Of a stretch of DNA of 64,000 nucleotides, positions 1-64,000 are shown piece after piece. The notes under the pieces were generated by a model. The model was not told the DNA's origin. It was given only the letters and a program-made list of their open reading frames with translations, and did no database searches. The position numbers and the translations under genes are program-made. Within the stretch, counting starts at the first letter, position 1, and the number at the start of each line of letters is the position of its first letter. The stretch spans positions 62,001 through 126,000 of the IMG/VR virus record IMGVR_UViG_3300032268_000832. One strand, given 5' to 3'.

Positions 1-509
1 TCATTACCCTTGTCAAAATGTTGTGTTGTTACTGTGATACTAGAAGGTGAACCAGAATAAACACCAGTACCGCCACTCCAATTAAAACCTGTTTTTGGGT
101 TAACCCAGTTTGATGGTCCTGTTGAGTACAGATAATCACCGCTAGTTAATATTGGAACTTCGTAATCATAACCAACACCGTTATCCCAATCTTGGTTTAT
201 TTTAAAGAGTATTAAGTCAAACGAAGTAGCTCTATCTTTGGCAGCCATAGTACCGTTTAATAACCCAGTATCAAAAGATGCAGTGTTTGTAAGTCTAAGT
301 GTATGTTTTAATTTCGATAAATCAGTATAAGTACCACCAGTGTACAACTGTTTTAAATTAGTTTCATCAAAATGAAATAAAAATCTGCTATATTTTTCAA
401 TACCATCATAACCACCATAAAACAATTCAGTAACAGGATTTAAACCTGTGTTTGCTATTGTATTACTGATTATAGTATTATTTTTGTCGAAATATGTACG
501 TATTACCAT
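1..509 (-). CDS. Partial (runs off window) virion structural protein, DNRLRE-like beta-sandwich
   Basis: Not in the ORF track. ATG at 509 reads MVIRTYFDKNNTIISN...YSRFLFHFD...WDNGVG...GPSNW with no stop to position 1; late motif at 523-531. Confidence 0.6.
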   Translation of the reverse strand, partial: MVIRTYFDKNNTIISNTIANTGLNPVTELFYGGYDGIEKYSRFLFHFDETNLKQLYTGGTYTDLSKLKHTLRLTNTASFDTGLLNGTMAAKDRATSFDLILFKINQDWDNGVGYDYEVPILTSGDYLYSTGPSNWVNPKTGFNWSGGTGVYSGSPSSITVTTQHFDKGN

Positions 510-522
510 GTTTTGTTTTTAT

Positions 523-531
523 TATAAATAT
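523..531 (-). promoter_or_regulatory. Putative late promoter ATATTTATA
   Basis: Recurrent motif, 13 nt upstream of ATG 509. Confidence 0.65.
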
Positions 532-548
532 CACAAAACTTAATAAAA

Positions 549-1550
549 TTAATTGATTCTAATGTTTTTAGATAACATAGTTTCTTCAAGTTTGGCAGCG
601 TTCTTTTGAAATTCAAAAACAGCTTGTTTATTACCATCTATTGTTAAATCAGTTGGTGGTTTACCGTTACCGTTATGTACGTGTGATAAGAAAGCTTCTT
701 TAAGTAAAATAAGGTATTGTAATAACACGTCGCCAAATGGTAATTGATGAGCGGTGGTTAATATTTTTTCCAATTCATCTGTTGATATTAAATCAACGTT
801 ATTTGTAGTGTTAAAATTAGGTGAACCACCATGAGTTATAAAATTTATTTTATTTGATACGATATTGGTTACGCTACCTACTCTATCAGAAACTTCAGTT
901 TCAGTTAATTTTGGTAAATTAACTTTGTTTTTGATTTGAATATAAGCTTGAGTTTCCGTATTAAATTTAATAGGGTAAGGGTTTGTTTGTGTGATTTGAG
1001 ACTCCACAAATTTACCAGCTCTAATAACTATTTCATTATCTTTTTGTGTGATGTCTGTATTGTATCTACCTTGAATTGAAATATCGTTTGGGTTCGGGAA
1101 AACACCTTTTAATTCAGGAATATTAGCTGGTGTAACGTTTGGTGCCACTGGACCAAAGGTAAACCCAGCCAACGCAGTTGTTCTGGCAGAATCAAAACTA
1201 AGTTTATTTAACTGAGAAATAATTGGCCCGATATATAAACGGTCAGCGCTTTCTTTTTGTTTGTTTAGTAAAAAGATTAACACCATTTCACCCACTTTAG
1301 GTTTTATTGATAAGTGTTTTGGTAATAAAGGTAAACACCATGGTAAAGCGTCATATCCACTAACACCTTCACCTAATAACTCGTCATCACCACCAGTTGT
1401 GACTGAACCTTTTACCCAAACTTTAACTCTATCTAAACCCAAAGGGTCATCAACGGCCATAACCTCACCAAATTTTAAATATTGAAAATTTAATGGGTCG
1501 TTGTCGTTGTTTTTTACACCTCTAGTTAATCTATTACTACCTTCTAACAT
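549..1550 (-). CDS. Baseplate central spike (gp5/gpV-like)
   Basis: N-terminal OB-fold pattern GEV..VDDPLGLDRVKV...PWCLPL...PKVGEMV; C-terminal HxH (SHVH) spike-tip motif. Confidence 0.7.
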   Translation of the reverse strand: MLEGSNRLTRGVKNNDNDPLNFQYLKFGEVMAVDDPLGLDRVKVWVKGSVTTGGDDELLGEGVSGYDALPWCLPLLPKHLSIKPKVGEMVLIFLLNKQKESADRLYIGPIISQLNKLSFDSARTTALAGFTFGPVAPNVTPANIPELKGVFPNPNDISIQGRYNTDITQKDNEIVIRAGKFVESQITQTNPYPIKFNTETQAYIQIKNKVNLPKLTETEVSDRVGSVTNIVSNKINFITHGGSPNFNTTNNVDLISTDELEKILTTAHQLPFGDVLLQYLILLKEAFLSHVHNGNGKPPTDLTIDGNKQAVFEFQKNAAKLEETMLSKNIRIN

Positions 1551-1732
1551 TAAGCTTCGTTTTTAAGTCTTTTTAAAATAATTTTATTAGCACTTTCAAA
1601 TCGTTTTTCAATTTCGATTAATTTATCGTAATCTTGAACCATTTTTAATTTTAAAGCTTCATAATCAGCTTCCATTTGTTTTATTTCAAACAAGATTTCA
1701 TTGTTTGATTTTTCTTCTAAATCTTCATTCAT
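1550..1732 (-). CDS. Small coiled-coil hypothetical protein
   Basis: 60 aa ORF, stop overlaps start of spike gene. Confidence 0.6.
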   Translation of the reverse strand: MNEDLEEKSNNEILFEIKQMEADYEALKLKMVQDYDKLIEIEKRFESANKIILKRLKNEA

Positions 1733-1736
1733 AATA

Positions 1737-2204
1737 TTATCTAATTATTCCATTACCAATACCCATAGTTGTTGTAACACCTTGTATTAATACTGGCGCA
1801 CCTAAGTTTCCAATACCCACACCCATTATACCAACTCCAGGTGGGATGACAACATTAACAACACTTTCGGTTAATATGGCATTTATTATTTCCTCACATT
1901 GAATCGCTAACATAGCTTCAGAAGTGTTTGGACCGTCAGCAAAAACATCACCAACAACTAAACCAGCTTCTGATTGTCTAGAGATAATTCTAGAAGCAAT
2001 TTGTTTACTTGAAACCCCTGGTCTTAAATTACTACCAACCATAATCAATGGTGGTGGTAATGGTTCCACTGGTGTTTCTGGTAATTTAAATGCTGATAAA
2101 ATCATATTTAAAACACCGTATATTGATGTTAAATTAAAATTACTTTCTTTGTTTATTCCAGTTTCTGAAAATTTTTCTTTTACATTTTTACCTAAGTCAC
2201 TCAT
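1737..2204 (-). CDS. Hypothetical, probably baseplate/spike-associated protein
   Basis: Operonic; Gly-rich beta-strand C-terminus. Confidence 0.5.
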   Translation of the reverse strand: MSDLGKNVKEKFSETGINKESNFNLTSIYGVLNMILSAFKLPETPVEPLPPPLIMVGSNLRPGVSSKQIASRIISRQSEAGLVVGDVFADGPNTSEAMLAIQCEEIINAILTESVVNVVIPPGVGIMGVGIGNLGAPVLIQGVTTTMGIGNGIIR

Positions 2205-3625
2205 TATATTAAACCTTTTATTGTTCTTAAAGCCTCTTGTGAAACACCTACTAGGCTTAATAATTGTTGTTTTCTATTTTGGGTTTTTTCATTTAATTTA
2301 ATTAACGCTGCTTCACCTGCTAACCTAGTCACTTCTTTCATAGCATACGCCATTAATTCTTTAACAATAATTTGAGTAACTTCTTTAAATATTGCTGTGA
2401 ACAAACTTCTGTTCTTTTTTATAAAATCTTTAGCGTCAGTGTATTCAGCGTTTTCACCATATAATATTTTAAAATTAATTAAAAATATTATAATAATTTT
2501 TGGTGAAATAACAACATTAGCGATTGATTTGATTAAACTTTTTATCATATCACCAACAAAACTTATTTTGATAGTTTGTTTGTCTTGATTGTCTGGTGTT
2601 TGAGACGCTAAGTCTTCAGCCATGTTGTTTATAGAATTTGTGATAACTGTTCTTTTTTCAACTAAACTTGATGTTTGATTGTATTCATCAGTAAAACTAG
2701 TTAATTGTTCAATTGGCATCGACCCATTAAACGAAACGCTAGTTTTTAATTTTATTATACCATTTTTTCTATTGTTAGCAATTTCTTGTTGTCTAGCAAT
2801 TTCTGAATTTGTAAATGTAAAATAATCATCATTTATTTCACTATTAACATCAGCATTTGCTAACCTATCTATAATATCATTTATCTCGGTTTCTTTTTCT
2901 AATTGCTTTCTTGTTTTAGGAGTTTGAACCGTAATAGAACCAAATAATATATCGATAATTTTGTTTATGATATTTTGCGCGCCAATTATATTTAATGAAC
3001 CAACATAATTATCGTTTAATTGATTAATTGATTTATTATTATAACTTGGATTAACTTTTATGATTAATGAATTGTTTGGGTTATTTCCTGTACCGTTTTG
3101 TTCAAATTTAACATCTAAAATATTTTGCCATGTATGTGTTACATCAGGGTCTTGGATAACACCATATAAAAAAGTGTTAAAATCACTACTATCAGTTAAT
3201 GGTGATGTTATATCATTATATAATAAACCACCGACAGGTGTGTTAGGGTCTATTTTTAATTGGTCAAAAAAATCTATTTTATTAACACTAATCACCACTC
3301 CGTTACCAGATGGTGGTTTTAAAAAACTAGGTATACTTGGGTTTAGACCACAAGAAACCATACTTTTTAAAACTGTTTTTATTGTTTGTTTTAAATCTTT
3401 TTCAATTCTATCTAAATATTTTGTTAAAGTTTCAACAATCACCTTAACAAATTCTTTTTGACCCACCAAAGATTTAACCAAATCGCTTAAAAACAAAATA
3501 ATATCGTTCCCATTGTTTACCGATGGGAACGAATTAGTTGTTTTTAGTTTTGGTAACCCAGAAACCATTGTTTTTGCAGCGGCAATTTCACCAAAAACTT
3601 TTTGTTTTTTATCTTTGATACTCAT
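2204..3625 (-). CDS. Hypothetical late (probably structural) protein
   Basis: 473 aa ORF in late operon. Confidence 0.55.
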   Translation of the reverse strand: MSIKDKKQKVFGEIAAAKTMVSGLPKLKTTNSFPSVNNGNDIILFLSDLVKSLVGQKEFVKVIVETLTKYLDRIEKDLKQTIKTVLKSMVSCGLNPSIPSFLKPPSGNGVVISVNKIDFFDQLKIDPNTPVGGLLYNDITSPLTDSSDFNTFLYGVIQDPDVTHTWQNILDVKFEQNGTGNNPNNSLIIKVNPSYNNKSINQLNDNYVGSLNIIGAQNIINKIIDILFGSITVQTPKTRKQLEKETEINDIIDRLANADVNSEINDDYFTFTNSEIARQQEIANNRKNGIIKLKTSVSFNGSMPIEQLTSFTDEYNQTSSLVEKRTVITNSINNMAEDLASQTPDNQDKQTIKISFVGDMIKSLIKSIANVVISPKIIIIFLINFKILYGENAEYTDAKDFIKKNRSLFTAIFKEVTQIIVKELMAYAMKEVTRLAGEAALIKLNEKTQNRKQQLLSLVGVSQEALRTIKGLI

Positions 3626-3630
3626 CGTGG

Positions 3631-4014
3631 TTATTCGTCTGTTTCTGTGTTGTCGTGTTTATTCTTAAACAGTTCTCTAATTGATTTGAAATCATCTAAA
3701 GATACTTTTCCATCACTTCTTTCAGCGATAGCGGCATTAGCGTCCCCTCTATTCTTAATAATATCACTTTGTAATTTAGCAATTTCTAATTTTACTCTTA
3801 TTGCAGAATCTTTAACTTTAAGTAAGTTACCTTTTTCTTTTGCTATTTTAGTCAAATCATCAACCCCATCTGGGTTTACACCAGTTGTTAATTCGTTGAT
3901 TGTTCTTTGAACGTCGTTGATTTGTAAACACGCGTCATTATAAGTTTCTTGCATAAGACCTTCTAATGATTCGTTATTGTTTACTTTAACATCATGTTTT
4001 CTTTTTCTAGGCAT
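3631..4014 (-). CDS. Helical hypothetical protein, possibly terminase small subunit-like
   Basis: 127 aa, two long amphipathic helices, first gene after a late motif; function is a guess. Confidence 0.35.
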   Translation of the reverse strand: MPRKRKHDVKVNNNESLEGLMQETYNDACLQINDVQRTINELTTGVNPDGVDDLTKIAKEKGNLLKVKDSAIRVKLEIAKLQSDIIKNRGDANAAIAERSDGKVSLDDFKSIRELFKNKHDNTETDE

Positions 4015-4030
4015 TGTTATTAGTTTTTAT

Positions 4031-4039
4031 TATAAATAT
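4031..4039 (-). promoter_or_regulatory. Putative late promoter ATATTTATA
   Basis: Motif immediately after the sigma gene stop, 16 nt upstream of ATG 4014. Confidence 0.65.
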
Positions 4040-4768
4040 CTACAAGCCTCGTTTTGTTAAGATTTCATACAAATCTTTAAATCTTTTCATCGCAATACGT
4101 ATGTCTTTGGTTGAAAGATTTGTGTAATTTCTCATAGTTTCTAAAACAGAGTTTTTATTATATTTTGAACCACCGTCAAAACCTTCAAAAGCAGATTCCC
4201 AATTTTCCAATATGTAAATTAAGGCTAAACCTACTTTCTTTTCGTTTTCGTTTAGTTTCTTTTTTGGTGGTAGTTTTTCGTCGTTCATTTCTTCTTTGAT
4301 ACCTTCAATAAGGTTTAAGATGAAATCATCCATAACAAAACTATCATTATCAATTACATAAGTTAAATCTTGGCGTTCCTCAAAATCAGTCATCATATCT
4401 TCGTAAGATGATGTTTGTCTTAAGTGTTTTTCGTCTTTGATTAATAAACCTAATATATAATTTTTACTAATGGTCCCGAAGTATGAATAAGCTTTTTTAC
4501 CTCGTCCAGCTTCAAATTTATGTACTTTCGTCATCAAGAAAGAAACGGTGTCACTATGAAGTTCTTCATAAGTTTCACCCTTTCTATATAATTTATATCT
4601 CCTGATGATTGCTTCTATCATTTTATCCAAAGGGGCTTTTAACCATTCATTGAATATTAAATTTCTTTCGTTGGAATCTTCTGATTCTAAAAATCTGATA
4701 ACTGCTTCTTCTTCTTCGGGACCAAAATACATTTCATTTGTTCTTTTGCGTCCTCGTTTAGTAGCCAT
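4040..4768 (-). CDS. Phage late sigma factor (T4 gp55-like, region 2 only)
   Basis: EELHSDTVSFLMTKVHKF...KAYSYFGTISKNY resembles sigma region 2.2-2.4 (gp55 NPFAYFTQ-type motif). Confidence 0.65.
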   Translation of the reverse strand: MATKRGRKRTNEMYFGPEEEEAVIRFLESEDSNERNLIFNEWLKAPLDKMIEAIIRRYKLYRKGETYEELHSDTVSFLMTKVHKFEAGRGKKAYSYFGTISKNYILGLLIKDEKHLRQTSSYEDMMTDFEERQDLTYVIDNDSFVMDDFILNLIEGIKEEMNDEKLPPKKKLNENEKKVGLALIYILENWESAFEGFDGGSKYNKNSVLETMRNYTNLSTKDIRIAMKRFKDLYEILTKRGL

Positions 4769-4777
4769 TTATCATTC

Positions 4778-5572
4778 TTATACTTCATACGTTATTTTTC
4801 TATCATTAGCAAAATAATATTCTTTTTTAGCTGTTTGTAGCCACCATTTTGCTTCGGCTGGGTTCATAGTTTCTTTGTAACTAGAAAATAAAGATTTTGG
4901 TCTTTGATTTACGTGTTTATACCCAAATTTTGGTACTGTCATGATTCTAACATCTTTAAATGTTAATCTTAACAAGAATTCATAAATAAACGTTAATTTG
5001 ATACTAGGTTTAAGTTTACCCATATCTTCATAGGTTGATTTTCTAACCACCATTCCATCAATGTTAAAGTTTTGATAAGCTAACAAAGCGTTGTTATCTA
5101 AAACACCTAATTCATCTGAAAAACTATTAGCCCAAACAGCTTCGTTTGTAAAACCAATAAAACGACCTTCAGAATCAACATCGATAACAATTGGTAAGAA
5201 TAAATCTACATTAGGATGAGCTTCTCTGTATTCAACAGCGTTTTTAAACCAAATCTTAGCATATTCATCATCATACTCTAAGATAGAAATCCATTCTGAT
5301 TTAGCAGCAGCTACACCAAAGTTAATTTGTGAACAAAAATCTGTTTCACCGTCATTTTCGACAATAGTTACAATGTCTTTAATTTCACCAAAATCTAATT
5401 TTTTAACATATTTTGAAACATCGCTACCTTTAGGTGTAACAATGATAAGTTCATCAGGTCTAACAATTTGTAGTTCAACACTTTTAATTGCGTTAGATAA
5501 TGAATTTTTAGTCACGTCGTCTAATTCGTGAATTGGTAAAATTACCGAGATATCTGTTTTTTTATTTTCCAT
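4778..5572 (-). CDS. Glycosyltransferase family 2
   Basis: ISVILPIH start, N.GV..AKSEWISILEYDD (DxD-like). Confidence 0.8.
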   Translation of the reverse strand: MENKKTDISVILPIHELDDVTKNSLSNAIKSVELQIVRPDELIIVTPKGSDVSKYVKKLDFGEIKDIVTIVENDGETDFCSQINFGVAAAKSEWISILEYDDEYAKIWFKNAVEYREAHPNVDLFLPIVIDVDSEGRFIGFTNEAVWANSFSDELGVLDNNALLAYQNFNIDGMVVRKSTYEDMGKLKPSIKLTFIYEFLLRLTFKDVRIMTVPKFGYKHVNQRPKSLFSSYKETMNPAEAKWWLQTAKKEYYFANDRKITYEV

Positions 5573-5577
5573 TTTTA

Positions 5578-6726
5578 TTAAGCGTTTGTAGTTTCTTTTA
5601 GAGCGTCTTCAAATCTCTCTAAAGTTATTTTTAATTCTGAAGTTCTATTTTCAAAAATAGCCCCATATACATCAGTAATTGCTTGTTTTTGGTTTTCTAA
5701 AGTATAAAGACCTTTAGATTCAGCCATACCTTCTAATAAATCACTTGGCACCGCGTCTTCTAACCATATTTTTAAGTAAGTTGCAATTAATTCAGGTATG
5801 TTTAAAGTTGTGTTAGTCCAAACACCATTATTTTTTACTGAAACATCACCGTTTTCATCTACACTTTCTAACCACTCTGGAACCATATTAGGTATTTTTC
5901 CAATTACTGGTGTATTACATTCAATAGCTTCTAAAGGGAAGGTACCAAACCCAGCTTGGTCATCAATCCAAACAGCTAAACAACATTTTTCTAATTCTCT
6001 AGCGAATTTTTCTCTAGAAAAACCTCTTAATTCTTTAAAAGTAACCCATTTGTAAATAGGGAATTGTAAATAAAACGCTTTAGCTAATTTTGTTGCATCA
6101 CCAGCATTTCTAGTTAACAAAGCAACAACTGGTGTTTTAGGTTTATCTGAAGGTTTAAAATATTCAGGGATTGACACTGGAACAACGTGTGTCATAATTG
6201 AAGGGAAAAGAGATTTGATATAATCTGCTTGTTTTTTTGAAGTTGTAATAACATCATTAAATCCAAAATCAAAATCCCATTTTTTACCAATAGGTAAAAG
6301 TTCTAATAAATAATCATAACTTTGTGATAATACAATTTTTTTACATGGGAAGCTTTTTACTTGGTCCATAATATTCGCGAAGATTTCTGGGATTATAATA
6401 AAATCTGAAGGTGTAATCATTAGTTCTTGACCTTCAATAGATGCATGTGGTAATTGTGCGTATTCTTCGCCTAACCAATCTGCAACACCTTGCCCGTTTT
6501 CGTCACCTCTAAGTTTATAATCATTTTTTTCGTGTAAGATACTTGCGTTGTAACCTAATTCGTTAAGAATTTTTACATGTTCGTAAATGTTAGCAATACC
6601 TGCTGTTGGGTTACCTTTAGTATCCAACGTGAAAAAATACATTTTAAAATTTTTATTTTCTAAATTACCGATAATTTCTTTTAATTGAGAAATTTGGTTT
6701 TCAATTTGGTTTTTATTTTCTTCCAT
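5578..6726 (-). CDS. GT-B glycosyltransferase (GT4-like)
   Basis: AGIANIYEH N-terminal motif; GFGTFPLEAIECNTPVIG donor-binding motif. Confidence 0.75.
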   Translation of the reverse strand: MEENKNQIENQISQLKEIIGNLENKNFKMYFFTLDTKGNPTAGIANIYEHVKILNELGYNASILHEKNDYKLRGDENGQGVADWLGEEYAQLPHASIEGQELMITPSDFIIIPEIFANIMDQVKSFPCKKIVLSQSYDYLLELLPIGKKWDFDFGFNDVITTSKKQADYIKSLFPSIMTHVVPVSIPEYFKPSDKPKTPVVALLTRNAGDATKLAKAFYLQFPIYKWVTFKELRGFSREKFARELEKCCLAVWIDDQAGFGTFPLEAIECNTPVIGKIPNMVPEWLESVDENGDVSVKNNGVWTNTTLNIPELIATYLKIWLEDAVPSDLLEGMAESKGLYTLENQKQAITDVYGAIFENRTSELKITLERFEDALKETTNA

Positions 6727-6744
6727 TTTTTTTATTATTAATTA

Positions 6745-7116
6745 TTATTGTACCTCTACTAGTATTTCGTAGTGTATTAGTGTGTTAAAAGCTATTTTAT
6801 ATGAAATACTCATTTTATCTAAGGCTCTTTCAGAACCTAATTCTTCATCCATTTCATCTGTTTCATTTAAAACGATATCAATCATTTCTCTTAGTAGTTC
6901 GTACATTGTTTGTTGAATGTACATCTCTCTTTCTTTTTTTGTTGTTACAACTTCAGATGTAATTGTTTTACCCTTTTCATCTTTAATTTCTTTGGTTACC
7001 GATTCGGTAATGAAATTACCGTTTGGGTGGTCTATTTTAATAATTTCTGTGAACTTGTCCACGTCAAAATAATATACCGAACCACCAAAATCTAGCAGGT
7101 TATCATAGTTCTTCAT
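6745..7116 (-). CDS. Hypothetical protein
   Basis: 123 aa ORF overlapping upstream gene. Confidence 0.6.
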   Translation of the reverse strand: MKNYDNLLDFGGSVYYFDVDKFTEIIKIDHPNGNFITESVTKEIKDEKGKTITSEVVTTKKEREMYIQQTMYELLREMIDIVLNETDEMDEELGSERALDKMSISYKIAFNTLIHYEILVEVQ

Positions 7117-7732
7117 AAGTAGTGATTTTTGTGTTTAAAATTTTATTTCTTAAATCTTCATCGTTAATAAATTCTAAGATTGAATTTAGTTCATAATCAC
7201 CTTTTACATCATGATTATACGATGAATTAATTTTAACAGATATTTTACTGTTAGGTTTTTTTGAAAGCGAAATTGGGTTTGATGTGATTAAAACATCAGC
7301 GTCTCCCCATTCATCTTCATTGTCCTTAACAAATCTAATTTTATCAATTAAACATGCTGTTTTAGATAAAAAGAAAAAGGTTGATGGGATGCTTTTATCG
7401 ACTTCTCGACTTACTAATTCAATTTCATGTTCTTCATCATCTTTTATGTCTGATAAAAAACGATTAAAGTGAATCATCAACCCATCTGACATCAAATCAG
7501 CGTGACCAAAAATTTCTAGAGGTGCTTCTTTATAAAGAAACGTATTGAGTCTGTTGATGTCACCAAACTCAAAATGGTCTAATAAATTAAAACTGGTTAC
7601 ATCTTCAATTTCTACTTCTGAATATTTTTTACCTTCTTTTTCTAATTCTGGTACAATGTATTTTTCATAAGTATAAATGAATTGGCCAATATAATCTCGT
7701 AAAACCTCATTTATGCTAATAGCTATTTTCAT
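7103..7732 (-). CDS. HAD-fold 5'(3')-deoxyribonucleotidase-like protein with degenerate catalytic motif
   Basis: MKIAISINEVLRD matches NT5C-type IAIDxDxVL.D with both Asp replaced. Confidence 0.55.
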   Translation of the reverse strand: MKIAISINEVLRDYIGQFIYTYEKYIVPELEKEGKKYSEVEIEDVTSFNLLDHFEFGDINRLNTFLYKEAPLEIFGHADLMSDGLMIHFNRFLSDIKDDEEHEIELVSREVDKSIPSTFFFLSKTACLIDKIRFVKDNEDEWGDADVLITSNPISLSKKPNSKISVKINSSYNHDVKGDYELNSILEFINDEDLRNKILNTKITTYEEL

Positions 7733-7736
7733 AAAC

Positions 7737-7767
7737 GAAATTTACTGGCTAAATACCTATAAGTAAA
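7737..7767 (-). promoter_or_regulatory. Putative TTTAC-N18-TAnnTTTn promoter (near-leaderless)
   Basis: TTTAC 7767-7763, TAAATTTC 7744-7737, 4 nt before ATG 7732. Confidence 0.4.
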
Positions 7768-7781
7768 GTAAAAATAACTCT

Positions 7782-8663
7782 TTATTTAAAAAAATTAATA
7801 ATTTTTCTAATAAACGGCGAGCCACCCTCATTAATAACACTAGGTTGTGTTTTTATTACCTTATCAAGTTCAGGTACAAAATGTTGTTTCTTTTTATAGT
7901 TAGGATGTTCAAAAAGTCTTACGAAATACTTTGTAAGTCTGTGTCTAACAATTTCATCTTCAACAAATTCTACTATTGAAACACCTTCTTCTGGTAAATC
8001 TTTAATCATTTTAATTAGTTCACTTAAAGAACTATCTTCTTTCTTTTTAAGGTCTATTTGATTAGTATCACCTAATAAAACTATTCTAGTGTCTTCAGAA
8101 AAACGAGTAAGGAAAGTTTTAGCATTACCATCGTTTACGTTTTGAAATTCATCAAATAATAGAATGGTGTTGGCTAATGACCTACCTCTCAAAGAACCAA
8201 AAACTTCCATTTTAATATAACCAGCATCTAACATTTTATTTGTCAACTCTTCACCAATCAATTTGTAGAACGCGTCAAAAAATGACATCATGATAAATTT
8301 TAATTTATCACGCTCATCACCTGGCAACGTACCTAAATCTTCGTCTTTTAATTGAACTATTGATTTAACTAGTTTAATGTCGTGGTATTTATCTGGGTTT
8401 GTTTTAAGTAACAATAAAGCTTCAGCTACACTAAGAAGGGTTTTACCAGTACCAGCTGGGCCAATACAAACGGTTACATCACCATTTTTAATAGAATTAG
8501 TTAATTTCTTTTGAGTTTCGTTTTTGTGTTTTAAATCTATTTTAATTTGAGACAATAAATCTTGTTTAAGGTTAATTGTTGATTCTTTAGGTGAAACCGC
8601 TTTTTTAGCTCTAGTGGTTTTTGTGGTACCACTTTTTGGAGCTGGTGTAACTTTTCTAGTCAT
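7782..8663 (-). CDS. phoH: PhoH-family ATPase
   Basis: GPAGTGKT, LGTLPG, LRGRSL, DEFQN, GD..QID motifs. Confidence 0.9.
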   Translation of the reverse strand: MTRKVTPAPKSGTTKTTRAKKAVSPKESTINLKQDLLSQIKIDLKHKNETQKKLTNSIKNGDVTVCIGPAGTGKTLLSVAEALLLLKTNPDKYHDIKLVKSIVQLKDEDLGTLPGDERDKLKFIMMSFFDAFYKLIGEELTNKMLDAGYIKMEVFGSLRGRSLANTILLFDEFQNVNDGNAKTFLTRFSEDTRIVLLGDTNQIDLKKKEDSSLSELIKMIKDLPEEGVSIVEFVEDEIVRHRLTKYFVRLFEHPNYKKKQHFVPELDKVIKTQPSVINEGGSPFIRKIINFFK

Positions 8664-8678
8664 ACGCTTTTTTTATTA

Positions 8679-8686
8679 ATAAATAT
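8679..8686 (-). promoter_or_regulatory. Putative late promoter ATATTTAT
   Basis: Motif 15 nt upstream of phoH ATG. Confidence 0.55.
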
Positions 8687-8687
8687 C

Positions 8688-9623
8688 TTATTGTTTTATG
8701 TTAGGGTAGTTTTTTTCAAACCATTCAACTGTTTCTTTTATACCAACATCAAAAGGTGTAAATTTAAAATCTGGTAAATAACTCATTAACTTTGAGTTAT
8801 CACTAGGTTTTCTAAATTGTCCATCTGGTTTTGTTTTATCAAAAATAACATTACCTTTAAAATTCATAGCTTCTACGATAACACCAACAACATCTTTTAT
8901 TGAAATTTCTTCTGAAGTTGATAAAATGATTGGTTCTGATTCGTTATAATTTTCTAAAACCCATAAAGTTAATTCAGCGACATCTTTAGAATATATAAAC
9001 TCTCTAAGTGGTTGACCAGAACCCCAAATTTTTAAATCGGTACCGTTTTCTCTAGCCAAATAACATTTGTGAATCAAAGAAGGTATAACATGTCCGTTTT
9101 CAATGTCAAAATTGTCATTAGGACCATAAATATTTGTTGGTATTACCGAAGTATAGTTTAAACCATATTGTTCTCTATAAGCTCTTATTTGAACTTCTGA
9201 CATTCTTTTAGAATAAGCATACGCATCATTTGAATTGTGTGGTGGTCCTAAATGAATTTTAGATTCTGTTAATGGATATTCAATATCGTTAGGAAACACA
9301 CATGTCGATAAAAAGGCTACCAACTTTTTAACACCATATTTTCTAGCTGCTTCAATAACATTGGTATTAATCATGATGTTATCGTAAAAAAAATCACCTT
9401 TGTATTTCATGTTACCACCAACACCCCCAACTTTAGCCGCACAATGAATAATTTTATCAACAGCAAAATCTTTTTGTGTTTCTATATTAGTGTAAAAATT
9501 AAAAACGTCTTCAGTCTGTTTTTTATCTCTAAGGTCACAAACTTTAGATGTAATCGCAATTAAATCTCCTTTGAATTGTGAGCCAACTAATCCATTTGAA
9601 CCTGTTACTAATAATCTACCCAT
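8688..9623 (-). CDS. fcl: GDP-L-fucose synthase
   Basis: GSNGLVG, AAKVGG, LSTCVFP, YAYSK, PTNIYGPNDNF, HVIPSLI. Confidence 0.92.
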   Translation of the reverse strand: MGRLLVTGSNGLVGSQFKGDLIAITSKVCDLRDKKQTEDVFNFYTNIETQKDFAVDKIIHCAAKVGGVGGNMKYKGDFFYDNIMINTNVIEAARKYGVKKLVAFLSTCVFPNDIEYPLTESKIHLGPPHNSNDAYAYSKRMSEVQIRAYREQYGLNYTSVIPTNIYGPNDNFDIENGHVIPSLIHKCYLARENGTDLKIWGSGQPLREFIYSKDVAELTLWVLENYNESEPIILSTSEEISIKDVVGVIVEAMNFKGNVIFDKTKPDGQFRKPSDNSKLMSYLPDFKFTPFDVGIKETVEWFEKNYPNIKQ

Positions 9624-9625
9624 AA

Positions 9626-10606
9626 TTAACTTAATTTATTTAACCAATATTCTATCATTTCATCTAACATACTTTCGAAAGTATATTTAGGTTGCCAACC
9701 CAATTTAGTTTTAGCTTTAGTTGCGTCACCTCTTAGATAATGTAATTCTTCAGCTCTTTCAAATTTTTTATCTGATTTAACATATTTTTCAGAATCTAAT
9801 TCTAATTTATTAAAAACATACTCAACTAAATCTTTAACTTTATTTGACATACCAGTCGCTAATACATAATCATCTGGTTTTTCTTGTTGTAACATTAACC
9901 ACATACCTTCAACATAGTCTTTAGCGTGACCCCAATCTCTCATAGCATCTAGATTACCCAGCACAAGCTCATTAGAGAGCCCTAGTTTAATCTTTACCGC
10001 TTCAAGTACTACTTTGTTAGTCACAAAATTTATCCCTCTTCTAGGGCTCTCGTGGTTAAATAAGATACCAGAACTTATAAACATATTGTAAGAGTTTCTA
10101 TAGTTATGGCAAAGACTGTGAGCGTAAAGTTTACTACAACCGTATGGTGATACTGGAATCATTTTAGTGGTTTCTCTTTGGAAATAATCTTGGTCTGATT
10201 GGTTTCCGAACATCTCAGAAGTTGCAGCGTGATATACTTTAGAATTAGGTGAAAATTTTCTTACAGCTTCTAAAACAGCTAAGGTTCCACCAGAATTAAC
10301 ATCTAGCGTATACTTTGGTAATTCAAAACTAATTTGGACATGACTTTGCGCCGCCAAATGATAAATTTCATCTGGTTTTAATTCATTTATAATAGACTCA
10401 ACACTTATTGGGTCTGTTAAATCCATATAATGTAATGTTATTTGGTTTGAGTCTCTTAAATGCTGTATTCTAGTAGTTTGAGATTCTGGTACTGAATTTC
10501 TTCTAATAGTACCATGTACCACATACCCCTTTTCTATCAATAATTCAGCAAGATAAGAAGCGTCTTGTCCATTGGCACCCAATATTAAAGCTATTTTATT
10601 TTTCAT
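9626..10606 (-). CDS. gmd: GDP-mannose 4,6-dehydratase
   Basis: GANGQDASYLA, HLAAQSHV, TSEMFG, PVSPYGCSK, NHESPRRG, RDWGHAKDYV. Confidence 0.95.
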   Translation of the reverse strand: MKNKIALILGANGQDASYLAELLIEKGYVVHGTIRRNSVPESQTTRIQHLRDSNQITLHYMDLTDPISVESIINELKPDEIYHLAAQSHVQISFELPKYTLDVNSGGTLAVLEAVRKFSPNSKVYHAATSEMFGNQSDQDYFQRETTKMIPVSPYGCSKLYAHSLCHNYRNSYNMFISSGILFNHESPRRGINFVTNKVVLEAVKIKLGLSNELVLGNLDAMRDWGHAKDYVEGMWLMLQQEKPDDYVLATGMSNKVKDLVEYVFNKLELDSEKYVKSDKKFERAEELHYLRGDATKAKTKLGWQPKYTFESMLDEMIEYWLNKLS

Positions 10607-11199
10607 TATAAATATTTTTCTTTAAACGCTTCTATTGAAATTAAATTTATTGCCTTTTCTCTATTTTTTTCTAAAAAACTATAATCATAACAATTTTCAC
10701 CATCATTAATTTTTAATAATTCTTGAGAACCCTTTTTAATAATACCACAACCTTCATCAGTGTTTACGGTAAATATTTCCAATTCTGGGTTTTCCATTCT
10801 TAATTGTACAATAGCTTTCCACACATCACCATGCCATGCATCACTCGCGCGCTCTCTTCTTTGAGTTATTTCGGTAACTGGATTACAATCGTGTACAACA
10901 ATAACACCATTGTCATTTAAAAATTCTAAGGAATTTGTTATGTCTCTATAAACTTGTTCATGTAAATGTAACCCATCAACAAAAACAATATCATATTTTT
11001 GAGAAACATGTTTTTCAAAAAAGTCATCCGAGGTCATTTTGTAAGTTGTATCCACATTTGGGTCGACACCGTGTTTAGTTGGAACGTTAACACCAACCCA
11101 ATTATACCCAGGTTGTGCTGGTGTGTTTACACCAATCTCTAAATAAGAAGTGTATTTATTTTTTTCAATTAATCCGTTTATTATTTCTGTTCTTGTCAT
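10606..11199 (-). CDS. Class I SAM-dependent methyltransferase (Methyltransf_24-like)
   Basis: YLEIGV, YDIVFVDGLH, VVHDCNP. Confidence 0.8.
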   Translation of the reverse strand: MTRTEIINGLIEKNKYTSYLEIGVNTPAQPGYNWVGVNVPTKHGVDPNVDTTYKMTSDDFFEKHVSQKYDIVFVDGLHLHEQVYRDITNSLEFLNDNGVIVVHDCNPVTEITQRRERASDAWHGDVWKAIVQLRMENPELEIFTVNTDEGCGIIKKGSQELLKINDGENCYDYSFLEKNREKAINLISIEAFKEKYL

Positions 11200-12035
11200 T
11201 TTATTAAATGTTTATATTTTTCTAAATTATTTTTAATGTATAACGGTAGATTGTCATTATCAATTGTTAATATATGATTTCTACCGAAAATGTCAATAGA
11301 GCTTTCCATTCTACTTGATATCCTTGATTTGATATCTTCTCTATTTAATTCTTGGTGACCATAAGATTCTATTTTATTTTTTATCATAGTTTCACCACCT
11401 TGAAAAGTAAAATGCCAACCAGCGTTTAAAACTTCTTCGTAAACATTTCTGTTTGGTGTTCTTATATGGTTAATACTGTAGTTTTTTAAATTAACATATT
11501 TTGTAGCTACGGTTCCAAACCAATATTCAGAAGAACGAATATTTAAAAAATATGTGTAGACTTTTTGGTTAAGTCTAAATATTTTACCCGATTCCATATC
11601 TAATTTTATTTCTGGTAACCAAATTTCATCTAAATCAGAAACATAAATAAAATCATTGTCAGAAGCTTCTCTTAAACCTTGTTTTATTTGTTCTTTTTGA
11701 TAAAATTCTCTTAACCAATGTACCTCATTTTTTGGTACATTAGGTGTAGTTAAACAATCATGATGAATAGATTTATCTAATTCATCACCACTTCTAGATA
11801 TTAATTCATCAAAAGAATCTGGCATATCATTAACTATAATATGGATTATTTTATCATTAAATTTTTCAAATCTAGCTTTATTTTCTAGGTAATATAAAGG
11901 TTTATCTTTACCAGTAAATGTTTTAGTCGCTTCAACTAAAACGAAATAGTCAACATAATCGTTAAGTATGTTTAGCCTAATTTCTAACAAATCCAATTCG
12001 TTAAAAAAAATAAATGTATCATAAATTTTTGCCAT
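11196..12035 (-). CDS. Glycosyltransferase family 17-like (GlcNAc transferase)
   Basis: IYDTFIFFNELDLLEIRL, FVLVEA..TFTG..KPL, RE.YQ, SDLDEI, AGWHFTF, KIESYGHQE. Confidence 0.85.
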   Translation of the reverse strand: MAKIYDTFIFFNELDLLEIRLNILNDYVDYFVLVEATKTFTGKDKPLYYLENKARFEKFNDKIIHIIVNDMPDSFDELISRSGDELDKSIHHDCLTTPNVPKNEVHWLREFYQKEQIKQGLREASDNDFIYVSDLDEIWLPEIKLDMESGKIFRLNQKVYTYFLNIRSSEYWFGTVATKYVNLKNYSINHIRTPNRNVYEEVLNAGWHFTFQGGETMIKNKIESYGHQELNREDIKSRISSRMESSIDIFGRNHILTIDNDNLPLYIKNNLEKYKHLIK

Positions 12036-12036
12036 A

Positions 12037-12741
12037 TTAAAATGATTTATGTATATAATAAGAGTTGTTTTTGATTATACCCCTATATTTTTTATTGGTA
12101 ATTAAATAATTGGTTAATCGATATTCAAACGAATTAACACCATATGATGGAAAATTATGTAATGGACTATCGTTGGTAAAATCGACCGACATACCTTTAT
12201 TTTTTGATATGAAGTAAACTTGGTCGCTAAAAATTTTAGATAGAAAAAAATCATCGTGTTTTTTATCTATTGTTGCCTCTTCATGTTTTATTGTTTCAGG
12301 TAAGAATTTTATGTTATCCCAAAATAATGTGGTTGATATTATATCATTGTCGTTATCAATGGTTTTTATTGATTTTTTAAAAAAACCACTTAAATCTTCT
12401 GAATAAATTTCACAATCAGGACCAACATAAAAAATATATTTCGTTTTACCTAAAAGTAACCCACAATAATGTTGTACTGAGTAATAATATGATTTTTCGT
12501 TTTGATTGATGTTTAAGTTAAAACACTCATTAATCTCATCCAAATATTGGTTAGTATAATAGAAATCAAAATGTTTATCAAATTTTTCTTTTAACAAATT
12601 AAATTTGTCTAAACTTTCTATATTATTTATTAATACTATTTTTTTAGTAATCAAATCATGAGAATAATTAAAAAACCAACCATCAAAATTTAAAACATGT
12701 TCAAAATCTTTTTCGTAAACAGTAGTAATTAAAGTAATCAT
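12037..12741 (-). CDS. Hypothetical, possibly divergent GT-A protein
   Basis: ITLITTVY start, KYIFYVGPDC; lies within GT operon. Confidence 0.45.
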   Translation of the reverse strand: MITLITTVYEKDFEHVLNFDGWFFNYSHDLITKKIVLINNIESLDKFNLLKEKFDKHFDFYYTNQYLDEINECFNLNINQNEKSYYYSVQHYCGLLLGKTKYIFYVGPDCEIYSEDLSGFFKKSIKTIDNDNDIISTTLFWDNIKFLPETIKHEEATIDKKHDDFFLSKIFSDQVYFISKNKGMSVDFTNDSPLHNFPSYGVNSFEYRLTNYLITNKKYRGIIKNNSYYIHKSF

Positions 12742-13646
12742 TGTATTTCTTTTTTACATGTTTCATAATCACTAACAACTCCATTAACATCAATATAATT
12801 CCATCTATCAACTAAAGATTCACCGCATGACCAATAACCAGCATTAAGTTTATGTGCAGCCCAATATTTTGGTGCTATAACATTTGGGTTATTTTGATTT
12901 GTCCAAACTGGCCACCAACTAAAACTTGATGCTGATATTATTATGTTTTTAGCGTTGTTTAATATTGCATAATCCAACCATATTGGTCCACCTAAATGAT
13001 GTGAAGCTTTGTTAGCATCTGTATAATTAGTAACGGACGAACCTATGATTTCAACTGATGGTAATATTTGTCTAGCTGTGTTGATGTCATCAGTAACGAT
13101 ATAAAAAACAATGTCTTTGTTTTTTTCTCTAAAATAATTCATTGCATTGGTGTAATAACTTGAATACAACATAGCGGAACTATTTCTAAAATCACCACCT
13201 CTGATATGTATAATACAAACATTATCATCATATTTTAAAATTTCACTAGGGTAAGATGTTTTAAAATAACTAACTATTTTATCCCTATCATTCTTAACAT
13301 ATTCAAAGGATTGCATCGTACCATCAATTTTAGTGTTATCAGGTATTGCTATTAAGTTATCATCTTTTGGTGAAATATCTAAACCACTAGTTTGATGTCT
13401 AATTAAATTTTCTTTGTAATAATTTACTATACCGTCAGGTAATGATGTTGGTGGACCGCCTTCTGGACCTGAGCCGTTAATAACCGTTTTACCAAAATCT
13501 AAATTAATAAATTCTTTACCTTTAAATTTGTTAGTTGACATAATACCAAAATCATAACCATTTTTTTCAGCTATTAACCTAGTTACCGTGTAACACCATA
13601 ATTGATTACCTAATCCTTGACCATCATATAGTTCTGTAATTATCAT
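12738..13646 (-). CDS. Alpha-1,2-fucosyltransferase-like (GT11)
   Basis: GQGLGNQL, IHIRGGDF, YY..A, TDD, SSFSWW. Confidence 0.85.
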   Translation of the reverse strand: MIITELYDGQGLGNQLWCYTVTRLIAEKNGYDFGIMSTNKFKGKEFINLDFGKTVINGSGPEGGPPTSLPDGIVNYYKENLIRHQTSGLDISPKDDNLIAIPDNTKIDGTMQSFEYVKNDRDKIVSYFKTSYPSEILKYDDNVCIIHIRGGDFRNSSAMLYSSYYTNAMNYFREKNKDIVFYIVTDDINTARQILPSVEIIGSSVTNYTDANKASHHLGGPIWLDYAILNNAKNIIISASSFSWWPVWTNQNNPNVIAPKYWAAHKLNAGYWSCGESLVDRWNYIDVNGVVSDYETCKKEIQ

Positions 13647-14632
13647 AATATTTTTTTAAGTTCGTTTGTTTTTTTGTCGTTATACTCTTTAGTTGTGAAA
13701 CCTAAGTAATTAGAACCAGATTTATAGTGAACAACAAAATAATCATCGCTACCAATAAAACCAATAAACCCAATATGTTTTGGGTTTGGTAAATCCACAC
13801 CATATTTGTCCAATATGTCAATAATCTTATTCACCTTACTTAAAATATACGAAGAGTAATCTAAAAAATCTGGTTCGTGTGGGAACGATTTGTTGTCAAA
13901 AACTTTATCACCACCTATGTGTGAAAAAGATAATAAATTATTATTTTGGTCTAACACCAAATTATAGTTTATATTCCCATTTAAAATGAAATGTATTTTT
14001 TTAGTAGACCCGTCATTTAAATAATCGTAAATACAATATTCTTCCATTATACTAGCGTCTAATTGGTTTTCAGCTAAAAAATGTCTGGTTTTTCCACCGA
14101 CATCTAAACCTATCTTACCAACATAATCACAATTCCAATCTAAATTTTTTAATTTTTCGTTTCTTTCAAAATTTAAACAAACTAAAGCGTTCCACATATA
14201 TTTTAAATTATTATTATCTCTATATTGTGGTATATAAGCAACGTCTTTATCTGCCATTAATTCTTCAAAATTAATATCTTGTATAAAAAACATATCTGAA
14301 TCTATGATACAAATTTTTGGTTCATCAGTTAAATAATGTTTAAATGTGTAGATAATAGGATAAGAAGTTCCGACGTTTGCGTTACTATATTGATTATTTG
14401 ATATATGACCCATTATTAATGACGATGCAATATTTTGGTCAATAACAATATCAACACATTTAACGTTTAGTTCTTCACATATTTTATGGATTTCATTATA
14501 TTGTTCAATAGAATCAATTGCGTTGTTAAAAACAACGTATTCATATTCACTTTTAACATGTTTTTTAATAGACTCAAATTGAAGTTTTATAAAATCTGGT
14601 CTTTTATGTGCATAAGTAAAAATATGTATCAT
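13643..14632 (-). CDS. GT-A fold glycosyltransferase-like protein
   Basis: RPDFIKLQ, VVFNN, IIDSDMF (DxD), LDVGG, HYKSGSNY. Confidence 0.6.
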   Translation of the reverse strand: MIHIFTYAHKRPDFIKLQFESIKKHVKSEYEYVVFNNAIDSIEQYNEIHKICEELNVKCVDIVIDQNIASSLIMGHISNNQYSNANVGTSYPIIYTFKHYLTDEPKICIIDSDMFFIQDINFEELMADKDVAYIPQYRDNNNLKYMWNALVCLNFERNEKLKNLDWNCDYVGKIGLDVGGKTRHFLAENQLDASIMEEYCIYDYLNDGSTKKIHFILNGNINYNLVLDQNNNLLSFSHIGGDKVFDNKSFPHEPDFLDYSSYILSKVNKIIDILDKYGVDLPNPKHIGFIGFIGSDDYFVVHYKSGSNYLGFTTKEYNDKKTNELKKIL

Positions 14633-15249
14633 AAACTTTTATTTTTTAATAATACGTCAGAACCAAAATCTCTTATTAGCTCCCAATTATCACCCATTAA
14701 ATTTAATAGGTTTTCTAATTTTAACTGACCTTCATAATATTCTTTATTTGAATATTCGGTATACAAATACCTAACTTTTGCGTTTAAAGTATTTAAACCA
14801 CCTAAAATTAAATTTTCTTCAGCTCCTTGTACATCAGCCCAAATAAAATCTATTAATTCAATGTTTTTATCTTCACAGAATTTATCTAAAGTAATTGATT
14901 CAACGGTAATTTGTTCGTCAAATTTAATAAAAGACCATTCATTTAAATGTTCTTTCGGTTTTTTAATACTTCCAGAGTAAGATAAATCATCTGGGTTATC
15001 AGTTCTAGAACGATTAAACGTTAATTGACCATTAACATCAGAGATAACACCTTCAAATAAATGATGTTTTGGGTAATTGATTCTTTCTTTAACTAATTTT
15101 ATGTTTTTTGGTTCTGGTTCGAAACAATAAATTTCTAAATCGTTAAAAGTGTTTATAAATTCTAGTGTGTCACCACCATCAGCACAACCTATTTCAAATA
15201 TAATAGGGTTTTCTTTGTTAATTAAATTTTTAATTTCTAATTTGTTCAT
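14629..15249 (-). CDS. FkbM-family methyltransferase
   Basis: IFEIGCADG, CFEP, ITLD, IDFIWADVQGAE, LYTEY. Confidence 0.88.
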   Translation of the reverse strand: MNKLEIKNLINKENPIIFEIGCADGGDTLEFINTFNDLEIYCFEPEPKNIKLVKERINYPKHHLFEGVISDVNGQLTFNRSRTDNPDDLSYSGSIKKPKEHLNEWSFIKFDEQITVESITLDKFCEDKNIELIDFIWADVQGAEENLILGGLNTLNAKVRYLYTEYSNKEYYEGQLKLENLLNLMGDNWELIRDFGSDVLLKNKSL

Positions 15250-15252
15250 AAT

Positions 15253-15876
15253 TTATTTTTTATATTTATGAAAACCAAAAGGTTCGGCAACATCTTCATC
15301 GCAATTTGTTTCATGACTGAACATAGCCGCAATTTCTGGTGTTGCAAATTTAACCCCATAGTTTTCTAATTCTCTTCGATAATAATTACATAAAACACCA
15401 TCTTCGTTATAGAAGCCAGTTCCATTATCGGTAAATGGTAAATTAAGTTCGTTTAAACAATTCATTAACTTTTTACTTCTTAGAGTAAAACCACCGTTAC
15501 CAACTCTAATATTCAGGTCTCCATTGAAATGAATATTTTTAGGCCACGGCGCGCCAATGTAATCATAATTTAAAAACTCATCAATCCATTTATGTGGTCT
15601 TAAAACATAACCATCGTATTGTACTAACATAGCATAATCTGTTTTTATGTACTTTGCTAAATCATATAAAATAAACTTACTATATTCATCAATATTTTTA
15701 AGTTTATCACATTTTTCAAACCTAATTCCATTTGGTAGGTTTTCAGGACATTCATCAGATATTAATATAACATCTCCAAATTCAATCCCAGTCATTGAAG
15801 AAGTTAAAGCAAAAATGGTTTCTTCTATTTTAACTGAAGAAACCGAAACTAAGGTTATATTTGGTAATTTAATCAT
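15253..15876 (-). CDS. DUF5672-like GT-A glycosyltransferase
   Basis: VQYDGYV, YDYIGAPW, VGNGGFTLRS, NED, PFGFH. Confidence 0.75.
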   Translation of the reverse strand: MIKLPNITLVSVSSVKIEETIFALTSSMTGIEFGDVILISDECPENLPNGIRFEKCDKLKNIDEYSKFILYDLAKYIKTDYAMLVQYDGYVLRPHKWIDEFLNYDYIGAPWPKNIHFNGDLNIRVGNGGFTLRSKKLMNCLNELNLPFTDNGTGFYNEDGVLCNYYRRELENYGVKFATPEIAAMFSHETNCDEDVAEPFGFHKYKK

Positions 15877-16564
15877 TAAATTTTTGTTTTATATATTCTA
15901 ATTCTTTTATTTCTATTTCACGATTCACTATTGAATTTGTGACTTGATGTTCTCCTATTCTATTAACAACAGTGACAGCATTAAGTATTTTTGGAGACCC
16001 AAATTTTAGATAACACCTCTTATAATAATCACAATCCATTAACCATATCAATTTTTCATCAAAAAATAATGGGTTGTCATTTAATATCGTCAAAACCGAA
16101 GGTGAACTTATAGTGTTCAACCCTAAATGGATGTTATCGTTATAATGTGGTTTAAAATCTCTAATAAATGTTTGACCGTCAGTTGAATGTTCACATCTAC
16201 TCACTAACCACGTGTCTTTTTCTATGTTAAAATTTGAAACAGTAATTTCTAGGCTATCTTCATTAAACAAAAAATCATCTTGAAACAATACTTTTATTAG
16301 TTTACCAGATGCGTGTTTTATAGCGTTATTTATGTTGGCTGAAGAACTACCTAAATTATCTAAATTTTTAACATATTTTATTTTTATTAAATCACTATAT
16401 TTTTCACAAATTTCTTTTATACCATCGTTTGACGAATGGTCTGATATCACAACTTCAAAATCTTTAAAAGTTTGTTTACTTAAAATATTAAAACTATGGT
16501 CTAAAAATATCGTGCCAATATTTTTCATTTCGTATGTCGGTATACATATGCTTAAATAACTCAT
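15869..16564 (-). CDS. Glycosyltransferase family 2
   Basis: SICIPTYE, QTFKDFEVVISD, N.AIK.ASG, FQDD; start moved to ATG 16564. Confidence 0.85.
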   Translation of the reverse strand: MSYLSICIPTYEMKNIGTIFLDHSFNILSKQTFKDFEVVISDHSSNDGIKEICEKYSDLIKIKYVKNLDNLGSSSANINNAIKHASGKLIKVLFQDDFLFNEDSLEITVSNFNIEKDTWLVSRCEHSTDGQTFIRDFKPHYNDNIHLGLNTISSPSVLTILNDNPLFFDEKLIWLMDCDYYKRCYLKFGSPKILNAVTVVNRIGEHQVTNSIVNREIEIKELEYIKQKFND

Positions 16565-16567
16565 AGA

Positions 16568-16598
16568 CAAATATAGCGTAAAAAAATTTATTTGTCAA
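16568..16598 (-). promoter_or_regulatory. Bacteroidota sigmaA-type promoter TTG-N20-TATATTTG
   Basis: Matches -33/-7 consensus; ends 3 nt before ATG 16564. Confidence 0.6.
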
Positions 16599-17337
16599 GT
16601 ATTATCCAATCATTAGGGTAGATATCTTGAATATCTTTAGGGCCCGTTAAACCAAACCAATTTTTTGGTGCGATTACTCTCTTGTTTTCATTTTTATTTA
16701 AATAAGCTCCCCACCAACTAAAACTACTATTGGCTATTATATTATTATCACATAAACTCATTAAAGCCATATCTAAGGTTTCATCGTAGTTATTTGAATA
16801 TAATATGTTATCACCTTTGAAGTTATCTTTAACCCAATCCATATCATCTGAGAAAAAAATAAAATTACCACCTAACATTTCCATTGCGGTTAAATAATAT
16901 TCCACACTTAAAACGTTATGATAGTTTTGTAACTTTAAATAATCACCTCTTCTAACATGCACTGATGTTAAATTGTTAATTGGTATTTCTATTTTATCTG
17001 TGGGTAACTGAAATAAATCGATTATTTCTTTTTTGTAATCTGAAAAATATTTTTCAGACTGAAAATAACCGTTTAAGTGTAAATTATCTTCATATTTTAT
17101 TTCATCAAAAGAAAATTTAGGTTCATTGTATATTTTTTCAATGTTTAAATTTTTAGTGTTACATAACTTAGAAAACAAAGTGTCTGAATACATATTCGCT
17201 TCATTCCCTTGTAATGGTGTGTAACAAGTAGATAAATTAAAACACGCTAAATCATTGTTTCTTAATGCCAACGCATGCGCAGCTGATATTTGAAACATTT
17301 GATTTCCTAATCCTCCTTGTAATTTACAACTTATCAT
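16588..17337 (-). CDS. Alpha-1,2-fucosyltransferase (GT11)
   Basis: GGLGNQMFQ, GYFQSEKYF, SVHVRRGDY, FSDD, IANSSFSWWGAYL. Confidence 0.9.
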   Translation of the reverse strand: MISCKLQGGLGNQMFQISAAHALALRNNDLACFNLSTCYTPLQGNEANMYSDTLFSKLCNTKNLNIEKIYNEPKFSFDEIKYEDNLHLNGYFQSEKYFSDYKKEIIDLFQLPTDKIEIPINNLTSVHVRRGDYLKLQNYHNVLSVEYYLTAMEMLGGNFIFFSDDMDWVKDNFKGDNILYSNNYDETLDMALMSLCDNNIIANSSFSWWGAYLNKNENKRVIAPKNWFGLTGPKDIQDIYPNDWIILDK

Positions 17338-18037
17338 AAGGTTTTTTACTTCTTATTTTGTCAGCTATCACGTTTACTATGTCCATATTAACTTTGTGGT
17401 CATTTAATGGATTTTCACCATTGTAAACGTAATTTATTTTATCCATAAAAACATAGTGTTCATCACCAGACATTTCTAACATTGGAAACATGAAAGCAAC
17501 GTCACCACTAACTTTCCAAAATACACCATCCTCGTCTTTAAGGTCTTCTTGTTTTATTTTTCTCCATAAAAATGCTCTCCAAGTTCTTATGTGTGATGCT
17601 GTAAATCTTTCGAACCTTAGATTTGAAATATTTTTTTGTCTACTTGAAAAACCTAAACTTCCATCAGAATACCTAAAACTACCATTCGCTATCCAAACAT
17701 TATCATCTGAATAAACTTCATTGATTCTTTCAAGTGTTTTACCGTCTGGTAACCAATCATCACCATCTATTTCAACCACAACTTCATTATCATCTATATC
17801 GGGATTATTTCTAATTACTTGGTCGTAATTACCAGGTTGGTATAATTTTTCAGTATTTTCAATCAATATAAATCTATCATCACCCTTAATCATCTCTTTA
17901 ACAACATTTTTAGAATTGTCCGTAGATAAATCATCAGTTATGTAGCATTTAAAATTGGTGTACGTTTGTCCCATTATTGAAGCTAAACATTGTTCAATAT
18001 ATGGTTCACAATTATATAATGTTGTTACTATTATCAT
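17324..18037 (-). CDS. Glycosyltransferase family 2
   Basis: YNCEPYIEQCLASI..QT, DDLSTD, IDGDDW. Confidence 0.88.
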   Translation of the reverse strand: MIIVTTLYNCEPYIEQCLASIMGQTYTNFKCYITDDLSTDNSKNVVKEMIKGDDRFILIENTEKLYQPGNYDQVIRNNPDIDDNEVVVEIDGDDWLPDGKTLERINEVYSDDNVWIANGSFRYSDGSLGFSSRQKNISNLRFERFTASHIRTWRAFLWRKIKQEDLKDEDGVFWKVSGDVAFMFPMLEMSGDEHYVFMDKINYVYNGENPLNDHKVNMDIVNVIADKIRSKKPYDKL

Positions 18038-18039
18038 TT

Positions 18040-18783
18040 TTAAAACGCTTTAATTCTTTTATTTAAATAAGAACGATAATCTTCTTCTTGTTCTTTTTCA
18101 CTTATTAAATAATACAAACCGAAACCATGTTGTTTGTTAAAACTACTAAGACGTTCAGCTCTTATTTTTTGTTTGTATTTATGGTCTTCCATACCTAAAA
18201 ATTTATAATGAAGCATTTTTAAACCATTATGTTGATGAACAACAATATCACCTTCTGGTCTAGCGCTATGACAACCAAAATTATAATTGATGTTTGATAT
18301 TTTATTACAATCAAACATCATTGGTTTGTCTAGCACAGGTGTTCTAACACCTTCTTTAACTTTTTCAAGTAAATTTAATTCTGGTGAAACAATGAAATCT
18401 TCGTCTGCAACCATATGGTAACCTTCTGGTACAAAAAAAGTGATATTTTTTTCTTTTGATTCTTTTAAAAACTCAACCATGTTTTCATGATATAAAAATT
18501 CATCAGTATCACCTAAAATAACATAATCAGCAACACCAACGCTAGACTTCCAAACATGGTTTTTTAATTTAACATGTAACCCATCGTGAAACTCACCTTT
18601 TGAATCGAATGGGATTATATCTGTATTTGAAAAAGATTTAACTATTTCAACACTGTTATCTGTTGAATTGTTATCTAAAATAGTTACTTGTTCGCAAAAT
18701 GACAAATAATGTTTTAATAAATGTGGTAATATGTTAGCCTCGTTGTAACATAAGAAAAAAGCGTGTACTATAGGTTTTTTCAT
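18040..18783 (-). CDS. GT2-like glycosyltransferase (Glyco_tranf_2_4 type)
   Basis: YNEANILPHLLKHY, DNNSTD, GDTDEF, GCH, LHYK. Confidence 0.8.
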   Translation of the reverse strand: MKKPIVHAFFLCYNEANILPHLLKHYLSFCEQVTILDNNSTDNSVEIVKSFSNTDIIPFDSKGEFHDGLHVKLKNHVWKSSVGVADYVILGDTDEFLYHENMVEFLKESKEKNITFFVPEGYHMVADEDFIVSPELNLLEKVKEGVRTPVLDKPMMFDCNKISNINYNFGCHSARPEGDIVVHQHNGLKMLHYKFLGMEDHKYKQKIRAERLSSFNKQHGFGLYYLISEKEQEEDYRSYLNKRIKAF

Positions 18784-19727
18784 TTTTTTAATTTTTTTTC
18801 ATATTTTTTATCTAATTCTTCTACTTTATGTTGTTCTAAAATATCCTTACCATTTATAACAACATCAGATTTAAATTTAATAATATAAAAACCATTAAAC
18901 TCCACAATTTTATCAAATTTAATATTTTCATATCGATACAATAAAAAATCTTCAGAACCGATTGTTTTAAAAGTTAAAAATTCAACAGCTTCAAAATCTA
19001 AAAAAGTACTATGTTTACCGTTAATAACTTTTTTTATTGCTGATAAAAGTAAATTAGTTGTTTTGTTGTATTCGTCTGGGTAACTACTAATATAGAACTC
19101 CAACATTTTTTCTTTTTTATTTATTTTTCTAACATTTAATTTTTTTGTGTAATTTTCAATTAAAAAATTTGGGTAATCGATTCTTTCTATTTTTATAGGT
19201 CTATCACCTTTTTGTGTTGCCATGTGTTCTGTAGCACCTATAGTAGCATGGGAAACGCTGATTAAATTCCCATCATCATCATAATTTTCTAAAACACTAT
19301 CTAATATAGATAATTCTTCATTACCCATAACGTCAGTAGTGTTTAAAGCAATTTCTGTGTTGTCTAAAACCATTTCTAATTTATAATCATCGTAATCGTC
19401 AACTTTTATTTTTTTAAGACCTAATTTTGGATTTTTTTTCGTTGTTTTAACAATTGGCATCCCGTCTTCATCATAACCAATAATTGTCGATTTAACACCT
19501 TCAGTCGCTTTAAGGATTTTATATGTTCTCCATTTTAGATTTAAAACTTCTTGTGTAACAATATTATTTTTCAACGAATGTAAAAGTGTTCCAGTGTCTT
19601 TTTCACTAATAACATTTATATTCTCTTCTAATGAGTTTTTACTTGATAAAATATTTTTTTCTACACCATAAAAACTCATTAATAGCCCCACTATTTTATT
19701 TTTTACCCAATTTATCATATTAATCAT
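18780..19727 (-). CDS. Hypothetical protein
   Basis: 315 aa ORF overlapping both neighbours. Confidence 0.6.
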   Translation of the reverse strand: MINMINWVKNKIVGLLMSFYGVEKNILSSKNSLEENINVISEKDTGTLLHSLKNNIVTQEVLNLKWRTYKILKATEGVKSTIIGYDEDGMPIVKTTKKNPKLGLKKIKVDDYDDYKLEMVLDNTEIALNTTDVMGNEELSILDSVLENYDDDGNLISVSHATIGATEHMATQKGDRPIKIERIDYPNFLIENYTKKLNVRKINKKEKMLEFYISSYPDEYNKTTNLLLSAIKKVINGKHSTFLDFEAVEFLTFKTIGSEDFLLYRYENIKFDKIVEFNGFYIIKFKSDVVINGKDILEQHKVEELDKKYEKKLKK

Positions 19728-21753
19728 TAAATAATTTAATCCATTTATTTATTATTTCTTTGTTTGTTAAACTAGACACTTCATGGTCTGTATTTTCGTT
19801 ACCATAAAATACAGTATTTGTCATGAAACATTCGTCTTTAACTAAACAAGCAACTTCACTTTTAGACGAATGATATACACAACCAATCATGTCATACATA
19901 TCTTGCTTATTATTTAAGAACCCTTTTAAAATAACTTTATCACTCAATAATGGTTTTACCATATTCTCATAATAAACACCATAAGGTTCACCAAATAAAT
20001 AAACCTTATCACATCCGTCAGCTAATGCCCTTTCTATTGAAATATGGGTTTGTTTGTTATCATCAAATGAACCTATGATACCAGCAATTTTTTCTAAACC
20101 AGTTTTGTTTGATGGTTTTAATTCTGTTTTTAAATTAGGTATAATTTCATAAGCGTCATTATAACCACTATGATAATTTTTATGTTTTTCATTTAAAAAT
20201 ACAGCCACATCCCAAAATTTGTTTATATTAGAAACTTCATATAAGTTTTTTTCATGACAAGTAAGAATAACTATACCAGCATTAGGTCTTACTGGTGGTA
20301 CCATAAAATGCATTATCAACCTATCATTTTTATCAACAACAAAATTTTTACTGTCATATAATTCAGATTTACATTTATCTAAATGCCAAGTATGTGGTCC
20401 ATAAAATGTCGCATCATAACCAGATTCATTTAATAAATTTGTTAAATTTATTAACGCTTGTGTCGAACCGCCTTTATCTGACCAACCAGAAACTATTTTT
20501 ACTTTGTTACCGATTAATCTATTTTTTAATTTAAAAAAAGTTTGTTTTTTTAAATTATTAAAATTTTCATTACTTTTTAACGTTTCTATTAAATCGTCTT
20601 CAATTCCATATGTTTTAATTAAATTATCTTTTATAGAATCATTAATCGCTAAATATTTAAAAACATTTTTGTTTTTTATTGGTTCATCTGTGTTAAAATC
20701 GTTAGATGTGATTACGTTAACTACGTCAAAATCTGGGTACAAGTTAGTAAAATGTTCACTTATTTGTTTTTTAATTAGATATAAAAAATCAAAATTAACA
20801 TCTGCTATTTTATACAATGTTTTTTCCTTTGATACCATATCACCATTTTGAGTTTTAAGAACCCATTTCCCATCACCTAGCTTAAATGATGGTGGTTCTT
20901 CAAACGAATATAATTTAACCCCTAATTTTTTAAATTTATTAGCGTTGTTTATATTATAATTTGTTACTAGATGAATATCTGAATTATTTTTAAAACTTTT
21001 TATTATGTCAATAATATTTTTTTCATCATTTGGAGTCATGATAAAACCACTAACCATAATTTTAAGTCTCTGTCCTTGTCTAATAGTTTTTTTTATATTA
21101 GCTGGTAAATTATCTTTAAATTTTTCGGAGAAATTAACTCTGTTTTTTTCCCAAGCTTCGTTAGTCATCCCAATAGATTTGTGATTAACTCTTACTACAG
21201 TAGTAACACCAACCTTAACCCCTTCTATAAAGTTTTCAAACGCAAAAGTTACATCATAAAAATGAAACCCTTCTACATTTTCGTTAAATTGTTTTTTAAT
21301 TCTATTTTTATGTACTGCAAACCAAACACCATCAACAACAACAACTTCTTCTAAGTTTTGACCTAAATCATCACTATAAGTAGATAACCAAGTCTTTCCT
21401 TCGTGCGTGTGCGCGACTCTACCAAACATTTTAGACCTATTTTCCCACCATTGACCAGATACTGGCATGTTTTTACTACCAGCAACACCTATGATGCCAT
21501 ATTCTGGATTTTTACCAAACAATTTAACTAGTTTGTTACCCCATTGTTTAGTTTCCACCGTCAAATCGTCGTGACAGAATACTACTATATCGTATTTCGC
21601 TTGTTTTAAGCCACGATTATACGCGTGAGTTAATGATTCACCATTATTAATGATTTCTATCACCTCGACGTGTTTATGTAAGCCAGAAGACTTAATTAAG
21701 TGTTCTTTATGTTCTGGGTTTGTTTCTCTTGTACAATATACTATACTTACCAT
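19720..21753 (-). CDS. Multidomain glycosyltransferase (GT2-like plus GT-B-like domains)
   Basis: N-term YNRGL...VVFCHDD...VDGVW...FHFYD; C-term GWSDKGGSTQAL...SKSEVA GT-B pattern. Confidence 0.75.
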   Translation of the reverse strand: MVSIVYCTRETNPEHKEHLIKSSGLHKHVEVIEIINNGESLTHAYNRGLKQAKYDIVVFCHDDLTVETKQWGNKLVKLFGKNPEYGIIGVAGSKNMPVSGQWWENRSKMFGRVAHTHEGKTWLSTYSDDLGQNLEEVVVVDGVWFAVHKNRIKKQFNENVEGFHFYDVTFAFENFIEGVKVGVTTVVRVNHKSIGMTNEAWEKNRVNFSEKFKDNLPANIKKTIRQGQRLKIMVSGFIMTPNDEKNIIDIIKSFKNNSDIHLVTNYNINNANKFKKLGVKLYSFEEPPSFKLGDGKWVLKTQNGDMVSKEKTLYKIADVNFDFLYLIKKQISEHFTNLYPDFDVVNVITSNDFNTDEPIKNKNVFKYLAINDSIKDNLIKTYGIEDDLIETLKSNENFNNLKKQTFFKLKNRLIGNKVKIVSGWSDKGGSTQALINLTNLLNESGYDATFYGPHTWHLDKCKSELYDSKNFVVDKNDRLIMHFMVPPVRPNAGIVILTCHEKNLYEVSNINKFWDVAVFLNEKHKNYHSGYNDAYEIIPNLKTELKPSNKTGLEKIAGIIGSFDDNKQTHISIERALADGCDKVYLFGEPYGVYYENMVKPLLSDKVILKGFLNNKQDMYDMIGCVYHSSKSEVACLVKDECFMTNTVFYGNENTDHEVSSLTNKEIINKWIKLFND

Positions 21754-21756
21754 GTA

Positions 21757-22752
21757 TTATTTATTAAAACGATTATAAGCGTTGTCGCTTATTTTTATTG
21801 TATCAGCTTTCCCAATAAATTGAGCTAGGGTTTTAGTATTAGAATAACTCATCGCTGAACGAAGATAATCTTCAAAATTATTAACCCATTGTTTTAGGTT
21901 ATATTCAACCTTTCTAAATCTAACAACACCTTCAGACGTTGTTAATTCTTTTTTACCCCATTTTTTTTGAACTTCTTTGGTACTCATACCTCTGAATTTC
22001 TTATATACAGTAATTTTATTTTTATAACATAAATTAGCAATTCTTTGTGGTATCCATATTTTTTTGAACAAATAGTTTTCACCACAAGAATCGATAGCTT
22101 TGTTAAAAAGACTACCAACCATAACAAAGTTAGCACCTAACGCCAATGCTTTTATAACATCTGAATAATTTTGCATACCACCATCTGCTACAATATACGC
22201 TGCATCATCATATGTTTTAGCTATATCATAACATTCTTTAATCAAAGACGCCATAGGGTAACCAACACCAGTATGTACTGTTGTACTACAACCACCACCA
22301 TTTCCGATACCAATCCTAACAAAATCAGCGCCAGCTAAGGATAATTTTTCATAGGTTTTAGGGTTAGCAACATTACCAACCATTAAAATCAAATTAGGAT
22401 AATTCTCTTTTGTTTTTTTAACAGTTTCTAAAAGCTTACCCATATGACCATTTGCAATATCAATTAAATAAAAACCAGTTTGATTTAATTCTTTTTTATC
22501 AAACAATTCATCAAATTCAGATAATGAAAAAGACATAAAACCAGTTGTGTTTTTTTCACCTCTAGGTGAACATGTGATAATTTTTAACCCATCATATAGT
22601 TTTTCATTATTTTCATCGATAACAGAATCCATTGGTGCTGTTATTAGTGGTAAATAACCATTAATAAACGGTTCTACTTCTTTTCTACTATCTATTTTAG
22701 ATGTTATAGAAGGTTTGATTAAAATATCGTTAAAATCGAATTTTGTTGCCAT
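21757..22752 (-). CDS. guaC: GMP reductase-like (IMPDH/GMPR family, no CBS domains)
   Basis: FDFNDILIKP, APMDSV, DIANGH, GNVA, GIGNGGGCST, ADGG, FRGMS, SEG, LRSAMSY; no IMPDH RY flap dyad seen. Confidence 0.7.
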   Translation of the reverse strand: MATKFDFNDILIKPSITSKIDSRKEVEPFINGYLPLITAPMDSVIDENNEKLYDGLKIITCSPRGEKNTTGFMSFSLSEFDELFDKKELNQTGFYLIDIANGHMGKLLETVKKTKENYPNLILMVGNVANPKTYEKLSLAGADFVRIGIGNGGGCSTTVHTGVGYPMASLIKECYDIAKTYDDAAYIVADGGMQNYSDVIKALALGANFVMVGSLFNKAIDSCGENYLFKKIWIPQRIANLCYKNKITVYKKFRGMSTKEVQKKWGKKELTTSEGVVRFRKVEYNLKQWVNNFEDYLRSAMSYSNTKTLAQFIGKADTIKISDNAYNRFNK

Positions 22753-22753
22753 A

Positions 22754-23329
22754 TTATTTTATACCTGTACTACCAAAACCACCAGAATTTCTTTCAGTGT
22801 TTTCATTTATTTCTTTAACTGTATTTAAAGTTAACACATTTTTACCAATAACTGAAGCGATAACACCTTGTGCTATTCTATCTCCATTTTCAACATAAAA
22901 TTCATTTAAACCATGGTTGATTAGGATTACTTTAATTTCACCTCTGTAATCAGCATCTACAGTTCCTGGGGAATTCAAAACACAAACTTGATTCTTAGCA
23001 GCTAAACCACTTCTACTTCTAACTTGAATTTCAAACCCTTCTGGTAATTCAAAATATAAACCAGTTGGTATGATAGCGAAACCTCCTTGTGGTGACAACT
23101 TAATAGTTTCTGTTAAATTAGCTCTAAGGTCAAACCCAGAAGACCCAGATGTTGCATATTCTGGGTCTGGGTTTGTTGATTCGTTTTTAAAATTAACATT
23201 AAATTTAAAAGGGTTTTCATTTGTTAAATTTTTTTGAGAAAACTCTGAATTAAAATCTTCTTCAGTGTATGGGTCATTAGGGTCAATCATCCTAAGAACT
23301 TTTTCACGCATGTATTCTATATTAAACAT
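22754..23329 (-). CDS. dut: Trimeric dUTPase
   Basis: GFDL, RSGLA, GTVDADYRGE, RIAQ, RNSGGFGSTG; start moved to ATG 23329. Confidence 0.93.
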   Translation of the reverse strand: MFNIEYMREKVLRMIDPNDPYTEEDFNSEFSQKNLTNENPFKFNVNFKNESTNPDPEYATSGSSGFDLRANLTETIKLSPQGGFAIIPTGLYFELPEGFEIQVRSRSGLAAKNQVCVLNSPGTVDADYRGEIKVILINHGLNEFYVENGDRIAQGVIASVIGKNVLTLNTVKEINENTERNSGGFGSTGIK

Positions 23330-23330
23330 A

Positions 23331-23891
23331 TTATTCAGATTTTTCGTGTTTAATTGCAAAAATGTTAGCCATTTTTAATAATTCACCAAGAGTGGTGTTA
23401 TGATATTGTGCCATTTGGTCATCAGTTTTATCAAACATTAAAATAGCAGCGTATTCTTCATCTGTAAACTTAACACCGTTAGATAACGCATAGTAAATAC
23501 TTCTTTCACTAACACGCATTGAAACTAAGTTATTATTAAAGTCATACATTTTACCTTGGTTTTTTCGGTGCCATTCTGAATCACATGGTACGTATAAATT
23601 TGCCTTACCAATTTGGTGAAGTAAACAAATTTTAAGTAATGATGCTTGGTTTACTTGTTTATCCTCAGGTAACGCATTATTAAAACGGACAGCGTAAAAC
23701 GCGACTCTAAGTAAATGGTCAACAAGACCACCTTCAAAGGCATTATGTAAGCTGTCCATTGTAGATGCTGGGGCTTTTATGAAAGATTCACCCAAAAATT
23801 TCATGAGTTCATCTGTCATGAACTCATACTTTGTTGCTGTTTCAAAATATTTTTTAGTATTAGAAACAATTTTTTCTTGTGTTAAAGACAT
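23331..23891 (-). CDS. HD-superfamily (YhaM-like) protein with HD changed to HQ
   Basis: APAS...HNAFEGGLVDHLLRV...LLHQIGK. Confidence 0.7.
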   Translation of the reverse strand: MSLTQEKIVSNTKKYFETATKYEFMTDELMKFLGESFIKAPASTMDSLHNAFEGGLVDHLLRVAFYAVRFNNALPEDKQVNQASLLKICLLHQIGKANLYVPCDSEWHRKNQGKMYDFNNNLVSMRVSERSIYYALSNGVKFTDEEYAAILMFDKTDDQMAQYHNTTLGELLKMANIFAIKHEKSE

Positions 23892-23925
23892 TGATTTTAT
23901 ATTAAATAATTGTTATTCGTTTTTA

Positions 23926-23956
23926 CAAATATACGCATAAAAAACATAAAAATCAA
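23926..23956 (-). promoter_or_regulatory. Bacteroidota sigmaA-type promoter TTG-N20-TATATTTG
   Basis: Consensus match upstream of HD-dut-guaC-GT operon. Confidence 0.65.
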
Positions 23957-23981
23957 TGTTTTTTTTAAAATATTTATTTAA

Positions 23982-24344
23982 TTAAGACCTTGTCATACCA
24001 GATGTGACAGTATCCCCATCCTCTTCTAATTTATCTTGTTTTAATGTTTTTTGGATAAAAGATTCTCTTAGTTCTTCAATTTCTTTTTTATAGTCTTTAG
24101 CTTGAGTATTTAAAGCGTGCTTAACAACAGCGTTTTCATGACCTTTGATTTCAATTTTATCCATAATATTTTTAATTCTGGATGGGTCAAAAGAACCAAA
24201 GTTTGTTGTTTTTTGTTTTGGCTCTTCAAACAATAAAGGTCTATTTGATTTTACTTCTGAAATTTTAATATCTTCTTTTTCCTCATCTTTTAACATTTCA
24301 ATCATGAAATTTAAAAGCATTTTTACATCATCTTTTCTAGACAT
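23982..24344 (-). CDS. Hypothetical protein
   Basis: 120 aa ORF. Confidence 0.55.
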   Translation of the reverse strand: MSRKDDVKMLLNFMIEMLKDEEKEDIKISEVKSNRPLLFEEPKQKTTNFGSFDPSRIKNIMDKIEIKGHENAVVKHALNTQAKDYKKEIEELRESFIQKTLKQDKLEEDGDTVTSGMTRS

Positions 24345-25582
24345 AGTTCTGATTTTTTATTTTTTGTTAATTGTAAATATAATTCTCTTCTTTGTCCAGT
24401 AACACTTTCCATTGAATAAACATCTTTTACAGTATTGTATAAGTTTTCTTGTAAAACAGAAATCATATCTGGGTTTTGAATAAGTTTTTTAAGTGAAGAA
24501 TACCAGTCTTTGTGGTTTTTTCTAGTTTCAATAAGAATACCGTTGGCTGTTTTATCAAATTCACCACCAAACTTAATCGCGTTGGTTAAATCTAATTTAT
24601 AAGGTCCAAAATCTTGTGCAATAATTGCTTTATGGTGAAAACCAGCTTCAATTACTTTTAATTGACTTTTAACTTTATTAAAAACATTTTCTTCTAATGG
24701 TGCCAAAGAAATATCAAACAAATTATAGTTTGAAGCGTAAGTTGAAATTGGTTTTGTCCAAACTCTTCTATATGGTTCGTTAGCGATATTTGGGAATTCA
24801 TCCTGTGTAAATCTCATTAAAAAGTTTTTATATTCTGGACTAACAATATTGTAATTATCAGTAAAGATTTTTTCATAACGATACCAAACGCTTTCCATAG
24901 GTGTTATTGCTCTAACTTTTTGTTCACCAGTATTTGTGTCAATATCAGTATGTGTACCTCTAGTATCAAAACCACACAATACAAATTGTACTTTATCGAT
25001 AAGGTTATCACTTTTTAATTTTGAAACAACACCACTAAGAATTTCTAAATCTTTTAAGTGAGAAGAACCACCTAACCATCCAATTCTAATTCTATCAGAT
25101 TTTTCTAAATTGGGTGTAAATTGTTTTTCTTTTGGGTCAACAGCGTTAGGGATTACAAATACATTTTTATTGTATTTTTTAATCTCATCAGCAAATAACG
25201 GTGTTGTTGTCGTTACATTTCTAGCAACTTTAATATTATCTAATATTTTTTTATCTAGACCAGCTGATTTAATAATATGATAAGCTGGGTGGTGAGTACC
25301 TGGAGCCCAATAATCATCCAAATCCATAATACTAATAATCCCTAGACTATCTAATTTATCTAACAATTGAGGCATTGTTTCATAAGACCCTAATGTTCTA
25401 TGGTAATGAATAACATCATATTGTTTTAACCATTCATCATCATTTAATTGTGGTTCATAATCGATATCGATTGAAAATTCATCTGAATATAATGTTTCTA
25501 ATGCGATGTGTGGATTTGTAGAACGAAAATAACCAACCCCAGTTCTATCTGAGGGTACTACTAAAACTTTAATTTTTTTCAT
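24323..25582 (-). CDS. GT-B glycosyltransferase (GT4-like)
   Basis: GVGYFR, DLDDYW, IPNAVD, IGWLGGSSH..DL, DISLAPL..N.FN..KS.LKVIEAG. Confidence 0.85.
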   Translation of the reverse strand: MKKIKVLVVPSDRTGVGYFRSTNPHIALETLYSDEFSIDIDYEPQLNDDEWLKQYDVIHYHRTLGSYETMPQLLDKLDSLGIISIMDLDDYWAPGTHHPAYHIIKSAGLDKKILDNIKVARNVTTTTPLFADEIKKYNKNVFVIPNAVDPKEKQFTPNLEKSDRIRIGWLGGSSHLKDLEILSGVVSKLKSDNLIDKVQFVLCGFDTRGTHTDIDTNTGEQKVRAITPMESVWYRYEKIFTDNYNIVSPEYKNFLMRFTQDEFPNIANEPYRRVWTKPISTYASNYNLFDISLAPLEENVFNKVKSQLKVIEAGFHHKAIIAQDFGPYKLDLTNAIKFGGEFDKTANGILIETRKNHKDWYSSLKKLIQNPDMISVLQENLYNTVKDVYSMESVTGQRRELYLQLTKNKKSELCLEKMM

Positions 25583-25612
25583 AAAAATATTTTAAAACTT
25601 TTTTATTAATTT

Positions 25613-25643
25613 TAAATATATTAAAGTTAAAATAATAGTAAAT
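25613..25643 (-). promoter_or_regulatory. Putative TTTAC-N18-TATATTTA promoter
   Basis: Directly after terminator, upstream of GT4 at 25582. Confidence 0.45.
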
Positions 25644-25644
25644 A

Positions 25645-25672
25645 AAAAAGGGGTAAAATACCCCTTTTTTTT
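25645..25672 (-). terminator. Intrinsic terminator
   Basis: aaaaaggggta-aaa-taccccttttt hairpin with A/T tracts on both sides. Confidence 0.75.
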
Positions 25673-26282
25673 AATTTTTTCTTTTTGTTTGTATTTTACC
25701 TTCTTTAATTAAAGTGTTTATGGTTTTTTTAATAGTTTCTTCTGTAACTGTTTTATCATAAACTTGTTTAAAAAATCGGTTAATCGATTCGTCAATCATA
25801 TTTTGTAAATCAACTCTACTAATTGTTATCATTTCAGAATTTTCACTTTCTCTTAAAACTTTTCTTTGTCCAATTTCATTAGGTTTTCTAATAGTAGCAC
25901 CTGTTAATTTAGCTATTGCTTCCGCGCTAACTTTTGAAGGTGGTCCACTAAGTCTAGGGATTGGGTTTTTTAACATAGCTTCTTTTACAATTGGTGGTAA
26001 ATTAGATGCCATGATTTGTTCTGCTGTATAATTATTATTTGAGATAACACTATTGGTATTAGTTTGATGATTTTCATACAACGGTTCTTTTTCATCAGAT
26101 TCATTATATATTGGGCTATCATCAAACATAGATTGATTATAAGATTCTCTAGGGTCAAAATCCCTACCTTTAGTCGCTTTCTTTTCAGGTTCTCTGGATT
26201 CAACGACATTCATCACTTGTTTAGCTTTATTTAATATACCAAGTCTTTCTAATGCACTTACGTCAACTGGTTTTGGGTCCAT
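25671..26282 (-). CDS. Hypothetical late protein
   Basis: 203 aa; last gene of late operon; LRE/IDE motifs. Confidence 0.6.
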   Translation of the reverse strand: MDPKPVDVSALERLGILNKAKQVMNVVESREPEKKATKGRDFDPRESYNQSMFDDSPIYNESDEKEPLYENHQTNTNSVISNNNYTAEQIMASNLPPIVKEAMLKNPIPRLSGPPSKVSAEAIAKLTGATIRKPNEIGQRKVLRESENSEMITISRVDLQNMIDESINRFFKQVYDKTVTEETIKKTINTLIKEGKIQTKRKN

Positions 26283-26285
26283 ATT

Positions 26286-26987
26286 TTATTTATTTAATTC
26301 TAAATTATTTTCATCATCTTCTTCTGGTTCAACTATTGGTTCAACTGGTTTAGGAACTGGTTTAGGTACAACTCTTTTCATTGGTCTAACCACTGGTTTA
26401 GGTTGTTTGGCTGGTTTAGTTTCTGGACCCACTTGTGGTTTTGCAGTTTGAGATTGTGTAACAGGTGTACCAACTTTTGGAAATAAACTTTGTTGTGTTT
26501 TTTCCATTTTTTTGGTAGTACTTGGTGAATACACGTAATCAAATTGTGCTATAGTTGGTGTTGAAGCAACTGAACTTGAGCGATTACCATCTTTATTAAA
26601 TTTAAATTTAGGTTGATAAAAAGGAACTTTAGTTATTTTTAAATTCGACATTTTAGCTAAATTAAATTTTTTCCAACCTTCAAAACTTTCAATATTACCA
26701 GTTCTTGGGTTGACACCTCTTTCCATCCCATCTCTACTTATTTGATAAGCATCGATTAAGTCATTAGCTATGGGTTTTTTTGTTGAAATGTTTCTTTGAT
26801 GTATTTGAACGAATCTGTTTGATGTGTTACCGTAATCATCAGTATAATCAAATGAAACATGATAAAACTTACCATTATCACCAGCCAATATTTTTTCAAT
26901 ATCACTAACAGGAACCGCTTCTAAAAGCTGAACCGCATTAAAAATTTCTTCTAATATAATGTTTTGATAAATATTGTAAAGTTTCAT
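26286..26987 (-). CDS. WYL-like domain protein with N-terminal leader and Pro-rich tail
   Basis: VSFDY....SNRFVQ...LIDAYQ...GWKKFNLAKMSNLKIT follows the WYL fold pattern. Confidence 0.5.
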   Translation of the reverse strand: MKLYNIYQNIILEEIFNAVQLLEAVPVSDIEKILAGDNGKFYHVSFDYTDDYGNTSNRFVQIHQRNISTKKPIANDLIDAYQISRDGMERGVNPRTGNIESFEGWKKFNLAKMSNLKITKVPFYQPKFKFNKDGNRSSSVASTPTIAQFDYVYSPSTTKKMEKTQQSLFPKVGTPVTQSQTAKPQVGPETKPAKQPKPVVRPMKRVVPKPVPKPVEPIVEPEEDDENNLELNK

Positions 26988-26999
26988 GTTTTATTTTTT

Positions 27000-27458
27000 T
27001 TAGATGATTACTTGTCCTACGTTTAACGCCGTGTTAGGTGTTACATAGTTTGAACCAGCAATTTGTGTTGGCCCGTAACCCCAAGTACCTGCATTTAAAG
27101 TAACTTGTGGGTTACGTCCAGAACCGATGATAGCTGTTGCGCCATTTATATCTTCAACGTTACCACCGTTATAATTAAAAATAGCACCATAAACACCATT
27201 ACTAACACCATCACCAGTACCTCTACCATTGTAAGGTGATAAAGTATCAGAAACAGCATTTGTGTGACTTAAACCGTATTGGTCATTGATGTCACCAGTT
27301 ATTTGTGGGTTTTTATAAGGTCCTTGAAACGCGTATTTTGTCGTACCAATTCTAGATTGTTGGATTATTGAAAGACGACCCGAACCTGGGTATAACGGAT
27401 TACCGTTTATCGCGTAATATTCTAATGGTGACTGAGCACCGTTATAAATTTGTGGCAT
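27000..27458 (-). CDS. Gly/Asn/Tyr-rich putative virion protein
   Basis: 152 aa, few charged residues, late operon. Confidence 0.55.
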   Translation of the reverse strand: MPQIYNGAQSPLEYYAINGNPLYPGSGRLSIIQQSRIGTTKYAFQGPYKNPQITGDINDQYGLSHTNAVSDTLSPYNGRGTGDGVSNGVYGAIFNYNGGNVEDINGATAIIGSGRNPQVTLNAGTWGYGPTQIAGSNYVTPNTALNVGQVII

Positions 27459-27462
27459 AACT

Positions 27463-27894
27463 TTATATTATTTTATTTATGTTATTGTTATTCATGTATT
27501 CTATTAAATATTTGATATTTGAAATTTCTTCGGTTAAGGCTTGACTATTCGAAAGAATTTTTTTTGTTTCCCCACCAGAGTGGTCAGCTTTTTTAGTAAC
27601 TTTAGCTATACTAACTTCAGTACCGTTTTTTTCATCTTGATATGTATTGTTAGGGTCTGTAGTATTTGTTATTTTTTTAGATAATTTATCTTTTTTTCTT
27701 TCAGCTTGTACTAACCTTTCAATTTCAACATATCTATTTTGCCCACCTAAATTATTATATTCAAAACAGTTTCCGTTTCCTTCACAAACTTTTTTAGCAT
27801 TCTTTAACCTAGAAAATTCCATAGCATATGCTTGATGAGCTTTTGTTTCACCATTTTTACTATTAATTTGCTTATCGGCTATATTACTATTCAT
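27463..27894 (-). CDS. Hypothetical late protein
   Basis: 143 aa; C-terminal LTEEISNIKYLIEYM helix. Confidence 0.55.
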   Translation of the reverse strand: MNSNIADKQINSKNGETKAHQAYAMEFSRLKNAKKVCEGNGNCFEYNNLGGQNRYVEIERLVQAERKKDKLSKKITNTTDPNNTYQDEKNGTEVSIAKVTKKADHSGGETKKILSNSQALTEEISNIKYLIEYMNNNNINKII

Positions 27895-28394
27895 TATATA
27901 TTTTTATTTTTAGGTTTATTTTTTTTAGCTTCTATAGCTTTTTTTAATTCATCTAATTGTTCATCTGATAAATTACTATCTTCTATTGAGTCAACAAGTT
28001 TAGCTACTTTAGGATTATAGTTTTTATCGGTAACGTCATTTGTTAACTTTTTTTTAACCAAATCCTCAATAATTTCATCTAAGTCTTTTTTAGATAGAAT
28101 TTTTTTATCTTCACTTAATTTACTAATTTGACCATAGTACATAGGTAAACCACCTGTAGTTGAACCACCAAAGCTATAAACAGCAAACCATGGTATGTTT
28201 TGTCTATATCTAGAAAAAACTTTATCTGTTGTTGTTGACTTACCTTTTTGATAATCTGAATAATCGTTAAAGGGTTTATCAACTGGTCCAGTCTCTATTT
28301 CTTTGTCTTTTACTTGGTTTCTATCACCACCATCTGAAAATATATCACCACCAACTAGTTCGTCCAATTGTTTTTTATTCATAAATCTACTCAT
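27894..28394 (-). CDS. Hypothetical late protein
   Basis: 166 aa; repeated KK.LDE motif; first gene after late motif. Confidence 0.6.
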   Translation of the reverse strand: MSRFMNKKQLDELVGGDIFSDGGDRNQVKDKEIETGPVDKPFNDYSDYQKGKSTTTDKVFSRYRQNIPWFAVYSFGGSTTGGLPMYYGQISKLSEDKKILSKKDLDEIIEDLVKKKLTNDVTDKNYNPKVAKLVDSIEDSNLSDEQLDELKKAIEAKKNKPKNKNI

Positions 28395-28408
28395 AATTTA
28401 TCTTTTCA

Positions 28409-28440
28409 TATAAATATATTGAAAACATAGAATATTTATA
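28409..28440. promoter_or_regulatory. Back-to-back divergent late promoters
   Basis: TATAAATAT 28409-28417 and ATATTTATA 28432-28440 at the strand switch. Confidence 0.7.
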
Positions 28441-28455
28441 ATAAAACATATAAAT

Positions 28456-30243
28456 ATGCCTTTTAGAACAAAATTAGACTTTTCAAGTAATAGACAAGTT
28501 AAACAATTTGAGAAAACAAAAACGATTTTATCGGGTGGTACATCATTTGGTTTAACATTTAACGATTTAACAACAGGACCAAACCCTTTAACAAGTGGTG
28601 AAACAACTAGTCAATCATTTGTTGCTAGTACATTCTCTGGAAACAGTGCGACAACAGTTTTCAATTGGTTTAACCCAGCAATGGCTTTGGCTGAACCTTA
28701 TTTTTCTGCGTTAACACCTTCAAACTCAGCGACAACACAAACAGTTGATTCTGTTTTTGGTGTTAGTAGCACAACGGTAATTGATGGGAACACAGTAGCG
28801 CTATCTTATTCTGGTGTTGGTTTTGATATAACAGCTATAGCTATGTATAGTTTAGGTGGTGGTGCTTATTCTGGTACAGTTGAAACCGAAGAATTGGTTT
28901 TTTATTCTGCTACTAGTTTAGATTATACAGGTAGAACTATATGGGTTGATGTTTCTGGAATGACTAGAACTGAAAGACTTATCGTGACTAACAGTCCACA
29001 AATTGGTTATGTTTTAACATGTAATGATTCCGAAGGTATGGCAACATGGAGCCCAGTTACTGGTGTTACTATTAGTGGTGGGTCGATATTATGGTCTTCT
29101 GGTACTGGTACTTATTCTTTAGCAGCTAAAAATCATGGTTCTGTAGCTAGTGGAGATTATTCAGTCGCTTATGGTTTTGGAACGATAGCTAGCGGTAATT
29201 ACTCACATACGGAAGGTTATTTAACTGGAGCTGGTGTTTATTCACACGCTGAAGGTTATTCTACAGAAGCTAAAGGTGATGCATCACATGCTGAAGGTAA
29301 AGAATCAATTGCTAATGGTGATTATTCACATGCTGAAGGTAGCGGTACAACTGCTGATGGTGATTATTCACATGCTGAAGGTGTTGGTAATTTTGCTATC
29401 GGTATTGGTAGTCATGCTGAAGGTGGGTATAGTTTTAAAACTGGGTATTTACCAACTACTGCAACAACTGATAGTTCACACGCTGAAGGTGTTGGAACAA
29501 TAGCTAGTGGTGTTGGTAGCCATGCTGAATGTTACAACACTAAAGCAACTGGTGATGCATCACATGCTGAAGGTGGTGGTACAACTGCTAGTGGTGAATA
29601 TTCACATTCTGAAGGTTTTTTTACTATAGCTAGAGGCAATAATTCACATGCTGAAGGTTCAAATACTATAGCTAGTGGTAGTACAACACATGCTGAGGGT
29701 CAAGGGACAATAGCTAATGGTGATGCTAGTCATGCTGAAGGTTGGTATACGAGAGCGACTGGTACAACATCACACGCTGAAGGTTGGAATACGATAGCTA
29801 GTGGTTTTGCATCACATTCTGAAGGTTTTTTTACTATAGCTAGTAATACTGGTTCACACGCTGAAGGTTCTGGGACAACAGCTAGTGGTATTGCTAGTCA
29901 TGCTGAAGGTGGTGCAACAATAGCTAGCGGTAATTATTCACATGCTAGTGGTTCAGGTTCAACAGCTAGTGGTAATTATTCATTTGTTGGTGGGTTAAAT
30001 TCTAGGGCTTTAGCTGATTTTTCTTTTGTGCATGGTGAGCAGTCAGTTGTTGATAGCGGTGCGACGAATTCAATAGTATTAGGTGCTGGTATTTCAGGTA
30101 CTACTTCAGATACTTTATATACTAATACTTTAAATTTACAGTCAGTACTTGTTGCCGCTGATAACGCAGCAGCTATAGGTCTTGGTTTAGAAGTTGGTAC
30201 AGTTTACAGAACATCAGCAGGTCAATTAATGATTAGATATTAA
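28456..30243 (+). CDS. Fibre/adhesin with YadA-head-like SHAEG repeats
   Basis: About 18 ~14-aa repeats (A.G..SHAEG..T.); C-terminal ADNAAA.GLGLEVGTVYRT motif. Confidence 0.75.
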   Translation: MPFRTKLDFSSNRQVKQFEKTKTILSGGTSFGLTFNDLTTGPNPLTSGETTSQSFVASTFSGNSATTVFNWFNPAMALAEPYFSALTPSNSATTQTVDSVFGVSSTTVIDGNTVALSYSGVGFDITAIAMYSLGGGAYSGTVETEELVFYSATSLDYTGRTIWVDVSGMTRTERLIVTNSPQIGYVLTCNDSEGMATWSPVTGVTISGGSILWSSGTGTYSLAAKNHGSVASGDYSVAYGFGTIASGNYSHTEGYLTGAGVYSHAEGYSTEAKGDASHAEGKESIANGDYSHAEGSGTTADGDYSHAEGVGNFAIGIGSHAEGGYSFKTGYLPTTATTDSSHAEGVGTIASGVGSHAECYNTKATGDASHAEGGGTTASGEYSHSEGFFTIARGNNSHAEGSNTIASGSTTHAEGQGTIANGDASHAEGWYTRATGTTSHAEGWNTIASGFASHSEGFFTIASNTGSHAEGSGTTASGIASHAEGGATIASGNYSHASGSGSTASGNYSFVGGLNSRALADFSFVHGEQSVVDSGATNSIVLGAGISGTTSDTLYTNTLNLQSVLVAADNAAAIGLGLEVGTVYRTSAGQLMIRY

Positions 30244-30253
30244 TAAAAATAAA

Positions 30254-32119
30254 ATGGGAAATATTAAAAATTTTAACTTCGACAAACTAAAATTACAAAT
30301 CTCTAATAGTGATTATTGGGATTTTTATTTGGCCAATGATGAAACATCAGGTGGTTGTGATTCGTTGTTGTCAGGTTCATGTTTTGTTGTTTGGTATGAT
30401 TTTAATAACCCAGATACGTTTTTAAGCGGTTCTACTAACAACATACATAGTCTTGTTAGTTGGTCTGGGGCCACAAATTCTGGTTATACGTTAAACACAA
30501 TAGGTCTTACTGGTATTGATAACGGTTTGATAACTTTTGATAAACAAAGCGGTGATACAACGAACCAAGCATTATTATCAGCATTAACAACTAGCACTTT
30601 AGTAATAGAATCTGGTGACAATGGTTTAATTATGAATAGGGTTACTGGAACAACATCTGGTTTAACGTATACTTTATTACCTACATCTGGTCCTGAAGGT
30701 GAATATATTCAATTTTTAGGTGGTTTTTATCAAGGATTCTTTAAGTTAGATGGTTACACTTATGAAGTATTACCTACTAGAGTAAATCAATCATGGGGTG
30801 CTGAATTTTGGTTAAAACCTGAGGATATTGACCCAGTAGGAACAACACTTAATGACTTATACCCTAATAATAAAGGTTTTTTCTTTTATATGGGTACTAG
30901 AGCTGAAAACAAATTTTGGAATCAATTTTACGGTGCTGATACAGGTTGTACTAGCGCGTGTACTGCAACCGCGTGTACTAGTGGAGAAACCGTTAGTGAA
31001 TGGTGTACAATACCTAAAGAAACAGACATTACAATTGTGGGTGATTTTGGAATCGGAATACCTTTATCACCACCTCAAGTTACAATTGATTTAATAACAA
31101 ATCAATTCCTTATATATGGTAGAGGTTCTGGTCGAAAAAATTTTGAAACGTATACTGGTGACACTGGTAGTTTAGTTATACACGATGAAAGTCATGAAAT
31201 ATATAACCCTAATTGTAGATGTAGTAGATGTAATGGTCCTATGGATGGTTTGGGTTCTAAGCATGTTTGTAATTATGATGGAAAAGGAATAGCTGTTGCT
31301 AGAACTAGAATGGTGATTTCAAATGAAAATAACCCATTTTTAGTATACGGTAGAGCAGCACTAAGTGGTGGTTGTTCAACTTATTGTCATGGCCCTAACG
31401 ATGGTTTTGGTAATCAAACAGTACATTCATTTAGTGGTTTTTCTAAACCTATGACTGAATTAGATTATAAATTAGACATAATAGATAATGCTTTAGGGTT
31501 CAGAATTACTGATGATGGTAAAATAGGTTATAGGTTATTAACTGTAACTGGCGGTTGTCAAACAATTAACAACGAAAGAGTATATGTTAGTGGAATCACT
31601 ATTGAAGAAAAATACTCGCTACCAGATATGGTTAATTTCGATGAATGGAATTATATTGTTATTAAATTTGTAACAGATTATAAAGATGATTGTGATTTAA
31701 AAACAGCATCTAGGCGTAAGGGTAAACTTATGTTTTATGTAAACGCTAAACTTAAATTTGTTGTTAACGATTTTGATGAATTTATCGCTAAAAGACTTCA
31801 AGAATATAAGGATAAACAAATTGGTGTTCCTTTTAACTTTAGTCTTGGTGGTGGTTCTCAAGGTCTTATGGAAAGTCAGACCTTTGATGGGTTAGACCCA
31901 AGAGACAGGGATTTACCAATCGAAACAAATTTTGCTGGTACTTTTGTTGGTTCTATTTCTCAATTTAAATATAATATATGTGAATTGAAATATTGTAATA
32001 TAGTAGAAAATTACAATGCTGGGTTAAACCAATATGGGTTAAGTGCAACAAATTATTTGTTAACTGAAAACGAATTTGATATAGTGACTGAAGACGATGA
32101 AAATATTTCGTTAGAATAG
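30254..32119 (+). CDS. Virion protein with LamG/ConA-like fold and Cys-rich inserts
   Basis: WGAEFWLKP, WNYIVIKF, GKLMFYVNAKL, FVGSISQFKY; C-terminal LLTE...IVTED. Confidence 0.55.
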   Translation: MGNIKNFNFDKLKLQISNSDYWDFYLANDETSGGCDSLLSGSCFVVWYDFNNPDTFLSGSTNNIHSLVSWSGATNSGYTLNTIGLTGIDNGLITFDKQSGDTTNQALLSALTTSTLVIESGDNGLIMNRVTGTTSGLTYTLLPTSGPEGEYIQFLGGFYQGFFKLDGYTYEVLPTRVNQSWGAEFWLKPEDIDPVGTTLNDLYPNNKGFFFYMGTRAENKFWNQFYGADTGCTSACTATACTSGETVSEWCTIPKETDITIVGDFGIGIPLSPPQVTIDLITNQFLIYGRGSGRKNFETYTGDTGSLVIHDESHEIYNPNCRCSRCNGPMDGLGSKHVCNYDGKGIAVARTRMVISNENNPFLVYGRAALSGGCSTYCHGPNDGFGNQTVHSFSGFSKPMTELDYKLDIIDNALGFRITDDGKIGYRLLTVTGGCQTINNERVYVSGITIEEKYSLPDMVNFDEWNYIVIKFVTDYKDDCDLKTASRRKGKLMFYVNAKLKFVVNDFDEFIAKRLQEYKDKQIGVPFNFSLGGGSQGLMESQTFDGLDPRDRDLPIETNFAGTFVGSISQFKYNICELKYCNIVENYNAGLNQYGLSATNYLLTENEFDIVTEDDENISLE

Positions 32120-32129
32120 AAAAAATTTA

Positions 32130-32138
32130 ATATTTATA
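32130..32138 (+). promoter_or_regulatory. Putative late promoter ATATTTATA
   Basis: 14 nt upstream of ATG 32153. Confidence 0.65.
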
Positions 32139-32152
32139 TAAAAACACATAAA

Positions 32153-33535
32153 ATGCCAAATAGAAAAATAAGTCAATTACAAGCAAACGCTAATCTAACA
32201 GTTAGTGATATATTCCCTATTGTTAACAGTGGGACAACAAAAAAACAAGACATACAAGGGTTATTAAATTTTTTAACACCTTATTTTAGTGGTAACACAG
32301 AACTTTATATCACAGGTGGTACATATTCTGCTGGTACTGCTGTGTTTACCAACAGCACTGGCGGTACATTTAGCGTTTCTGGGTTTAGTACTGGTAGTTC
32401 ATTTACTGGAGGTACGGTATCTGGTGCAACTAGATTTACTAACGGATTAACAGCAAGTACAATATCAGCTACTACATATCAAAATTTACCATCATTTACT
32501 GGAGGTACGGTATCTGGAGCAACTAGATTTACCAACGGATTAACAGCGACTACAATATCAGCTACTACATATCAAAATTTACCTTTAGATATTAGAGTAA
32601 CTGGTGGTACTTATGATGAAAATAGTCGTGTTGCCACATTCACTAACAACACTGGTGGTACATTTGAAGTTCCTGGTTTTTATAAACCTTTATGGTATGC
32701 TGAACCTAGTTCAGCACCTGGCGCCTCACCAATTGTGGCTGGTACTAACAGTATTGCAATTGGTGATAGTGCAAATGCATCGGCTGAACATATGTTTGTT
32801 GTTGGTAATAGTGCTGGTGTTGCGGCTAATGGTTCTGCTTTCTCTAATTTTATTGGGACTTCTGCTGGTCGTGATGCTGGTGAATCTTATTATTCTAACT
32901 TTATTGGTAGAGAAGCTGGTGATGGGTCTAATGGTTCTAATCAATCTAATTTTATTGGGTATCAAGCTGGTTATAGGGCTACAAATGCTAGAAATTCTAA
33001 TTTTTTAGGTAATAGCGCTGGTATTAGAACCGATGTTGCTGAATACTGTAATTTTATTGGATATCAGGTAGCATCTGGGGCTACTAAGACTAGATATTCA
33101 ACATTTATTGGATATCAAGCTGGTTATAATACTAATTCAGATTATTCTATTATAATCGGTCACAAAGCTGGTTTAAATTCAGCTGGTAGTGTTAGTGACA
33201 ATAACATTATCATAGGTACTAATATAACATTACCACCAAATACTAAACGTCAAATTAACATTGGTGGTATATTGTTTGGTGCAAATGTTTACAATAACAC
33301 TGAAACTGAACCTATTTATTCAGCTAGAACAGATGGTGCTATTGGTATAAATGTTGTTGAACCACGAGCTAATTTACATATAGGTCCATCAACAACAGAC
33401 CAAGCTCTTATGAGACTTGAAGTTGGACCAGCACCTTCAAGTCCAAATGACGGTGATATTTGGTTAGAAAGTAATACTTTAACTGGTTTAAAAATAAGAA
33501 TAAGTGGTGTAACAAGAACAATAAATATAACTTAA
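32153..33535 (+). CDS. Fibre protein with 17-aa SNFxG..AG beta-helix repeats
   Basis: N-terminal KISQL motif, TGGT modules, SNFIGYQAG repeats. Confidence 0.7.
   Translation: MPNRKISQLQANANLTVSDIFPIVNSGTTKKQDIQGLLNFLTPYFSGNTELYITGGTYSAGTAVFTNSTGGTFSVSGFSTGSSFTGGTVSGATRFTNGLTASTISATTYQNLPSFTGGTVSGATRFTNGLTATTISATTYQNLPLDIRVTGGTYDENSRVATFTNNTGGTFEVPGFYKPLWYAEPSSAPGASPIVAGTNSIAIGDSANASAEHMFVVGNSAGVAANGSAFSNFIGTSAGRDAGESYYSNFIGREAGDGSNGSNQSNFIGYQAGYRATNARNSNFLGNSAGIRTDVAEYCNFIGYQVASGATKTRYSTFIGYQAGYNTNSDYSIIIGHKAGLNSAGSVSDNNIIIGTNITLPPNTKRQINIGGILFGANVYNNTETEPIYSARTDGAIGINVVEPRANLHIGPSTTDQALMRLEVGPAPSSPNDGDIWLESNTLTGLKIRISGVTRTINIT
32399..32583 (+). repeat. In-frame tandem duplication, 93 bp period
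   Basis: 32399-32490 vs 32492-32583, 4 mismatches by hand. Confidence 0.9.
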
Positions 33536-33580
33536 AATTATTTTTATAATTATAATAAAACAAATAAAATAATTAAAAAT

Positions 33581-33952
33581 ATGGAATTCTCAATAAATAA
33601 AAACTCTACACTTCCTGTGTTAAAATTAGAATTAATACAGGACGGTAGAAACGATTTTCAAAAGTTTCACGAAAAAGTGCAAAACGCTAGCATTTATTTT
33701 ACTATGACAGATGTTATCACAGGTGTTAAACGTATAGCAAAAAAACCTACTGGAATTGAACAAGTAGAACCAACTAATTGTGTTGGTGATGAATTTTATC
33801 TAACTTATCAATTTACTGAAAGAGATTCTTCAGTATCTGGTAGATATGTTGGTCAGTTTGAAATTGATTTTTTAGACGGTACTGGAACCCTTATAGTTCC
33901 AATTAGAGAAGAACTTTTTATTAACATTTTAGAAAGAACAATAAAAAAATAA
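33581..33952 (+). CDS. BppU-N-like Ig-fold adaptor protein
   Basis: FSINKNSTLPVLKLEL...IYFTM...GRYVGQFEIDF...LIVP. Confidence 0.55.
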   Translation: MEFSINKNSTLPVLKLELIQDGRNDFQKFHEKVQNASIYFTMTDVITGVKRIAKKPTGIEQVEPTNCVGDEFYLTYQFTERDSSVSGRYVGQFEIDFLDGTGTLIVPIREELFINILERTIKK

Positions 33953-33984
33953 CATTAAAAACTTGCTTTTTTAAAAATAAAATC

Positions 33985-34017
33985 ATAACTTTGTGTGTCA
34001 CAAAGTTATTTTTTTTT
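33985..34017 (+). terminator. Intrinsic terminator overlapping a sigmaA-like -7 element
   Basis: ataactttgtg-tgt-cacaaagttat perfect 11 bp stem then T run. Confidence 0.7.
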
Positions 34018-34030
34018 ACACTCATTTTAC

Positions 34031-34061
34031 TTGTCTAATAATAAAATGTTTAGTATATTTG
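34031..34061 (+). promoter_or_regulatory. Bacteroidota sigmaA-type promoter TTG-N20-TATATTTG
   Basis: Consensus match 16 nt upstream of polB ATG. Confidence 0.7.
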
Positions 34062-34077
34062 CAATAAAAAATAAATT

Positions 34078-37000
34078 ATGAGCCATACTGAACAAAAAGT
34101 TAGCAATGAAAGAATAGAATCTTTCTTACAAGGTAGTGACCCTCAAAAATATATTGTCGCTGTTGAGTCTTATTATGATAAACCTTACGTATCATTAGTA
34201 GTTAATGATGTAGAGGAAGGTAATAAACGAATAGAGGAACACAATTTCCAACCATTTCTTTGGTTTAAAGAAGATGTGACACAATATCTTTATCAAGGAA
34301 AACGAATGAAAGTTATTGAGGCTAGTAAACATTTTGGTGTTAAAATCACCAAATTAAGAACATGGTCTGAAGATGGTTTTATTCCTGATAGGATGGAAAA
34401 TGGTTATATTTATATGGCTAAGTGTAAAAAAAACTCTAACGATTTAATTAATTTTTTTAAAAACGGTGGTGTCGATATCTTTAGTAAAGAACACCAAAAA
34501 TCTTTTATCATGTTCAGCCCTACTGAACAATTTTTAATTCAATCAGGTAAGCGTTTATTCAAAGGGTTTGAGGATTACGATGATTTGCATAGATTACAAT
34601 TTGACTTGGAAACCGAGGGGTTATTTGCAACTAGAGATGCAATATTTCAAATCGGTGTTAAAGACAATAAGGGTAACGAAGCGGTTATAGAAACAATAGG
34701 TGATTCACCTAAAGATAAACGTGAAAGTGAACGTCAAAATATTATTAAATTCTTTAAAATAATAGAATTTTTAAAACCAGACATTATTGCTGGTTACAAT
34801 TCTGAAAATTTTGACTGGCCTTTTATATTTGAGCGCGCCGAAAGACTTGGATTACCAGTTACTGAGGTTGCAATTACTCTTAGCAGAGCATCAAAGATTA
34901 AAAGAAAACCAGCAACACTTAAATTAGGTGGTGAAACAGAAGCTTATAATCAAACACATATGTTTGGTTATAATATTTTGGATATTTCACATGCTGTTCG
35001 TAGAGCAATGGCTATCAACTCTGAGATTAAGTCTTGGGGATTGAAGTATATTACACAATATTCTGAAATTGCAAAACCTAATCGTGTTTATGTGCCAGGT
35101 GATAAAATAAACGCAACATGGGCCGATAAAGAAAACAAATACGCGTTTAATGATACCAATGGTGATTGGTATAAAATAACTGAGACAAATCAAATACAAG
35201 ATGGTTATGTGGTTAAAACAGGTGCTTTCATTGTTCAAAGATATTTGATTGATGACCTTTGGGAGACTGAACAAATTGATAATATTTTCAATCAAGCTAG
35301 TTTTCTTATCGCAAAAATTTTACCTACTACGTTTCAACGTTCATCAACTATGGGAACGGCTGGACAATGGAAACTTATTATGGCCGCATGGTCATATGAA
35401 AATGGATTGGCTATTCCAGAAACACAACCTAAAAGAGATTTTACTGGTGGTTTGTCACGTTTGTTAGAAGTAGGTTTTGCTAGAAACGTATATAAATTAG
35501 ACTTTGCTGCATTATACCCTAAAACACAGTTAACTTGGGATATTTTCCCAGAATTAGATATAACTGGTGTGATGAAAGGTACATTAACATATGTTGTGGA
35601 TACGCGTGATAAATACAAGTTCTTAAATGGTAAAGAGAAGGGTGTTTTTAAATCTTTGGAGAAAAAATTAAAAGAAGAAAGTGCTAATATGTCACAAGCT
35701 GAGATTGATAAACTTAAAAAAGAAATTCAAGAGCATAAGGCTTTGGCTAACTTGTATGATAAAAAACAGTTACCTCTTAAGATTCTTGCAAACTCATGGT
35801 TTGGTTCATATGGGGCACCATATATCTTTAACTGGGGTGATACAGATTCAGCTGAAGAAACAACATGTCGTGGTCGTCAATACTTGAGGCTTATGGTACG
35901 TCATTTTACGGAAAAATACGGATTTAGAGCGCTAGTATTAGACACTGATGGTTGTAACTTTGCAGCTCCTGATAATTTAAACGATTTTTCATATGTTGCT
36001 AACGGTACTCATTGGAAAACTGAGGGTGAAGGTGGTAAAACACTTTATGGTATCGATGCTGTATTGGCTGAATTTAACGAAACATTTATGATTGGCCGAA
36101 TGGGTCTGGATTTAGATGACGTGTGTACCTCTACAATTAATTTTGCTAGAAAGAATTATGCTAATGATATTGGTGGTAAGATTAAATTAGTAGGAAACTC
36201 TATTAAATCTAAGAAAATGCCAGTTTATATTGAGGAATTCTTAAATAAGGGTATTAGAATGTTATTAGATGGTGATGGTTATTCATTTATTAACCATTAT
36301 TATGAATACGTTGATAAAATATACAACTATAAAATCCCATTGATTAAAATGGCTTCTAAATCTAAGGTTAAATTATCAATAACTGATTATAAGAAAAAAG
36401 CAAAAATGAAAAACAAAGCTGGTAACCCTATGCCAAAACAAGCGCACATGGAATTAGCTATGTTAAATAATTTGGATACTAGTTTAGGTGATGTATTGTA
36501 TTATATAAACACTGGTACTTCTAAATCTCAAGGTGATTTGCAAACTATCTGGGAAAATAAAATGACCAAAAAACAGCTTGAAAAATGGTATATTAACAAT
36601 GGTCAAGACTCTACTCCACCTGAAGCTAAAAGCACTCTTAAAATAAACTGTAAGCTAATCATGCCTGATACGGTTGAGCGAGATTTTGAGGCTATTAAAG
36701 AACTTGAAATGTTGAAAAAAGCTGTTGAAAAAGTAGGTGAAGAAGGTGGTGATGTTAACCAATTTGATGCTAGAATAAAAGAACTGGAATCTACTTTATT
36801 TACTGATGAATACAACGTTGCTAGATATTTAGAAGCTTTCAATAAAAAAGTTAAACCATTGTTAGTTTGTTTTAGTCCAGAAATCAGAGACCAAATTCAA
36901 TTATCTATAATTAAAATTAAAGATAAGGAAACTAAAAAAACATTTGAGGTCTTAAAGGATAGAATTATTTTTACTAAATCTCAATGTAGTTTAATTTCAG

Positions 37001-37839
37001 GTAAACCTTTTAGACCAGTCGACCAAGATTCATATGAGGATTTAATGGTTATGGAAGATAAAGAGATTAAGTTCTGGGAACGCGTTAATAAAGTCCCAAA
37101 TAATATGGAACTATCTGAGTGGGAAGAAATCAAAATAGATTACTATGAAAGAATGAGAATAGCTAAAGAAGAGGGTGTCGTAGAAGAAAAAGAAAAATTA
37201 GATGAAATCTTTAAAAGATTAGAAGTTAAGGATTTTTCACTTATAAGAAAAAAAGGTGAATTACCTATCGATATTTTTATATTATGTGATATTGGTGAGA
37301 ACGGAACTTTGATTTCTAGAAAGTGGGGAGAAACTTTGTGTCATATTAGAGAAATCTTTAAATATGAAAAAGAATCTAGAGAAAGAGATAATTTTTACAA
37401 ACTTAAAAAATATTCAGATGGAGATAATCGTTATGATTTATGGCTTGATTATTTAGAAGAATGTAGAATCATGAGTGGTGAAACAATTAATATTAACACA
37501 GAAGAAGTTGAAATTGATGATTTGACTTTATTGGGTAAATTAAAAGAAAAAGCTGATAGTATTGTAATTGAAAAACCAGTCATTGAAAAGAAAAAGAGAA
37601 CTTACTCTGAAAATGAGGATGATGAAGAAGAATTAGAAGAAGATGAAGAAGGAAACCTTATCAGAAGTGATGAAGAATTATTGTTAGATGATGAATTTGA
37701 TGATACATTCAGTGAAGTACCTGAAGGTTACGTTGTGGATGAAACAGCAATTGTAAATGTTATGGATAAAGAAGCTGAACTTCATGAAACTCCTGAAGTT
37801 GTAGTTAAAGAAGAATCAGAAGAAGATTGGGGTTTTTAA
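34078..37839 (+). CDS. Family B DNA polymerase
   Basis: Exo FDLET, YNSENFD, YLIDD; pol LDFAALYP, KILANSWFG, LDTDG, RKNYA. Confidence 0.92.
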   Translation: MSHTEQKVSNERIESFLQGSDPQKYIVAVESYYDKPYVSLVVNDVEEGNKRIEEHNFQPFLWFKEDVTQYLYQGKRMKVIEASKHFGVKITKLRTWSEDGFIPDRMENGYIYMAKCKKNSNDLINFFKNGGVDIFSKEHQKSFIMFSPTEQFLIQSGKRLFKGFEDYDDLHRLQFDLETEGLFATRDAIFQIGVKDNKGNEAVIETIGDSPKDKRESERQNIIKFFKIIEFLKPDIIAGYNSENFDWPFIFERAERLGLPVTEVAITLSRASKIKRKPATLKLGGETEAYNQTHMFGYNILDISHAVRRAMAINSEIKSWGLKYITQYSEIAKPNRVYVPGDKINATWADKENKYAFNDTNGDWYKITETNQIQDGYVVKTGAFIVQRYLIDDLWETEQIDNIFNQASFLIAKILPTTFQRSSTMGTAGQWKLIMAAWSYENGLAIPETQPKRDFTGGLSRLLEVGFARNVYKLDFAALYPKTQLTWDIFPELDITGVMKGTLTYVVDTRDKYKFLNGKEKGVFKSLEKKLKEESANMSQAEIDKLKKEIQEHKALANLYDKKQLPLKILANSWFGSYGAPYIFNWGDTDSAEETTCRGRQYLRLMVRHFTEKYGFRALVLDTDGCNFAAPDNLNDFSYVANGTHWKTEGEGGKTLYGIDAVLAEFNETFMIGRMGLDLDDVCTSTINFARKNYANDIGGKIKLVGNSIKSKKMPVYIEEFLNKGIRMLLDGDGYSFINHYYEYVDKIYNYKIPLIKMASKSKVKLSITDYKKKAKMKNKAGNPMPKQAHMELAMLNNLDTSLGDVLYYINTGTSKSQGDLQTIWENKMTKKQLEKWYINNGQDSTPPEAKSTLKINCKLIMPDTVERDFEAIKELEMLKKAVEKVGEEGGDVNQFDARIKELESTLFTDEYNVARYLEAFNKKVKPLLVCFSPEIRDQIQLSIIKIKDKETKKTFEVLKDRIIFTKSQCSLISGKPFRPVDQDSYEDLMVMEDKEIKFWERVNKVPNNMELSEWEEIKIDYYERMRIAKEEGVVEEKEKLDEIFKRLEVKDFSLIRKKGELPIDIFILCDIGENGTLISRKWGETLCHIREIFKYEKESRERDNFYKLKKYSDGDNRYDLWLDYLEECRIMSGETININTEEVEIDDLTLLGKLKEKADSIVIEKPVIEKKKRTYSENEDDEEELEEDEEGNLIRSDEELLLDDEFDDTFSEVPEGYVVDETAIVNVMDKEAELHETPEVVVKEESEEDWGF

Positions 37840-37843
37840 AAAT

Positions 37844-37870
37844 AATAAAGGGGCTTTCGCCCCTTTTATT
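37844..37870. terminator. Bidirectional intrinsic terminator
   Basis: aaaggggc-tttc-gccccttt between convergent genes. Confidence 0.8.
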
Positions 37871-37871
37871 T

Positions 37872-39011
37872 TTAATATACCCAGAACCCTAATGGTCTGT
37901 ATTTCATAGCTTTATTAAGACTCTCAGCTTCTGTCGCACCTCTTTCTAATTGTTTTGTACTAGAAAGTCTTTCAAGTCGCGCGTCTAGTCTTTCCAGAAC
38001 TGCTTTTTTCTCTTCGTTACCCTCAGATATCAATGTTTCATAATCCATAGTTCTTTCAGCCTCAGGCGGTCCTACAATACCACCAAATTTACCTCTAGTT
38101 CTACCCAACGCTCTTTTAGCTTCAGCAATAAATAATTGACGGATAAGAGTTTTTGTTGGTTCGTTAAAATCAGCAAAATCCAGTTTTGCCAACGGAACTT
38201 GGTTAGGCATTTTTATAATATCTGGGTTGTCTTGTCTACATTGGTCAATATTTTCTGGTGTAGTATCATAATAGTGGTACCATACTTGACATCCTGTCAT
38301 GTTAATAGAACTACCAACACCACCAATACCTTGACCGAAAGAAAGTTTAGAACCTGGGGTGCTCATTAAATGTAATAATTTAGTACCTTCAGGTCCAGCG
38401 GTTATTTTATAAACCAACTCACTTCTAATGATTCTGTTTTTTAAATTCATATCAGCAGCGGTAAGTAAAATATCAAATGCTGGTGCAACATAATACCCCA
38501 TTCTTCCGTTAGGACCACCAGTACCAACACCACCACCAACTTGTGAAAAACCACCACCAAAACCATAATCGATACCACCATAATTAGCTAACAATGCTTG
38601 ACTAGTCGCTGGAGGTGTTATCCAAAGAACTTCGTTTATTTCACGGCCAGCTGGTATTTGATATACTTGACGACCAGATTCTAATTCAACATAGTCTTTT
38701 TTAAGTTCCCATGGTCCTCTAGTTTGTAAACCAACTTGTTTTGAATACGCATAAGTATATTGTGTCATAAAATCAAAATTTCTAACACTTAAAGCAAATG
38801 CCATATCAATAGTATCCATGTTTTGACCTATAATTGATTGCCATTGATGTTCTATAAGCCATTCTTGCACATATTGTGCGTAGTCTTCTATTGAAATCTC
38901 CAATAGAGTACATAGTTGTTCATCTGTCAATTCTATTTGACGGATTGGAGCACCTACTGAATGTCTAAATTGTCTAAAAAGTTTATCTTTTTCTTCTAAA
39001 CTAACGCCCAT
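37872..39011 (-). CDS. Neck/head-tail adaptor protein (T4 gp13-like)
   Basis: GAPIRQIELTDEQL...A..K..LGRTRGKF...G..L...G.EEK..L; start moved to ATG 39011. Confidence 0.75.
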   Translation of the reverse strand: MGVSLEEKDKLFRQFRHSVGAPIRQIELTDEQLCTLLEISIEDYAQYVQEWLIEHQWQSIIGQNMDTIDMAFALSVRNFDFMTQYTYAYSKQVGLQTRGPWELKKDYVELESGRQVYQIPAGREINEVLWITPPATSQALLANYGGIDYGFGGGFSQVGGGVGTGGPNGRMGYYVAPAFDILLTAADMNLKNRIIRSELVYKITAGPEGTKLLHLMSTPGSKLSFGQGIGGVGSSINMTGCQVWYHYYDTTPENIDQCRQDNPDIIKMPNQVPLAKLDFADFNEPTKTLIRQLFIAEAKRALGRTRGKFGGIVGPPEAERTMDYETLISEGNEEKKAVLERLDARLERLSSTKQLERGATEAESLNKAMKYRPLGFWVY

Positions 39012-39025
39012 ATTTTTTCTTTTCT

Positions 39026-39034
39026 TATAAATAT
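39026..39034 (-). promoter_or_regulatory. Putative late promoter ATATTTATA
   Basis: 14 nt upstream of ATG 39011. Confidence 0.65.
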
Positions 39035-39048
39035 AAGAAAAAATCAAA

Positions 39049-39309
39049 TTAAACTAAAAACTTCTTAGTTAATTCGACGGCTTCGGTAATGGTTTTAAAC
39101 GAAACGTTTGGTACAAATAGTTGTTTTTCAATTCTAACAATCGGCACTTCTTCGGCGTTAGATACTTCTAATATTTGTTGAAATTCTTCTTGATTTTCTG
39201 GTAAATCTATATCAACATTTCTATATTCAATATTTTCTTGTTCTAACAAGTTTTTTAATTCCGTACAATAAGGACATTCACTCATTGTGTAAATAGTTAC
39301 TTTATTCAT
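39049..39309 (-). CDS. Glutaredoxin (NrdH-like)
   Basis: VTIYT..CPYC, VP motif. Confidence 0.9.
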   Translation of the reverse strand: MNKVTIYTMSECPYCTELKNLLEQENIEYRNVDIDLPENQEEFQQILEVSNAEEVPIVRIEKQLFVPNVSFKTITEAVELTKKFLV

Positions 39310-41128
39310 ATAATTTTTCTATTAATTTTTCTGTTATTTCTTCTTCGGTAAATTCTTTTTCACCCATTATAATTGATATTACATCTTTTTTAGTGTTAAG
39401 CATATCCCACATTCTAGTTGATATGGTATCATCGAATAATTGATAGTAAACATTAACATCGTTTTTTTGACCTATACGGAATGCTCTATCTTCGGCTTGC
39501 TCGTTATTCCCTGGCACCCAATCAAATGAGTTAAAAATAACAACCGTACCCTCAGTAAGTGTAATCCCAACACCAGCTGATTTAATATTACCAACAAAAA
39601 CTTTAACCTTATCATTGTTTTGAAAAGCGTCAACAGATTTTTGTTTCATAGAATTAGACATAGGTCCGTTATGTTTAACAGCCGCTTTACCAAAATGGTC
39701 AGCAATTGTATTTAATTCATCTGTGAAACTTGTAAATACAATAACCTTACGACCCATTTCGATTGCATTTTCAACCATTTCAATTGTGTAGGGTATTGCT
39801 TGTTGTGCAATAAATTGTCTAAGAAGAATTAATTCTACTAAATCCTTCTGTTCTTCTCTCACTTTTTTACCAGCAGCTTTTTTAGCCAATATGTATTCTT
39901 CCCATAAATATTCATATTGTTTTTTTTGCTTACTATCCAACAAATGATACATTGGAGAAACAACTTTATCTGGCATATCCAAAACTTCTGTTTTAAGTCT
40001 TCTAAGAATAATATTTTTAGTCTTAGATGCCAATTCTTCTAAATTACTAGCACCATCAGTAAGCCATATTTGTTTTTTTTGACCATTTTTAAGCGTTCTA
40101 AAGAACTTTCTACCTTCACAGTATCTAGTTGCATAGTGTTGCCAATTATTAGCTATAGGAGACTTTATAATCTTTAATAAATTAAAGAAATCCATAGGTC
40201 TGTTAGCAACTGGTGTACCAGTTAATAACCAAACTTTTTCTATATTATGTTTAGTTGATAGTTCGACCATAATTTTACCTCTAATACTATCATTATTTTT
40301 AAGATAGTGAGCTTCATCTATTATACATAAATCATAACCAGCTTCAGCTAATTGTCTATGTATTGTAGGGTGTTCGTTTTCTTTACCTTTTTTTACTAGT
40401 GTGTGAAAATTTTTAAGGATATCAAAGTTTATTATCGTGAATTTAGAATCTGAAAATTTCTTTCCATCAATAATTGTTGTTTCATTAGAAAAAACGTTTA
40501 TTTCTCGTTCCCAGTTAATCTTTGTTGATGATGGGCATACGATAAGTATTTTTTTTGCACCACTTTCTATTGCAGCGATAATTGATTGGATAGATTTACC
40601 TAGACCCATATCATCAGCAAGTATACACCCGTTTCTAGATAATAAAAATTTTATACCTTCTTCTTGGTGTTGATATAATTTTTTACCTAATTTACTTAAC
40701 ACATCATTGTATTTAGTAAAATCAACATTGACATTTATGGATTCAAAATATGGGTCATCTGTTACTTGTGTTTTTGGTAACCAAAGCAATTTAGATTCAC
40801 TTTTTTTAGTTAGTTTCCCATAAACGTGGTAAGCTTTTTCTGTTTCAGCTAACATAAATTCGATAAGAATTCTTTTGGGTGTAAAATCTAATTCCATTTT
40901 TGTTTTTAATTCTTCACCTAAATATTCGGTAATATTAACCACACGATTCATGAATTGTGGGTCTCTATCTACATTATCTATAATATATCTTGATTGCGTG
41001 TCAGTTAACAGCAATTTTTTTGTCTTTAAATATTCAGCCTTAAGTGTTAGTATGTATGGATTATACCCATCATATGTTTCTAACATATCTAATGCTGAAC
41101 GACCTTTTATATCGTCTAATTTAATCAA
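39302..41128 (-). CDS. SNF2-family helicase (HARP/SMARCAL1-like)
   Basis: LADDMGLGKS, DEAH, LTGTP..NRP, GVGITLT, QAEDRAFRIGQ. Confidence 0.92.
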   Translation of the reverse strand: MIKLDDIKGRSALDMLETYDGYNPYILTLKAEYLKTKKLLLTDTQSRYIIDNVDRDPQFMNRVVNITEYLGEELKTKMELDFTPKRILIEFMLAETEKAYHVYGKLTKKSESKLLWLPKTQVTDDPYFESINVNVDFTKYNDVLSKLGKKLYQHQEEGIKFLLSRNGCILADDMGLGKSIQSIIAAIESGAKKILIVCPSSTKINWEREINVFSNETTIIDGKKFSDSKFTIINFDILKNFHTLVKKGKENEHPTIHRQLAEAGYDLCIIDEAHYLKNNDSIRGKIMVELSTKHNIEKVWLLTGTPVANRPMDFFNLLKIIKSPIANNWQHYATRYCEGRKFFRTLKNGQKKQIWLTDGASNLEELASKTKNIILRRLKTEVLDMPDKVVSPMYHLLDSKQKKQYEYLWEEYILAKKAAGKKVREEQKDLVELILLRQFIAQQAIPYTIEMVENAIEMGRKVIVFTSFTDELNTIADHFGKAAVKHNGPMSNSMKQKSVDAFQNNDKVKVFVGNIKSAGVGITLTEGTVVIFNSFDWVPGNNEQAEDRAFRIGQKNDVNVYYQLFDDTISTRMWDMLNTKKDVISIIMGEKEFTEEEITEKLIEKLYE

Positions 41129-41161
41129 TCTACATATTCTTTTTTTTTACGTTATAACATT

Positions 41162-41192
41162 TAAATATAATAAAAAAATAAATAAAAATCAA
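41162..41192 (-). promoter_or_regulatory. SigmaA-like promoter TTG-N20-TATATTTA
   Basis: Near-consensus upstream of helicase. Confidence 0.5.
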
Positions 41193-41215
41193 GGGTTTTA
41201 AGTTATTATTTAAAA

Positions 41216-41229
41216 TATAAATATTTATA
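41216..41229. promoter_or_regulatory. Palindromic late motif TATAAATATTTATA
   Basis: ATATTTATA 14 nt upstream of ATG 41244; readable on both strands. Confidence 0.6.
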
Positions 41230-41243
41230 ATAAAAATACATAT

Positions 41244-41771
41244 ATGAACAATCAAAATAACAATATCACACCCATAACTAGAATCAATAAATTTTTCTCT
41301 GAAGAAGATTTTAATTTAGAGATTTCAATGGGTCGCGAGGCAATTGAAGGTGATGGAAATTTTACAGTTATCCTTTATAGAGTTGACCGCGATATGACAG
41401 AATTCGATAATGTTTATGGTGAAGCATCGGCTGATGGTATAAGATATTTCCCACCAGTTGAGTTAAAGGTAATTCCTATAATGGCTGAAGCTGAAAATAA
41501 AGCGTATAATGGAAACGGTAGCCTTAGATACTTACAAGATGGGCAATTGACTTTTGGAATTTATGATGCTCAACTAACTGATTTAAAAACACAGATAAGT
41601 TATGGTGATTATATTGGATACCCAGTTACTGAAACTGAAATAAGATATTTTAGTGTTGTTAATGATGGTGTGAAAAACTATGACAATAAACATACAATTA
41701 TGGGTTATAAGGGTGCCTTTAGAACTATATTGTGTGCAAGTGTTGAATATAACGAATTTAAAGGAGTTTAA
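41244..41771 (+). CDS. Neck/head closure protein (T4 gp14-like)
   Basis: VILYRVD...DNVYGE...F.PPVE...GDYI; position before tail terminator. Confidence 0.6.
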   Translation: MNNQNNNITPITRINKFFSEEDFNLEISMGREAIEGDGNFTVILYRVDRDMTEFDNVYGEASADGIRYFPPVELKVIPIMAEAENKAYNGNGSLRYLQDGQLTFGIYDAQLTDLKTQISYGDYIGYPVTETEIRYFSVVNDGVKNYDNKHTIMGYKGAFRTILCASVEYNEFKGV

Positions 41772-41776
41772 TAATT

Positions 41777-42838
41777 ATGATGCCAAAAGGATACATAACA
41801 AATATAGATATTACCAATGGTAAGATTGGTCCAGAGAGACGTCAAGAAATTCTTGACGGTATTGCTGACCAAGGTACTTTTTTACCTAGGGGTGTAAACG
41901 CTGAAGATATGGATTCTTCAGTTGTTGATTTTTTTAATTCTGAAGATGGTTTATCTATCAGTATTGATGGAGAGAAGGTACCTGTTATATTTTTAACGAT
42001 ACAAAGATGGAATGAATTTACTAAAACATGGAGTTTCACCGATAAGTATAAAAATATAAGCATGCCATTTATAACAATACTTAGAAAACCAGATATACAA
42101 CAAGGTCAAAATCAAGCTGGTTTATGGAACATCCCAGGTCGTCGTACTTACACTTATATGAAAGTACCAACATGGGATGGTGCTAGAAGTGGTGTTGATT
42201 TATACAAAGTACCACAACCAGTCTCAGTTGATTTAACTTATGAGATTAGAATCTTTACAACTAAAATGAAAGACTTAAATTTATTTAATACAGCTATTCA
42301 ATTAGCCTTTCAATCTAGACAATGTTATATAAACGTAAAAGGTCATCCGATGCCATTGCATTTAGAGTCTATAGGTGATGAGAGTAATATTGATGACTTT
42401 GAAAATAAAAGATTTTATGTTCAAACTTTTGAAGTGACTTTATTGGGTTATTTGTTAGATGAATCTCAATATGAGGTAATTCCAACTATAAATAGAACTG
42501 TAATGGCTTTAGAAATTGATGAGAGAAAAATATTTAACGATGTTTTATTTGATGCGTCTAGAAAAGATAATATAGCTAATTATGCTTTTATTTTTAAACC
42601 TAGGTCTAATAATCAATTTAGTTTTACTTTACAATATGATGTAAACTTTACTCAATTAATAGATGTTAAGAATATATCTAGAATAACAATTATATCTAAT
42701 GGTTCAACGATATTTGATGGTACAATAATGAACACACCTTTAATATTAAGTGCAAATGATATTATAACAATAAAAGTCACTAAAAACTATTTAGCTGTAA
42801 GTGAATTTAAATTAGTAGGAACAACAATTACATCATAA
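41777..42838 (+). CDS. Tail terminator/sheath stabiliser (T4 gp15-like)
   Basis: VPVI...RW...MPFITI...P.SVDLTYEIRIFT...F.VTLLGYL. Confidence 0.65.
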   Translation: MMPKGYITNIDITNGKIGPERRQEILDGIADQGTFLPRGVNAEDMDSSVVDFFNSEDGLSISIDGEKVPVIFLTIQRWNEFTKTWSFTDKYKNISMPFITILRKPDIQQGQNQAGLWNIPGRRTYTYMKVPTWDGARSGVDLYKVPQPVSVDLTYEIRIFTTKMKDLNLFNTAIQLAFQSRQCYINVKGHPMPLHLESIGDESNIDDFENKRFYVQTFEVTLLGYLLDESQYEVIPTINRTVMALEIDERKIFNDVLFDASRKDNIANYAFIFKPRSNNQFSFTLQYDVNFTQLIDVKNISRITIISNGSTIFDGTIMNTPLILSANDIITIKVTKNYLAVSEFKLVGTTITS

Positions 42839-44886
42839 TGAATAATGGAACAAAATCTTTAAGTATAAACGAAACGTTTATTATAGAACCAGTAGACGGT
42901 GTTGAAGTGTATAGTGCATGTACAGCATTTTATACTAACAACCTTATATCATGTAGTGGAAACACTGAAATAATTATGGGTATTGGTGGAGTGAGCACTA
43001 ATTTAGCTTTTAGTGCTGTTACTTTTTATGGTGATGGTTCAAATTTAACTGGTATTTCAACTCAAGATACGTATATTACTGGTGGTACATATTCTGCTGG
43101 TACTACTAGATTATTTGATAGTAGTGGAAACACAATTACAATTGGTGGGTATTTTACACCGTCAGATGACATATATGTTAGTGGTTTAACGTTTAATACG
43201 TCTAATTATGATTTAACAGTAAAAAGAAATGATGGTGTTAATTTTACGCAAAGCCTTTCTATTCTTGCAAGTGACCTTACTATAACTGGTGGTACTTATA
43301 ACCCATCGACAGGTACCGCTACTTTTACTAATAATACTGGTGGAACCTTTAATGTTACTGGTTTTTTAACTGGTTTTACAGATATTTTTGTTACTGGTGC
43401 AACATTTAATAATGATAATTTAAGGTTAACTAGAAACGATAACAACAATATTAATGTAGCCATAAATAAATTTGATTCATTAACTGCTAACACAATATCA
43501 GCTACAACATATGAAAATTTACCAATAAAATACTATGCTGAATTTTCTGGTTCACCAAGCATTAGACCTATAGTGTATTCGGCTAATAGTATTGCAATAG
43601 GTGATGGCGCTGAAGCCTTAAATGAAAATATGTTTGTTGTTGGACAATATGCTGGTAGTGGTACAACTGCTAATAATTCTAACTTTATAGGTTATGAAGC
43701 TGGTTTTGATTCAACCGAAGCGGAAAGTTCTAACTTTTTTGGTTATCAAGCTGGATATAATGCAACTACTGTAAGTGATTCTAACTTTTTTGGTTATGTT
43801 GCTGGTAACAGTGCAACCAATGCGTCTAATTCAAACTTTTTTGGCAATGGTGCTGGTCGTGAAGCAACCGATGCAAGTAATTGTAATTTTTTAGGTAATA
43901 GCGCTGGTTTTTCTGCAACTACTGTAAGTGGTTCTAACTTTATTGGTAATAGTGCTGGTTATCAAACAATAGAAGCAAATTATTCTAACTTTTTTGGTTA
44001 TGCTGGTGCTCTAGCAACCGATGTTAATAATTCTAACTTTTTTGGTAATCAAGCTGGTGTTTATGCAACCGATGCAAGTAATTCAAACTTTATTGGTGAA
44101 AATGCTGGTTTTTATGCAACCAATGCTAATGATTCAAACTTTTTAGGTCAAGAAACTGGTCGTGAGGCAACTAATGCTACTTTTTCTAACTTTTTTGGGT
44201 ATAGAGCTGGTTATAAAACTATAAATTCAAGTAGTTCTAACTTTATTGGTTATCTAGCTGGTTCTCAAGTAACAGGTGCCAGTTATTCAACACTTATTGG
44301 TTTTAATGTTGGGAGTGCTACTGGTGCTAGTTTATCAATAGGTTCAAATAATATAATTATAGGGACTAATATTAGTTTACCAACTGGTACACAAGATAGT
44401 ATCAATATAGGTGGTGTGTTGTTTGGTTCTAACACATATTTTAACAGTAATGGTAGTACCAATCCATTTACTGGTGCTTTATCCACTGGTAGAATTGGTA
44501 TTAATGTGGTGCAACCAACACATTCATTACATGTATCTGGTGATACAAGGATACAAGGTGGTCTTACTGCGACAACATATAACGGATATAACCCTTTACC
44601 GACACAAGCGGCAATTAGTAGTGGTGTTACATTATCTTTTATTACAGATACTGTATATGGAACACTTTTAACACCAGAAACTAGCAGCGCTATTACAGCA
44701 AATGTTACTGGTGCTCTTTTGGGTGTTACAAACATTTTAATACATAGTGGTAGCACTACACCTACATTTGAGAGTCAATATAAAAAATTAAGTGGTAGTG
44801 GTAATTATTCTGCTGGTACGATAAATTATATTTTTTGTACATATATAGCACCAACAGAAATTATTTATTCTATAAATCAAAGGTAA
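42838..44886 (+). CDS. Fibre protein, paralog of 32153, with 12 SNFxG repeats
   Basis: FYGDGSNLTGI, TGGT modules, SNFFGYQAG repeats, NNIIIGTNI. Confidence 0.7.
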   Translation: MNNGTKSLSINETFIIEPVDGVEVYSACTAFYTNNLISCSGNTEIIMGIGGVSTNLAFSAVTFYGDGSNLTGISTQDTYITGGTYSAGTTRLFDSSGNTITIGGYFTPSDDIYVSGLTFNTSNYDLTVKRNDGVNFTQSLSILASDLTITGGTYNPSTGTATFTNNTGGTFNVTGFLTGFTDIFVTGATFNNDNLRLTRNDNNNINVAINKFDSLTANTISATTYENLPIKYYAEFSGSPSIRPIVYSANSIAIGDGAEALNENMFVVGQYAGSGTTANNSNFIGYEAGFDSTEAESSNFFGYQAGYNATTVSDSNFFGYVAGNSATNASNSNFFGNGAGREATDASNCNFLGNSAGFSATTVSGSNFIGNSAGYQTIEANYSNFFGYAGALATDVNNSNFFGNQAGVYATDASNSNFIGENAGFYATNANDSNFLGQETGREATNATFSNFFGYRAGYKTINSSSSNFIGYLAGSQVTGASYSTLIGFNVGSATGASLSIGSNNIIIGTNISLPTGTQDSINIGGVLFGSNTYFNSNGSTNPFTGALSTGRIGINVVQPTHSLHVSGDTRIQGGLTATTYNGYNPLPTQAAISSGVTLSFITDTVYGTLLTPETSSAITANVTGALLGVTNILIHSGSTTPTFESQYKKLSGSGNYSAGTINYIFCTYIAPTEIIYSINQR

Positions 44887-44892
44887 TAAGTT

Positions 44893-46872
44893 ATGAGTTT
44901 AAGAAGACTGATGTTATTTACACTGACATCAAAAATAAGAAATATTATTCTATTGTTTAAAAATAGAATTTTTTCAGATTTAGGTAGATTTGAAGCTGAG
45001 AATTGTTTGTACACACAACTTAATGGTTTAGAATATAAGGGGTTACTAGATTCGGCAAGTTTAGTTATAACACCAAACGGTTATGAAGAGACTAAATTAT
45101 TTAGTGTTGTTCCAAATGATGGAACAACAGATTTTGCAGTTACAAGAGCTACAGTAGCAACAAGGGTTAATTCACAGGGTCTTCTAGAAACCGTTCCGTA
45201 TAACCAACTTCAATATACATCTCAATTAGAAAACTCAACATTTACAAAAAGAAATGTAACAATAACTAATAATACACTAACCGACCCTAACAACAGTAAC
45301 ACAGCTTATAATATAGTAGGTAACTCAGGTGTTACTTATAGTTACGCTGGAAGTACTTCAATAACATCGATAATTTCAGAAGGGTTTGCAAATACATTAT
45401 TCAATCCATTTATCGGTAATGCTTCAGTTTATTTAAAATACAATGGTTTAAATAGTGTCAGATTTATTTTATCGGTTTCAACTTCTCTAAACCTTACTAC
45501 ATTAGTTTTTGTTCAAGTAAATTTACAATCAGGTGAAATCACAAATTCTCAACTTACGTCATCTGATGGTTTAACAAATATTTCTAATAGTTTTATTGAA
45601 AATGTAGGTAATGGTTGGTTTAGAATAGGATTTAAGATACTCACAGCGTCATCAACTACAAACAATAGATTGGCAGTATCTCTAGGTGACACAATAAAAA
45701 CAACAGGTAATGGTGTGGATGGTGTGTATATTTGGGGTTTGCAACTTACAGTTGGGGGTAATGTACAAGACTATTGGCCAACAAGTACAAGAATAAATAT
45801 ACCTAGATTGGATTATAGTGGTACCACATGTCCGACACTCCTTACTGAACCACAACTTACAAATAGTTGGACAAATAACAATATTACATCTGGTTATACA
45901 AATAACACAAACGCTATTCAAGTGGCAACAATACCTAATGCATTTGGGGAAGGTTTTGATGGGTTTGATTATAATTTCAGTAGTGGAACGTTTTTGTCGA
46001 GCACTTTTAGTATAAGACAATTTGATACTAGAGGGTTTCCAATTCAACGTTTGTGTTTTTTTGTTAAAAATCCATCATCAGATTTTTTTGGAATAAACTA
46101 CACAAACGCAACACAAGTTATTTATCAATTTAGTACATTAACAGCAAGAGATTATTATTTAAGTGGTAATACAGGTACTATTACTAAAATAAATGAAAAC
46201 ACATATGCGTTATACATGCATATGGATAACGCCTCAACTGGACAATTTTCTCAAGTTAGGGTAGGGTTTGTAGGGGACTTGACTAGTCAAGTCCCAATTA
46301 CGGGTAGTACTATTTTAGGGTTAGGGTACCAACAAGGTGCGGCAGCAGGTTCTACACTACCTCTAACCTATAACCCAATAACAACAGGTGCCTCATCAGT
46401 TACAAAAAACGCTGAAACACTTACTAAGGTAGGTATTGAAAATCTTATAGGTCAAACAGAAGGTACTTTGTTAGTTAAGGGGTACCAGTTTGATAGAGGG
46501 ATTGTTTTAAGAATAAGAAACAGTGGAAGTACAACACTTAACAGAATCGCAATATTCTGTGCAAGTAATGATGGAAAAGTTGAATGCGCAATAACTAAAA
46601 ATGGTACAGCTGTAAATTCAACTGTTCTGACATCACCAATTGTTTTTAAAAAAAACATTGCCTTTGTTTATTCAAATTTAGGTTTTAAAGTTTTTATTAA
46701 TGGTGCTATAATTTTTACACACACATACGCAACACAAACCGATTTTACCGCAGTACTAAATGAACTAAACTTAGGTTCAGTAAGCGAAAGAGCTACAGCT
46801 AGATTTGAATTAGTAGCTTTATGGAAAACACAATTAACAGATGAACAAGTAATACAATTAACCACATTATGA
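44893..46872 (+). CDS. Fibre/spike protein with carbohydrate-binding and LamG-like domains
   Basis: TRATVATRVNSQGLLE, VGNGWFRI, YIWGLQL, PRLDYSG.TCPTLL.EPQ.TN, GQTEGTL, LTDEQVIQLT. Confidence 0.65.
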   Translation: MSLRRLMLFTLTSKIRNIILLFKNRIFSDLGRFEAENCLYTQLNGLEYKGLLDSASLVITPNGYEETKLFSVVPNDGTTDFAVTRATVATRVNSQGLLETVPYNQLQYTSQLENSTFTKRNVTITNNTLTDPNNSNTAYNIVGNSGVTYSYAGSTSITSIISEGFANTLFNPFIGNASVYLKYNGLNSVRFILSVSTSLNLTTLVFVQVNLQSGEITNSQLTSSDGLTNISNSFIENVGNGWFRIGFKILTASSTTNNRLAVSLGDTIKTTGNGVDGVYIWGLQLTVGGNVQDYWPTSTRINIPRLDYSGTTCPTLLTEPQLTNSWTNNNITSGYTNNTNAIQVATIPNAFGEGFDGFDYNFSSGTFLSSTFSIRQFDTRGFPIQRLCFFVKNPSSDFFGINYTNATQVIYQFSTLTARDYYLSGNTGTITKINENTYALYMHMDNASTGQFSQVRVGFVGDLTSQVPITGSTILGLGYQQGAAAGSTLPLTYNPITTGASSVTKNAETLTKVGIENLIGQTEGTLLVKGYQFDRGIVLRIRNSGSTTLNRIAIFCASNDGKVECAITKNGTAVNSTVLTSPIVFKKNIAFVYSNLGFKVFINGAIIFTHTYATQTDFTAVLNELNLGSVSERATARFELVALWKTQLTDEQVIQLTTL

Positions 46873-47159
46873 TAAAGATATATAAATTAAAATATAATGA
46901 TAGAGAATCGGGTATAAACGATTTAATAAATAAGGAAGTTATAGATAGTGACGGATTGTTTGGTACAGGTATAAACGCTGTAGTAGAAGTTGGTAGAATA
47001 ATATTACTAAATGGAGTTTGTGATGATGAAGGAAATGAGGTTGAACCGACTCAATATTATGATGGGTATCACTTTGATGTCATGAGTGAAAGAGAAATAG
47101 ATTTTGGTTATAATGAAATAATTGTTAATAACCCAAAACACACTTTTTACGGTTTTTAA
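46869..47159 (+). CDS. Small fibre-companion protein
   Basis: Overlaps preceding stop; YDGYHFDVM...VNNPKHTF. Confidence 0.55.
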   Translation: MIKIYKLKYNDRESGINDLINKEVIDSDGLFGTGINAVVEVGRIILLNGVCDDEGNEVEPTQYYDGYHFDVMSEREIDFGYNEIIVNNPKHTFYGF

Positions 47160-47179
47160 ATTAAATTAAAATACTCATG

Positions 47180-47200
47180 ATATTTATTTATAAATAAATA
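47180..47200 (+). promoter_or_regulatory. Putative late promoter ATATTTAT overlapping a 20 bp AT palindrome
   Basis: Motif 47180-47187; TATTTATTTATAAATAAATA 47181-47200. Confidence 0.55.
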
Positions 47201-47204
47201 AAAT

Positions 47205-50200
47205 ATGGGACAAAAAATTAATTCAACACCAATAAGTTCAATATATTACCAAACTGGTAATGGTACACCATCACATATAGCTACTATAGGTTGTGTATAT
47301 ACTGACGTTGATACTGGGAATATGTATATAAATAAAGATGGTTTAGTTAATTGGGTACCTTTTTCAGATTCAAGTTCATCAATATTTGGAAATTATTTAC
47401 CATTGTCTGGTGGTACTGTATATGGTAATACTATCTTTACTAGCGGTCTTACTGTTAATTATTTAGATTTTGATACTACACCAATAGTTCCATCACCAAC
47501 TGGTGGTACACTATATTTTGATTCAACTGAAAACGCTTTATCCTATAAACCTGTTACAAATCAAAATGATGTTACGGTAAATTTGGGTCAAGAAAGTTTA
47601 ATTAAAATTTACAATAATTTAGGATACCAAATCAACAATGGTCAAGTTTTACATATTACAGGGTCTACTATAACAGGTGGTACACCAACAGTTGCGTTGG
47701 CTAACGCATCAAAATTAGGAACCGTATTTACTGTAGGTTTAGCACAAACTTCAGGTGTTGCAACTCACGATATACCTAGCGGACAATATGGTTTTATGAC
47801 AAACTTTGGCGTAGTTAGAGATTTAAACACATCAGCGTTTACCGCAGGGCAAGAGGTATTTTTATCTGATACTATTGATGGGGCTTTAACCAACGACCCA
47901 AATGATATTGCATACACTTCAAGGGTTTCAACCGTTGGTTATTGTTTGGAATCAAATGCAACAACAGGTAAAATATTAGTTCAAATTACTAATGAAAACG
48001 CTGTACAAAGTTTGACACAACTACAAGTAAATGTGTTGTTGGGTAATACAATATCGACAGGTGTTTTTAATTTTACTGGAATAACGTTGGCGTCAAGCAA
48101 CACGTTTAACGTTGCACCAGTAGATGCTTGGTTGGTTGACAATACAACAAATCCTTTAGTTCCAGAAGTTCTTTATGTTAAGTATTCTGGTCAAACAAAT
48201 ATTCCATCACTTTATTATAATACGGCAACAGAAACATACCTGTTACTTACTAGTGCTGGTACTATAACACAACAGACAACATTTCCAACACCGCAACAAA
48301 GAAGACAAAATATTTATTTGGGTAAAATGGGTCATGGTAATAGAACTAGTCTTATTAACGCATTTAACGAACCCGATTTAGACGTATCACCATTATCACA
48401 ACTTCGTGATATGTTTACACCGATTAAATTAATAAATGAAAATATTTATCCAAGCCCTAATTCAAATCTAACATTTAATACTAGTAGTGGAACTTTATTT
48501 GGGTTAGGTATTGGGTTTACGACAAATCAACTTAACCCAAGTAGTATAAGTGTATCAGGAAACTCACCAACAACATTTCAATATAGAACACAAACAGGTG
48601 GTACAGCAACCAATAGAACTACAATAGACCCAGCAAATTATGATTTAAATGGTGTAGTCACTTCAATTGGAAGTCCAGCAAAACAAGCGACAAACCAAAG
48701 AATATATTTGTTACAAAATGGTCAATTTAGGATACAATATGGTCAAACTAAATATGCTGATTTAACAACAGCAATTGCAGCGGTTAATACAGAAGCATTT
48801 ACAACATTTTCAAACTTTAGGGATAACGCAGTATTAATTGCAATATTATCTGTTAGGTCAGATGCAACAATTTTAAGTAATATAGCACAAGCCAAAATTA
48901 CGTTTGCATCAAAATTTGGTGAAACAGTAGGTGGAACTGGTGGTATTTCAACCACTACACTTCAACAAGCGTATGATAATTCAGCAACACCTGAGATTGT
49001 AACAAATTCGGCAGAAGGTGCATTATCTATTAAAAATGGTACTGGTAATGCTGATAACGTAACTAGATTACTTGAGGGTCTTAATGCTGCTGGAAATGCA
49101 ACTAGTTTTATTAGAGCTGATGGTGATATATCTGGAACAACAATACAAACAAATAATTTAACAGCTACTACAATTTCAGCTACAACAGTAACAGCAAATA
49201 ATCTTAATGGTTTATCGTCTTCAGCAACAACCGCGGTAAATGTTAATATCACAGAAATTACAAATGCACCTATTGATTATAATATAACTTTTGTAGGTAG
49301 TGTCTCGGGTAGTAATGGTTTAGGTGTTGATTCAACCACTTTAACTTATAATCCAAGTATTAGTACTTTTAAAACCCCAGTTATGTCTGCATCATCAACA
49401 ATAAATTCTGGTACTCTTACAACAACTACAATAAATGGTTCTAATAACCAATCAGGTATCGTTGTTGTTGGTAGTAACACAGTTGGTGGGTCTGGTTATG
49501 TAGATTTCATAAAAGTCACAAATACGTCTGCTGGTGCAACAAATATAAATAAAACAATTCGTGTAAACAACACAGGTGCTATAGAATTCATCAACAGCAC
49601 ATATCTTGCAACAACATTTAGTATTTCAGATAATGGTATCATAACAATTACTAGCCCAGCAAGCGTTACAAGTAATTCTGCGACTAACAATGCGTTGAAT
49701 GTTGGAACTAAAGGTCAATTATTTGATGATGGTAACTTTCATATACACAGTAATAGTGGTTCTGTATGGATTAATTCATTGGATGGTAATCCTATTCGTT
49801 TAGGTACACAAACCAATACAGGTAACTCGGCTGTTATTGTAGATACAACTACTGTTGGACATAGTTTCTTCACAAAAGTTCAGAGTGGTTTTAACGTGGC
49901 TTTTGGTACCGAGATAACCATGGATAACTTAAAGATTCGTATTAACGGAACTGGTGGTTCTGGTGGTCTTGTACAAGCTGGTGCTGTGAGTGGTAGTTTT
50001 GCTGCTTATACAACTTTAGTTGGTAATGTTGCTGGTGCAGCACTACAAGGTGATACTAATTCTGGTGGTATTACATTTACAACAACTTATCAAAACATAA
50101 GTGGTGTTCAGAAGACTTTATCCGCTGGTGGTGACACTACAACGTTACACCTTATTGATACCACAAACAGTAGAATATATAGAATAACAGCGATACACTG

Positions 50201-50246
50201 TCAAGGCACAACTGGTGGTTACACTAGTATTGAACGTATGTCATAA
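47205..50246 (+). CDS. Large Thr/Ser/Gly-rich fibre/appendage protein
   Basis: 1013 aa; YLPLSGGT, GVATHDI..G..GF...GVV.DLNTS decoration-like domain. Confidence 0.65.
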   Translation: MGQKINSTPISSIYYQTGNGTPSHIATIGCVYTDVDTGNMYINKDGLVNWVPFSDSSSSIFGNYLPLSGGTVYGNTIFTSGLTVNYLDFDTTPIVPSPTGGTLYFDSTENALSYKPVTNQNDVTVNLGQESLIKIYNNLGYQINNGQVLHITGSTITGGTPTVALANASKLGTVFTVGLAQTSGVATHDIPSGQYGFMTNFGVVRDLNTSAFTAGQEVFLSDTIDGALTNDPNDIAYTSRVSTVGYCLESNATTGKILVQITNENAVQSLTQLQVNVLLGNTISTGVFNFTGITLASSNTFNVAPVDAWLVDNTTNPLVPEVLYVKYSGQTNIPSLYYNTATETYLLLTSAGTITQQTTFPTPQQRRQNIYLGKMGHGNRTSLINAFNEPDLDVSPLSQLRDMFTPIKLINENIYPSPNSNLTFNTSSGTLFGLGIGFTTNQLNPSSISVSGNSPTTFQYRTQTGGTATNRTTIDPANYDLNGVVTSIGSPAKQATNQRIYLLQNGQFRIQYGQTKYADLTTAIAAVNTEAFTTFSNFRDNAVLIAILSVRSDATILSNIAQAKITFASKFGETVGGTGGISTTTLQQAYDNSATPEIVTNSAEGALSIKNGTGNADNVTRLLEGLNAAGNATSFIRADGDISGTTIQTNNLTATTISATTVTANNLNGLSSSATTAVNVNITEITNAPIDYNITFVGSVSGSNGLGVDSTTLTYNPSISTFKTPVMSASSTINSGTLTTTTINGSNNQSGIVVVGSNTVGGSGYVDFIKVTNTSAGATNINKTIRVNNTGAIEFINSTYLATTFSISDNGIITITSPASVTSNSATNNALNVGTKGQLFDDGNFHIHSNSGSVWINSLDGNPIRLGTQTNTGNSAVIVDTTTVGHSFFTKVQSGFNVAFGTEITMDNLKIRINGTGGSGGLVQAGAVSGSFAAYTTLVGNVAGAALQGDTNSGGITFTTTYQNISGVQKTLSAGGDTTTLHLIDTTNSRIYRITAIHCQGTTGGYTSIERMS

Positions 50247-50248
50247 AT

Positions 50249-50398
50249 TTATTCACCGTATAAGTCTTTTTTAGGTGTGCAACCCTCTCTAATCAGTTTT
50301 TCCACAAACTGAAACATCTTTAACCCATTTTCTTCACAATATTTTTTAAGAAGTTCATGGGTTAAAGGTGTTATTTTTATGTTTTTATCCCTTTTCAT
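50249..50398 (-). CDS. Ribbon-helix-helix DNA-binding protein (49 aa, not in ORF track)
   Basis: MKRDKNIKITPLTHELLKKYCEENGLKMFQFVEKLIREGCTPKKDLYGE: strand-helix-G-helix pattern. Confidence 0.7.
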   Translation of the reverse strand: MKRDKNIKITPLTHELLKKYCEENGLKMFQFVEKLIREGCTPKKDLYGE

Positions 50399-50414
50399 AT
50401 GTCTTTTACCTATA

Positions 50415-50445
50415 AGTATGATAAAAATATGAAAAAAATCATACT
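50415..50445. promoter_or_regulatory. Putative RHH operator
   Basis: AGTATGAT-N15-ATCATACT inverted repeat plus a central TATGA box. Confidence 0.5.
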
Positions 50446-50492
50446 AAAAGTGATTATTATTTTTTTACAAACCCACTTTTGAAAAATCAGTG

Positions 50493-50500
50493 ATATTTAT
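50493..50500 (+). promoter_or_regulatory. Putative late promoter ATATTTAT
   Basis: 50 nt upstream of sheath ATG. Confidence 0.6.
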
Positions 50501-50550
50501 TATAAAACAAAACATTAAATTTAATAATATCACTTAAAAAGTAAAAAAAT

Positions 50551-53406
50551 ATGGCAACAAAAGTGTTCGTAAGTCCAGGGGTTTATACCTCAGAAAAAGA
50601 CTTATCATTTATTACACGTCAAATCGGTGTTACAACTTTAGGTTTAGTTGGGGAGACTACAATAGGTCCTGCATTTCAACCAATTTTTGTAGGCAATTAT
50701 GGCGAATTCCAATCTTTTTTTGGTGGCCAAAATGCTACTAGAGTAAAAGATAACGGTGCACCAAGATATGAATTACCTTATATCGCTAAATCGTATTTAT
50801 CTCAATCAAACCAATTATTCGTAACTAGAGTATTAGGGTTTTCTGGATATGATGCAGGTAAAGCATGGGGTATAACATTACAAGGTACATTAGACCCTGA
50901 TACTGTTGGGGTAACTTCATCAGGAACCACATATAGTCCTATAATTTCATATACAGCAATAACTGCTACTAATGAGGTTGTTAGTGTTGTTTCAAACGTA
51001 CCTTTAATTCAACAATTATATAATGATGGTACTTTAGTAAATCCATTGAATATATTGGGTACTTTCAGTGCTACAGGTAATGTCGCATCTATAGATGTAG
51101 AGTACAAAAAAACAGGTGCTACTTATAGTGGTGTATCATTTAATTTATTTGTTAATTCAATCGGTACTACTGGTTTATATACAACTGGTACAACAACAGG
51201 TGCTACAGTTACTTATTCTGGTTCAGCATATTCTGATGTTGAAAACAAGTTGGTAACTTTATTACGTTCTAGAGGTACAATAAATTCAGCTACACAGTTA
51301 CCTAACTTTGAAGTTAGTGCGGCTACAGGTAATTTAGGTTTTAACCCTACTTATACCGCTGCAAATAGTGACGCTTTAGGTGATTTCGCGTTGACTGGTA
51401 CATCTAATACTCAAGGTGCTTTTAGTTATGTATTATCGTTTGATAAAACAAAACAAAACTACATTACTAGAGTATTGGGTAGAGAAGCTCAAGATGGAAC
51501 AACAGCAATTTTTGTTGAAGAGTTCTATAACAATATGTTTACTGATTTAAACGCTGCTGAAAAAATAGCTGGTATTAATTTAAGTCTTGTGAATTATAGT
51601 GGAGAATTTTCTGATTATCAAAAAGAATACCAACCAGCAGTTACACCTTATGTAGTTTCTGAATTACGTGGTACTAACTTATTTAGATTATTTAGATTCT
51701 GGACAATATCAGACGGTAACGCTGCTAACGAACAATTTAAAATATCTATTAGAAATATTAATTTAGATTCTGGTGAATTTGATGTTGTTGTTAGAGGATT
51801 CTACGATACTGATGCTCAACCAACTGTATTGGAAACATTCAGTCGTTGTACTATGAGCCCAACATCTAATAATTACGTTGCTAGAAGAATAGGTACACTT
51901 GATGGTGAATACCCATCTAAATCATCTTATGTTCTTATTGAGATGGATACTGATTCAGATACTAGCGATATGGTTCCAGCTGGTTTCGTAGGTTTCCCAA
52001 TTAGAGATTACCAAGAAAATAGCAATACAACAGTTGTTAACCCTGCTATTGAGTATAAAAAAGCTTATGGTACATTTGAAAATAAACGTAAATATTATTT
52101 AGGTTTATCTGAAACTGTAGGTATTGATTCGGATTTCTTTGATTATAAAGGGGTTCCTGTAGGACAAACTTATGATATGTGGACTGGTCTTACAAAAGGT
52201 TTCCATATGGACGTTAATGCTACTGGCGCTACAATCGACAATGTATTTGTTGTGATTAACAATAGTGGTGATACATATAATCCAATATTCTTATTTGATA
52301 CTGGTGACGCTGCGTTTAACAGTACTGCTGTAGCAGATGCTAATAATCCATATAATAAAATATATGCGCGTAAATTTACATTTGCACCTTATGGTGGTTT
52401 TGATGGATGGGATATATACAGAACTAGAAGAAGTAACTTAGACTCATTCTTAATCAACGGTACTAATGGTGTTAAAGGTTTAAATAGTGGTGCTTTTACT
52501 AATAGAACACTTACAAACGGTGATTTAGGTATTAATTCAGATTACTACGCATATTTAGAAGCTATTTGGACATTTAAAAACCCAGAAGCAGTTAATATTA
52601 ATGTGTTTGCAACTCCAGGTATTGATACGTTTGATAACAGTAACTTAATTGAGGCTGCTATTGAAATGGTTGAAACTGATAGAGCTGACTCATTATATAT
52701 TTTAACAACCCCAGATACAAATGCTGGTGGTGAGGTTATGTCAGCTGAAGAAATTTCAGATTTCTATTCTGATGGTTCTTTCGATAGTAACTACTCATGT
52801 ACTTATTGGCCATGGATTCAAGTAAACGATACTGAAAATAATGTTTACATTTGGATGCCGCCAACAAGAGATGTAGTTAGAAACATCGCGTTAACTGACA
52901 ACATTGCATTCCCATGGTTTGCTGTTGCTGGTATTCAAAGAGGTGATGTTGACTGTATTCAAGCTCGTAAAAAACTTACTCTTTCTGAAAGAGATGCGTT
53001 ATACGAAAATAGAGTTAACCCAATTGCAACTTTCACATCAGATGGTGTTAAAATCTGGGGTAATAAAACTCTTCAAGTTAAAGAATCTGCTCTTGACAGA
53101 ATCAACGTTAGAAGACTATTGTTACAAGCTAGAAAACTTATCTCTGCTGTTTCTATCAGATTGTTATTTGAACAAAACGATAGTGTTGTAAGAAATCAAT
53201 TCTTATCATTGGTTAACCCAATCTTAGATAATATTAGAGCTGAAAGAGGTCTTACAGACTTTAGAGTGGTTCTTTCAAATGACCCAGAAGATATCGATAG
53301 AAATCAACTTACAGGTCAGATATTCTTGAAACCAACTAGAGCGTTAGAGTTCATCCAATTAGAGTTCGTAATTATGAACACTGGTGCATCTTTCGATAAC
53401 ATCTAA
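50551..53406 (+). CDS. Contractile tail sheath protein (gp18-like)
   Basis: SPGVYTSEKD, G.T..GPAF.P, YWPW, PWFAVAG..RG, NPI, WGNKTL, RINVRRL, PTRALEFI. Confidence 0.95.
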   Translation: MATKVFVSPGVYTSEKDLSFITRQIGVTTLGLVGETTIGPAFQPIFVGNYGEFQSFFGGQNATRVKDNGAPRYELPYIAKSYLSQSNQLFVTRVLGFSGYDAGKAWGITLQGTLDPDTVGVTSSGTTYSPIISYTAITATNEVVSVVSNVPLIQQLYNDGTLVNPLNILGTFSATGNVASIDVEYKKTGATYSGVSFNLFVNSIGTTGLYTTGTTTGATVTYSGSAYSDVENKLVTLLRSRGTINSATQLPNFEVSAATGNLGFNPTYTAANSDALGDFALTGTSNTQGAFSYVLSFDKTKQNYITRVLGREAQDGTTAIFVEEFYNNMFTDLNAAEKIAGINLSLVNYSGEFSDYQKEYQPAVTPYVVSELRGTNLFRLFRFWTISDGNAANEQFKISIRNINLDSGEFDVVVRGFYDTDAQPTVLETFSRCTMSPTSNNYVARRIGTLDGEYPSKSSYVLIEMDTDSDTSDMVPAGFVGFPIRDYQENSNTTVVNPAIEYKKAYGTFENKRKYYLGLSETVGIDSDFFDYKGVPVGQTYDMWTGLTKGFHMDVNATGATIDNVFVVINNSGDTYNPIFLFDTGDAAFNSTAVADANNPYNKIYARKFTFAPYGGFDGWDIYRTRRSNLDSFLINGTNGVKGLNSGAFTNRTLTNGDLGINSDYYAYLEAIWTFKNPEAVNINVFATPGIDTFDNSNLIEAAIEMVETDRADSLYILTTPDTNAGGEVMSAEEISDFYSDGSFDSNYSCTYWPWIQVNDTENNVYIWMPPTRDVVRNIALTDNIAFPWFAVAGIQRGDVDCIQARKKLTLSERDALYENRVNPIATFTSDGVKIWGNKTLQVKESALDRINVRRLLLQARKLISAVSIRLLFEQNDSVVRNQFLSLVNPILDNIRAERGLTDFRVVLSNDPEDIDRNQLTGQIFLKPTRALEFIQLEFVIMNTGASFDNI

Positions 53407-53423
53407 TAAAAAATAAACAAAAC

Positions 53424-53453
53424 AAAAAGGCTTCCTTAGTGGGAGCTTTTTTT
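53424..53453 (+). terminator. Intrinsic terminator
   Basis: aaaaaggcttcc...gggagcttttttt after sheath stop. Confidence 0.7.
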
Positions 53454-53463
53454 GTTTTATAAG

Positions 53464-53471
53464 ATATTTAT
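53464..53471 (+). promoter_or_regulatory. Putative late promoter ATATTTAT
   Basis: 14 nt upstream of ATG 53486. Confidence 0.6.
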
Positions 53472-53485
53472 GTTAAACAACTATT

Positions 53486-53857
53486 ATGAAGCTTATAATT
53501 ACAGAAACACAATACAATAGACTTTTTTTAAACGAAGAAAAAGAAGTATCATTCAATTTTGATAATGACACCATATTGGCGTTCGGAAAATTAATTGGAT
53601 TACCAATGAAAGGTCAAAACGGTTTTTTAGCTGATAGAGCGTTAGATAACCAAGAAGTATTATCTAAGATTTATTCAATTATGACAAATGTTAATGAGAA
53701 GAATAAAATTATCGATGATTTGGGGAATAAAGGTATGGTTGATTCAGATAAAAAACTACATGATAATATTGAATCAATCGTTACAAATTTTAACAAATAT
53801 TCAAAGGATAAAACATTAAATTTGGATACCGTGTTAAATAAAATACTTAGAAAATAA
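53486..53857 (+). CDS. Putative internal head protein with IITETQY leader
   Basis: MKLIITETQYNRLFLNE; leader shared with 58037. Confidence 0.55.
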   Translation: MKLIITETQYNRLFLNEEKEVSFNFDNDTILAFGKLIGLPMKGQNGFLADRALDNQEVLSKIYSIMTNVNEKNKIIDDLGNKGMVDSDKKLHDNIESIVTNFNKYSKDKTLNLDTVLNKILRK

Positions 53858-53896
53858 AATAATTTTTATTTTTTCTTCAATTTTTTTTCTTTCATG

Positions 53897-53905
53897 ATAT
53901 TTATA
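53897..53905 (+). promoter_or_regulatory. Putative late promoter ATATTTATA
   Basis: Upstream of tail tube gene. Confidence 0.6.
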
Positions 53906-53968
53906 ATTAAATAATAATTTATTACCAAAAAAAAGGTACTAATACATATCTTAAAAAAAACAAAAATT

Positions 53969-54457
53969 ATGGCTGATTTATTAATGAAAATGCCCCTACC
54001 ATACGAGCCTAAGAAAAAGAATCGTTGGTTAATTACATTTCCAGCTGACTTAGGTATCCAACAATGGTGGTTATCTTCAGCATCTAGACCTTCAATAACA
54101 CAAAATGAGGTTGAGATTCCTTTCCTAAACACATCTACATGGGTTATTGGTAGATTTACTTGGGAAGCAATTGACGTTACATTCCGTGACCCAATTGGTC
54201 CTTCTGCTACTCAAGCAATTATGGAATGGGTTCGTCTTCACTCTGAATCAATCACAGGTCGTCAAGGTTACGCTGCTGGTTATAAAAGACCAGTTGAGTT
54301 AGAAATGCTTGACCCGACAGGTGTTGTTATCGAGAAATGGTTATTAGATGGAACTATGCTTACAAATGTAGGATTTGGTGATTTATCATTTGAGGATGAT
54401 GGTATCGCTGAGATTACAGCAACTCTTAGGTTTGATAGAGCAATCTTATTATTCTAA
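53969..54457 (+). CDS. Tail tube protein (gp19-like)
   Basis: EPKKKNRW, RPSI, GRFTWEAIDVTFRDPI, MEW, LDPTGVVIEKWLL.G, FGDL. Confidence 0.9.
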   Translation: MADLLMKMPLPYEPKKKNRWLITFPADLGIQQWWLSSASRPSITQNEVEIPFLNTSTWVIGRFTWEAIDVTFRDPIGPSATQAIMEWVRLHSESITGRQGYAAGYKRPVELEMLDPTGVVIEKWLLDGTMLTNVGFGDLSFEDDGIAEITATLRFDRAILLF

Positions 54458-54498
54458 TATTTAAAAATATATTATCCTAACCCATAAAAAATAAATAT

Positions 54499-54526
54499 AA
54501 AAACCATCTTTTTAGGTGGTTTTTTT
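54499..54526 (+). terminator. Intrinsic terminator
   Basis: aaaaaccatct-tttt-aggtggttttttt. Confidence 0.7.
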
Positions 54527-54537
54527 ATTTTATAGTA

Positions 54538-54546
54538 ATATTTATA
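54538..54546 (+). promoter_or_regulatory. Putative late promoter ATATTTATA
   Basis: 11 nt upstream of ATG 54558. Confidence 0.65.
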
Positions 54547-54557
54547 ATAAAATAAAA

Positions 54558-55223
54558 ATGCGAAAATTAGATAAACTAAAAAATATTAGAAAAGTTAATT
54601 TATTAATAGAACAACGATATTTGAGTGAATTTAATGGTGGTGAGAATGAAGTTAGACTTAAACAGTTATACTCTGGTTATTTAGATACTATTTTCCCTAA
54701 TTCTGATATTAAAAAAATACTATACCATGGAACAAAGTCTAAAGAACTTGAAGGTGGGTCTTTTAGGGTATCTCAGGATGGAACATATGGTTCAGGTGTA
54801 TATTTTTTTGATAGAAACCACAAATATAGTGTTGGTGAGTTTGGTGATAATACGATATTTGTTAAGATAAATTCTAGTATGGCGTTTAATAATATATTAC
54901 TTAAACAAGAATGGAGTAAATTAGCAAATAAGTTAAAAGATAGTCCAGATTATCACCATAGGGATTCTTTGAGTGGTTTTATCAACCAATACATTAGAAA
55001 AGAAGGGTATGATACTATTATTGATTATTATGGTTCAGATATAGTTTATGTTGCTTTATATTTAGAAAATATACATATTTTGGGTGATGAAAAAGACATA
55101 TTATCTTTTAAAAAATACGTTGAAGCAAATAAAAATAACCAATTAAATAATGAAATAAAAGATGGTGTTGAAGATTTATTTAACACTAAACCTAATTTAA
55201 AAAATATAAAAATAAATAATTAA
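54558..55223 (+). CDS. ADP-ribosyltransferase-like (ART-PolyVal-type) protein with shared leader
   Basis: LYHGT...G.YGSGVYF...GYDTII...IVYV...IHILG; start moved to ATG 54558. Confidence 0.6.
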   Translation: MRKLDKLKNIRKVNLLIEQRYLSEFNGGENEVRLKQLYSGYLDTIFPNSDIKKILYHGTKSKELEGGSFRVSQDGTYGSGVYFFDRNHKYSVGEFGDNTIFVKINSSMAFNNILLKQEWSKLANKLKDSPDYHHRDSLSGFINQYIRKEGYDTIIDYYGSDIVYVALYLENIHILGDEKDILSFKKYVEANKNNQLNNEIKDGVEDLFNTKPNLKNIKINN

Positions 55224-55231
55224 ATAAAACT

Positions 55232-55648
55232 ATGAGAAGATTTGATAAAAAAATAAATTTAAAAAAAGCAAATATATTAGCAGAACAAAGATATTTGGTG
55301 ACTAAAGGTTTGATTAACGAAGGTCCTATAACAGATGTTGATGGGGTAACCAATGATTTATTAAAAGATTATATTTATGCTTATGATAACGATAAAGATT
55401 TAGGTATGGTTGATGCTAAAATATATGATTTAATGAAAAAAACACTTAGTGTTCATGGTGCTGAACCAGAAATTAAAAAACAAATGTATTTAACCATGGC
55501 TGAAAAATTAAAAAATACAAATATACCTAAATTACAATCGTTTGGTCAAACCTATAGTATGATTGGTAGGTCATTTGGTACTGAAAGCCCTATTGGTGAT
55601 ACTAGTGATATGGTAAATCATATAAAAAGTCAAGGTGGTTTAGAATAA
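55232..55648 (+). CDS. Putative internal head protein with EQRYL leader
   Basis: MRRFDKKINLKKANILAEQRYL matches N-terminus of 54558. Confidence 0.55.
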   Translation: MRRFDKKINLKKANILAEQRYLVTKGLINEGPITDVDGVTNDLLKDYIYAYDNDKDLGMVDAKIYDLMKKTLSVHGAEPEIKKQMYLTMAEKLKNTNIPKLQSFGQTYSMIGRSFGTESPIGDTSDMVNHIKSQGGLE

Positions 55649-55665
55649 TAATAACAAACTAAAAT

Positions 55666-55709
55666 AAAATGAGTTGATTATTTAATTTAATTTAATCAGC
55701 TCATTTTTT
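55666..55709 (+). terminator. Intrinsic terminator
   Basis: aaaatgagttgatta...taatcagctcatttttt long stem (one G-U pair). Confidence 0.65.
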
Positions 55710-55758
55710 ATTTACAAAAAAATTAACTTTCTTATATTTATTTTTAAATAGTTTTAAA

Positions 55759-56454
55759 ATGAATAAACAAGTTAAAAATAAAAAAGAAATTTTAAGTGGA
55801 GACACCTTAGAGATTAAACATTTAAATGGTGTTAAAAGTTATTTAAAAAAAACACCACCTATTGGGAATAGACATGAGGATGCGAAAAGTATTAAAGGTG
55901 ATTATCCTAAATCAATTAATGAATATTTAGATAAAAGGAAAAATGAGGTTCCTATGTATGACCCTAAAACAGGTGAACCAAATCCTTATTATGAAAAGTT
56001 AACTGGTAATAAAAATCCTTTGTTAGAAACACCTAAAATGATAAATCCTAATATTAAAGAACCTAAATTAAAAAATAGGTTTTTAGTTCATTTACCAAAA
56101 GAATTTGGTATTGATATATGGGATGTTAAAAATATAAACAGACCTACAGTTATTTTAAAACCAAAAAAAATTTTAGGGTTAACTTATGGTTATGAAAAAA
56201 ATTGTTCTCAAATAAACATTGAATTTTATGACAAAATACAAAATAAAAATAAAAACCTATTAAATTATTTAGAAACCCAAAAAAAATTCTCATTTTATAT
56301 TGAAGAGTTAGACCCAACTGGTGTTGTAATCGATAGATTTGAATTAAGTCATTGTAATTTAACTTATCTTAGTTTTGGTGATTTAGATTATAAATCTAAA
56401 GAAATAAATAATATTATCTTATCAATTAATATTGGTAAATTAGAATTAAAATAA
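55759..56454 (+). CDS. Divergent tail-tube paralog with N-terminal extension
   Basis: EPKLKNRF...RPTV...IEFYD...LDPTGVVIDRFEL...FGDLDY aligns by eye with 53969. Confidence 0.7.
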   Translation: MNKQVKNKKEILSGDTLEIKHLNGVKSYLKKTPPIGNRHEDAKSIKGDYPKSINEYLDKRKNEVPMYDPKTGEPNPYYEKLTGNKNPLLETPKMINPNIKEPKLKNRFLVHLPKEFGIDIWDVKNINRPTVILKPKKILGLTYGYEKNCSQINIEFYDKIQNKNKNLLNYLETQKKFSFYIEELDPTGVVIDRFELSHCNLTYLSFGDLDYKSKEINNIILSINIGKLELK

Positions 56455-56461
56455 ATAAAGT

Positions 56462-57727
56462 ATGTCAGATATTAAACCAAATGTTTTCCCAAGCAATCAA
56501 CCACAAAAACCTAATTTAACCGAAGCTGAAAAACTTGCAGCGTATGAAGCTGAAAAGATGATGGTTACTAACGAAATTTATTCGTCTCAAATGCAAACAG
56601 ACACACCTTATGAACATATGAGTGCGATTGAACAAATGAGATATAGAACTGAAGCTCAATTAAAACAAAGACAAGACATTGGCGTTGTTAAAGACCCTTC
56701 ATTATCAGAAAAAACCAATTCTAGAGTATTTCAACAACCAACTAAAAAAGACAACAACGAAGAACAAATTAGACTTAGAGATGAGCAGTTAAAAAATAAT
56801 TTACAACAAACTCAGAACTATCAACGTTTATCTCAAGAAGCTATGGATAGAAATAAAGAATATTACGAACAACAAACAATGGAAAATAAACCAAGTTATC
56901 AACCACAACCTAGTAGTCCTGTTATTAAAGATAAGACTACTTATACATCACAACAAGCAATAGACCCATACATATTAGAATTGAGTCAACCAAATTATAA
57001 CGCACCTTTTGATGTTATTCCTTTACCTTCTAAGGGTAAATTATATAGAAATAAAAAACAAAATGTAAGATTAGCTTATATGACAACGGCTGATGAAAAT
57101 ATCCTTACTAGCCCTAATTTATTAAAAAGTGGTGAGTTTTTAGAAATTCTTATAAACAGAAAATTATTAGAACCTGAATTACGTTATAAAGATTTATTAC
57201 CAGGGGACCGTAACGCAATCATGCTTTGGCTTAGAGCGACAGCTTATGGTGAAATGTATCCAGTTACTTTATTGGATGAAAACGACGAAGCTTTTGAAAC
57301 GGAAATAAATTTAAATGAACTTAAAACAATTGATTTAAACGTTGAACCAGATGAAGATGGTTTATTTAATTTTACAATGCCTTTAAGCAAAGCAAATGTT
57401 AGATTTAAATTATTAACATGTGGTGATATTGATAATATTGAAGAAATGTTAGAGAGAGATAGGGAAAACAATATTTTAGTTAACAACGCGAATACTTACA
57501 AATTAGAAAAAATGATTATTGAAGTTAATGGTGATACCAATAAAACTATGATTAGAGATTTTGTTAATTATATGAGAATACAAGATTCAAAAGAATTCAA
57601 TAAATTTGTTGAATCCATTGAGACTGGTATTGATTTAGATATTGAGGTTGGGACTCCTGGAGGTGGGTCCATAAAAACCTTTCTTCCCCTTAACGTCAGA
57701 TTTTTTTGGCCTGACTTCCGAGTATAA
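56462..57727 (+). CDS. Baseplate hub/tail assembly chaperone (gp26-like) with Gln-rich N-terminus
   Basis: IPLPSKGKLY, YMTTADENIL, GDRNAI...LRATAYG, LPLSK..V.FKLLT, ends FFWP. Confidence 0.75.
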   Translation: MSDIKPNVFPSNQPQKPNLTEAEKLAAYEAEKMMVTNEIYSSQMQTDTPYEHMSAIEQMRYRTEAQLKQRQDIGVVKDPSLSEKTNSRVFQQPTKKDNNEEQIRLRDEQLKNNLQQTQNYQRLSQEAMDRNKEYYEQQTMENKPSYQPQPSSPVIKDKTTYTSQQAIDPYILELSQPNYNAPFDVIPLPSKGKLYRNKKQNVRLAYMTTADENILTSPNLLKSGEFLEILINRKLLEPELRYKDLLPGDRNAIMLWLRATAYGEMYPVTLLDENDEAFETEINLNELKTIDLNVEPDEDGLFNFTMPLSKANVRFKLLTCGDIDNIEEMLERDRENNILVNNANTYKLEKMIIEVNGDTNKTMIRDFVNYMRIQDSKEFNKFVESIETGIDLDIEVGTPGGGSIKTFLPLNVRFFWPDFRV

Positions 57728-57737
57728 ACCAATTGTT

Positions 57738-57980
57738 TTGGAAGAAACTTTTATCGTTATGCAACAATTGAAAACACCTTATATTGACGTAATGTCAATG
57801 CCAGTGTATGAAAGAAGGTTTTTTATTAATTTATTATTAAACCAACATGAAAAACAGCAACAATACATTGAAGATAATGCGGGTACAACAAATTCAAACG
57901 CTAAGGGTTCTAGAAAAACAAAAATATCTGGAGATGCTTTAAAATCAAAAATGAAATCTGGAGAAATCCCATTAAATTAA
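57738..57980 (+). CDS. gp51-like small protein / probable frameshift extension of the chaperone
   Basis: YIDVMSMPVYERRFF motif; frame open from 57675 across the T7 run. Confidence 0.65.
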   Translation: MEETFIVMQQLKTPYIDVMSMPVYERRFFINLLLNQHEKQQQYIEDNAGTTNSNAKGSRKTKISGDALKSKMKSGEIPLN

Positions 57981-57982
57981 TT

Positions 57983-58004
57983 AATCCCCATTTTGGGGAT
58001 TTTT
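57983..58004 (+). terminator. Intrinsic terminator
   Basis: aatcccca-ttt-tggggattttt. Confidence 0.7.
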
Positions 58005-58014
58005 AATTTATAAG

Positions 58015-58023
58015 ATATTTATA
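58015..58023 (+). promoter_or_regulatory. Putative late promoter ATATTTATA
   Basis: 13 nt upstream of ATG 58037. Confidence 0.65.
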
Positions 58024-58036
58024 AATAAAACTTATC

Positions 58037-59305
58037 ATGAAAAAGAAAATAATTTTAACTGAAACACAATATCTTAAGTTAACTAAATTTTTATTGGAAG
58101 ACATAAATAATGATTTTAAATACATTAAGAATGGTGATATTTTAAGTTTTACGTTAAAAAATAATCAAAACGTAAATTTAAAAATCACTAGCGTAAACAT
58201 ACCTAATAATGAAATTTTAGCTTATGGTCCAAAAAATGAAAAAATAATGTTAAGGATTGGTGAATTCAACGAAAAAAACGATTTTTTAACTTATCATCAA
58301 TTTGATGATGTTGCTAAAAAATACATACCTAAAAAAGTTTATGTTAAAGATATGAATATTTGGAGAGATAATGATTTATTTGTCGCTCCAGAAAATATTA
58401 CTAAACCAACAAATAATCAGTCAAATAACAACATAAATGTAAATCAACAACAAAATAATCAATCTAAAAATTTAAGTGGTTTAGAAGTTAATAATGTAAT
58501 AACAGTTAAAAATCAAAATGATGAAACTTATTCTATTACAATAACTTCTATTGAAGGTGATGATGTTTATGGTAAAGACCAAGATAATTTTGATGTTGTT
58601 ATTAAAAATATAGATGATAAAAATAAAGAAATGACAATTATTAAAAATGATGGTGATAATCAAATTGAAGAAATTATAAAATTTGAAGAGATTAACATAG
58701 AAAAAAATAAAAATAAAATTAACCCTGATTATTATAATGATTTATTTAATAAGTATTATAAAGAAATCATAAACGACCCTAATTTAAAGAAAGCTTTTTA
58801 TAAAGCACCTTCATTTTGGAATTATTTCACGTCTGCTTTAAATAACGAAAAAGCTAGAGGTAAAGGTATTTTTCCCGCATATGAAATAATTAACGGTTAT
58901 TTTAATAAAAAAATTGATGAAAAATTACCAGGATTTGCTAATAAAGAAAATAAAAGAGCTAGTTTTTATTTATTTGATGATATTAATATAAGGTATAAAA
59001 AAATAAATGAAGAAGAATTTAAAAATTTTACTTTAAACGCTGGTTATTATAAAGCAACTGTTAGACAATATGAAGCTGGGTTAGGTGACGTAAAAGTTTT
59101 AACATATAGAAGTAGTGGTGGGTCTTTTGGTTTCAAGATAATTGTAAAAAAACCAACTGGTGAAAGACCTGATGAATATTTTTGTGACGTATATGTTAAT
59201 AAAAATAATGTCGAGGAAAATAAATATTTTGTTGAAAATGTCAGAATTAAATTTTTAGATTCTGAAGGTTATACATCTTATGAAAAATTAAAAAAAAATA
59301 GTTAA
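58037..59305 (+). CDS. Putative internal head protein with IILTETQY leader
   Basis: MKKKIILTETQYLKLTKFLLE; two similar beta-rich repeats separated by an N/Q linker. Confidence 0.55.
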   Translation: MKKKIILTETQYLKLTKFLLEDINNDFKYIKNGDILSFTLKNNQNVNLKITSVNIPNNEILAYGPKNEKIMLRIGEFNEKNDFLTYHQFDDVAKKYIPKKVYVKDMNIWRDNDLFVAPENITKPTNNQSNNNINVNQQQNNQSKNLSGLEVNNVITVKNQNDETYSITITSIEGDDVYGKDQDNFDVVIKNIDDKNKEMTIIKNDGDNQIEEIIKFEEINIEKNKNKINPDYYNDLFNKYYKEIINDPNLKKAFYKAPSFWNYFTSALNNEKARGKGIFPAYEIINGYFNKKIDEKLPGFANKENKRASFYLFDDINIRYKKINEEEFKNFTLNAGYYKATVRQYEAGLGDVKVLTYRSSGGSFGFKIIVKKPTGERPDEYFCDVYVNKNNVEENKYFVENVRIKFLDSEGYTSYEKLKKNS

Positions 59306-59307
59306 TA

Positions 59308-61776
59308 ATGGCTGAAATGAATGAAGAAGAATTAAAAGCATTCGAAAAAGCTTTAGCTAAGGCTAGGGCTGAATTAAAAGAAATGTATAACATCCAGAAA
59401 GAAATAAATAGTGGATGGGATGGGTTTACAAAGGGTGTTAAAGATGTTAGTAATTTAACTTCTGATATTAAAAATGTTAATAAACAAATATTAGAATTAG
59501 AGAAAGACCAAACAGAAGAAGGTAAATTAAAAGTAGCCGCATTAAAAAAAGAACTTGCTTTATTAGAAAAGAATAGAGATGTTATTAAACAAACTATAAA
59601 AGACGTTAATAAATTTAAATTAGCTGGTGGTACAGCAATGGCTGGTGTTGTTAAAGGTGCTTCTAATCTTGATAAAATACCTAATTTTATTACAGGTAAA
59701 TTAGGCCTTTTAAAAGGTCTTTTTGAAATGGACAAAGCCATTAGAGTAACCGTTAATCAAATGGGTACTCTTGGTAAACAAAGTGATATAGTAAGACAAA
59801 ATATAAAATCAGCCGCTGTAAACACAGTATCCTTTGGTGTTGGTATTAAAGAGATTGCTGAAATTCAAGCACAATACGCAGAGTCTTTAGGTAGAAATGT
59901 ATTAGTTTCTCAGAAGGGTCTTGAATCAATTGCTGAAATGGGTAAATCTAGTGGTCTAGGTATTGAAGGTGCAACAGAAATGGCTGCTCAGTTTGACAAA
60001 ATGGGTGTGTCAGCAGATAGGACTGGAGAATTTATGGAAGAAACTTTAAATAATTCTAGCGCTATGGGGTTAAACACTACCAAAGTAATGAAGAATTTAA
60101 ACCAAAACTTTAAAATGCTTAATAAGTATCGTTTTAAAGATGGTATTAAGGGTATCACTAAAATGGCTCAAATGGCGACTAAATTAGGTGTTGAAATGGA
60201 TTTTGCTGCTGGTATGTCTGATAAGCTTTGGAACGTTGAAGGTGCTGTTGAGATGTCGGCACAATTAAATGTTATGGGTGGTGCATGGGCTCAAATGGCC
60301 GACCCTTTCAAATTAATGTATCAAGCGCGTAATGACATACAAGGTTTAACAGAAGATATTGCTAAGGCTGCATCCCAATCAATGACTTTCGCTAAAGATG
60401 GTAGTATTGAAACTAACGCTATGGAAATGCATAGGTTAAAAATAATTGCGGAGCAAACTGGTCTTGAATATGAAAAATTGGTTGAGTTAGGTAAAACTCA
60501 ATTTAAAATGGGTAAAATTGAAATGCAAGCTTCTAACTTACCTGATGACGTAAAAGAGTTTGTTGCAAATACAGCTGAATTTAAAAACGGTAAAGCTTAT
60601 ATCCAAGTTGAAAGTGGTGATAAAAAATTATTAAGTCATATAACAAAATCTGATAGAGATTATTTAAAACGTCAAGTAGAAGAGAAAAAAACAATGAAAG
60701 AAAGGGCAGATGCTGCACAATCTTTTGATGAAACGTTAAATAACTTGTTAAACATGGTTAAAATTTATATGATGCCAATTGTTGAAGGGTTATCAAACGT
60801 ATTAAAACCAGTTATAGATGATTTAATGGGAGAAAAAGGTACGGCCTTTAAAAACGAATTAAAAAGTTTAGGTGAACAACTTGGTAATTTTATTTCAGGT
60901 GCAGCTGAATGGGTTAAACCTTTAATACAAATGGCTGTCGCTTTAGGTCCTAAAGGTATATTTTATACATGGTTAACAGGTAAAGCTCTTATGGGTTTAT
61001 TTGAAGTGGGGAAATGGTTTTTAAATGGATTGTCCTTATCTAAAGGATTTTTAATGGGAACTAAAGGTTTTATGGGTGGTTCTGGTAATAGTACACCTAA
61101 CACCACTACTTCTAAAGGTTCTGGTAAATTTGGAAAATTTGGGTCAACAAAGGGTGGTATGTCTTTTGGTAAATCTTTAATGAGAGGTTTAGGTAGTGGT
61201 GCTGTTTTAGGTGTTGGTGGTGCCGCTATGGATTATGGTAGAAGTAAAATGGATAACCCAGAAAGTACTGGTGGTAAATGGCTTGGGGCTGGAGCTAAAG
61301 CAGCTGAGTTTGCTAGTTATGGTGCTATGATAGGTAGTATTATACCAGGTTTAGGGACTGGAGCTGGTGCTATAATAGGTGGTTTGATTGGTGGTGGTAA
61401 AGGTATCTATGATGAATTTTTTGATAAACCACAAAACGATGTTAAATTTCCAAAATTAGGACCTAACCATTCTAAAGGTAGAATGTTAACACAAGGAGGT
61501 AAAATAACACCAATTGATAACAAAGATGAATTATTAGCTATGAAACCTGGTGGTGTTGTTGATAAGACTCTAAATAACACAAACACTGGGATTTCTTCGA
61601 CAAAAATTGAATTTGGTGATTTAAATATTACTGGAGAAATCAAGATTAATTTACCAGGTGGAACACAAATTGGTTCTGAATTGTTAAAAAGTTCTGAATT
61701 TAAATCATCAATTACTAGAGTTGTTCAATCTCAACTTGAAAAAAATATAAATGGTAAAAATTCTGATAGAAAATAA
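59308..61776 (+). CDS. Tape measure protein
   Basis: 822 aa, helical Ala/Met-rich body, Gly-rich hydrophobic C-terminal segments, follows chaperone genes. Confidence 0.75.
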   Translation: MAEMNEEELKAFEKALAKARAELKEMYNIQKEINSGWDGFTKGVKDVSNLTSDIKNVNKQILELEKDQTEEGKLKVAALKKELALLEKNRDVIKQTIKDVNKFKLAGGTAMAGVVKGASNLDKIPNFITGKLGLLKGLFEMDKAIRVTVNQMGTLGKQSDIVRQNIKSAAVNTVSFGVGIKEIAEIQAQYAESLGRNVLVSQKGLESIAEMGKSSGLGIEGATEMAAQFDKMGVSADRTGEFMEETLNNSSAMGLNTTKVMKNLNQNFKMLNKYRFKDGIKGITKMAQMATKLGVEMDFAAGMSDKLWNVEGAVEMSAQLNVMGGAWAQMADPFKLMYQARNDIQGLTEDIAKAASQSMTFAKDGSIETNAMEMHRLKIIAEQTGLEYEKLVELGKTQFKMGKIEMQASNLPDDVKEFVANTAEFKNGKAYIQVESGDKKLLSHITKSDRDYLKRQVEEKKTMKERADAAQSFDETLNNLLNMVKIYMMPIVEGLSNVLKPVIDDLMGEKGTAFKNELKSLGEQLGNFISGAAEWVKPLIQMAVALGPKGIFYTWLTGKALMGLFEVGKWFLNGLSLSKGFLMGTKGFMGGSGNSTPNTTTSKGSGKFGKFGSTKGGMSFGKSLMRGLGSGAVLGVGGAAMDYGRSKMDNPESTGGKWLGAGAKAAEFASYGAMIGSIIPGLGTGAGAIIGGLIGGGKGIYDEFFDKPQNDVKFPKLGPNHSKGRMLTQGGKITPIDNKDELLAMKPGGVVDKTLNNTNTGISSTKIEFGDLNITGEIKINLPGGTQIGSELLKSSEFKSSITRVVQSQLEKNINGKNSDRK

Positions 61777-61827
61777 TATTGATTATCAAGTAGTTATAAT
61801 ATAATATAAAAAAATAGTTTAATATAC

Positions 61828-61857
61828 TTGATTTTGTCAAAAAAAACCGTATTTTTG
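61828..61857 (+). promoter_or_regulatory. Bacteroidota sigmaA-type promoter TTG-N19-TATTTTTG with no downstream CDS before a terminator
   Basis: Consensus match in a 260 bp intergenic region. Confidence 0.55.
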
Positions 61858-61879
61858 TATATATAAAATTTAAAATAAA

Positions 61880-61919
61880 TAATAATAAAATATATAATTA
61901 TAATAATAAAATATATAAT
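61880..61919 (+). repeat. Two exact 19 bp direct repeats, 21 bp period
   Basis: TAATAATAAAATATATAAT at 61880-61898 and 61901-61919. Confidence 0.8.
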
Positions 61920-61940
61920 AATAACTTTTTAATAAAAATT

Positions 61941-61962
61941 GGCACATATTGTGCCTTTTTTT
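61941..61962 (+). terminator. Intrinsic terminator
   Basis: ggcaca-tat-tgtgcc followed by T7. Confidence 0.75.
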
Positions 61963-62011
61963 GTTTTAATATGTTTTAAACATTTATTTTTATAATTTTT
62001 TTGGTAGTTTA

Positions 62012-62020
62012 ATATTTATA
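62012..62020 (+). promoter_or_regulatory. Putative late promoter ATATTTATA
   Basis: 15 nt upstream of ATG 62036. Confidence 0.65.
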
Positions 62021-62035
62021 TATAAAAGAAATATT

Positions 62036-64000
62036 ATGCCATTATTTTATGACACGGCTTCGCCAACACCAACTTCTAGAAATACAATCAATAGTGTTTC
62101 AATTGATATTAGAGATTTTCTATTACAAAAAAATTTATTACCAACATATCCAACATTATCAACTAGTTTAAATGGTAGTCCACGTATTGGTCAACCAGTA
62201 TTAGATACTGAAACTAATTTCCTTAATTTTTACCCTCAACAAAGACTTGAAGGTAATACATCAAGTTTAGACATACTAGGAAGCATTTTAAACGGTCAAG
62301 GTGTTGGTTTGGGTGCTGGAGGTTCAATCGAACCTAATTTTGACGTTAGAGGGTCTCTATTAGGTCGTGTGTTAGGTTCTACAGGTATTTTAAGTGATAC
62401 TAAGATAGGTACTATTGGTGCAAAGCAATTAGCGTTAGCTTTAGCTAATAATGCAGCGTTCAATGTTCAACAAGAAATATTAGGTACATTAAATGTAAGA
62501 GAAAACATTTATTCACTTATCAAAGATGGAGATTTAGCTGGTTTCAGACCTAATTATAAAATCACGGTACCAAAATCTACAGGTGGTCAAATATTAAATG
62601 GTATCACAAGAGTATTAGGGTTTCAAATACCAAGAAGTTATTTAGATGAAAGTGGTTCTATATTCCAAACAGAAAATGGTGATGCGGCAAATATAGTAAG
62701 AGCTAATGCTATGATTGAAAACACTGGTAAGGGTCAAGTAGCTGCGTTAATTTCGTCTATGTTGAATAATTTAAGTGCTAATGAAGTTAATGGAAGTGTA
62801 GAAATAAATCCTTTTAGAAGTGGTTATTCACCAGCATTCAATGATAAAAAAGGAGAACCGATGAGTGACCCTAAAATTTATGCTTATTATCTAACCAATG
62901 GTCAAGGAACTGTTAATGGTGGTGTAAGTAAATTATTAGGTAATATAGGTGATTATATGCCTAGTCTTAGTTATCTTAGAGAACAAATGACTAGTGATTC
63001 TGGTTTTAAATCACCTGAAGAATTGTTTATTGGTACTGGTCAATTTTTTAATTCTGGATACGATAAAAGAACTATTAGTAGAATAGGATTTTCATGGGCT
63101 AGTGAACAACCAGATGCTGTTAACTCTTTAGCTGGTTTAGATAATACTTCAGATTTTGAATTTTTAACAGGTGTTGATACTAATAACATAAAAGGTGATA
63201 AAAAATCATTATTGGTTAAAACACAGAAATTATTCAATAGTAAAGGTATGAAAAACATTGTCACTGTTAAAGGTGATATGGAAAAAAATTCAACACAAAT
63301 ACAAACAGCTAATGGTAATGGTTTTTCTAAAGGTAGCGCTGTTTTAAAAGCAGAAATGTATGATTTAGAAAAAGGTATTTATATAGGTAAAGAAAATGCC
63401 ACAGCTGATGAAACATATTGTAGAAGTTGGACAACGTTAGACAGATATGATAGTGTAAGTAAATTGATTAGAAACAAGGCGTTATATACAGACCCAAATG
63501 TTGCGTATAGATTTCAAACACAAAACAGTGTGTTAGATGGTCCTTTTGTTAAAATAGCACCATACGCAAATGAAATTGAAGACCCTAAAAAATTCATGTT
63601 ATCAATTGAAAATCTTGCTTGGAAAGATGAAGTTCAAAATTTACCAGAATGTGAACAAGGTCCAGGTGATTTAATATCAGGTGAAAGAGGTAGAATTATG
63701 TGGTTCCCACCATATGATATCCAATTTAGTGAAAATAACACAGTCAATTGGGAAGAAACTAATTTCATTGGTAGAGGTGAACCTATATATACATATAATA
63801 ATACAAAAAGAAGTGGAAATTTATCTTTTAAAATAGTTGTTGACCACCCAAGTTATTATAATGCTTTTAATGCTAGAAAAAACCAAACAGGTTCACCTGA
63901 TGATAATTATATAGCATCATTTTTTGCTGGTTGTGTTGATGTTGATAGAAGATGGGCAGATAAATTAATGTCAACACAAACCGTTAATGAAATAATATCT
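62036..64000 (+). CDS. Partial (runs off window) large baseplate protein with tube-initiator-like domain
   Basis: Not in the ORF track. MPLFYDTASP... in frame with the window end; WFPPYDIQFSE...NWEETNFIGRGEPIYTYNNTKRSGNLSF. Confidence 0.65.
   Translation, partial: MPLFYDTASPTPTSRNTINSVSIDIRDFLLQKNLLPTYPTLSTSLNGSPRIGQPVLDTETNFLNFYPQQRLEGNTSSLDILGSILNGQGVGLGAGGSIEPNFDVRGSLLGRVLGSTGILSDTKIGTIGAKQLALALANNAAFNVQQEILGTLNVRENIYSLIKDGDLAGFRPNYKITVPKSTGGQILNGITRVLGFQIPRSYLDESGSIFQTENGDAANIVRANAMIENTGKGQVAALISSMLNNLSANEVNGSVEINPFRSGYSPAFNDKKGEPMSDPKIYAYYLTNGQGTVNGGVSKLLGNIGDYMPSLSYLREQMTSDSGFKSPEELFIGTGQFFNSGYDKRTISRIGFSWASEQPDAVNSLAGLDNTSDFEFLTGVDTNNIKGDKKSLLVKTQKLFNSKGMKNIVTVKGDMEKNSTQIQTANGNGFSKGSAVLKAEMYDLEKGIYIGKENATADETYCRSWTTLDRYDSVSKLIRNKALYTDPNVAYRFQTQNSVLDGPFVKIAPYANEIEDPKKFMLSIENLAWKDEVQNLPECEQGPGDLISGERGRIMWFPPYDIQFSENNTVNWEETNFIGRGEPIYTYNNTKRSGNLSFKIVVDHPSYYNAFNARKNQTGSPDDNYIASFFAGCVDVDRRWADKLMSTQTVNEIIS

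Follow-up and report, generated by a model that had tools for sequence, protein, structure and literature searches.

The locus examined here, at positions 56462-57980 of a 64,000-nucleotide stretch of DNA (the window) from the 306-kb genome of a lake-water giant phage, raises the question of whether a single gene can yield two tail proteins through a programmed change of reading frame. Tail chaperone genes provide a textbook example of programmed recoding by frameshifting. The first-pass annotation of the window had pointed to the codons AGA TTT TTT TGG CCT at 57698-57712, had described the frame of the next open reading frame (ORF) as open from 57675 with no ATG before 57759, and had given its offset as +1 (equivalently -2) and not -1. 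All three statements agree with the sequence, its translation and the frame positions. The codons AGA TTT TTT TGG CCT GAC TTC CGA GTA TAA occupy 57698-57727 in the frame of the ORF at 56462-57727, and the run of seven T residues (T7, 57701-57707) lies eight codons ahead of the frame-0 TAA. In the +1 frame, a TAA at 57672-57674 is followed by an open stretch, 57675-57980, that reads KPFFPLTSDFFGLTSEYKPIVLEETFIVMQQ...; TTG first appears in this frame at 57738 and ATG at 57759 (Table 1). We propose that this one gene makes both a short and a long chaperone of the gp26/gp51 family by a +1 ribosomal shift at UUU_UUU_UGG, a reading to which we assign a probability of roughly 0.78 on the comparative grounds set out below.

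Table 1. Positions, in window coordinates, of the features discussed in the text.
Feature	Position	Strand	Basis or remark
Sheath gene, upstream of the tube gene	50551-53406		
Tail tube gene	55759..56454	+	phrog_4542, 9.3e-10
Frame-0 ORF (P0001), short form, gp26/gp51 family member	56462..57727	+	421 aa; PF12322 and phrog_150 matches
Q-, E- and K-rich N-terminal extension (about 170 aa)	56462..56971	+	Translation
Subdomain with a predicted fold like solved tail assembly chaperones	56990..57283	+	AlphaFold model, pLDDT 87
Conserved nucleotide block including synonymous sites (GGGACTCCTGGAGGTGGGTCC...ACCTTTCTTCCNCTTAAC), clade-specific	57651..57697	+	
+1-frame TAA that bounds the shift interval on its 5' side in this genome	57672..57674	+	
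Proposed shift site UUU_UUU_UGG	57701..57709	+	Conservation of the run, interrupted variants, loss of the run in short paralogs
+1-frame CDS for the 90-aa C-terminal extension (GLTSEYKPIVLEE...MPVYERRFF...GEIPLN), plus stop	57708..57980	+	
Frame-0 stop TAA, 18 nt past the end of the T run	57725..57727	+	
Terminator-like hairpin AATCCCCATTTTGGGGATT, then a T tract, immediately 3' of the +1 ORF	57983..58008	+	
Unassigned 422-aa ORF between the +1 ORF and the tape measure gene	58037-59305		
Tape measure gene	59308..61776	+	phrog_167, 1.7e-9

Within the window, TTTTTTTGGCC occurs once against an expectation of 0.18, a count that is weak when taken alone. In the long ORFs of the whole 306-kb genome (85,723 codons), there are only seven in-frame TTT TTT T runs, compared with about 24 expected from a rough estimate based on TTT usage. 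A long +1 ORF (90 codons) follows only this one of the seven, and the other six are followed by 20 codons or fewer. At the level of sequence, the decisive evidence against chance is conservation across related loci. We collected 136 non-redundant related viral loci from IMG/VR, down to about 30% protein identity, by a search seeded with two alignments, a single alignment of all distant gp26-like proteins being too divergent. In 129 of the 136 loci, seven or eight T residues (T7 or T8) stand in the codon phase seen here, a few codons 5' of the frame-0 stop and with a +1 ORF after them, so that the conservation of run and frame offset in relatives, which had been suggested as a check, does hold. 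The sequence GGCC stands directly 3' of the run in 120 of these 129 loci, and the +1 ORF after the run is 60-110 codons long in the related loci. Among cultured phages, T7GG is present in Microcystis phage Mel-JY01 and Rhodothermus phage RM378, and a UUU-type site followed by a +1 ORF is present in Bacillus phages SP-15 and HSE3 and in LIS04 and GXN1.

Third-position entropy shows a switch of coding frame in both clades, with peaks in frame 0 upstream of the run and in the +1 frame downstream of it. Across the comparative set, the +1-frame stops end 1-2 nt 5' of the run and the frame-0 stops begin 15-18 nt after the run start; the stops in both frames therefore confine the shift to an interval of about 20 nt. 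Given that the best 120 homologues of the frame-0 product span 304-447 aa and all stop at the same place, the frame-0 stop is itself conserved.

In several relatives, the run is interrupted and the +1 ORF is nevertheless kept. The site reads TTT CTT TGG in the cultured phage immuto and in the related loci L152, L166, L174 and L179, GCT TTT TGG in L178, and TTC TTT CGT in HSE3 and GXN1, and every variant site offers a P-site codon that could re-pair in the +1 direction (UUU_U, CUU_U or UUU_C). Because the interrupted variants keep the +1 ORF, slippage of the ribosomal P site is favored over slippage of the transcript. Transcriptional slippage, in which RNA polymerase would drop one U (or add two) on T7 and thereby give mRNAs that encode the long form in a single frame, is accordingly improbable in our judgment, even though an uninterrupted T7 or T8 run is kept in 95% of loci, which is more than the UUU_U requirement, and the run is broken in the short paralogs of two-gene lineages described below, an observation compatible with either mechanism. 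Apart from the persistence of the +1 ORF without a homopolymer in all of the loci and phages just listed, contigs from three RNA libraries cross the run with T7 and no indel, which is weak evidence because contigs hide minor variants, and seven U residues are short for efficient slippage by bacterial polymerases. Since T7 is conserved well beyond the UUU_U needed for a P-site slip, E-site effects or a measure of transcript slippage may contribute as well. The RNA-library contigs end at 58008-58010, by the terminator-like hairpin, which need not be where the transcripts themselves end.

Separate translation of the small ORF, whether from TTG 57738, from ATG 57759 or through re-initiation past the TAA, with no fusion product, would be in keeping with the separate ORF that gene callers annotate here and with the +1-frame ATG found just 5' of the run in some relatives (e.g. 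MSDFFGLTS...). The callers, for their part, place the start at many sites, with products of 59-106 aa, and the two ORFs are joined in none of the eight cultured-phage records that we inspected. Against independent initiation, neither TTG 57738 nor ATG 57759 is conserved (locus L005 has GTA TTA and GTT there, and L013 has ACA), the segment FFGLT.EYK..LLEE, which lies 5' of every candidate start, is conserved with a +1-frame substitution pattern, and natural single-ORF long forms exist. We thus consider separate translation highly unlikely. In line with the frameshift fusion supposed in the first-pass annotation, the downstream ORF has no conserved start, its coding signal beginning at the T run.

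We attach the same low likelihood to a -2 ribosomal shift, in which the P-site tRNA-Phe would move back two bases in the run and one extra Phe would be added (RFFFGL). Such a shift would reach the same frame, a T run of at least five permits the re-pairing, and the tail chaperone genes of phage Mu are said to use a -2 shift. However, the backward re-pairing of tRNA-Leu or tRNA-Phe would be mismatched in TTT CTT TGG and TTC TTT CGT, where +1 fits. Given that TTT CTT TGG, GCT TTT TGG and TTC TTT CGT all fit only +1 re-pairing in the P site, the direction is probably +1 and not -2, and the tail-chaperone frameshift that the first-pass annotation had placed at the T run is in this respect supported by the interrupted variants. 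Finally, homopolymer runs are error-prone and single-ORF versions occur in other lineages, but the notion that a sequencing error or a recent frameshift mutation has split one gene is effectively refuted by the comparative data, since the same split, run length and phase recur across many samples, in over 130 independent assemblies, the same split is present in separately sequenced cultured phages, and the best 120 homologues share their stop.

If a +1 ribosomal shift operates here, most ribosomes would end at TAA 57725 and release the 421-aa short form, and a fraction would shift at UUU_UUU_UGG (57701-57709). The peptidyl-tRNA-Phe in the P site (anticodon GAA, with wobble on UUU) would slip from 57704-57706 to 57705-57707, with the E-site tRNA-Phe able to re-pair as well. 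The next codon read would be GGC (57708-57710) instead of UGG, and translation would run on to 57980, giving a predicted long form of 505 aa (415 + 90) with a 90-aa helical extension. In other words, long and short versions would arise from one gene because some ribosomes slip forward by one base on T7.

We also analyzed the surroundings of the site for possible stimulators. At 11.4 per 1000 codons, UGG is no rare codon, and a tRNA-Trp(CCA) is encoded by the phage, while GGC, the incoming +1 codon, is used less than any other Gly codon (2.1 per 1000). Neither codon usage nor the tRNAs of the phage support stimulation by a hungry codon, i.e. a slow A site. For two tRNAs, an anticodon of four letters is predicted; these would decode CGAA and CCUC rather than the shift site. 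Among 55 unique sequences of the conserved block upstream of the run, TTT, CTT and CTT never vary at the third position and CCN is free there. We rejected an upstream RNA hairpin as a demonstrated stimulator (consensus fold of -1.95 kcal/mol, one covarying pair, single-sequence z-score of +0.72), and neither consensus nor single-sequence folding yielded a stable conserved RNA structure near the shift site. A Shine-Dalgarno-like sequence close upstream is absent in this clade, the nearest GGAGG in the window being 36 nt upstream; some distant relatives have GGAGG 5-6 nt upstream of the run, which is not general.

Next, we considered the family to which the short form belongs. In the genome search, PF12322 (T4_baseplate) matched window positions 57053-57661 with 33.5 bits against a cut-off of 24.5 (E 4.4e-9), phrog_150 matched the C-terminal part of the frame-0 product (2.3e-9), and many close relatives carry PF12322 in precomputed annotation. 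Plain hmmscan of P0001 and the +1 peptide against Pfam and PHROGs at default thresholds gave no family match, so that the PF12322 match is near the detection limit. Judging from these profile matches, the frame-0 product belongs to the T4 gp26/gp51 family. The genome has one PF12322 gene and one copy of the extension. The shorter relatives that we examined (about 240-290 aa) have no counterpart of the N-terminal extension, and for the proteins of Mel-JY01, immuto and LIS04 (242-290 aa) the alignment is confined to residues ~180-421. Two CxxC pairs (zinc-ribbon-like) are present in T4 gp26, T4 gp51, LIS04 and the natural long forms, and are absent from the window protein, where D-ENDEA and TPGGGS replace C..C and CP.CG; as they are also missing from immuto and Mel-JY01, the motif is not family-wide.

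The model of the subdomain that follows the N-terminal extension was compared with 48,161 PDB chains, of which three scored Z of at least 5, namely 3fgx_B (6.5), 2ob9_B (5.4), which is the HK97 tail assembly chaperone, and 3klu_A (5.3), which is YqbN. These matches span about 80 of the 98 residues and the next one has a Z of 3.9; all are below the trust level of the tool, which is 8. Foldseek also places 3klu and 2ob9 first at a non-significant E of ~0.8, and a Foldseek search with the full-length long-form model gave nothing significant. It had further been argued that the chaperone precedes the tape measure gene. The order sheath, tube, this gene, tape measure agrees with that view, but a 422-aa ORF intervenes before the last of these. 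The order of tube gene, gp26-like gene and tape measure gene also occurs in Mel-JY01, immuto, LIS04, SP-15 and HSE3. Gene position and the modest fold match (Z 5.3-6.5) together point to a putative chaperone role.

We then compared the +1 extension with gp51. T4 gp26 and gp51 are both members of PF12322/phrog_150, and gp51 has an extra 48-aa C-terminal extension. A profile of the extension family (A4) finds 1,721 relatives. The extension-domain profile aligned with the gp51 family at P 0.0022, and a fused profile did so with an hhalign probability of 58% and P 1e-4, colinear through the junction; the hhalign probabilities over the extension-gp51 comparisons were 13-58%. The signal is seen only in profile-profile comparison, and an hmmsearch with the HMM of the fused sequences against single T4 proteins was not significant. 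Likewise, tblastn of the +1 peptide against the phage collection gave no match, the +1 ORFs of cultured phages had no informative match in PHROGs, and phrog_634 (gp51 catalyst) was matched weakly by four of 28 extension sequences, with a best E of 0.017. This weak-to-moderate profile match suggests that the +1 extension corresponds to the C-terminal extension of gp51, and the 'gp26/gp51-like pair' of the first-pass annotation is thus borne out by the PF12322 match of the frame-0 product and, with modest statistics, by the alignment of the +1 domain. A complex prediction of the tube protein with the extension scored 0.00, which is evidence neither way.

Some lineages encode the two forms in two genes. 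Five single-ORF proteins of 308-318 aa (P0174, P0187, P0207, P0250 and P0276) carry both PF12322 and the extension, and each is directly preceded by a short PF12322 paralog. The short paralogs for which DNA was available (n = 4) end in F-F/M-W-P and have no T run, and T4 gene 26 ends in GAG TTC TTT GAG. A run of T7 or longer was therefore found in none of the five two-gene cases, T4 included, versus 129 of the 136 one-gene loci. Because single-ORF long forms are paired with short paralogs that have no T run, gp26 and gp51 look like a two-gene equivalent of lambda G/GT.

The tail assembly chaperone frameshift of the lambda G/GT type has been described previously (Levin 1993; Xu 2004; as summarised in PMC5009743). 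As in that system, the gene lies between the tube and tape measure genes, there is coding capacity for short and C-terminally extended products with a common N-terminal body, the candidate shift site is a few codons 5' of the stop, the second ORF seems to have no start of its own, and the N-terminal subdomain model resembles the solved chaperones 2OB9 and 3KLU (Z below 8). In contrast to it, the shift would be +1 on UUU_UUU_UGG instead of -1 on X_XXY_YYZ, the window protein, a member of PF12322, is of far greater size (421 and a predicted 505 aa), and the 422-aa ORF stands before the tape measure gene. T4 gp26 and gp51 are hub assembly chaperones whose roles in hub assembly are unclear (PMC3004832), and a review describes the G-T frameshift as conserved 'except T4' (PMC5009743). 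The frame-0 product of the window is homologous to both T4 proteins; gp26 ends ...EFFELL at the position of the FF of the shift site, where gp51 continues (VFKLL...) into its extension. Unlike in the window, genes 26 and 51 of T4 are separate and divergently transcribed, with no +1 ORF after gene 26, the annotation of T4 has gp26' made from an internal start, and both T4 proteins keep the Cys4 zinc-ribbon motifs.

Other +1 sites also offer parallels. The +1 site of prfB (RF2) is CUU_UGA_C and that of yeast Ty1 is CUU_AGG_C. As in these two, the P site here would re-pair on YUU_U, and C follows the A-site codon in all; the site of Flavobacterium phage immuto, CUU_UGG_C, differs from that of prfB by one base. 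Unlike these two, the window has neither a stop nor a rare codon in the A site and no Shine-Dalgarno-like element 3 nt upstream. Re-pairing on CUU_U has been discussed elsewhere (PMC10885494). For the HF1-group and HSTV-2 haloarchaeal myoviruses, a +1 frameshift has been proposed at TTT-CGC between two chaperone CDS (PMC7230728, PMC5009743). That proposal resembles ours in concerning myoviruses, two CDS between tube and tape measure, a +1 shift and a UUU P-site codon. The site in Bacillus and Streptococcus relatives, UUC_UUU_CGU, has the same motif as the haloarchaeal proposal, and no sequence similarity was detected between the HF2 chaperone pair and the gp26-like body or the +1 domain. In Xanthomonas jumbo phage XacN1, the homologous gene contains T7 close to its end and is followed by a homologous-looking extension ORF; unlike in the window, the run is one phase earlier (GC_T TTT TTT_A) and so forms a classic -1 heptamer, and it is the -1 frame that encodes the extension. 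This arrangement, found only in XacN1, suggests that the family uses both shift directions.

In the open-access literature, we found no report of a frameshift in gp26-like genes or of a link between gp26/gp51 and G/GT. PF12322 includes T4 gp26 and gp51 together with thousands of 'baseplate hub subunit' genes. The short and long forms of the window would correspond to gp26 and gp51, and functionally to G and GT, with the shared body holding the tape measure or the hub and the extension recruiting another tail component. A wider view, to which we give even odds, is that the whole PF12322 family is the contractile-tail counterpart of lambda G/GT, most members making the long form through a hitherto unrecognised and very widely conserved +1 site, U_UUU_UUU_GG, and T4 having resolved it into two paralogs. 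If this is true, then T4 would be no exception to the conserved chaperone frameshift, and gp26 and gp51 could be modeled concretely as counterparts of G and GT, one a short and the other a long form of chaperone. The wider view would also account for the small unannotated ORF that, in many jumbo and aquatic myoviruses, comes after the 'baseplate hub subunit' gene, and would provide a simple annotation rule for joining the two ORFs. U_UUU_UUU_GG would then need neither a stop or rare codon nor a Shine-Dalgarno element close by, and would be useful for studying how a +1 shift is stimulated without a slow A-site codon. Such a natural +1 site would be sampled in hundreds of variants, with the two-gene lineages that have no T run as built-in negative controls.

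The record from which the window derives (its bases 62001-126000) is viral, 306,463 bp in length, with an estimated completeness of 86% and a G+C content of 31%, and near-identical sequence is present in many lake and freshwater metagenomes. The 421-aa ORF P0001 occupies the same genomic position as the lambda G/GT frameshift pair and is followed by a small ORF in the +1 frame. The first-pass annotation had read the end of P0001 as AGA TTT TTT TGG CCT, with a run of seven T (T7), a +1 offset, an open +1 frame and a downstream TTG and ATG, and all of this was confirmed on the sequence.

Features around the putative shift site, in window positions
Feature	Position	Remark
Tail sheath gene	50551-53406	
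235-aa ORF	54516-55223	
Tail tube gene	55759-56454	
P0001, 421-aa ORF	56462-57727	
P0001 N-terminal extension, ~170 aa	56462-56971	Q-, E- and K-rich; missing from 240-290-aa cultured-phage homologues
Conserved block upstream of run	57651-57697	ACC TTT CTT CCN CTT AAC; GGA GGT GGG
TAA in +1 frame	57672-57674	+1 frame open after it
End of P0001, with run	57698-57727	AGA TTT TTT TGG CCT GAC TTC CGA GTA TAA
First TTG of +1 ORF	57738	
First ATG of +1 ORF	57759	
Small +1 ORF	to 57980	After P0001
Terminator-like hairpin and T tract	57983-58008	Immediately 3' of +1 ORF
422-aa ORF	58037-59305	Between chaperone and tape measure genes
Tape measure gene	59308-61776	

The structural genes of the window read normally with the standard code. 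Between the chaperone gene and the tail genes that come after it, the hairpin may mark a place where transcription stops or is attenuated. The 422-aa ORF matched nothing in Pfam or PHROGs, and its slot in relatives holds a gene of differing size (324-489 aa). The 235-aa ORF gave a weak, sub-threshold match to ART-PolyVal, the ADP-ribosyltransferase of polyvalent proteins (E 0.0028; 18.9 bits, where the cut-off is 31.2).

We compared the site across 171 related viral loci and eight cultured-phage or public records. Conservation of the run and of the frame offset had been proposed as a check, and T7 or T8 was indeed found in the same codon phase in 129 of 136 non-redundant loci; GGCC directly follows the run in 120 of these 129, and behind the site every locus except one (L143) has a +1 ORF about 60-110 codons long. 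Protein-level constraints account for GGCCT, which has to encode W-P in frame 0 as well as G-L in frame +1. The best 120 homologues of P0001 (57-100% identity) are 304-447 aa long, and none has the length of about 505 aa expected of a repaired single frame; a sequencing error or pseudogene as the source of the split is ruled out by these lengths and by the conserved site in related loci. The long ORFs of the whole genome (85,723 codons) contain seven in-frame TTT TTT T runs, where a rough estimate from TTT usage predicts about 24, and a long +1 ORF follows only the one in the window. Such a roughly threefold deficit would fit selection against slippery runs in the rest of the genome.

In both clades, column entropy peaks at the third codon position of frame 0 before the run and of frame +1 after it, and the switch is already visible in the short stretch that the two frames share ahead of the frame-0 stop. 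Independent initiation at the TTG or ATG had been named as the alternative. Relatives L005 (GTA TTA and GTT) and L013 (ACA) have replaced these codons, gene callers place the start of the +1 ORF at many differing positions, and the motif FFGLT.EYK..LLEE, which is kept in relatives, lies upstream of every candidate start. The frame-0 tail beyond W-P is variable. The +1 frame is closed in several loci by a stop that ends 1-2 nt ahead of the run, and the frame-0 stop begins 15-18 nt past the run start; therefore, the frame must change within about 20 nt containing the run.

Cultured phages with gp26-like proteins only 26-32% identical to that of the window share the arrangement: Microcystis phage Mel-JY01 (AAC TTT TTT TGG CCT AAG TAA), Rhodothermus phage RM378 (TCC TTT TTT TGG), Flavobacterium phage immuto (TTT CTT TGG CCT), Bacillus phage SP-15 (TTT TTT CAC), Listeria phage LIS04 (TTT TTT AGT), and Bacillus phage HSE3 (L181) and Streptococcus phage GXN1 (L182), both TTC TTT CGT. 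None of the inspected cultured-phage or public records joins the two ORFs in its annotation. In every variant, the P-site codon would allow pairing again after a one-base advance (UUU_U, CUU_U or UUU_C). We propose that tRNA-Phe slips +1 on the second UUU, possibly aided by E-site tRNA re-pairing, which would account for retention of the entire T7. Slippage on the transcript needs a homopolymer and cannot act in variants that lack one; contigs from three metatranscriptome runs spanning the site also show seven T and no indel, although this is weak because contigs hide minor species. A -2 ribosomal slip does not fit the interrupted runs. Thus, the sequence comparison favours +1 ribosomal slippage over both.

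The immuto-type TTT CTT TGG is one base apart from CUU_UGA_C of prfB. HSE3 and GXN1, whose gp26-like gene ends UUC_UUU_CGU_CCC, carry UUU_CGN, the motif proposed for influenza PA-X and HF1-group haloviruses (PMC7230728), and one gene family therefore appears to sample several +1 site types. It also seems to include a -1 version. In Xanthomonas phage XacN1 (L184, 2526-2783), the extension is in the -1 frame and T7 lies one phase earlier, as GC_T TTT TTT_A, which would be a classic -1 heptamer. The extension of L143 (1900-2235) is likewise in the -1 frame behind TTC TTC TGG, a sequence that lacks the run; it is set apart from the usual +1 frame by one base within a CCCCGG stretch, and this could be an assembly error.

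No Shine-Dalgarno-like element was found close to the window's shift site. The upstream block is conserved at synonymous sites too within this clade, and its predicted fold is weak; it looks like an imperfect repeat of the shift site, with FFPLTS in the +1 frame just before FFGLTS. The A-site codon UGG is not rare in this genome, and the rarest glycine codon is GGC. ARAGORN predicted 38 tRNA genes outside the window (G000:C1 195587-286759), and phage-encoded tRNAs include tRNA-Trp, two tRNA-Phe and tRNA-Gly(GCC). There are also suppressor-like tRNAs with anticodons CUA (199106-199179) and UCA (239866-239941), and predictions with the four-letter anticodons ttcg (244432-244508) and gagg (286683-286759), neither of which matches the shift site.

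The frame-0 product matches PF12322 and phrog_150. T4 gp26 (208 aa; C-terminus ...EFFELL) spans the entire Pfam model, and gp51 (249 aa) covers it with residues 1-201 and has 48 further residues; the two match each other directly (BLASTP E 2e-6). The extension profile aligned to gp51 residues 214-250 (P 0.0022), and the gp51 family ran colinear with an in-silico fused profile on both sides of the junction, where FFGL pairs with VFKLL (probability 58%, P 1e-4). The extension may be the counterpart of the gp51 C-terminal part: these scores are modest, yet there is agreement in position, order and motif. Modelling of the first subdomain (pLDDT 87) retrieved only three of 48,161 PDB chains at Z of at least 5, below the level at which a fold is trusted alone: an uncharacterised Bacillus protein, the HK97 tail assembly chaperone and YqbN. 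Searching with the full-length long-form model (pLDDT 90) gave the same three.

Word search and family scans did not assign the +1 peptide. With a profile built on its domain (A4), 1,721 relatives were recovered, mostly small mis-started ORFs. The best 150 include six longer proteins. One is a fragment (171 aa); the other five, at 308-318 aa, are each encoded by a single ORF and have PF12322 N-terminal and the extension domain C-terminal. Such natural long forms reach phrog_150 positions 272-280 of 282, a region covered only by gp51. All five are immediately preceded by a shorter second PF12322 gene; the four with DNA end F-F/M-W-P (TTC TTC, TTC TTT, TTC TTC and TTT ATG), and T4 gene 26 ends GAG TTC TTT GAG. 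None of these five two-gene cases (four paralogs and T4) has the run, whereas 129 of 136 one-gene loci do (hypergeometric probability about 2e-6, ignoring shared ancestry). The window's genome has one PF12322 gene and one extension copy.

The pair made by frameshift fusion, as first suggested, is supported by the conserved run and phase, the frame switch, PF12322 and the natural long forms. Most likely, the gene encodes a gp26/gp51-family chaperone that would give gp26-like short and gp51-like long forms via a +1 shift. We found no earlier description of such a frameshift in the open-access literature. T4 has been listed as an exception to the conserved chaperone frameshift (PMC5009743), and the T4 proteins gp26 and gp51 are described as hub assembly chaperones whose role is unclear (PMC3004832); T4 appears to have the same short and long pair, as two genes. 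The natural long forms and their adjoining short paralogs without a run would show that the fusion is a genuine functional protein, that phages need both forms, and that the run is retained only where the frameshift is needed.

What the first reader, a model, noticed from the sequence alone, without database searches (positions are those of the whole stretch)
61777..62035. Non-coding unit: palindrome, host-type promoter, AT-only direct repeats, terminator
Seen in the largest gap of the window: near-palindrome TTGATTATCAA (61779-61789), a sigmaA consensus (61828-61857), about 80 nt of almost pure A/T with two exact 19-mers at 21 bp (two-turn) spacing, then a hairpin plus T7. No ORF. The next gene has its own late box. 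Established: T4 origins are a promoter plus a downstream unwinding element forming an R-loop. Inference: a transcription-primed replication origin or a ~100 nt early sRNA.
Basis: partly seen in the sequence, partly recalled or inferred. Interest (0 to 1): 0.6.

Follow-up and report, generated by a model that had tools for sequence, protein, structure and literature searches.

The report
Early promoter firing into AT-only tract
In an uncultured 306-kb freshwater phage, a host-type promoter between the tape-measure gene and the next tail gene fires into the most easily melted, almost G/C-free stretch of the genome. Dozens of distant relatives keep this promoter-plus-AT-tract pair at the same spot, so it is a real cis-acting element, most likely a transcription-activated replication origin, although a ~100-nt A/U-only RNA is not excluded.

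Summary
After the tape-measure stop codon come these parts, in order:
- a perfect 11-bp palindrome;
- a promoter at 61828-61857;
- an 83-bp tract with a single G/C;
- a hairpin followed by T7;
- two late boxes;
- the next gene.

The promoter is not a generic sigmaA type. It matches the Bacteroidota consensus TTG-N19-TAnnTTTG exactly, and about 100 such promoters occur in this genome. The tract is the longest A/T run and the least stable duplex in all 306 kb.

The promoter-plus-AT-tract pair sits right after the tape-measure gene in relatives whose flanking protein is only 35-70% identical. Its composition is conserved; its sequence and repeat units are not. What follows the tract varies:
- a terminator (this lineage; hairpin shows compensatory changes);
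- a small UVR-motif ORF plus terminator;
- the late promoter directly.

So the conserved core is transcription into an AT-only tract, not a defined RNA. My best reading (about 0.4) is a promoter plus DNA-unwinding element, working like T4 oriF/oriG. The main rival (about 0.25) is an unstructured ~100-nt A/U-only early RNA. GC skew gives no origin signal.

The parts
59308..61776 (+). Tape-measure-like late gene (822 aa). Its stop codon is the fixed left border of the unit.
   Evidence: phrog_167 tail length tape measure, E 1.7e-9. ORF list.
61779..61789 (.). Perfect 11-bp palindrome TTGATTATCAA (TTGATAATCAA in most relatives). Presumed binding site for a dimeric protein, centred about 80 bp before the predicted transcription start.
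   Evidence: Sequence. It is kept in 9 lineages, always starting 49 nt before the -33 TTG (50 nt in one lineage; 61 in one that has a 12-nt insert carrying a second palindrome). The three other copies in the genome lie inside genes.
61828..61857 (+). Host-type (Bacteroidota housekeeping sigma) early promoter: -33 TTG at 61828-61830, 19-nt spacer, -7 element TATTTTTG at 61850-61857. Predicted start is near 61862.
   Evidence: CTTGA and GTAnnTTTG are invariant in alignment A1. The genome holds 117 TTG-N18-20-TAnnTTTG sites against 26 in shuffles, mostly intergenic on the coding strand. Consensus, and start site 4-5 nt after the -7 element, from PMC6847099.
61858..61940 (+). AT-only tract: 83 nt (50 A, 32 T, 1 C, 0 G). 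It would form the transcribed body of the unit, and it is the least stable duplex in the genome.
   Evidence: Longest A/T run in 306 kb. Nearest-neighbour stability z = 4.5-4.6 for 60-80-bp windows, next best 3.5-3.6. The top A/T segment of the locus lies at this slot in 59 of 62 related loci.
61879..61919 (+). Two exact 20-nt direct repeats (61879-61898 and 61900-61919), period 21. A slippage product, not a conserved feature.
   Evidence: Relatives carry other tandem units: 8 nt about 12 times in L014, 13 nt four times in L013, 10 nt in L009.
61941..61962 (+). Intrinsic terminator: stem GGCACA/TGTGCC, loop TAT, then T7. It ends the early transcript and also late read-through from the tape-measure operon.
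   Evidence: In 12 lineages all 60 stem cells pair and 4 of 5 pairs show compensatory changes; slid controls pair at 22-68%. It is absent from the distant clade.
61981..61990 (+). Conserved box CATTTATTTT, 31 nt before the late box. Either an upstream late-box variant or the distal half of a two-part late promoter.
   Evidence: Invariant in A1. Same spacing in distant relatives.
62010..62028 (+). Late promoter box of the downstream gene (ATATTTAT at 62012-62019).
   Evidence: Recurs 10-25 nt before late structural genes. 58 of 133 copies lie before gene starts, against 3.7 expected.
62036..64000 (+). Large conserved tail-region gene. It totals 1301 aa and runs past the window end to genome position 127944. 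It has no family assignment.
   Evidence: No Pfam or PHROG hit. 596 or more relatives in IMG/VR.

Best explanation
The gap holds a conserved cis-acting early unit. A promoter read by the unmodified RNA polymerase of a Bacteroidota host fires, from about 61862, into an 83-bp tract that contains almost no G or C and is the easiest place in the whole genome to melt. In this lineage the tape-measure operon's intrinsic terminator stops the polymerase about 100 nt later, so early transcription does not enter the late tail gene.

The likeliest function is a promoter plus downstream DNA-unwinding element. Early transcription opens the AT-only duplex and leaves RNA on it, creating an entry point and primer for the phage replisome, as at T4 oriF/oriG. 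The upstream palindrome would be the site of a protein that tunes this promoter.

Shown: the parts, their conservation, and the fact that only the promoter and the A/T composition are under selection.

Inferred: promoter activity, R-loop or unwinding, and any replication start.
For: 1. The promoter is an exact TTG-N19-TAnnTTTG match. It belongs to a set of about 100 such sites in this genome (117 against 26 in shuffles). Only 10 of 382 genes have an SD-like motif, and A is enriched at -3 and at -11 to -14. This points to a Bacteroidota host.
2. The tract is unique in the genome: the longest A/T run and the least stable duplex. In a complete 362-kb relative, the pattern '-7 element followed by 40 or more A/T' hits only this one slot.
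3. Position and composition are deeply conserved. The top A/T segment of the locus sits right after the tape-measure gene in 59 of 62 loci, with the neighbouring protein down to about 35% identity. The tract sequence and its repeat units differ in every lineage.
4. The promoter and the tract stay together while the downstream partner changes. It is a terminator here, a 163-186-aa UVR-motif ORF plus terminator in L016/L020/L023/L024/L029/L040, or the late promoter directly in the distant clade.
5. Over 48 distinct lineages the tract shows no strand bias beyond the genome background (G 163 vs C 162; A/T skew +0.07). That fits a duplex property better than an RNA property.
6. [quoted passage not shown] T4 oriF also lies between baseplate genes and a small gene whose mRNA is the primer, like the ORF-bearing form here. 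The phage has a T4-type sheath, a gp32-like SSB and a family B polymerase.
Against: - GC skew follows gene orientation only and shows no inflection at the site.
- The T4 oriF unwinding element is only 70% A+T, so a T4-type element does not need about 99% A+T. Something more demanding may be selected here.
- There are no iterons and no initiator gene next to the unit. Pfam models for gp59 and UvsW found nothing, although their controls were silent too.
- An intrinsic terminator right after the tract releases the RNA, which is not required for an R-loop primer and suits a discrete RNA product.
- The site lies in the middle of a late structural block, far from the replication genes.
Confidence: 0.4

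Rival explanations
1. The product matters, not the DNA. An abundant ~100-nt early RNA is made of about 80 nt of unstructured A/U plus the terminator hairpin. It acts in trans, for example as a decoy for a host protein that binds A/U-rich single-stranded RNA (ribosomal protein S1 or the 30S subunit, or an RNase).
For: - It has its own strong host-type promoter. In relatives this is the CTTGAC class, which in this genome otherwise precedes tRNA arrays.
- It has an intrinsic terminator with compensatory changes and no ORF.
- In the terminator-bearing lineages the promoter-to-hairpin distance is fairly narrow, mostly 80-92 nt.
- In the close clade the transcript strand is A-rich and nearly G-free.
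- The RNA body is predicted to be unstructured.
- Freshwater metatranscriptomes hold small parts of the 3-kb stretch; which part is unknown.
Against: - No part of the RNA body is conserved in sequence, so there is no seed. Only the first ~11 nt are shared, and only by close relatives.
- No Rfam family reaches its threshold.
- The fold is not better than shuffles (z -1.76).
- In many relatives the same promoter and tract have no terminator and run into an ORF or the late gene, so no discrete RNA is defined.
- The strand biases vanish across the wider set.
- An A/U-only single strand would be a prime RNase substrate.
Confidence: 0.25
2. The AT tract is an architectural upstream element (bendable or meltable DNA, or a protein-binding platform) that boosts the late promoter of the large downstream gene. 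The early promoter is incidental.
For: - In the distant clade the tract abuts the conserved CATTTATTTT and late-box pair directly.
- That pair is invariant across all relatives.
- The tract is always upstream of this one gene.
Against: - In six lineages a 500-600-nt ORF plus a terminator separate the tract from the late promoter, yet the tract stays attached to the early promoter.
- Other late genes of this genome use the same late box without any such tract.
- The inward-pointing promoter is itself conserved: at least 27 of 46 lineages by a conservative scan, against 1-10% of random windows.
Confidence: 0.12
3. The unit is an emptied early gene cassette (promoter, long leader, terminator) left after loss of the small UVR-motif ORF. 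The A/T tract is kept long only by replication slippage, with no function of its own.
For: - ORF-bearing forms are nested among ORF-less forms in the quick tree.
- The window genome has no full-length homologue of that ORF.
- The tracts are full of lineage-specific tandem repeats.
- The slot takes up other cargo: a nucleotidyltransferase gene in L063.
Against: - ORF-less units keep an intact consensus promoter, a fixed 49-nt palindrome spacing and 87-100% A+T over 64-123 nt in at least 15 lineages whose flanking proteins have diverged to 45-70% identity. Neutral DNA in a 31% G+C genome would not stay G/C-free.
- The distant clade has the promoter and tract without ever showing the ORF.
Confidence: 0.08

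Closest known systems
Phage T4 origins oriF (uvsY) and oriG (gene 34): promoter plus downstream unwinding element, R-loop primed
   Same: - A unit of about 100 bp: a promoter active before late times, followed at once by an A+T-rich tract whose sequence is free (PMC3016281).
- It is embedded among tail and baseplate genes.
- In T4 oriF the origin transcript is also the mRNA of a small gene, like the ORF-bearing form in relatives.
- The transcript strand is A-rich.
   Different: - T4 uses a MotA-dependent middle promoter; here the promoter is a plain host-consensus Bacteroidota type.
- The T4 element is about 70% A+T; here it is 99%, and in relatives up to 260 bp long.
- Here a terminator closes the unit and a conserved palindrome lies upstream.
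- No replication data exist for this element.
Phage T7 primary origin (tandem phage promoters followed by an A+T-rich region). From my own knowledge; no paper retrieved.
   Same: Promoter(s) firing into an A+T-rich stretch of several tens of bp, with the transcripts used as primers.
   Different: T7 uses its own RNA polymerase and promoters, and a shorter, less extreme A+T stretch. This resemblance is recalled, not tested here.
Rho-independent, promoter-to-terminator small RNAs of phages and bacteria
   Same: Own promoter, no ORF, hairpin plus U-run with covariation, predicted length about 100 nt.
   Different: There is no conserved sequence or structure in the body and no Rfam match. The terminator is missing in many relatives. 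An A/U-only body has no described counterpart that I know of.
Bacteroidota housekeeping-sigma promoters (-33 TTTG / -7 TAnnTTTG)
   Same: Exact -7 element with no G at the two free positions, TTG at -33 with a 19-nt spacer, and many sister promoters in the same genome.
   Different: None at sequence level. Activity and start site are not measured.
Phage 'moron'-type early cassettes (promoter, ORF, terminator) inserted in late operons
   Same: A host promoter and a terminator inside a late structural operon. Relatives carry an ORF in the same frame of parts.
   Different: Here the cassette has no ORF. Its long AT-only leader is the conserved part, whereas other early genes of this genome have 15-25-nt leaders.

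Membership tests
T4 oriF/oriG-type origin (promoter + downstream unwinding element) | A pre-late promoter directing transcription into the element | tested here: met
   Consensus host promoter at 61828-61857, conserved in relatives and pointing into the tract. Tested by sequence only; activity was not measured.
T4 oriF/oriG-type origin (promoter + downstream unwinding element) | An A+T-rich, helically unstable tract immediately downstream, with interchangeable sequence | tested here: met
   83 bp at 99% A+T, the least stable duplex of the genome. Composition is conserved and sequence is not.
T4 oriF/oriG-type origin (promoter + downstream unwinding element) | A persistent R-loop, with RNA used as the leading-strand primer | not testable with these tools
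   Needs R-loop or nuclease footprinting in infected cells.
T4 oriF/oriG-type origin (promoter + downstream unwinding element) | Early replication starts here (copy-number peak, or autonomous replication of a cloned fragment) | tested here: inconclusive
   GC skew tracks gene orientation and shows no inflection.
T4 oriF/oriG-type origin (promoter + downstream unwinding element) | A T4-type replisome able to use R-loops (polymerase, SSB, helicase loader, RNase H) | tested here: inconclusive
   Family B polymerase and gp32-like SSB are present. gp59 and UvsW models found nothing, but their controls were silent. The record is estimated 86% complete.
Trans-acting small RNA with intrinsic terminator | Own promoter and no ORF | tested here: met
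Trans-acting small RNA with intrinsic terminator | A defined 3' end (hairpin + U-run) conserved across homologues | tested here: not met
   Present, with compensatory changes, in the window's clade. Absent in the distant clade, and displaced behind an ORF in six lineages.
Trans-acting small RNA with intrinsic terminator | A conserved seed or structure in the RNA body | tested here: not met
   No conserved columns inside the tract. Fold z -1.76. No Rfam family above threshold.
Trans-acting small RNA with intrinsic terminator | Detected as a discrete transcript | not testable with these tools
Bacteroidota -33/-7 promoter | -7 element TAnnTTTG (TAHHTTTG) and -33 TTG at the usual distance | tested here: met
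   TATTTTTG at 61850-61857 and TTG at 61828-61830 with a 19-nt spacer. Consensus from PMC6847099. 25 sites on the + strand have N19 and 60 have N20.
Type III toxin-antitoxin RNA repeats (ToxI-like) | An array of conserved RNA repeats, then a terminator, then a toxin gene | tested here: not met
   There are only two 20-nt copies, with unrelated units in relatives. The downstream gene is a 1301-aa late gene with its own promoter.

The most novel reading that the evidence does not exclude
The unit makes a start-codon-free, structure-free A/U-only 'leader without a gene'. Bacteroidota ribosomes select mRNAs by unstructured A-rich leaders instead of Shine-Dalgarno pairing. An abundant RNA of this kind could therefore act as a decoy that titrates 30S subunits, S1 or an RNase early in infection. 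That would be a phage take-over device specific to this phylum. A second variant is also not excluded: the opened tract could double as a clamp-loading 'enhancer' for the adjacent late promoter.
Probability: 0.1. Interest if true: 0.85.

Novelty: new variant of a known kind. Interest (0 to 1): 0.55.

Why it matters
Huge phages of freshwater Bacteroidota are known almost only from metagenomes, and nothing is known about how they start replication or time their genes.

This element is the only non-coding feature that is unique in the genome and held at one fixed slot across a very large, deeply diverged group (596 or more IMG/VR relatives of the neighbouring gene). It combines a textbook host promoter with the most meltable DNA of the genome.

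- If it is the origin, it gives a portable marker for replication starts, and for in-situ growth estimates of these phages from coverage.
- If the RNA is the active part, it would be an unusual A/U-only regulator.
- Either way, the promoter set found here ties the phage group to Bacteroidota hosts without any cultured isolate.

Tried and rejected
- Near-identical and protein-level searches of cultured phage genomes with the tape-measure gene and the downstream gene found nothing. No annotated relative could be consulted. Only the polymerase and the sheath have remote cultured kin.
- An Rfam scan with permissive thresholds gave only sub-threshold chance hits.
- Read evidence: runs were found, 14 lake or freshwater DNA runs and 5-6 metatranscriptomes holding small shares. 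There is therefore no transcript or coverage evidence.
- Whole-genome cumulative GC skew mirrors gene orientation only.
- Start-codon or G avoidance in the tract looked real in the close clade but disappears over 48 lineages. I dropped it as an argument.
- The palindrome as a recurring operator is rejected. The three other genomic copies are inside genes, about what chance predicts.
- The two-helical-turn repeat spacing as a functional feature is rejected, because relatives have 8-, 10- and 13-nt units.
- A pseudo-ToxI antitoxin array is rejected (see the membership test).
- A minus-strand promoter at 61840-61811 from the generic scan is rejected, because its -35 hexamer is not conserved.
- A hidden peptide gene is rejected. 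There is no sense ORF of 20 aa or more, and the tract has no G for a start codon.
- Papers on the T7 origin could not be retrieved, so that comparison rests on memory.
- The careful tree search did not finish. Only the quick tree was used.

Full report
CONTEXT

The window is positions 62001-126000 of a single 306,463-bp IMG/VR virus record. The record has 31% G+C and is estimated 86% complete. It is a contractile-tailed jumbo phage:
- T4-type sheath at 50551-53406;
- tape-measure-like protein at 59308-61776 (phrog_167);
- family B DNA polymerase at 34078-37839;
- gp32-like SSB further downstream.

No cultured phage carries a homologue of the tape-measure gene or of the gene after the gap. IMG/VR holds at least 596 relatives of the latter. 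The stretch itself is found in lake and freshwater metagenomes from 17 studies.

THE OBSERVATION

- stop codon of the tape-measure gene at 61774-61776;
- perfect palindrome TTGATTATCAA at 61779-61789;
- TTG at 61828-61830 and TATTTTTG at 61850-61857, 19 nt apart;
- an 83-nt tract at 61858-61940 with 50 A, 32 T, one C and no G;
- two exact 20-mers at 61879-61898 and 61900-61919 inside the tract;
- hairpin GGCACA-TAT-TGTGCC at 61941-61955 followed by seven T;
- a conserved box CATTTATTTT at 61981-61990;
- the late box ATATTTAT at 62012-62019;
- the ATG at 62036.

There is no sense ORF of 20 codons or more.

The tract is far beyond chance. Its pure A/T run of 67 nt is the longest in the genome. 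The next is 43 nt, and about 2e-5 runs of 60 nt or more are expected. By nearest-neighbour energies it is the least stable 60-80-bp duplex, at z 4.5-4.6 against 3.5-3.6 for the runner-up.

Minor corrections:
- The repeats are 20-mers, not 19-mers.
- The 304-nt gap before the sheath gene is larger.

WHAT KIND OF PROMOTER

The invariant letters in the alignment of ten lineages are CTTGA and GTAnnTTTG. That is the Bacteroidota housekeeping-sigma consensus, -33 TTTG / -7 TAnnTTTG. No G occurs at the two free positions, and the start lies 4-5 nt after the element (PMC6847099).

The genome contains 117 TTG-N18-20-TAnnTTTG sites against 26 in shuffles. Most are intergenic and on the coding strand. 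They are dense at 1-13 kb and 186-306 kb and rare in the late structural block.

Only 10 of 382 called genes have a Shine-Dalgarno-like motif. A is enriched at -3 and at -11 to -14, as in that phylum.

The predicted start is near 61862, and with the terminator this gives an RNA of about 100 nt.

Late genes use a different signal, ATATTTAT(A/T), 10-25 nt before the ATG and often just after a hairpin terminator. 58 of its 133 copies lie before gene starts, against 3.7 expected.

COMPARATIVE ANATOMY

The gap is 257-290 nt in ten relatives whose neighbouring protein is 51-90% identical. It aligns block by block:
- the palindrome;
- the promoter;
- a tract that keeps its A/T composition but not its sequence;
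- the hairpin;
- the CATTTATTTT box and the late box.

The palindrome starts 49 nt before the -33 TTG in nine lineages. Its other three copies in the genome lie inside genes and are chance.

The hairpin pairs in all 60 cells of 12 lineages, with compensatory changes at four of five pairs. Slid controls pair at 22-68%.

In the terminator-bearing lineages the promoter-to-hairpin distance is 64-123 nt, mostly 80-92, at 87-100% A+T.

Each lineage has its own tandem units: 21 nt twice here, 8 nt about twelve times in L014, 13 nt four times in L013, and 10 nt in L009. The tract therefore turns over by slippage while staying G/C-free.

THE DECISIVE FINDING

The decisive finding came from relatives that seemed to lack the unit. 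A degenerate search for '-7 element followed by 40 A/T', run on whole related records, hit one place in each of two such records. In both it lay 700-800 nt upstream of the gene. In a complete 362-kb relative it hit only the homologous slot.

Reading those loci shows the same promoter and a 65-95-nt AT-only tract directly after the tape-measure stop. They are followed by a 163-186-aa ORF with two UvrB/UvrC motifs (PF02151). Only then come the hairpin, the CATTTATTTT box and the late box.

- The window's genome has no full-length homologue of that ORF.
- In L063, promoter, tract and hairpin are followed by a second host promoter and a nucleotidyltransferase gene.
- In the distant clade (35-42% identity) a tract of 100-260 nt runs from a CTTGAC-type promoter straight to the CATTTATTTT box, with no hairpin.

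Overall, the highest-scoring A/T segment of the 8-14-kb locus lies at this slot in 59 of 62 loci. A tract is present for 48 of 50 distinct proteins.

On a quick tree, the no-terminator form fills the distant clade. The terminator form fills the window's half. The ORF form is nested inside the terminator form at least twice (the careful search did not finish).

A conservative scan finds a promoter-like element at the tract in at least 27 of 46 lineages, against 1-10% of random windows. Several misses are visible by eye.

The conserved core is therefore 'host-type promoter firing into an AT-only tract, right after the tape-measure gene'.

MECHANISM

Any function must work with or without a terminator and with or without an ORF behind the tract. 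It must depend on composition, not sequence, and it must need only one copy per genome.

A base-pairing sRNA fits poorly:
- there is no conserved seed;
- the fold is no better than shuffles (z -1.76);
- there is no Rfam family;
- there is no common 3' end.

An upstream enhancer of the late promoter fits poorly because the tract stays with the early promoter when an ORF separates it from the late promoter.

A neutral remnant fits poorly because G/C-free DNA, an intact consensus promoter and a fixed palindrome spacing persist across lineages whose proteins are only 45-70% identical.

A promoter plus DNA-unwinding element fits all four constraints and has a precise precedent. The minimal T4 oriF and oriG are about 100 bp. 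[quoted passage not shown] The transcript forms an R-loop that primes leading-strand synthesis (PMC3016281). T4 oriF lies between baseplate genes 26/25 and the small gene uvsY, whose mRNA is the primer. That mirrors the ORF-bearing form here.

Across 48 lineages the tract has no strand bias beyond background (G 163, C 162; A/T skew +0.07). This suits a duplex property.

RESERVATIONS

- GC skew only follows gene orientation.
- The T4 element is just 70% A+T, so the near-total exclusion of G/C here is not explained by the T4 model alone.
- There is no initiator gene or iteron nearby.
- Pfam models for gp59 and UvsW were silent, though so were their controls.
- In the window's clade the tight tract-hairpin junction and the narrow length range would also suit a discrete ~100-nt A/U-only RNA. 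In the close clade that RNA is A-rich and nearly G-free. It would come from a CTTGAC-class promoter, which in this genome otherwise drives tRNA arrays.

My estimates are 0.4 for the origin-like reading and 0.25 for an RNA-level function. An architectural role gets 0.12 and a functionless remnant 0.08. The remaining 0.15 is for something not yet thought of.

LIMITS

No expression or coverage evidence is therefore available, and both leading readings remain untested by experiment.

The comparison with the T7 origin is from memory (searches found no paper). Host assignment rests on promoter and translation-start signatures, not on an isolate.

VERDICT

This is a real and strongly conserved non-coding element. 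The promoter type, the role of the terminator and the repeat spacing need correcting.

It is best filed as a new variant of the promoter-plus-unwinding-element kind. Membership in the T4-type origin family is unproven, because the defining functional features could not be tested.

Noticed in passing
G000:C1:195587-286759 (outside the window): 38 tRNA genes in several arrays. They include suppressor-type anticodons CUA (199106-199179) and UCA (239866-239941) and two genes with odd 4-letter anticodon calls. ORFs in the window are long under the standard bacterial code.
   Followed up: no
G000:C1:1100-11100 (outside the window): About 15 near-identical copies of a ~50-nt early promoter-plus-leader cassette: TTTGGTA..., then TATATCTTTGCA, then a conserved CACAAACCAATTAAATT leader. 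Each copy sits before a small gene.
   Followed up: no
window 74617-74790 and G000:C1:136926-137333: A gp32-like SSB gene lies inside the late structural block behind two tandem host-type promoters. It is an early gene island in a late region.
   Followed up: partly
L081 versus window 59308-64000: The relative L081 has a tape-measure protein only 67% identical to the window's. Its intergenic unit and the start of the next gene are about 99% identical. This implies a recombination joint at or next to the unit.
   Followed up: partly
L016:5290-5847, L020:2506-3009, L023, L024, L029, L040: A small early protein (163-186 aa) with two UvrB/UvrC motifs occupies the slot between the AT tract and the terminator in six lineages. 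It is absent from the window's genome.
   Followed up: partly
L063:4987-5954: In a complete 345-kb relative, the tract and hairpin are followed by a second host promoter and a nucleotidyltransferase-like gene. The slot therefore collects early cargo.
   Followed up: partly
window 61981-61990 and 62012-62019: The box CATTTATTTT lies exactly 31 nt before the late box in all relatives. A few other late genes of the genome also show two late-box-like motifs in tandem. This could be a two-part late promoter or two late promoters.
   Followed up: partly
window 50247-50550: A 304-nt gap before the sheath gene, larger than the flagged gap, containing a late-box-like motif. Not examined further.
   Followed up: no
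L035-L045 (upstream of the promoter): The distant clade has a different conserved motif, TGTTAATTTTTTGTTAAA (two GTTAA half-sites 11 nt apart), where the window's clade has the TTGATAATCAA palindrome. A different regulator site may sit at the same position.
   Followed up: no
window 28394-28456: A 61-nt divergent switch between a 39-gene minus-strand block and the plus-strand block. The cumulative GC-skew minimum of the window lies here and simply follows gene orientation.
   Followed up: no
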